From NCBI GenBank assembly GCA_964589775.1, contig CAZPUN010000008.1, positions 1 to 25,550 on the forward strand: a stretch of DNA of 25,550 nt, given 5' to 3'. Numbering within the stretch: the first letter of the stretch is position 1; every line of letters starts with the position of its first letter. The position numbers and the translations under genes are program-made. Of the stretch, positions 1-25,550 are shown one piece after another. The notes under the pieces were generated by a model. The model was not told the origin of the DNA and searched no databases. It worked only from the letters and a program-made list of their open reading frames with translations. This stretch comes from an uncultured archaeon (lineage in GTDB: Archaea > Asgardarchaeota > Thorarchaeia > Thorarchaeales > CAZPUN01).

Positions 1-490
1 TGGATAGTTCTGTAAAGTCCTTTGAGTATGGGACTTCAGTGACCAGAAATTCACCTGTGGATACATCAACAAAGGCAATTCCTATTTTTTTACTTCCGAA
101 ACTGATTGCTGCGAGATAATTGTTTGCACTCTGCTCTAACATATTTTCTTCAATAATGGTTCCGGGAGTTACAACCCGTATGACTCCTCGCTTTACTACT
201 TTCTTGGATTTCGATGGTTCCTCTAATTGCTCAGCGATCGCGACTTTGTATCCTGCCTTGACTAATTTACTCAAATATGAGTCTAATGCATGATATGGAA
301 TACCACACATTGGCCATTCGGTTTCGCCTTCGCCTCTCCGAGTAAGAACAATATTTAGGATTTTTGATGCTATTTTCGCATCTTCATTAAACATTTCATA
401 AAAGTCGCCAAGCCTGAATAATAATATTGCATCTTTATATTTCTGCTTTATTTGCATATACTGACGCATCATGGGTGTTAAACGTGGCAT
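1..490 (-). CDS. mutS: DNA mismatch repair protein MutS (MutS1), N-terminal part; runs off the window edge
   Basis: Not in the ORF track because it is truncated. Manual translation from ATG at 490 gives [39 protein letters not shown]...[29 protein letters not shown]...VIRVVTPGT, containing the domain I GDFYE mismatch-binding motif. GTGAGGT RBS upstream. Confidence 0.97.
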
Positions 491-563
491 TGTATCGATG
501 ACCTCACAAAAATAACATATCTCTCTCTCTATTAATCTTCGTATTATTTTTCTATAGATTTGT

Positions 564-1454
564 TCATTTTAACATCTTCTTCATTCGTAGTATGATCCTG
601 TTCGATATTTCTTTTACAGCCTCTGTAAAATCGCTAAATTCAAGCACGTAAACGCCAGCTTTTCTTGCTAGTTCTACAATATAATCTTGAATTTTCCTTG
701 CAATTTGAAATTCCTTTTCACGAATGCTCAGATCCTTTGATACTGTTTTTAGCTCGCCTCTAATGCTTTTTCCAATAAACATAGATTTGTGTAGTTCGTA
801 TGGTGGATGTACAATATATTCGATTATATTATCCTTATGTTCTATTTCTCCAAGTTCTCCTGGAATAATATGGACACCCTCAAGAATTGCTGTCGTTCCT
901 TCTGAAATTATTCTTTCGATATATGATCTTACACTTCCCATTACTATTTTCGATTGTGCGACATATCCTTGGATTACTGGATCTACATCTGGCTCTAATT
1001 TCTTTAGATATTTGTAAGCTTGATATGTATGACAGTATAACTCAGGAACGTTTTCCTTGCTCAATTGTGCTCTAAGTACTTGTCGAAGCGTGTCCGTACC
1101 CATAATTCTGGTGCTGGTCAATCTATATGCCATTGCAGCAGTTACCATTGATTTTCCTGTTCCACTTGCGCCTCCCAATATTAGAATTATTGGCTCTGAA
1201 ATTTTATCTGTTGCCCTAGCATTTTTGAAATCCACAATTGTTTGATATGCGTCTTTAGTTTGTCCAGATAAACTATCTAAAATATAATTATCTACCTGCC
1301 TAAATGACTTTATTTCATTTGTCTTGATCAATATGTCAAGATCTGCTAAAATTAATTCGATATCTTTGGGTATCACACCTGCCAGTAATAAAGAACCTCG
1401 AATTACATCAGGAATATATAACATGTCGTGACCATTTAATTTCAGAGTTGGCAT
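564..1454 (-). CDS. pgk2: 2-phosphoglycerate kinase family protein with degenerate N-terminal ATP-cone-like region
   Basis: Walker [10 protein letters not shown], followed by [19 protein letters not shown] and [14 protein letters not shown]-type motifs typical of archaeal 2PGK. GGTGG RBS. Confidence 0.8.
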
Positions 1455-1531
1455 TAGACCACCGTATAGAACATAAAAAGCCTACTCTATATATATTTTC
1501 ACATGGTTTTGATGTTCGAAACAAAAGAGAG

Positions 1532-1566
1532 CAGGTGAGCGAAGATTTTGGCTCCGACCTCACCTG
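1532..1566 (-). terminator. Hairpin in the ssb 3' region followed by a pyrimidine/T-rich tract (putative terminator or stability element)
   Basis: Perfect 8-bp inverted repeat CAGGTGAG (1532-1539) / CTCACCTG (1559-1566). On the minus strand it is followed by CTCTCTTTTGTTT. Confidence 0.5.
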
Positions 1567-1590
1567 TGTATTTAAATTATTCTTTATGTT

Positions 1591-2100
1591 TTATCTACGT
1601 CTATAGCCGCCACTACGTGAGTGTCGTCTATTGTTTCTCTTCCAGCTTGGTGTGTCTGAGTTATAGCCGCCACCATAGGAAGAACTGAATCGTCGTCGTG
1701 AAAATCTTCTTGGTTGTTCGTATTCTTCTTCGCTCACATTGTTCTCTAGGTTGACTTCTTCAATTTCCTCGTCTGAGGCAGTTAATTCTCCGTATTTTCC
1801 GACATTCAATCGAATGTTACCTTTGAAGAGATTTACATAGCCATTATTGATTCTGTATGTGTGGTCTTTTTCAACCATATCGATTGCATCATCCCAGAGC
1901 GTTAATACAACAACTCCGGTTGAATCTCCCACTGTTGCTTCAGTTACTCTGTGGGTATTTCCATCATTTCTTGAGGTAACTTCTCTTTCTTCACCAAGTT
2001 CAACTACTTTTACAGTTAAATTGACGTGTTTACTTCTGGGCGTAAGCTCAGCAACGGTCACGTCAGTTGTTTCGACTTCAGTATCGCTCATTTTACTCAT
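1591..2100 (-). CDS. ssb: Single-stranded DNA-binding protein, single OB-fold (crenarchaeal SSB/RPA-like) with acidic then Arg/Ser/Gly-rich tail
   Basis: VNLTVKVVELGE...VTEATVGDSTGVVVLTLWD...YRINNGYVNLFKGNIRLNVGKYG matches the single-OB archaeal SSB pattern. Confidence 0.9.
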   Translation of the reverse strand: MSKMSDTEVETTDVTVAELTPRSKHVNLTVKVVELGEEREVTSRNDGNTHRVTEATVGDSTGVVVLTLWDDAIDMVEKDHTYRINNGYVNLFKGNIRLNVGKYGELTASDEEIEEVNLENNVSEEEYEQPRRFSRRRFSSSYGGGYNSDTPSWKRNNRRHSRSGGYRRR

Positions 2101-2211
2101 TCTTCCGTGTATATATGAGAATTAACCAATCCTCGACGTGCCCTCGCGCCTAAAAAATCGGTACGTAGCTCGGTTGTGATCGGTTAATCGTAACTATATT
2201 ATCGAACAATA

Positions 2212-2224
2212 GTATATAACCTTA
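2212..2224 (-). promoter_or_regulatory. Putative BRE/TATA promoter of ssb
   Basis: Minus strand reads AAGG-TTATATAC, which predicts a transcription start near 2190. Confidence 0.5.
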
Positions 2225-2403
2225 ATGTATTGGCACTCAAGATTTAGTGTATGTTTTCTTTAATTTATATTTTACAAATTTAATTTTTATTACTCTAAAA
2301 ATGGTTATTTTTAAAAATAAATTGATTAAATCAAAAAAATTATTAAGAAAAATGATAATAACCTAACATGCATTTGGTCCTGATATTGAGGAGGCGAAAC
2401 TTA

Positions 2404-3279
2404 TTGTTGGAAACAAGTGAAACAGGTCTTGTTTCTCAAATTTCAGAAGTAATTTCACAAACTTTTTCAATTTGGATTAATAATCTTCTGATATTTGGGT
2501 TAGTTGGTGTAATATATGCTATTATTATGGTTCCTATTTGGGGTCAAGTTTCTCTGATGTTAGTAGATGCAATATTACAATTACATACTTTGATACCTAT
2601 GAATTTTGTAGGCACATTCCTGTATGCGTATTACAGTATACCAGCCGGCATTTTTGAGCCATTATTATTCTCTACACTATTTGGTGTTTCATTATTTGGC
2701 ATGTTGCTAAAATCATATTTTATTGCCGTGATCATATCTTACGTGATTAATAAATCTCTTGATAATCCTGTAAATATTAGTAGTATATTTAAAGTTCATA
2801 TTGGGACTATACTGAAAATTTTTGGTGTGCTCTTAATCCTTGAGGTAATGCTTGAACAATTTCTATTACAGATTCCAATATTTTATATGCAATCTCTTCA
2901 AACTTCAGATCCTTTGTACTTATTACACATGACATTCTCTTTTGCAATACTTATTATAATTGCAATCTTTGTACTTTACCTTAAAACCCGCTTTTATGTA
3001 ACTCATGCAGCTATTGTTGATAATAAAGGCTTTTTAGAATCATTTGGAGAAAGTTGGAATTATACAAATGGACGCATAATATTGACATTCGCTGTATTCC
3101 TAATAGTCTATTTAATAATTTATTTAATTAACACGGTATTCTCTACAATTAACTCAACGCTTAATATTCTTGGTTTGTCAATACTTCAGATAATAACAGT
3201 TCCTTTAGGTTACTTCTTAATATTTGCTCTAAGTTATATACCAATTGCTGTTCTGTATATGTATTTCAAAAATATGTAA
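2404..3279 (+). CDS. Polytopic membrane protein of unknown function (about 6-7 TM segments)
   Basis: Long hydrophobic segments plus an 'AIVDNKGFLESFGESWNYTNGR' motif seen in common uncharacterised membrane proteins. GAGGAGG RBS at about 2388-2394 favours the TTG at 2404 over the ATG at 2368. T-tract after the stop. Confidence 0.75.
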   Translation: MLETSETGLVSQISEVISQTFSIWINNLLIFGLVGVIYAIIMVPIWGQVSLMLVDAILQLHTLIPMNFVGTFLYAYYSIPAGIFEPLLFSTLFGVSLFGMLLKSYFIAVIISYVINKSLDNPVNISSIFKVHIGTILKIFGVLLILEVMLEQFLLQIPIFYMQSLQTSDPLYLLHMTFSFAILIIIAIFVLYLKTRFYVTHAAIVDNKGFLESFGESWNYTNGRIILTFAVFLIVYLIIYLINTVFSTINSTLNILGLSILQIITVPLGYFLIFALSYIPIAVLYMYFKNM

Positions 3280-3674
3280 TTTTTTCTTTTCCCTATTTTT
3301 TTAGCCGCCGTAATTAAATATAGTTTTTGAGATAGTATAGAATAAATGATTTCGAATTTGAAAAATTGTTTGTTCGTAATATTTTTGTTTTTTGAATGAT
3401 TTTATGTTCTTGCCAAAGATGTGAGAATACATAGATTTTGAAAGCAGTGACGAATCGTTAAATGTTCACTGATCATGTATGTATAAAATATTAAATCAAG
3501 TATTTTGAGGATTTAAAATGGGGTGCGACTTGGATACATCGCATCCAAAAAGAATCTCAGAAAAATTTAAATGATAACCAAAGATCCTTTGTCGAGATAC
3601 GTCAAATATATGCACGGAATGGCTATCGCAATGTAACCTAGGCAGGAACCTTATTTTTCAATATAGAGGGTGTG

Positions 3675-4970
3675 TCAGTTTTTAAAATGTTCTATCATTT
3701 CAGATAAGATCTCTTTTACATTAATACTTGGTAGTCCATAGGAGATAATATAGATTTTTCCAAGATTTAGCATAAATATATGTCCCTTGTTTTCGGGATT
3801 TGTAGCAATTATTGCAGATTTATCGCTATATGACAAGTTATATGGAACATTCTGAACAAAATACACAGATTCCCTATTATTAAATGACATAACAAGGGTT
3901 ATACCATCCATGTTAAGGTTCCAATTCTGTGTTTGCCATGCCACAGAACCATTCTTTTTCAATACCGCCCACGCAAGTACTTCAGGATGCTTTTGCATAA
4001 ACTCTCCGACTTTCTGCGATACTAGATTAAAATCAATTGATCCATCAACACTTACAAGAGATGTCTCAATTACAACTCCAGATTTGGGAACTTGATCATT
4101 GAGAATCTTTTTGACTCTTTTCGCAATTTCAATTAGTTGCATTGCAAATCTCTTAAGTAGTCTATTTTTAGCTGGGTCACGCTCTTTCTCAACGAGATCA
4201 AAGGCCCATTTAGCGATTTCTTTGAACAAAATAAACGATTTCTCGTAATTATTAATTTCAAATTCTGCCTTTGCAGAAGCATATGCAGCTGCCATATCTG
4301 ATGGAATGATTCCCAATATTTCATCTGAAATTTTTGGAATTCGAAACTTAGGCTCGATATCTTTGGGTGCAGATTCTGGGGCTGTAATTTCTTCTTCTAC
4401 GATTTTTGATACACTTTTTGATACGCTTTCTGTAATAGATTCTTCAGAATGAGGTTCTTCCAGAGCTGGAAGCGAACTTATACTTTCATCAGGAATTGGA
4501 GACGCCATACTAGACGCACTAAGTGCAGCAACAGATTCTGTAGCTTGCTGTGTTTCATGTATTTTCTCCAAAGATATTGGTGAGGATGTTCCATGAGATT
4601 CTATAGTCGAAGTCTTTTCAGATTCCATCCTTTTTCTTAATTCACGAGCATATATTTCTTTTACAGCCTCTCCGATAATTCGTGCCTGAGAGACAAATTC
4701 TTTTAAGCGTTCAAAGAGTACTTCCTGAATTGATTCATCATCGATCTCTGAGATTATGTCATGTATATCGCTTGCGATTGCAATAGCTTGTAATGTGAAT
4801 TCTTTGAACTTTCGTATGTTATTTTGTTCCAAGTTATCTATTCCACGCTGGAAGGCAGAATTCATAATATTTACTTTATACTGGACAAGTTTTCGAAGTT
4901 TAAAGTCCCCTAAGTCGGTTATCTCCATCGTATGTTTTCGAGCCAATTTAATTACGCGTTCGTAAGACAG
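3675..4970 (-). CDS. Multidomain protein: MIT-like bundle, Ser/Glu/Pro-rich linker, second MIT-like bundle, C-terminal Asgard-type profilin domain
   Basis: The C-terminal ~120 aa (LAWAVLKKNGSVAWQTQNWNL...VQNVPY...IIATNPENKGHIF) carry the QTxNW and TN-x3-KGH motifs of Asgard profilins. aa ~217-284 (AYASAKAEFEINNYEKSFILFKEIAKWAFDLVEKERDPAKNRLLKRFAMQLIEIAKRVK) follow the MIT pattern. The ORF track starts at TTG 4946; an in-frame CTG at 4970 lies 7 nt after GGGAGG. Confidence 0.75.
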   Translation of the reverse strand: MSYERVIKLARKHTMEITDLGDFKLRKLVQYKVNIMNSAFQRGIDNLEQNNIRKFKEFTLQAIAIASDIHDIISEIDDESIQEVLFERLKEFVSQARIIGEAVKEIYARELRKRMESEKTSTIESHGTSSPISLEKIHETQQATESVAALSASSMASPIPDESISSLPALEEPHSEESITESVSKSVSKIVEEEITAPESAPKDIEPKFRIPKISDEILGIIPSDMAAAYASAKAEFEINNYEKSFILFKEIAKWAFDLVEKERDPAKNRLLKRFAMQLIEIAKRVKKILNDQVPKSGVVIETSLVSVDGSIDFNLVSQKVGEFMQKHPEVLAWAVLKKNGSVAWQTQNWNLNMDGITLVMSFNNRESVYFVQNVPYNLSYSDKSAIIATNPENKGHIFMLNLGKIYIISYGLPSINVKEILSEMIEHFKN

Positions 4971-5411
4971 TTTTTAGCCTCCCAGCCGTGATAACTTGGA
5001 AAAATACTTTCCTATTTTAAATTTGAAATATAATTTATTAAAGTTTACTATTTTTAAAAAAATGTAAATACAAAATTATGAATTAAATAAAAAGTTATTC
5101 TCAATCTATCATTTTTATAGTATGAAGGTTCGAAAATTGCACGTAGTATTGATATAAATCACGAGCAATTACAATAGCGAAACCAATTTGATGATTTTAA
5201 ATGAAAAATGTATTCAGATATATTCAAAAAGTTATCATATGATAAGCAGAGCGACACATAAAACATTGTATGTTCAATAAAAATGCTTACAAAATTTAGG
5301 GTTTTTAATAAAATATATACCTGAAAACCCAAAAACAATTGAAAAAAATATATTAGATGCAAGAACTTATCTATGTATTTTTCATATTATATAATGGAGG
5401 GATCCAAAAAA

Positions 5412-5669
5412 ATGAAAGTTTTGAAGCAAAATAGGCGCTCAGAGGAATTTATCCCTGAGAAAATCGTAGCGAGCATTGTAAAAGCAGGGGCACCAGTTGA
5501 AATAGCACGCGAAATAGCAAAGCATGCTGAAGAAAAATTCTCTTCAGTACCAGAAGTTCGAAGTGAAGAAATTCGCGAATTTACACTTTCTGAATTAAAA
5601 GAAAGACATTCAGAAGCATATGAGAACTGGGTTTCGTATGAACGCCTCGTAAAGAAAAAATTCGAGTGA
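5412..5669 (+). CDS. Stand-alone ATP-cone domain protein
   Basis: MKVLKQNRRSEEFIPEKIVASIVKAGA...VRSEEIREFTLSELK is the ATP-cone pattern. GGAGG RBS precedes the ATG at 5412. Confidence 0.88.
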   Translation: MKVLKQNRRSEEFIPEKIVASIVKAGAPVEIAREIAKHAEEKFSSVPEVRSEEIREFTLSELKERHSEAYENWVSYERLVKKKFE

Positions 5670-5673
5670 AAAA

Positions 5674-5708
5674 GCTGAGTGAAATATCTCAGCATTTTTT
5701 TATTTTTG
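5674..5708. terminator. Hairpin plus T-tract between convergent ATP-cone and dodecin genes
   Basis: GCTGAG (5674-5679) / CTCAGC (5688-5693), flanked by an A-run on the left and T-runs on the right, so potentially bidirectional. Confidence 0.55.
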
Positions 5709-5709
5709 A

Positions 5710-5907
5710 TTACTCGACTACAAATGCTATTTTTACGTTTGCTCGATATCCAACGATTTTATTGTCTTTGATCTTTGCGGTAAAATGAATTACATCGAGA
5801 CCAACAATGTTTTTGATAGTTTCAGATGCCTTATCAATTGCATTCTTAGCAGCCTCTTCCCAAGAATTTGGGGACTCACCAATTAGTTCAATTACTTTAA
5901 CAACCAT
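5710..5907 (-). CDS. Dodecin family (flavin/CoA-binding) protein
   Basis: KVIELIGESPNSWEEAAKNAIDKASETIKNI...YRANVKIAF is the dodecin signature. AGGAG RBS before ATG 5907. Confidence 0.93.
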   Translation of the reverse strand: MVVKVIELIGESPNSWEEAAKNAIDKASETIKNIVGLDVIHFTAKIKDNKIVGYRANVKIAFVVE

Positions 5908-6005
5908 GAAATCCACTCCTTAATTTTGTAAATATAGTATAAGATTTTGACTTAAAAAGCGTTATGGATAAAAAATTACAAAAAAGAAAAATAAAAAGAT
6001 GTAGA

Positions 6006-6896
6006 TTATTTTCTCTGCATTTGTAGTTCAAAAGCTCGAACAACATTTTTCATGAGCATAGCAATTGTCATAGGGCCTACTCCGCCGGGAACGGGAGTTA
6101 TACATTTTACTTTACCTTTTAGATTTTCAAAATCCGCATCACCATACGGAGTAGCTACATCAATTACAATAGCATCTTCGCGAACCATGTCTTCAGTGAT
6201 ATAGAACGGGTCGTTCTCGGATCTTCTTCTGCCAATAGCAGTGACAAGTATATCTGCCTGCTTTGTGAAATGCTTAAGATCTTTGGTTTTTGAATGGCAC
6301 ATTGTGACAGTAGCATTTCGATTTAACATCAAGAACAAAAGCGGCTTACCCACAATCATAGAACGATTAATTATGACAACATGCTTACCTTGAATTTCAA
6401 TATTTGATGCTTCTAATAATGTAATAATTCCTTTTGGAGTAGCAGCTACGAGATCTTCTTTTCCAATTACAAGATTATATACATTCATAGGATGAAATCC
6501 ATCAACGTCCTTTATTGGATCGATTGCCTGAATTACTTTGTTTTCATCAATATGCTTGGGCAGGGGTAGTTGAACAAGAATTCCAGTGACATTTTCATCC
6601 GCATTAAGGTCTGATATGATTTTAAGGAGCTCATCTTCAGATATTGTTGCAGGGAGTTCAATGTTCTTGGATTCAACACCGATTTTTGCACAGGATTTAT
6701 GTTTCATACGAACATACATCTTTGAGCCTTCATCATCGCCTACGAGAACTGTTGCAAGGTTTGGTACTCGCCCGTATTTTTCCTTTAATTGCTCAACTTG
6801 AACTTTTAATTCCTTGAGATAGCGATTTCGTAATCTTCTACCCTTCATCACGCCATCTTCACAAATAGGTTTCAATTCGGTTTCTGACACTTTCAT
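6006..6896 (-). CDS. folD: Bifunctional methylenetetrahydrofolate dehydrogenase/cyclohydrolase
   Basis: YVRMK (YxxxK), GILVQLPLP, KDVDGFHP, NRSMIVGKP and ITPVPGGVGPMTIAML motifs. GGAGGT RBS. Confidence 0.97.
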   Translation of the reverse strand: MKVSETELKPICEDGVMKGRRLRNRYLKELKVQVEQLKEKYGRVPNLATVLVGDDEGSKMYVRMKHKSCAKIGVESKNIELPATISEDELLKIISDLNADENVTGILVQLPLPKHIDENKVIQAIDPIKDVDGFHPMNVYNLVIGKEDLVAATPKGIITLLEASNIEIQGKHVVIINRSMIVGKPLLFLMLNRNATVTMCHSKTKDLKHFTKQADILVTAIGRRRSENDPFYITEDMVREDAIVIDVATPYGDADFENLKGKVKCITPVPGGVGPMTIAMLMKNVVRAFELQMQRK

Positions 6897-6935
6897 ACCT
6901 CCATAAAATAAAAGAAAAAGGTGAGAAATTCCTCT

Positions 6936-8528
6936 TTAGAATACACCCTGAATGTTTCCGTCTTCATCAATATACATTCGCCATGCTGCTGGCTCCTTTG
7001 GAAGTCCGGGAATCAATTGGATATCGCCCATGATTGGTACTACGAAACCAGCACCCGCGCTGTAGAAAATATCACGAACAGTTACGGTAAAGCCTTTTGG
7101 ACGACCTAATAGTTTGGGATTATCTGATAGAGATAGTTGTGTCTTCGATACACATATTGGGACATTCTTACCGCCACGCTTCTCAATTGAGCGAATCTTT
7201 GCCTTAACTCCGGAAGCAAATTCTACACCATCAGCACCGTAGATAGTTTTGGCAACTTTCTCAATTTTTGTTGCAATATCGTCTTCAAGGTCGTATGTGT
7301 ACTTGAATTCATATGGCTTCTCTACGGCTTCGAGAACTTTATTCGCAAGGTCAATTCCGCCTTCGCCACCTTTCTCAAATACCTCAGAAATTGCAGCAAG
7401 AGCACCCTTGCTTTCAGCATACTTTGCAACAGCATCGAGGTCTTCCTTAGTATCATCTGGGAATTTGTTTACTGCTACTACTACAGGAGCACCAAAGCTC
7501 TTAATAATGTCAATGGCAGCGCCAAGATTTTCCAATCCTGCCTGAAGATCTCCATTGCCATGATGCTTGATTGCACGTACAGAACCAACAACTACAACGG
7601 CATCGGGCTTATAGCCACCAACACGAGTGACAATATTCATGAATTTCTCAGCACCAAGATCTGCACCAAAGCCGCTTTCGGTCACCACGTAATCTGCAAG
7701 TCTCAAGGCTAAGTCGGTTGCAACAACACTATTTGTACCATGTGCAATATTCGCAAAAGGTCCCGCATGTACAAAGGCAGGATAACCTTCAGTGGTTTGT
7801 ACAAGGTTGGGTTTTAATGCATCTTTCAAGAGCACAGTCATTGCACCATCTGCCTTAAGATCACCAGCAGTAATAACCTTCTTATGGCCTCGAGCAACTT
7901 CAATTTTCTTAATTCGTTCTCGTAGATCATTATAGTCCTTTGAGAGAGCCAAAATTGCCATAATCTCAGATGCTGCAGTAATTACAAATCCATCTTCACG
8001 TGGATAACCATTTCCACGACCGCCAAGCGCAATAACAATTTGACGAAGAGCACGGTCGTTTTGATCAATAGCTCTCTTCCATGAAATGCGTCTCACATCA
8101 ATTCCAAGTTCGTTTCCATGATGAACGTGAGCATCAATCATTGCAGCAAGGAGATCATGTGCAGAAGTAACAGCATGCATATCACCAGTAAAGTGAAGAT
8201 TAATATCTTCAGAAGGTAAAACTCGGGACTTTCCACCACCAGTTGCGCCACCTTTAACACCAAAAACAGGACCAAGAGATGGCTCACGCAATGCAACAAT
8301 GGTCTTTTTGTTCAATTTATTTAATGCTTGTGATAAACCAATTGAAGTTGTAGTTTTTCCTTCACCATATTTTGTTGGTGTCATAGCGGTAACAAGAATT
8401 AGTTTGGCTTTTCTATCGCCAAGTTTCTTTCTAATGTTTAAATCAATTTTAGCTTTATACTTTCCATAAAGTTCAAGATATTCATCGTCAATACCGATTG
8501 ACTTTGCAATTTCAGAGATATGTTTCAT
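6936..8528 (-). CDS. fhs: Formate--tetrahydrofolate ligase
   Basis: TPTKYGEGKTT, ALREPSLGPVFGVKGGATGGG, INLHFTGDMHA, HAGPFANIAHG and TESGFGADLGAEKF motifs. ATG 8528 is preferred over TTG 8543. Confidence 0.98.
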   Translation of the reverse strand: MKHISEIAKSIGIDDEYLELYGKYKAKIDLNIRKKLGDRKAKLILVTAMTPTKYGEGKTTTSIGLSQALNKLNKKTIVALREPSLGPVFGVKGGATGGGKSRVLPSEDINLHFTGDMHAVTSAHDLLAAMIDAHVHHGNELGIDVRRISWKRAIDQNDRALRQIVIALGGRGNGYPREDGFVITAASEIMAILALSKDYNDLRERIKKIEVARGHKKVITAGDLKADGAMTVLLKDALKPNLVQTTEGYPAFVHAGPFANIAHGTNSVVATDLALRLADYVVTESGFGADLGAEKFMNIVTRVGGYKPDAVVVVGSVRAIKHHGNGDLQAGLENLGAAIDIIKSFGAPVVVAVNKFPDDTKEDLDAVAKYAESKGALAAISEVFEKGGEGGIDLANKVLEAVEKPYEFKYTYDLEDDIATKIEKVAKTIYGADGVEFASGVKAKIRSIEKRGGKNVPICVSKTQLSLSDNPKLLGRPKGFTVTVRDIFYSAGAGFVVPIMGDIQLIPGLPKEPAAWRMYIDEDGNIQGVF

Positions 8529-8763
8529 AGCATTTCCCACCAATCATTTGTTTGCACGATACAAAAACGTTCACACATTCAAAAGCTTTTCCTTTGTATC
8601 GGAATTTTTCTCCCAGAACGCAAACATTTTTTCATATATTTTTCTCTACCCCCTAGGTCCCCTACTATGAATAAATACTAGATACAAAAATTTAATACTT
8701 CATCAATTTTTTAAGTGCAAAAGAGCATGTTTTGTACCAGTCAAATAAAGGAAGGTAATCCAT

Positions 8764-10953
8764 TTGCCAAAGGATATTGAGATTGATGATGATATAATAG
8801 TCCGTGTTTCAAAGGACTTGGGCATACGAACGAGCCAAATAAAAAGCACAATCCGGCTTTTATTGAATGGAAATACTGTACCCTTTGTAGCGAGATATCG
8901 AAAAGAGGTCACCGGAAGCTTAGATGAAGAACAGATCCGAAATGTAAAGGCAATATACACAAAGTATGTCAATTTAGAGACTCGTAGAACACAAGTTATT
9001 GAATCAATTGAAGAACAAGGGAAAATGACGGAGGAACTACGGAAGGCATTATTAGAAGCAGAAACACTGCAAGAGATCGAAGACCTGTACTTGCCATATA
9101 AACCCAAGCGAAGAACACGAGCAACTATTGCGAAAGAAAAAGGACTTGAACCTTTGGCATTGAAAATGTTAGAATTACCTATAAAGGGCGATAAATTAGA
9201 AATTGCTTCAAAATTCATTAATCCTGAAAAGGGAGTCAATAATGTAGAAGAAGCACTTGATGGAGCTAAAGACATAATAGCTGAAATGGTTTCTGAAAAT
9301 GCGGAATATCGAAAATTTGTTCGAAGTACATATATGGATGATGGTGTCATAACTACAAAAGCAACTGACAATGCTGCTGAAACAGTCTATGATATGTATT
9401 ATGATTTTGAAATTGATGTTCGGAAAATTAAACCACATCAAATATTGGCGATAAATCGTGGAGAAAAGGAAGGAGTATTAAAAGTAGCTATCGATGTAGA
9501 TCACGACTGGATCATTATGAAATTACAAAAAGACATATTGAAGAATCCAAGAACGATCTTTGTAAATGAAATAAAAGACGCCACGAAAGATGGATACAAG
9601 CGATTGTTAGCACCTTCTATTGAACGAGAAGTGAGAAGTTATCTCACAGAAATTGCAGAATCTCATGCGATAAAAGTATTCGCCGAGAATTTGAAAAACC
9701 TATTATTGCAGCCACCTATCCGAAATGTAACTGTTATGGGCATAGACCCAGGCTTCAGAACAGGTTGTAAAGTCGCTGTTGTCGATCCTACTGGAAAATT
9801 ATTAGATACTGCTACAATTTATCCACACCCCCCTCATAACAAAGATATGGAAAGCATCTACATTCTGGAGGAATTAATAAAAAAGCATAAGGTTGATGTA
9901 ATTGCAATCGGAAATGGAACAGCATCTAGAGAAACAGAAGCTCTTGTATCCCAAATTACAAAAGAACGAGAAGATGTAAAATATCTGATTGTGAGTGAAG
10001 CCGGGGCATCGGTATATTCCGCATCAAAAATTGCTAGAGAAGAATTTCCAGACTTGGACGTTAGCATGAGAGGTGCAATTTCAATAGCTCGAAGAGTTTT
10101 GGACCCACTTGCTGAACTTGTAAAAATCGATCCAAAATCAATTGGTGTCGGATTGTATCAACATGATGTTGATCAGACAAAATTAAAAGAAACTCTAGAT
10201 GCAGTGGTCGAAGACTGTGTAAACTTAGTAGGCGTGAATTTGAATACGGCAAGCTGGGCCTTATTGAGATACGTAAGTGGAATTGGCCCGTCCGTAGCTA
10301 AAAATATAGAAAAATACCGGAGTGAAAATGGAAAATTCACAAATAGAAAACAGCTATTGAAAGTTAAAGGCTTAGGTAAAAATACTTTTACTCAGGCTGC
10401 GGGATTCTTAAGAATTCCAGATGGCGATAACCCATTGGATAATACACCGGTTCATCCGGAATCCTATAAAATCGCTGAAAAAATTCTATCAAAAATCGGA
10501 TATAAAAAAGAAGATTTACGGGATAAAGAAAAGCTAAACAAAATTCGAGCAAAATTAGCAAAGCTTAACCCACAACAAATCGCAAAAGAGTTAGATGCAG
10601 GAGAACCAACCGTCAAAGACATTATTGATGCCCTTCAAAAACCGGGAAGAGATCCGCGAGATGAACTACCAAAACCAATTTTGCGACAAGATGTACTGAA
10701 GATAGAAGATTTGAAACCGGGAATGCGACTTAAGGGTGTCGTTCGAAATGTTGTTGATTTTGGAGCGTTTGTGGATATTGGTGTAAAGCACGATGGCTTA
10801 GTACACATCTCAGAAATGAAAGATGGATATGTACGTGATCCTCAAAAGATCGTTTCAGTCGGTGATGTAATTACAGTTGAAGTGATCGATGTTGATGTAA
10901 AAAGAGAGAGAATAGCACTCAGTATGAAAAGAGTAAAGGAAGAAGAACTCTAA
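8764..10953 (+). CDS. tex: Tex family RNA-binding transcriptional accessory protein (YqgF, HhH and S1 domains)
   Basis: GNTVPFVARYRKEVTG, EDLYLPYKPKRRTRA, GIDPGFRTGCK, VSEAGASVYSAS, DPKSIGVGLYQHDV and the C-terminal S1 motif FGAFVDIGVKHDGLVHISE. Confidence 0.97.
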   Translation: MPKDIEIDDDIIVRVSKDLGIRTSQIKSTIRLLLNGNTVPFVARYRKEVTGSLDEEQIRNVKAIYTKYVNLETRRTQVIESIEEQGKMTEELRKALLEAETLQEIEDLYLPYKPKRRTRATIAKEKGLEPLALKMLELPIKGDKLEIASKFINPEKGVNNVEEALDGAKDIIAEMVSENAEYRKFVRSTYMDDGVITTKATDNAAETVYDMYYDFEIDVRKIKPHQILAINRGEKEGVLKVAIDVDHDWIIMKLQKDILKNPRTIFVNEIKDATKDGYKRLLAPSIEREVRSYLTEIAESHAIKVFAENLKNLLLQPPIRNVTVMGIDPGFRTGCKVAVVDPTGKLLDTATIYPHPPHNKDMESIYILEELIKKHKVDVIAIGNGTASRETEALVSQITKEREDVKYLIVSEAGASVYSASKIAREEFPDLDVSMRGAISIARRVLDPLAELVKIDPKSIGVGLYQHDVDQTKLKETLDAVVEDCVNLVGVNLNTASWALLRYVSGIGPSVAKNIEKYRSENGKFTNRKQLLKVKGLGKNTFTQAAGFLRIPDGDNPLDNTPVHPESYKIAEKILSKIGYKKEDLRDKEKLNKIRAKLAKLNPQQIAKELDAGEPTVKDIIDALQKPGRDPRDELPKPILRQDVLKIEDLKPGMRLKGVVRNVVDFGAFVDIGVKHDGLVHISEMKDGYVRDPQKIVSVGDVITVEVIDVDVKRERIALSMKRVKEEEL

Positions 10954-11342
10954 TTTTTCGCTTTTTCTCTCTTCAATTTCCAATCTTCATAGATTTTATC
11001 AAAGTTCTCAATTACTCGCTTTTTCGCTTCTTCATAATCCTGAGTGTGTGTTAGAAATGGCACCTTAGGTGTCTTTCGCTTAACACCTACGAAATTTGGA
11101 CCAAAGATATATCCTGCAAAAACATCCACGTCCTTTAGAAACTCGGTTACATATTTCAATTTCTGAGGATCACCATGACGCTCTTCCTCATATTCAATTG
11201 TGTTCTTACGGTCTTCAACAAATTCGACGGTCCCATCTTCATAAACCCAGCAAATTCTGTAGAAATCAGAATCGCCGAAATGTTCGCGAGTTAATGTCTT
11301 ATCGTCTTTCATTCCGAATGCTACAAGCAATTTACGTACCAC
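10950..11342 (-). CDS. NifB/NifX family (dinitrogenase Fe-Mo cofactor-binding domain) protein
   Basis: EHFGDSDFY...VEDRKN...HG...LKDVDVF...FGPN pattern. CAGGAGGT RBS favours GTG 11342 (alternative ATG 11348). The stop codon overlaps the tex stop. Confidence 0.8.
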   Translation of the reverse strand: MVRKLLVAFGMKDDKTLTREHFGDSDFYRICWVYEDGTVEFVEDRKNTIEYEEERHGDPQKLKYVTEFLKDVDVFAGYIFGPNFVGVKRKTPKVPFLTHTQDYEEAKKRVIENFDKIYEDWKLKREKAKN

Positions 11343-11406
11343 ATGCATACCTCCTGAAGAATACTTGAATGTTAAATTAGGTATGCTTAAAAATCTTTTT
11401 TTAAAA

Positions 11407-11763
11407 CTATATAGAGTTTTTTAGTTTGATTCCCAAGGATGCTAATATACCTGCAAATATACCTAATACGATTCCTTCGAGTATACCTGCAGCAATACCC
11501 AATATAATATCTGGAGAAATACCGAGATCCAATATTACTGCAATTATTCCACCAATTGTAAACATAATCAAATAGACAGCAAATACATTAATTACTACCA
11601 CACGAGCCTCAGAATTGTTAGATATGAATCCACATATGAATGCAAACAAAAACATTATAGAAATTGCAATAAATCTGTGATAGAAGAGCAAGATAGCCAT
11701 TAAAACTATTCCGGACAACGATATAATAACACATCGCACATCAAATTGATACATAAATATCAC
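11407..11763 (-). CDS. Small 4-TM membrane protein, function unknown
   Basis: Four hydrophobic segments and a Gly-rich last helix (GIAAGILEGIVLGIFAGILASLG). Start uncertain. Confidence 0.65.
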   Translation of the reverse strand: MIFMYQFDVRCVIISLSGIVLMAILLFYHRFIAISIMFLFAFICGFISNNSEARVVVINVFAVYLIMFTIGGIIAVILDLGISPDIILGIAAGILEGIVLGIFAGILASLGIKLKNSI

Positions 11764-11847
11764 ATTTTCGTGTTTTTGACTTTCAAGCCAAGTTTATATA
11801 CAATTCAATATATAACAGTAATGACAAGGTTCAATAGAGGTATATAT

Positions 11848-12852
11848 TTGCGCAAGATAAAAGAATCAGACATCCATGAAAATTTCAATATTTGGATTTC
11901 AGATTTGAAGACTTTAGTGAAAATTGTATACAAGATCGAAGGTGAATTCGAATTAGCACCTGTAGAACGCTATGTTCGAAAACCCGACCACGCATTATAT
12001 GGTATTAACAAAAAAGATCCATACGTTATCTTTATCGATTATACTTTAGTCGTTGAAAAACACGATATATTAAAAATGGGAACATATCGCGCTATTGGAA
12101 GAGAAGACCTTGGAAAACTTCTGCCGAACGACAAAATTCTAGAAGTTAATAAGAGAGCAAAAGGGCTCATCGTAACCCTATTTCTTCCTGCAAAAATACT
12201 CATGGATTTAGCAAATCTGATTGGTGTAGACATAATTAGCCTTCAAAATGGACTAAAAGTTGATGATATTTCCAATTCAGGTGCAGTTCTTACTATCGCT
12301 GGAATAATGTATCGAATATTACATACAAACGAAGAATGGGAAAGCATTGTAGAACTATTTCGAGAAAGATGGATTAGTCTTAAACAACAAGAAGATAGGA
12401 GTGTTCTAATGATCACTCCAATTTTAATTGGTCACTATATTAGAACAAAAACAATTGGAAAAAAACAGATGAAAAGGTTAATAGCAATTAAAAATAATAT
12501 AATAGGTGTGATGGACATGCAAATGAGTGAAGTGGAATATTTAATTACTGAGATCATTCGAACTTACTCAAATGATGAAGAAAGAGAAATGATGATACAG
12601 AGAATTTTGAGAGGGCTTACTCCCGAGCAAAAACAAATTGTACTTGCTGCATTAGAAGGTCTCAGTCCAGAACAGCAACAAATTGTACTTGCTGCATTAA
12701 AAGGTCTCAGTCCAGAACAGCAACAAATTGTACTCGCAACAATCAGTCAATTATCACCAGAACAGAACAAAATACTAATGATGTTAATAAACCTCATGAT
12801 AAAAGAGCCGGAAAAATTCAAAGAGTTAGAGAAACTATTTTCACAAAAATAA
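11848..12852 (+). CDS. Rpn-like (degenerate PD-(D/E)xK) protein with C-terminal GLSPEQ tandem repeats
   Basis: RKPD-HALY...VIFIDYT...HDILKMGTY...LIVTLFL resembles the Rpn/YhgA-like core, and LSPEQ repeats are typical of Rpn-like C-termini. GAGGT RBS precedes TTG 11848; the ORF track starts at 11746. Confidence 0.55.
   Translation: MRKIKESDIHENFNIWISDLKTLVKIVYKIEGEFELAPVERYVRKPDHALYGINKKDPYVIFIDYTLVVEKHDILKMGTYRAIGREDLGKLLPNDKILEVNKRAKGLIVTLFLPAKILMDLANLIGVDIISLQNGLKVDDISNSGAVLTIAGIMYRILHTNEEWESIVELFRERWISLKQQEDRSVLMITPILIGHYIRTKTIGKKQMKRLIAIKNNIIGVMDMQMSEVEYLITEIIRTYSNDEEREMMIQRILRGLTPEQKQIVLAALEGLSPEQQQIVLAALKGLSPEQQQIVLATISQLSPEQNKILMMLINLMIKEPEKFKELEKLFSQK
12613..12775 (+). repeat. 45-bp (15-aa) coding tandem repeat, about 3.5 copies
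   Basis: AACAAATTGTACT recurs at 12632, 12677 and 12722. The first two 45-mers differ by one base. Encodes GL(T/S)PEQ(K/Q)QIVLAAL(E/K). Confidence 0.95.
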
Positions 12853-12869
12853 AAAAGAAAGAGTATTTT

Positions 12870-14414
12870 TTAGTCACCAAGTTTTTCATTTACGATTTTC
12901 ATAACTTCGTCCTTTAGAGCTTTGCCTTTTTCCATAAGGTCATTCAATTCTTCGCGAACCTTTTTAACAAACTCTTCATCTTCAATTGAAGTCAGGTTAA
13001 TTCGGACATTCAGTGCTGCCCCTTCCATTGCACCAAACGTAGAAATTGCAGCTACTCCAGCGTCAGTTATTGCGTTTACATTGCCATTCATCGCGGCGAT
13101 TTTCGCTTCTTGAAGCGCTTCATAGGAGAGCCGTACGGTATCCATAGGTACTTCAACAGCTTTCTTTAGGGCTTCTTGCATGGCTTTGTGGCGAGCTGCT
13201 TTTTCTTCCTCAGTTTTCTTTGGCATACGTCGAGCAGCCATATATTCATCAAACGCTTCGGAATCCTTGACAACAATGTCCATTAGTTTACCGCGATAAA
13301 GTTCGGTTTTCTTTCTTGTTTCGATCATCAATTCATTTACTGCAGCATATTTTCTACGACCGATTGTAAGACCACAAACCATACTAGCTAATGCAGCTCC
13401 TAACGCGCCTAAGACCGCAGAAACAGAACCGCCACCAGGTGCGGGTGTATTCTTTGCCACTTCATCTGCAAATTCAACAAGACTTAGTTCTACCAAGGAT
13501 CGCTCTTCAGGACTTTGTCCAGTTACATATAAATCGAGAAGACTTCGACGACTAATTCCTGTTGATTGTAAATAAAATTCTGCAGTTTGAATAAGAGCAT
13601 CCAGCGGCATTAGACCTATCAACTCAGTCTCAGTAACAGTAACACCATAGCGAGCTGCTTCCATTTTTACCATTTCAAGCACACGATATATGGGCGTCTT
13701 CTTATAATTCAAGAGGTTCATAGATACTTGAGCAGTGTTTTTATCTTCGAGATATAGTCCAATTGCTTGAACATTTTTGAGCCCACCGGAACGTTCTCGA
13801 ACGGCTTTTGCAATTTTTCTTGCAATCTTCTTGTTGGGCGTATTAAGATTAGCATTAAATGCAATCAAGAAGAAACGTGCACCAGTTGCCGTAGCACCAG
13901 CTGTAGGATGAATCTTCTTTGGGCCATAATCCGGATCCTTCTCCGGTTTTACACCAATTGTCTCTCTTAGTCCTTCAAATTCACCCTCACGTATATTTCC
14001 TAAGATTCGGCGCTCAGGTCTAGTCGCAGATTCTGCGTATAGATATACAGGGATCTGATGCTTCTCTGAAAATTCTTTTGCAAATCGCTTTGATAGTTCA
14101 ATACACTCCCCCATTGTAACACCTTGTAGAGGAATAAATGGTACGACATCTACAGCACCCATTCGTGGATGTTCACCTTCGTGGTGATTTAGATCAATTA
14201 ACTCAACAGCTTTCTCGCCACCCGCTAATGCAGCCTTCAGTACAGCTTCGGGCTCCCCGATGAAAGTTACTACCATACGATTATGGCTCTCATCAGATTC
14301 CACATCTAGAACCTTTACACCTTCTACAGAAGAAATAGCATCAACAATAGCACGCATAACTTCAGGGCGTCTGCCCTCGGAAAAGTTCGGAACGCACTCT
14401 ACTAATTTCATCAT
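12870..14414 (-). CDS. ftcD: Bifunctional glutamate formimidoyltransferase / formimidoyl-THF cyclodeaminase
   Basis: KLVECVPNFSEGR, HNRMVVT, GEHPRMGAVDVVPFIP and HPTAGATATGAR (FT domain), plus TPAPGGGSVSA and ALNVRINL (CD domain). GAGGAG RBS before ATG 14414/14411. Confidence 0.97.
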   Translation of the reverse strand: MMKLVECVPNFSEGRRPEVMRAIVDAISSVEGVKVLDVESDESHNRMVVTFIGEPEAVLKAALAGGEKAVELIDLNHHEGEHPRMGAVDVVPFIPLQGVTMGECIELSKRFAKEFSEKHQIPVYLYAESATRPERRILGNIREGEFEGLRETIGVKPEKDPDYGPKKIHPTAGATATGARFFLIAFNANLNTPNKKIARKIAKAVRERSGGLKNVQAIGLYLEDKNTAQVSMNLLNYKKTPIYRVLEMVKMEAARYGVTVTETELIGLMPLDALIQTAEFYLQSTGISRRSLLDLYVTGQSPEERSLVELSLVEFADEVAKNTPAPGGGSVSAVLGALGAALASMVCGLTIGRRKYAAVNELMIETRKKTELYRGKLMDIVVKDSEAFDEYMAARRMPKKTEEEKAARHKAMQEALKKAVEVPMDTVRLSYEALQEAKIAAMNGNVNAITDAGVAAISTFGAMEGAALNVRINLTSIEDEEFVKKVREELNDLMEKGKALKDEVMKIVNEKLGD

Positions 14415-14954
14415 GGGTCTCCTCATAGAATATTTTGGAAATCGCCATGCCAAAGAAGTAAAGAAATAGTCATAAAGGTTTCCATTAATTACCTTGAAAA
14501 CCGATAACTCCCTATATTGAAATGCGAGTGCGCGAATGGGCTACTTTCGATAACCATTTACTCACCGTGCCCAGAGGTGATACAATAAGTTCTAATCCAC
14601 TTCATAAATAGAATCTGACATTATCCTCTTAGTAATAATATCCAATTCACATCTCTCTGATATCATAGAAGGTCTTAGTTACTCTGCTACTTTTACAACT
14701 AATGTGTCTCTCCTTATTTTGGAATAAAAAGTATATTATTTATCTATTTAATAATCATAGTCTGGAGATGTTAATTGCATAGCTTATAATACGTACAGCA
14801 TTCATACTCTATTCTGCCTTTCATAATTATATTATTTCACTATTTTAAAAATTTTTATATATTACAAAAATTTATTATTAATTTTTAATAAAATTGGAGA
14901 TAGGTTTATATGTGTGGATTGTACATGAATATGAGTAGATAGGTCAGGAAATGA

Positions 14955-15656
14955 GTGTGGTTTATATTGGGTTCAATATCTATGTTTAGTAACTTACCAA
15001 ATGAAATTAGTACACATTATAGTTCTACATATTTGATTATTTCTGTATTCGAATATCCCGAATCTGCCGCAAATGCTCGCAAGGGGCTAAACGAAACTAT
15101 ATCAATTACTAAGGAGTATAAACTATTATCTACACGTTTTAATAATATTTTAGTAATTAGCATACTAAAGGAAAAGAATGAATCTGTCGAATCATTAAAT
15201 CAATTGATTCAATCTATTGAGACCTATCTAAAAAATGCTGGTGCAAAACAAGTATTTATTGAAGAAAATAGGCGTAAGCCTGTACCTATATTGTTAATGA
15301 AATTTCTATCTTTTGCGAATTGGTATTTACTAAATAAATCAAAGTTTCAAAATAATGATATTCCGGAATTTAAAGAATTATTCCAGAAGCTAGATTCTAT
15401 TACTGACTATATTTTTGAAAATGAAGATTCAATCACGCTAAGCTTATTCCTTAAGAATCCCGAACTATCTGGATTCACAAACATTGTATTTATTCCAAAG
15501 GCAAACTTGCTTGAAGATGCAATTTCAGTAATTGCGAATTCTCTTGGTGTACAAGAAGAAATAATTTCCAGTTCGATCTATTCTTCTATCGAAGGCGTTA
15601 AGATTCTTTTATCCAAGGATGGTGTTGCTATTCTCTGGCATGCTGATGATGAATAG
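14955..15656 (+). CDS. Hypothetical protein (233 aa)
   Basis: Long ORF filling the space between ftcD and the hydrogenase gene, with normal composition. No family recognised. Confidence 0.65.
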   Translation: MWFILGSISMFSNLPNEISTHYSSTYLIISVFEYPESAANARKGLNETISITKEYKLLSTRFNNILVISILKEKNESVESLNQLIQSIETYLKNAGAKQVFIEENRRKPVPILLMKFLSFANWYLLNKSKFQNNDIPEFKELFQKLDSITDYIFENEDSITLSLFLKNPELSGFTNIVFIPKANLLEDAISVIANSLGVQEEIISSSIYSSIEGVKILLSKDGVAILWHADDE

Positions 15657-15806
15657 TATTGAAATCAAACATTTATTTTTATTTTATATCTTTTAAGAGG
15701 TTTAAGTATTCAAAAATAAACCATACATCAACCGCAACTTTAAAAGGTAATTAATTTCATATTTTATTCAGAAAGCGCGGGAAAATGACTAGGTGAGGTA
15801 ATTAAG

Positions 15807-16997
15807 TTGTCGAAAGCAACAATCCCTATAGGGCCTCAACATCCAGCACTTCATGAGCCCGAAAATTTCATGATTGAAGTTGATGGTGAGCGTATCGTAA
15901 AAGTAACCCCAAGAATTGGATATGTTCATCGTGGAATAGAAAAGCTTTCAGAATCTCGAACGTGGCTTCAAGTTGTTTACTTGGCTGAGCGCGTTTGCGG
16001 GATCTGTAGTCATTCTCATACTTCAGCATATGTTACAGGTGTTGAGGAATTATATGGGCTTGAAGTACCTGAACGTGGCTTATATATCCGAGCACTTGTA
16101 GCAGAATTAGAGCGTATTCACAGTCATCTGTTATGGATTGGTACTATGGGTCATGAGGCTGGTTGGCTAACATCTATGATGTATGTCTGGCGAGATCGTG
16201 AAGTCGTAATGGATATTTTAGAAGATATTAGTGGAAATCGAGTAAACTACGCTATGAATACTATTGGTGGAGTCAGACGCGACATTACTCCTGAGATGAA
16301 AGAAAAGATTCTCAAAGGTATGGATTATCTTGAGAAAAGAATCGAAAAGTATGAAGATTTCTTTATGAACGAAAAGACTTTTCTTGCCAGATTAATTAAT
16401 GTAGGAACTCTGCCAACTGGAATTGCTGCAAAGTTGAATTCATGTGGTCCGGTAGCTCGAGGCTGCGGTGTTGATTTCGATGTGCGTAGGGATAATCCGT
16501 ATGGCATCTATCCAGATTTAGACTTTAAAGTATGGGTTTCTAAATTCTGTGATCTTCGTGGAAGAGTTTGGGTCCGTATCAAAGAAGTTGGTGAGTCTAT
16601 ATATCTCGTAAAGCAAATTCTCGATAAGATGCCTGGTGGCGATATAAAAGTTAAGAGAGTAAAGCCCAAAGCTCCTGAAGGTCGAGTTATTAGTGTAGTT
16701 GAGGCGCCACGTGGTGAATTGGTACATACAATCATTAGTGATGGTGGTCGTGGTCCATATCGCCATAAGATACGTGCTCCAACTTATGCAAACTTACCCT
16801 CTATTGCCTATTCCCTTCAGGGTGGGCACATTGCGGATATTCCTGTAGTAATCGCTGGGATCGATCCCTGTTTCTCATGCTGTGATAGAATGACTATTAT
16901 TGACCGAAATAAGAACAAGACCTGGCATACTACACTTGCAGAATTAAGGCACATCAACATAAAAAGAGTAAAGAATGGGACATATGCAAATGAATAA
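15807..16997 (+). CDS. Group 4 (energy-converting, Mbh/Ech-like) [NiFe]-hydrogenase large subunit
   Basis: IGPQHPALHEP, GYVHRGIEK, L1 motif ERVCGIC (15987-16007), ELERIHSHL, EAPRGE, L2 motif DPCFSCCDR (16863-16889) and a ~35-aa C-terminal extension. AGGTGAGGT RBS before the TTG. Confidence 0.93.
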   Translation: MSKATIPIGPQHPALHEPENFMIEVDGERIVKVTPRIGYVHRGIEKLSESRTWLQVVYLAERVCGICSHSHTSAYVTGVEELYGLEVPERGLYIRALVAELERIHSHLLWIGTMGHEAGWLTSMMYVWRDREVVMDILEDISGNRVNYAMNTIGGVRRDITPEMKEKILKGMDYLEKRIEKYEDFFMNEKTFLARLINVGTLPTGIAAKLNSCGPVARGCGVDFDVRRDNPYGIYPDLDFKVWVSKFCDLRGRVWVRIKEVGESIYLVKQILDKMPGGDIKVKRVKPKAPEGRVISVVEAPRGELVHTIISDGGRGPYRHKIRAPTYANLPSIAYSLQGGHIADIPVVIAGIDPCFSCCDRMTIIDRNKNKTWHTTLAELRHINIKRVKNGTYANE

Positions 16998-17005
16998 TTG
17001 AGATA

Positions 17006-17707
17006 TTATGTCCCTTTTCTATTTTTCAAGTCTTCTAAAAGCATGTCGATTAATGTTTTGTAGTATTGTTCGTAGAAGCCATCTTCTGTTATATATACAA
17101 TGCGGTCTCTGACTTGTATGTAGTTGTTTACAAGAAGTCTAATTGCTTCTGGATAGATGAAATGTTCTCTTTTTAGATTTCGCTTAGTAAATTCATCACG
17201 TGTATCTTCTGGAAATACCGGTGTAAAGGCTTGCAGTATTACAGGACCATGATCTACATATTCATCTACGAAATGTACGGTTGCTCCGGAAACTTTAACT
17301 CCATAGTCTATCGCCTGTTGCTGTGCATCAACCCCGGGAAATGCAGGTAATATTGCCGGATGAATATTCAAGATTCGCATTGACCATTTTTTAACGAATT
17401 CTTTTGAGAGTAATCTCATATAGCCTGCGAGAATTACATAATCTATACTATAGTTTTCTAATAGTTCCATGCAAGCTCTGTCATAGTTTACTCTAGATGT
17501 TTCCTTATCATCAGTACGATATTTCTTTGGGCTTAGAAATACAGCGTCGATATCATGTTTTTTCGCGCGTTCAAGTGCATATGCATTTTTTTTGTTACTG
17601 AGTACAAGTTCAATAGATGCATTATCTATGTATCCTGAATTTATTTTATCGATTATTGATTGAAGGTTCGTTCCGCTTCCAGATGCGAATACTGCAAGCC
17701 GTTTCAC
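17006..17707 (-). CDS. purN: Phosphoribosylglycinamide formyltransferase (10-formyl-THF dependent)
   Basis: ASGSGTNLQ, LAGYMRLL, LNIHPAILPAFPG and GATVHFVDEYVDHGPVI motifs. Confidence 0.97.
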   Translation of the reverse strand: MKRLAVFASGSGTNLQSIIDKINSGYIDNASIELVLSNKKNAYALERAKKHDIDAVFLSPKKYRTDDKETSRVNYDRACMELLENYSIDYVILAGYMRLLSKEFVKKWSMRILNIHPAILPAFPGVDAQQQAIDYGVKVSGATVHFVDEYVDHGPVILQAFTPVFPEDTRDEFTKRNLKREHFIYPEAIRLLVNNYIQVRDRIVYITEDGFYEQYYKTLIDMLLEDLKNRKGT

Positions 17708-17726
17708 GTCTCATATCTCCTTAACT

Positions 17727-18956
17727 TTATGAGCCAAATTTTTTAGTAATTCCTGCATATCCCAGAAGCATAGGTAATATGTCCTTTCCCCTTATCCGAA
17801 GGAGTGCTCCTTTTGCTGCATCGATTTCTGAGAATTTATCCACATCGTCATGTCTCAATCCTTTCCCCCATAGAACAACGGGTACTGGATCGCATGTATG
17901 TTCTCCAACTGTTACTGGTGTTGTATGATCTCCTGTAACCGCAAGAACGGCCTTTCCTTCGATATCCTCGAGTAATTTTCCGACCATGTAATCGAGCTTT
18001 TCAATCGCTTTTATTTTATCATTATAATTATGGTCATGGCTTGCATTATCTGTCATTTTTAGATGAATGAAGATGAAATCATAGTCTTTCTCAAGAGTTT
18101 CTAATGCAACTTTTGCGATATTATCCACATTTGTTTCAATTGTTCCTGTCTGTCCTTCGACTTTAATGTGCTCCATACCTGCATATAATGCAGTACCTAA
18201 TATCAATGCATTCGCAGCCAAGACTGCTGCTTTGATTCCATATTTGTCTTGTAATTTTGGTACCGTGTGATATTGCCCTGGGCCTCTAAGAAGAATCACA
18301 TTTGCTGGTGGTCTTCCACGTTCGATGCGCTTCCTATTTACATCTAGATTTTTTAGCTTCTCATATGCGATTTTAACGAATTCGTTCAAGATTCTTGCAG
18401 TCTTTTCAGCTTCTGGTGCTAGTGCTTTTGCTTCAAGAACCTTTTTGCCGACTTCATGTGGATCAATATCTGAAACTTTTGCGGATAGTCCATCGCCATC
18501 AAGAACTAAAGCTCCTCTATGTTCTGTTGTGCTTTTAAAATGAATAACTACATCTTCGATTTTGATACCATCAATTACCTTTTCAAGTTCAAGTCCTTCT
18601 TCGCGACTAATATCGCGACCTGCTCTTCTATCTTGCACTATGAATTTTTCATCTACAGTTGCAAAATTTGCACGAAATGCAACATTTCCATGTTTTAATT
18701 CAAGTCCAGCCCCTAATGCTTCAAGTGGGCCTCTTCCGGGATATGTTTCGTATGGATCATATCCAAAAAGTGTTAGATGTGCCGTATCGCTTCCTGGAGT
18801 TATTCCGGGTGCTATTACATCCATGAGACCGTTTCTTCCCTCTTTGGCTAATCTATCTAAATTGGGTGTTTTTGCAGCTTGCAATGGTGTTTTTCCTTTT
18901 AATTCTGGAACCGGTCTATCTCCTAAACCATCCGAAATTATCAAGATTGCTTTCAT
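17727..18956 (-). CDS. apgM: 2,3-bisphosphoglycerate-independent phosphoglycerate mutase, archaeal type
   Basis: DGLGDRP, TPLQAAKTPNLD, PGSDTAHL, GRGPLEALG, FRANFAT, DNASHD and TGDHTTP...HTCDPVP motifs. Confidence 0.96.
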   Translation of the reverse strand: MKAILIISDGLGDRPVPELKGKTPLQAAKTPNLDRLAKEGRNGLMDVIAPGITPGSDTAHLTLFGYDPYETYPGRGPLEALGAGLELKHGNVAFRANFATVDEKFIVQDRRAGRDISREEGLELEKVIDGIKIEDVVIHFKSTTEHRGALVLDGDGLSAKVSDIDPHEVGKKVLEAKALAPEAEKTARILNEFVKIAYEKLKNLDVNRKRIERGRPPANVILLRGPGQYHTVPKLQDKYGIKAAVLAANALILGTALYAGMEHIKVEGQTGTIETNVDNIAKVALETLEKDYDFIFIHLKMTDNASHDHNYNDKIKAIEKLDYMVGKLLEDIEGKAVLAVTGDHTTPVTVGEHTCDPVPVVLWGKGLRHDDVDKFSEIDAAKGALLRIRGKDILPMLLGYAGITKKFGS

Positions 18957-18967
18957 TCATTAACCCC

Positions 18968-20275
18968 CTAATAATTCTTCCAAGCAGTTCTGAAATTAAT
19001 GCCGGGGTAATCTGCATTTCCTTTTAATATGTCAAATATCTGAATTAGTCTGTTGTACTTCTCGACGCGATCGCTTCTAGCTGGTGCTCCTGTTTTAATT
19101 TGACCAGTTCCAAGAGCTACTGATAAATCTGCAATAAACGTGTCGCTTGTCTCACCACTTCTATGACTAACTACTACAGCCCAGTTTGCGTTCATTGCCA
19201 TTTTTGCTGCTGCGATAGCTTCTGACACACTACCTATCTGGTTCAACTTAAGCAAAAGTGCATTTCCACAATTCATCTTGATTGCTTTTTCTAAAATCTT
19301 AGTATTCGAAACTGTAAGGTCGTCTGTAATAACTTGGACTTTTGTTTTCTTTGTGTACTCTGCAAAGGATTCGAAAGCATTCTCATCGAATGGATCTTCT
19401 ACACTCTTCAACGGGTATGTCTTCTCCAAATCTAAATAGTAATCTATAAGTTCATCAGGAGTCAATTGTTTGCCGTCAATTATGTATTTTCCGTTTTCGA
19501 AGAACTCACTTGCTGCAGCATCAATGCCAAGGACCACATCTTTTCCCGCTTTATATCCGGCATCTTCGATCGCTCTAATCATCTCATCAAATGCATCTCT
19601 TGTACTCTTTAAGCCGTACCCACAGAATCCGCCTTCGTCCCCGACGTGCTTTGCCATTCGCCCATACTTGCTTATCATATTCTTTCCTAATATGTGATAC
19701 ACCTCACTGATTATCCTAATTGCTTCTACTCCATTATCTGCTCCTATCGGTAAAATCTTGAATTCTTGTATATTCAAGTCGTTTCCCGCATGTGCTCCCC
19801 CATTAATTACATTTGATAATGGAACCGGTAAAAGATATTTTTCGGATTTGCCTAATATCTTTGTCCGTATGTATTGGAATAATTCCATATCTAAATGTCT
19901 AGCCGCAGCCACTGCTGTAGCCATGGAAACAGATAATATTGCATTTGCTCCAAGCTTACGCTTTCCTTCCGTTCCGTCAAGTTCAATCATTATCTTGTCT
20001 ATCGCTTCCTGATCTGTTGGATCATGTCCAATTACCGCTTTTGCAATCGTTTCATTTACATTTCGGACTGCTTTCTGTACGCCTTTTCCCAAATACCTCT
20101 TGCCACCATCTCGTAACTCTAATGCTTCATGTTCTCCAGTAGACGCTCCGCTCGGTACCTTTGCAATACCATGAGCGCCTGAATCTAAAGTAACTTTAGT
20201 CATAATCGTAGGATTTCCTCGTGAATCTAAAATCTCAATTGCTTTGATCTCCTTAATTTCCACCATTTTTACCAT
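18968..20275 (-). CDS. eno: Enolase (phosphopyruvate hydratase)
   Basis: EILDSRGNPT, VPSGASTGEHEALELRD, GDEGGF, LLKLNQIG, VSHRSGET and QIKTGAPARSDRVEKYN motifs. Confidence 0.98.
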   Translation of the reverse strand: MVKMVEIKEIKAIEILDSRGNPTIMTKVTLDSGAHGIAKVPSGASTGEHEALELRDGGKRYLGKGVQKAVRNVNETIAKAVIGHDPTDQEAIDKIMIELDGTEGKRKLGANAILSVSMATAVAAARHLDMELFQYIRTKILGKSEKYLLPVPLSNVINGGAHAGNDLNIQEFKILPIGADNGVEAIRIISEVYHILGKNMISKYGRMAKHVGDEGGFCGYGLKSTRDAFDEMIRAIEDAGYKAGKDVVLGIDAAASEFFENGKYIIDGKQLTPDELIDYYLDLEKTYPLKSVEDPFDENAFESFAEYTKKTKVQVITDDLTVSNTKILEKAIKMNCGNALLLKLNQIGSVSEAIAAAKMAMNANWAVVVSHRSGETSDTFIADLSVALGTGQIKTGAPARSDRVEKYNRLIQIFDILKGNADYPGINFRTAWKNY

Positions 20276-20432
20276 CGCCCTTTTGCTCTATATGTCAGTT
20301 CGCTTTTTAATGTTTTAAATATTAGTTATATCTATTTTATGACCGTAAAATATTATAAGGATATTTTTCTAATTATGTCATAATGAAATTTATTGGCTTT
20401 TACACAAAAATTGGACGAGGAAGAGGAAGAAG

Positions 20433-23303
20433 ATGACCTGCGACTCAAATGATAAGTTATATGTAAGTATTTTTGATGATGAAGCGTTAGATCCAAAAAA
20501 CGTTGGTGGAAAAGGTTATGGTCTAGCTCGTGTGGAAAGAGCCATACGACCATTGCGAGAAGAAGGTCTTCCGGTTGCTGTTCCGCCTGCGTTAATTCTA
20601 ACTCCCAAGTTCACTTCTCTTTTATTCAAAATGAATCCTCGATTGTCTGAGCTTGTTGAAAAGTTAGACAAAATGATTGAAGAGAATCGCCCTTATGCTG
20701 ATGAGACAAAAGAAATACGGGACATTATTTTATCGACTGAAATGAATGATATCATAAAATGTAATATTGACTCCATAATTCAAGACATAACAAAGATGTT
20801 GAATGATATGGGCAAGACTGAAAATCTTCGAGTAGCGGTACGTAGTAGTGGATTAGCTGAAGATCTACCCGGAGCAAGCTTTGCTGGGCAATATGCCACT
20901 GTATTAAATGTTCATCTGAACACTGAGGAAGTTTTTAATGCTATTCTTGAATGTGCTGCCTCCGTTTGGGGTGATCGTGTTGTTGATTATCGAGCTAAGA
21001 ATCGTAAGAAAGGATTGCCCATTCCTTCTGAAAAGGAAATTCTTGGTTCTGGTGCATTTACGGTAGTTGTACAAGCAATGATAGATTCTCAATGGAGTGG
21101 TGTAGGCTTTTCGATTGATAGTGAGACTGGACATCCCAATATCATTAAATTCAATATTATTCGAGGATTAGGTGAGTTAGGTGTCCAAGGTGTTGTACCC
21201 ACTGTAGAAGGTTGGGGTGCACACAAAAGTGACCAAGTTGAAATGAGTTTCGGTGACATAAAAATTAAAACTTCTGCAAATGCACTTGGACTGATGCCAC
21301 CCAAGGCACGCCAGAAGAAGAAACTTGTCTATGTCCCCGGTGAAGGAAATAAAGTTATTCCTGTCACTGAAGATGATCCAAAAATTATAACACGTTCTCA
21401 GGCTGAACTTATTGCATACACAATACACAAACTCTCCGAAACATATAACCAAGCGATTGATGTTGAATTTTGCTGGGAACAGGGCATGCTCTACATTGTA
21501 CAAATGCGTCCTGAGACTGTACATGCACCTAAGAAGGAAGCAATCATTGAGACTTATGTATTGAAAGAGGAACCAAAAGCGGAGGCACTCCTCGCAGTTG
21601 GATTGAATGTTGGTACAAAAATTGCGCGTGGTCCAATACTACCTGTCAAATTTGAAACAGATCCTTCAAATCTTCCTCGTCTGATCCGATATATGAAACG
21701 TATTCTTGAGGGTTTTGCGGAAAAGGGCATTAAGCCAATTCTCTATACCGATATGACTTCTCCTCCTTGGGAACCCGTTATGAATGCTGAACTTGTTTCC
21801 GGAATCTGTACTGAAGAAGGAAACCGAACTAGTCATCCTGCAATCGTTTGTCGTGAAGCTGGAATTGCAAGTGGAGTTGGTATGAAGGTACCTCCAGAAG
21901 AGCTCGAGAAGCTTGAAACTCAGATGATTGGTGTAACATGTCGAGAATGTGGTCATACATGGTATCTTGACAAAGGTGATGAACAAGAGATCCGTGAAGC
22001 TGGTCAGTGTCCTGTGTGTGGTGGTCGATTGTTTACTTTAAGAATTCTCGAGGAAGGTACTCTAGACTGTTCCTCTGGTGAAGCTAGATTATATAGTCAG
22101 TCTCTTGAATATGAGGTTCAAAGGATCAAAATAGAAAAGTTACCGGAAACAGTTACAAAGGTGGGTGTCAATTGTGGGTCTCCGCCGGAATCCCTACAAA
22201 TCAGTCAAATACCCGGGGCATCAAAAGTCGGTCTAGCACGTGAAGAATTCATATCCGCATGGATAAATATGCACCCAAAGTTTGCAATCATAGCTGACAA
22301 GTACCGTAATGGAGAGGGGTGGCTGGCACCAGATATTGAAGAATTATTCCGTGGAATAAGATCGCTGAAGGAAGAGTGGATTGAGCGTCTGGAATTGGGC
22401 GTTAGTATGGAAGCTGCAGCCTTTTATCCACGCGAAGTCATTTTAAGAACTTCGGACTTCAAAACAAACGAATATGAGACTCTACTGGGTGCCACATATT
22501 ATGATTTCCGTTGTCCAGTTCATGGATATGGCATTGGGCTAAAGCGATTAGATCGATGTCCGATTTGTGGAAGTAATCTGATTTCACGTGAGATTCGTCT
22601 TGAGCCCAAAGAGAACAATCCTATGTTAGGCTGGCGAGGTGCAGCAAGATATCTAGATCCTGAATTTCAAGACGCATTCGATATGGAAATCGAAGCTATT
22701 ATTCGGGTTATGCGTAAATATCGCAACATTACCTTGATGATTCCGTTCATTCGTCATCCGCATGAAGCTCGCGATGTAACCGCATACATTAAGGAAAAGT
22801 TTAAGAAAGCTGGACTGCCGGCACCTAAAATAATCTTCATGGCAGAGGTTCCGTCCATCACACTTGTTCCCGATTTGTTCCATGAATATACCAAGGGTTA
22901 CTCATTTGGTACGAATGATCTTACGCAGCTTGTTACTGGAACTGGGCGCGATTCATCGCGATTGTTCTTTAACGAGAATGTCCCTGCAGTAAAGAAAGCG
23001 ATTTCTATTCTTGCTGATTCTGCGCATCAAACGGATCCACCAAAAGAACTTGGTATTTGCGGTCAGGCACCTAGCGATATAAAAGAGTTCATCGAATTTC
23101 TTACTGTGTATCTGGACTATATATCCGTAAACCCAGACGTTGTTGTTTCTACAATTAAAGAAGTTGCAGAAATCGAAGAAAATCTGCGCCAAATAATCAA
23201 AAGGACCGGAACACCAAAGAAACTAGCAAAGGAGTTATCTAAAAAGTTTGGAATTGATGTTAGTGTTGAACGAGCAAAAATGTTAATGGAGAAATTAAAG
23301 TAG
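20433..23303 (+). CDS. ppsA: Phosphoenolpyruvate synthase (pyruvate, water dikinase) with two Cys-rich insertions
   Basis: VGGKG, VAVRSS...EDLPGASFAGQY, YIVQMRPETV, phospho-His motif GNRTSHPAIVCRE, RTSDFKTNEY, ENNPMLGWRGAARY, SFGTNDLTQL and GICGQAPSD. Confidence 0.95.
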   Translation: MTCDSNDKLYVSIFDDEALDPKNVGGKGYGLARVERAIRPLREEGLPVAVPPALILTPKFTSLLFKMNPRLSELVEKLDKMIEENRPYADETKEIRDIILSTEMNDIIKCNIDSIIQDITKMLNDMGKTENLRVAVRSSGLAEDLPGASFAGQYATVLNVHLNTEEVFNAILECAASVWGDRVVDYRAKNRKKGLPIPSEKEILGSGAFTVVVQAMIDSQWSGVGFSIDSETGHPNIIKFNIIRGLGELGVQGVVPTVEGWGAHKSDQVEMSFGDIKIKTSANALGLMPPKARQKKKLVYVPGEGNKVIPVTEDDPKIITRSQAELIAYTIHKLSETYNQAIDVEFCWEQGMLYIVQMRPETVHAPKKEAIIETYVLKEEPKAEALLAVGLNVGTKIARGPILPVKFETDPSNLPRLIRYMKRILEGFAEKGIKPILYTDMTSPPWEPVMNAELVSGICTEEGNRTSHPAIVCREAGIASGVGMKVPPEELEKLETQMIGVTCRECGHTWYLDKGDEQEIREAGQCPVCGGRLFTLRILEEGTLDCSSGEARLYSQSLEYEVQRIKIEKLPETVTKVGVNCGSPPESLQISQIPGASKVGLAREEFISAWINMHPKFAIIADKYRNGEGWLAPDIEELFRGIRSLKEEWIERLELGVSMEAAAFYPREVILRTSDFKTNEYETLLGATYYDFRCPVHGYGIGLKRLDRCPICGSNLISREIRLEPKENNPMLGWRGAARYLDPEFQDAFDMEIEAIIRVMRKYRNITLMIPFIRHPHEARDVTAYIKEKFKKAGLPAPKIIFMAEVPSITLVPDLFHEYTKGYSFGTNDLTQLVTGTGRDSSRLFFNENVPAVKKAISILADSAHQTDPPKELGICGQAPSDIKEFIEFLTVYLDYISVNPDVVVSTIKEVAEIEENLRQIIKRTGTPKKLAKELSKKFGIDVSVERAKMLMEKLK

Positions 23304-23314
23304 ATTCTTTTCTC

Positions 23315-24397
23315 CTACTTTTTTATAAAATCGCTTATTCTTTCTAGGACCTTTTTCCATTGCTCGCCAATTACGTGACCACCACTCTGTAAAACCATAT
23401 CTTCTGCGTCCGGGCGGAGTTTCTTAATAATTTCGACATTCTTTACTGGGACGACATCATCATCTATTGCATGAATTATGAGTAATGGAGTCTTACTCCT
23501 GGTAAATGCCTCTTCACTGATTTTATAATTCGGAATACTTGAATATGCATTCTTAATTTTAGAACTGCTTTGTGTTATGAATCTGATTCCTCTCTGTTGT
23601 ACTAACGATAATTCTTTAATATTCGTGCCTTTCTCACGATCAAGAAAACCTGCAATTGCAATCGCTCCTTTGAAAATATTCAATTCTGAAATCATTGCAA
23701 GAGTTAGAAAACCTCCGAGACTATGCCCGAAAATGTAAAGCTCATTCTGATTTACAAAATCAAAATCTCTTATTTTTTCTATAATATGACGTGTGTCTTC
23801 AATTATATTATTTCGCATTGGGTCCCAGCGTTCTCCGTGCCCTTGTATGTCAAATCTAAGAACCATAAACCCTTGTTTTATGAACCAATCGACAATATAT
23901 TCTTTACTTAGTTTCGACCCACTTAGACCGTGAAGGATAATAATCGTACGAGTTTGTCTTGGCTCACTACTGACCGCTGTGACTTTTACCGGCTGGGAAT
24001 CCTTGTTGTATATTTGTAATTTTTTCGTGAACCGACCTTTCTTTTGCCATATCTTTATTGATAGCTCGCTAGCTTCAGAATATAGACTGACCCGCTCTTG
24101 TTGTGAAATATATTGTGCGGATTCCGCCAAGAATTTCGTTATTGTGAATGCATTTTGTAATCCTTGAATATCTCCTTTAATTAATTCATCTATTACTATT
24201 TTTCTGAATTCCGGAATAATTTGTTCAGGAGCGTTGATTATGTCAAAAACTGTATCTATCGTGTTTTTATTAATCCCCGCATCATAGAGATCATTAATTC
24301 CCCAAGGAAACAGTACTTCATAATCTTTCCTCACGATTGCGTCGTTAAATTTTTGTTTTTCTTCTTCTGTATACTCTTGGATGTACATTTCACTCAC
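23315..24397 (-). CDS. Alpha/beta-fold hydrolase with ~130-aa N-terminal extension
   Basis: ILHGLSG, FDIQGHGE, nucleophile motif GHSLG, LIIHAIDDDVVP (Asp) and GGH (His). Confidence 0.9.
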   Translation of the reverse strand: MSEMYIQEYTEEEKQKFNDAIVRKDYEVLFPWGINDLYDAGINKNTIDTVFDIINAPEQIIPEFRKIVIDELIKGDIQGLQNAFTITKFLAESAQYISQQERVSLYSEASELSIKIWQKKGRFTKKLQIYNKDSQPVKVTAVSSEPRQTRTIIILHGLSGSKLSKEYIVDWFIKQGFMVLRFDIQGHGERWDPMRNNIIEDTRHIIEKIRDFDFVNQNELYIFGHSLGGFLTLAMISELNIFKGAIAIAGFLDREKGTNIKELSLVQQRGIRFITQSSSKIKNAYSSIPNYKISEEAFTRSKTPLLIIHAIDDDVVPVKNVEIIKKLRPDAEDMVLQSGGHVIGEQWKKVLERISDFIKK

Positions 24398-24456
24398 AAA
24401 ACTTAGATAGGAGAAACGTATTTAAATAAATTCAGTTAAAGAAATTATTAGTTTTA

Positions 24457-25224
24457 ATGCGAGGGATGGATATCTTGAAAGAGTTAGAATCACCATTTGC
24501 AGCGGTCTCGGTACCTGAAGCGGAGGTCAAAGAAGTAAAAAAACTCGACGAACCCGTCATGTTCTTGGACATTCTAAACAGTGATAAAGACCCAATGATA
24601 TTCTGGGAAAAAACTATTGATGAGGCGAAATTTCTCATCAATCGTGGAATGAATAATGAGGCCGCTGAATTGTTAAAACAAATTGGGCGTCAAATATATA
24701 CATATATGCAGAAAAAAGGATTGGACGATGACCAGAAAAAGACCCTTACAGAGAAAGCCTTCATGCTTGTAGACATTGTCAAATATCTTAAGGGTATCTC
24801 CGACGAAGCAAAGCCAATTCCAAAATTCGCAGACCTTGAAGAAGATGACGAAATAAGTTCGTATTCACGTGCAAGTATTCTTGAGTCCTTACTGGAGCGA
24901 ATATCTAAAAATTACGGGCTTCAATATGTTGCTTTAGTTGGAATTGCTGGGCGTATACTTTACAATAATACCGAATTAAAAATAATTGACGATTCGTTGT
25001 ATTTACAATCTGTCTTTGAATTTAAAACTGAAAAAATAAAGATCGGAAATGACGTGTATAAATTGCTTGACCAAAGTTCTAAAGGACTCGTCTTTGAATC
25101 TAATGAACGTTATCTTTTCTTAGTTCCAACCGGACGTGGGCGCTTATTACTTGCAATATCTTCAAAAGATATAGATTATAATTTGTTTTTGTTATCTGTT
25201 TATGAGGAACTTAGATTTATTTAA
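24457..25224 (+). CDS. MIT-like helical bundle fused to a divergent profilin-fold domain
   Basis: aa ~48-113 show a three-helix MIT-like pattern (IDEAKFLINRGMNNEAAELLKQIG...DDDQKKTLTEKAFMLVDIVKYLK). aa ~140-255 follow the profilin element order (YVALVGIAGRILY...KIKIGNDVYKLL...LVFE...YLFLVP...LLLAIS...helix). Confidence 0.55.
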   Translation: MRGMDILKELESPFAAVSVPEAEVKEVKKLDEPVMFLDILNSDKDPMIFWEKTIDEAKFLINRGMNNEAAELLKQIGRQIYTYMQKKGLDDDQKKTLTEKAFMLVDIVKYLKGISDEAKPIPKFADLEEDDEISSYSRASILESLLERISKNYGLQYVALVGIAGRILYNNTELKIIDDSLYLQSVFEFKTEKIKIGNDVYKLLDQSSKGLVFESNERYLFLVPTGRGRLLLAISSKDIDYNLFLLSVYEELRFI

Positions 25225-25320
25225 AATTTTTACCTATATTTTTTTCATTTTTCGTAATATATTTATAAGAAATAATCTATATATTTTTATATAAAAATTA
25301 ATTTGGCGGTGCCCAATCAA

Positions 25321-25550
25321 ATGTTCGCACTAGTTTCAGAATCTACCAATATCAAAATTTACATCGTGAGTCACTTGAAATTTGACTCATTCGGATATAA
25401 TTTATTAGCGCGATATTTGCAATCAGAGTTTTCCAGAGTATTCTCAGACCTAAAATTGGTTGAGCTGCCTGCTGGAGAGGAACAGAATGTCTATGAGTTA
25501 TCTCTGAAAAATCCGTACGATATCGATGAAGTTTTGGATGATAATGAGTT
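25321..25550 (+). CDS. Hypothetical protein, 5' part; runs off the window edge
   Basis: Open frame from ATG 25321 (MFALVSESTNIKIYIVSHLKFDSFGYNLLARYLQSEF...) with no stop before the window end, preceded by an AT-rich promoter-like region. Confidence 0.6.
   Translation, partial: MFALVSESTNIKIYIVSHLKFDSFGYNLLARYLQSEFSRVFSDLKLVELPAGEEQNVYELSLKNPYDIDEVLDDNE

Follow-up and report, generated by a model that had tools for sequence, protein, structure and literature searches.

A profilin fused to an MIT domain in a Thorarchaeales archaeon suggests a physical link between the ESCRT-III and actin machineries

We identified, in an uncultured Asgard archaeon of the Thorarchaeales, a protein that carries an Asgard-type profilin at its C-terminus and a predicted MIT domain directly before it. 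The gene was found in a window of 25,550 nucleotides (contig CAZPUN010000008.1 of assembly GCA_964589775.1). From the N-terminus, the protein consists of a three-helix bundle, a disordered linker, a second three-helix bundle, which is the putative MIT domain, and the profilin domain, and we consider this architecture very probable. It appears to be an undescribed arrangement of two well-known modules. Judged from the sequence, the fusion suggests a physical link between the ESCRT-III and actin machineries. For the complete mechanism, in which the protein would act as an adaptor coupling ESCRT-III to actin, our estimate is tentative, with a probability of about 0.4.

The gene occupies positions 3675-4928 of the minus strand and encodes 417 amino acids plus a stop codon (3675-3677). 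A single uninterrupted frame is open over 423 codons from a TTG (3675-4946). The ATG at 4928 is the likely start, preferred over the in-frame TTG at 4946 because the resulting length equals that of the database entry (P0002, 417 aa) and because an orthologue, P0003, starts with the corresponding Met. The region 5′ of the gene is AT-rich and contains no long open reading frames up to a divergent ATP-cone gene, and the 3′ neighbor, a membrane-protein gene, is convergent; the gene therefore looks monocistronic. Genes nearby encode MutS, Ssb, the membrane protein, the ATP-cone protein, dodecin, FolD and FTHFS. Neither this neighborhood nor the loci of the relatives connected the gene with ESCRT or actin or gave a functional lead.

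An AF2 model of the 417-residue protein, built from a 13-sequence alignment, had a mean pLDDT of 80 and showed three confident domains, i.e., two three-helix bundles and an alpha/beta domain. The initial annotation had placed the bundles at nucleotides 4656-4874 and 4095-4298 and the profilin at 3675-4034, in agreement with the modeled helices and strands, and the motifs that it quoted (AVLKKNGSVAWQTQNW, VQNVPY and IATNPENKGH) all occur in the protein. When the target and its separate pieces were searched against Pfam with hmmscan, neither profilin nor MIT was matched, and sub-threshold matches to Band_7, PAH and TPR_20 were returned. Compared with P0003, P0002 was 71% identical in the profilin domain, 60% in the MIT domain, 54% in the N-terminal bundle, 31% in the linker and 84% in the hinge between the MIT and profilin domains. 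The values for the profilin and MIT domains indicate that both modules are under constraint.

Assignment of the C-terminal domain (3678-4031, minus strand; residues 300-417; pLDDT ~88-96) to the profilins is secure, from both sequence searches and the predicted fold. A phmmer search against PDB matched it to Odin profilin (5zza_P, E 2.5e-8), to Thor profilin (7pbh, E 2e-7) and, more weakly, to Loki profilins (E ~0.01); the Odin structure is that of a complex with actin. Odin and Loki profilins also ranked first in Foldseek (5zza_P, E 1e-9, TM 0.84). VIA comparison gave Z scores of 17.7 for Odin profilin (rmsd 1.5 Å, 113/119) and 17.1 for Loki profilin-1, with eukaryotic profilins at ~13. An Asgard profilin had been proposed for these ~120 residues at the outset, with a Roadblock, longin or GAF fold as the outcome that would contradict it, and the domain models as a profilin. 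Roadblock/LC7 was considered as an identity for the domain and ruled out, given Z scores of 11.7-12.3 and no sequence match. The free profilin of the same genome matched the fused domain at E 1.2e-13. Residues Q332, T333, W336 and G382, which are invariant in an alignment of 13 profilin domains, both fused and free, are kept in the target, and N335 and Y363 are nearly invariant over the same set. The fused domains lie on long branches (~1.9 changes per site, compared with 0.4-1.3 in free profilins), which suggests a possible change of function. The tree calculated from 16 profilin domains did not resolve, and a single origin of the fused forms was neither supported nor contradicted. In the Atlas, the Pfam profilin family PF00235 was carried by 35% of the members of the "Thor profilin" cluster.

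The second bundle (4089-4331, minus strand; residues 200-280; pLDDT 89-97) is supported as an MIT domain by family profiles and by the predicted fold. Its modeled helices span residues 210-224, 228-248 and 252-279. The best VIA match of residues 207-284 was the MIT domain of katanin p60 (5lb7_B; Z 11.3, rmsd 1.9 Å, 78/78), followed by those of ULK3 (Z 10.1), NRBF2 (9.4) and VPS4A (9.4, 70/71); a chitin-synthase chain (8k52_A, residues 91-168) was matched at Z 9.2, and Z values below ~13 can be generic for helical bundles in such comparisons. Evidence at the sequence level came from a profile of the MIT segments of four fusion proteins (A4). When this profile was searched against PDB, the best nine matches were all MIT domains, including MITD1 (E 5.5e-4), VPS4A and VPS4B (0.007-0.02) and SKD1, and next katanin, yeast Vps4, Sulfolobus CdvC and calpain-7. 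The Pfam MIT family (PF04212) matched a paralogue, P0004, at 26.4 bits (E 7.3e-6) and the orthologue of this paralogue, P0006, at 25.3 bits, and a six-frame search of the genome gave 30.2 bits, just above the curated cut-off of 30 bits. The same family did not match P0002 or P0003 at E<=5, and a two-sequence profile of the target and its orthologue (A8) reached MITD1 in PDB at E 0.34-0.86, behind designed coiled coils. The MIT assignment of the target therefore rests on its paralogues and on the fold. In hhalign, the MIT segment of the target (A8) aligned to those of the paralogues (A9) with 86% probability (E 4.9e-6). Alignment of the bundle to 25 Vps4 MIT domains of the same order gave P 0.05 in the correct register, which is not significant. 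By this measure, no close relationship between the fused MIT domain and those of the order's Vps4 proteins is detectable, and the two need not share a ligand.

The N-terminal bundle (4596-4895, minus strand; residues 12-111; pLDDT ~87-96) is, according to its model, a generic three-helix bundle that resembles MIT domains by shape only. Helices were predicted at residues 12-34, 38-60 and 65-111, and the third, 47 residues long, protrudes past the bundle. The best VIA matches were a plectin spectrin repeat (Z 10.2) and the Habc domain of Vti1b (Z 10.0). MIT domains followed at Z 9.2-9.9, including Sulfolobus CdvC (2w2u; Z 9.9, rmsd 1.8, 74/74) and yeast Vps4 (Z 9.7), which amounts to a tie with the spectrin-repeat and Habc bundles. 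Searches at the sequence level gave no hits for this bundle. In hhalign, it aligned to the second bundle with 17% probability and to the 25 Vps4 MIT domains with a non-significant P of 0.12, and an Atlas look-up returned generic helical bundles. The initial annotation had described a tandem-MIT protein with one convincing and one weaker MIT-like bundle. The second bundle and the difference in grade between the two hold, since only the second has sequence-level MIT support. The tandem arrangement is not established, because the first bundle ties in fold with spectrin and Habc domains and has no sequence signal.

Between the two bundles lies an acidic, Ser/Glu/Pro-rich linker of ~88 residues (4332-4595, minus strand; residues 112-199), which had been recognized initially as a low-complexity region. 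It contains 52% S/T/E/P, has a net charge of -9 and is modeled as disordered, with pLDDT below 50 across residues 134-188. Within this variable segment, the island IHETQQ (4545-4562, minus strand; residues 123-128) is unchanged between P0002 and P0003 and is a candidate linear motif; a weak helix was predicted across residues 120-138. The hinge that joins the MIT and profilin domains (4032-4088, minus strand; residues 281-299, 19 residues) carries the invariant run SGVVIETSLVSVDG. Its high identity to the orthologue is kept even though it is modeled as disordered.

The source genome (2.16 Mb, 64 contigs, 97% complete) encodes three genes of this plan, namely the target and two paralogues, and one free profilin of 125 aa. 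The orthologue P0003 (416 aa, 57% identity) is present in an independent assembly, GCA_053985755.1, where the FTHFS, FolD, dodecin and ATP-cone genes are again its neighbors. The paralogue P0004 (436-447 aa) has the same four parts as the target and is collinear with it over the full length in BLASTP (E 7e-17); its orthologue P0006 occurs on five independent contigs from different assemblies and runs. The third gene is divergent and lies in the same window (24466-25224, plus strand). In its product of 252 aa (AF2 pLDDT 72), an acidic linker connects an MIT-like bundle to a C-terminal domain with the profilin fold. The C-terminal domain was closest to Loki profilin-1 (Z 15.4), ahead of Odin profilin (15.1) and Roadblock (~12), and the best matches of the N-terminal bundle were the MIT domains of calpain-7 (Z 8.9) and VPS4A (8.4). 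In hhalign, this protein aligned collinearly with the fusion family from the MIT domain through the hinge to the profilin (69% probability, E 4.4e-5). It lacks the profilin signatures WQTxNW and GH; the fold is kept. In an Atlas shape search, its model was matched in the profilin-fold half only. The conserved core of the family is MIT-hinge-profilin, and the N-terminal bundle and long linker are extra parts of the target and one paralogue.

Occurrence of the fusion was limited. In an exhaustive HMM search of 1.84 billion representative proteins, fused forms were represented by one orthologue and one paralogue cluster only. None of the other nine matches, all profilins, has an MIT-like part at its N-terminus; six are ~125 aa long, one carries an N-terminal extension of ~50 residues and two carry C-terminal extensions. 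When proteins of 229-730 aa were searched for the profilin region by word index, only the target itself and its orthologue were returned. The non-profilin part of the fusion had no match in 40 genomes of the same order, apart from a marginal one (E 0.003), which involved the low-complexity linker and lay in a reading frame interrupted by two stops. A related-locus search of 185,579 species genomes gave pattern matches and no confirmed relative; within the set searched, the source genome is the sole representative of its family. As judged from these searches, the MIT-profilin fusion is confined to this narrow lineage. The third paralogue was missed by the sequence searches, and divergent members may therefore exist elsewhere. 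The only sequencing run that fully holds the sequence is a hydrothermal-vent metagenome, which may be the source sample; no RNA run was listed. Separately, profilin-like folds were observed in the Atlas inside other larger Asgard proteins, e.g., a 412-aa cluster with a TrmB domain.

Asgard archaea possess an actin system regulated by profilin and gelsolin and an ESCRT system similar to that of eukaryotes. The partners that a tether between the two would need are all encoded in the genome. We detected a single actin (439 bits to PF00022; C35 13472-14575) and a single Vps4, which carries an MIT domain. ESCRT-III is represented by three genes of the Snf7 family (C23 71254-71736, C23 71884-72330 and C20 59943-60449), and their products end in acidic amphipathic helices that resemble MIM elements; a MIM2-like segment, FPEIP, occurs among these tails. 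The tail of the Vps2-like protein contains a MIM1-like motif, LExxIKxLExEL, that is conserved over 24 genomes of the order. Binding of ESCRT-III by the MIT domain of Vps4, both from Asgard archaea, has been reported from ITC measurements (PMC7240154). When the fused MIT domain (profile A4) was co-folded with the last 47 residues of the Vps2-like protein (A6, 24 sequences), the score was 0.01 (mark 0.32), a value that speaks neither for nor against binding. In addition, the source genome has three Snf7-family genes, compared with exactly two in each of 20 relatives of the same order. Co-occurrence of the extra gene with the MIT-profilin family in one genome is a single-lineage, anecdotal observation and not a statistical test.

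In the mechanism that we propose, the gene product would be a modular adaptor. Its profilin domain most likely binds monomeric actin, and its MIT domain most likely docks on the MIM-like C-terminal helices of the ESCRT-III subunits of the organism. The MIT domain would concentrate profilin, and hence polymerization-competent actin monomers, where ESCRT-III assembles on membranes; the fusion could just as well act in the opposite direction and bring ESCRT-III to actin-rich sites. The N-terminal bundle, connected by the flexible acidic linker, may add a second binding site or a site of self-association. We infer ESCRT-III binding, actin binding and the coupling between them. Tethering of profilin-actin to ESCRT-III is a reasonable reading by analogy with MIT proteins. 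Spastin provides a parallel: through its MIT domain, this microtubule-severing ATPase is recruited to ESCRT-III. In the proposed link, actin would take the place of microtubules.

The main alternative, which we consider somewhat unlikely, is that the protein regulates actin and has no role in ESCRT-III function, with the MIT domain and the N-terminal bundle serving another partner, self-association or autoinhibition, for example by gathering profilin-actin on an oligomeric scaffold. Partners other than ESCRT are known for some MIT domains, and in the structure of katanin p60, the top fold match of the fused MIT domain, the bound partners are p80 and an ASPM peptide, not ESCRT-III. The strength of the profilin assignment fits this explanation, as do the distance of the fused MIT domain from the Vps4 MIT domains of the order and the protruding third helix of the N-terminal bundle. 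The short conserved motifs in linker and hinge could serve as ligands within the same molecule, and short N-terminal extensions are known to modulate Heimdall and Thor profilins (PMC8410842). However, the nearest MIT domains by sequence are those of MITD1, VPS4A and VPS4B, and the gene context suggests no alternative partner. MITD1, VPS4A and VPS4B are ESCRT-III binders, and most characterized MIT domains bind ESCRT-III tails.

Rather improbable is the converse explanation, i.e., an accessory factor of ESCRT-III in which the profilin fold has lost actin binding and serves as a platform for lipid or protein interaction, as Roadblock and longin folds do. The long branches of the fused profilin domains are consistent with such a shift, and so is the third paralogue, in which the fold persists after loss of WQTxNW and GH. 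Roadblock and Ragulator folds were the next-best structural matches (Z ~12), and Asgard profilins have been reported to bind PIP2 (PMC8410842). In contrast, the target keeps the invariant columns, and its match to the Odin profilin that was co-crystallized with actin exceeds those to Roadblock. In addition, profilin is the most conserved domain module between the orthologues. The idea that the fusion is an artefact, arising from chimeric assembly or from read-through between separate genes, might be raised because the genome is metagenome-assembled and in 64 contigs, but its probability is negligible considering the single uninterrupted frame, the same architecture and neighbors in an independent assembly, the collinear paralogue on five further contigs and a pattern of conservation that follows the domains.

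Several known groups of proteins share parts of this architecture. The last 118 residues have sequence, fold and the WQTxNW and GH signatures in common with Asgard profilins (Odin 5zza, Loki profilin-1 and -2 5yed and 5zzb, Thor 7pbh and Heimdall 6yrr). Characterized members of this group are stand-alone proteins of ~120-150 aa, whereas the target has 299 additional N-terminal residues with two helical bundles. At most, those characterized carry N-terminal extensions of ~20 residues, which were reported for ~5% of Asgard profilins (PMC8410842). As in MITD1, Vps4, spastin, katanin p60, ULK3 and calpain-7, an MIT bundle of ~80 residues is located N-terminal to an effector and joined to it by a flexible linker. 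The effectors of those proteins are ATPase, kinase, protease or phospholipase-D-like domains, whereas here the effector is a profilin and ESCRT-III binding is predicted. Two three-helix bundles per chain are also found in Vta1/LIP5, ULK3 and calpain-7, but the bundles of the target are split by ~88 disordered residues and are not packed together as in tandem-MIT proteins. Proteins of the Roadblock/LC7 and longin type share the broad alpha-beta-alpha sandwich (Z ~11-12) without sequence similarity.

No published description of an MIT-profilin fusion was found, including in a survey of ESCRT proteins (PMC10936438), structural surveys of ESPs (PMC12962969 and PMC13734099) and work on Lokiactin motility (PMC13716822). 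In this literature, additions to profilin are limited to the ~20-residue N-terminal extensions mentioned above. Together with the protein search described above, this agrees with the initial view that no protein of this architecture had been characterized.

Whether actin and ESCRT cooperate in shaping Asgard membranes is a question in work on the origin of eukaryotes, and the natural occurrence of a profilin joined to a module for ESCRT-III recognition is a direct genomic hint of such cooperation. The fusion is found in one narrow lineage only and thus more likely shows that the modules can be combined than the state of the eukaryote ancestor. It also offers a simple, testable set of reagents, consisting of the fusion protein itself, the single actin and the tails of the three ESCRT-III proteins. 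A broader scenario, which is possible although we regard it as doubtful, is that a vent Asgard lineage evolved a family of MIT-profilin adaptors, with three paralogues and an extra ESCRT-III paralogue, that physically couples ESCRT-III remodeling to delivery of actin monomers. If true, this would be the first dedicated ESCRT-actin linker known in archaea and the actin-side counterpart of the ESCRT-microtubule link provided by spastin.

The hinge between the MIT and profilin domains of the 417-aa fusion protein (window 4032-4088, minus strand) contains the invariant run SGVVIETSLVSVDG. Compared with the orthologue from an independent assembly (P0003), this hinge is 84% identical, which is higher than the value for any folded domain, yet it is disordered in the model. 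The hinge is a candidate binding or strand-addition motif. The linker, which is otherwise variable, also contains a conserved island, IHETQQ (window 4545-4562, minus strand), and a P-x-x-hydrophobic-x-E/K pattern located immediately upstream of it is common to the fusion protein and the paralogue lineage.

A paralogue (436-447 aa), which has the same four-part architecture, is encoded elsewhere in the genome (locus L003 529-1872, corresponding to positions 6732-8075 of contig C34). Its MIT segment, unlike that of the 417-aa protein, is recognized by Pfam, and its linker is Lys/Pro/Glu-rich, whereas that of the fusion protein is Ser/Glu-rich. In addition, a divergent third gene with MIT-like and profilin-fold parts (252 aa) was detected in the window (24466-25224, plus strand). 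Orthologues of this gene were found (P0020, 79%; P0021, 61%), and the WQTxNW and GH profilin signatures were lost in the 252-aa protein.

Snf7-family ESCRT-III and Vps4 loci were located at C23 71254-72330, C20 59943-60449 and C64 34183-34782. The genome has three Snf7-family ESCRT-III genes, whereas each of 20 relatives of the same order has exactly two. Vps4 and the ESCRT-III pair occur on separate contigs; in the relatives, Vps4 adjoins the Vps2-like gene.

Other genes in the window include a one-carbon/folate enzyme cluster (6006-8543, 12870-14453 and 17006-17707, all minus strand) composed of FolD, formate-tetrahydrofolate ligase, formiminotransferase-cyclodeaminase and a formyltransferase, with a dodecin gene close by. 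At 8764-10953 (plus strand), this archaeal genome encodes a Tex/Spt6-like protein of 729 aa in which Tex_N, YqgF, HHH and S1 domains are present. A 296-aa protein (564-1454, minus strand) had a weak, sub-threshold match to Torsin (24 bits, cut-off 27) and may be AAA+-like.

Internal profilin-like folds were also observed in other larger Asgard proteins among ESM Atlas clusters, including hypothetical proteins of 200 and 214 aa and a 412-aa cluster with a TrmB N-terminal domain. Therefore, the literature may understate how common multidomain profilin-fold proteins are.
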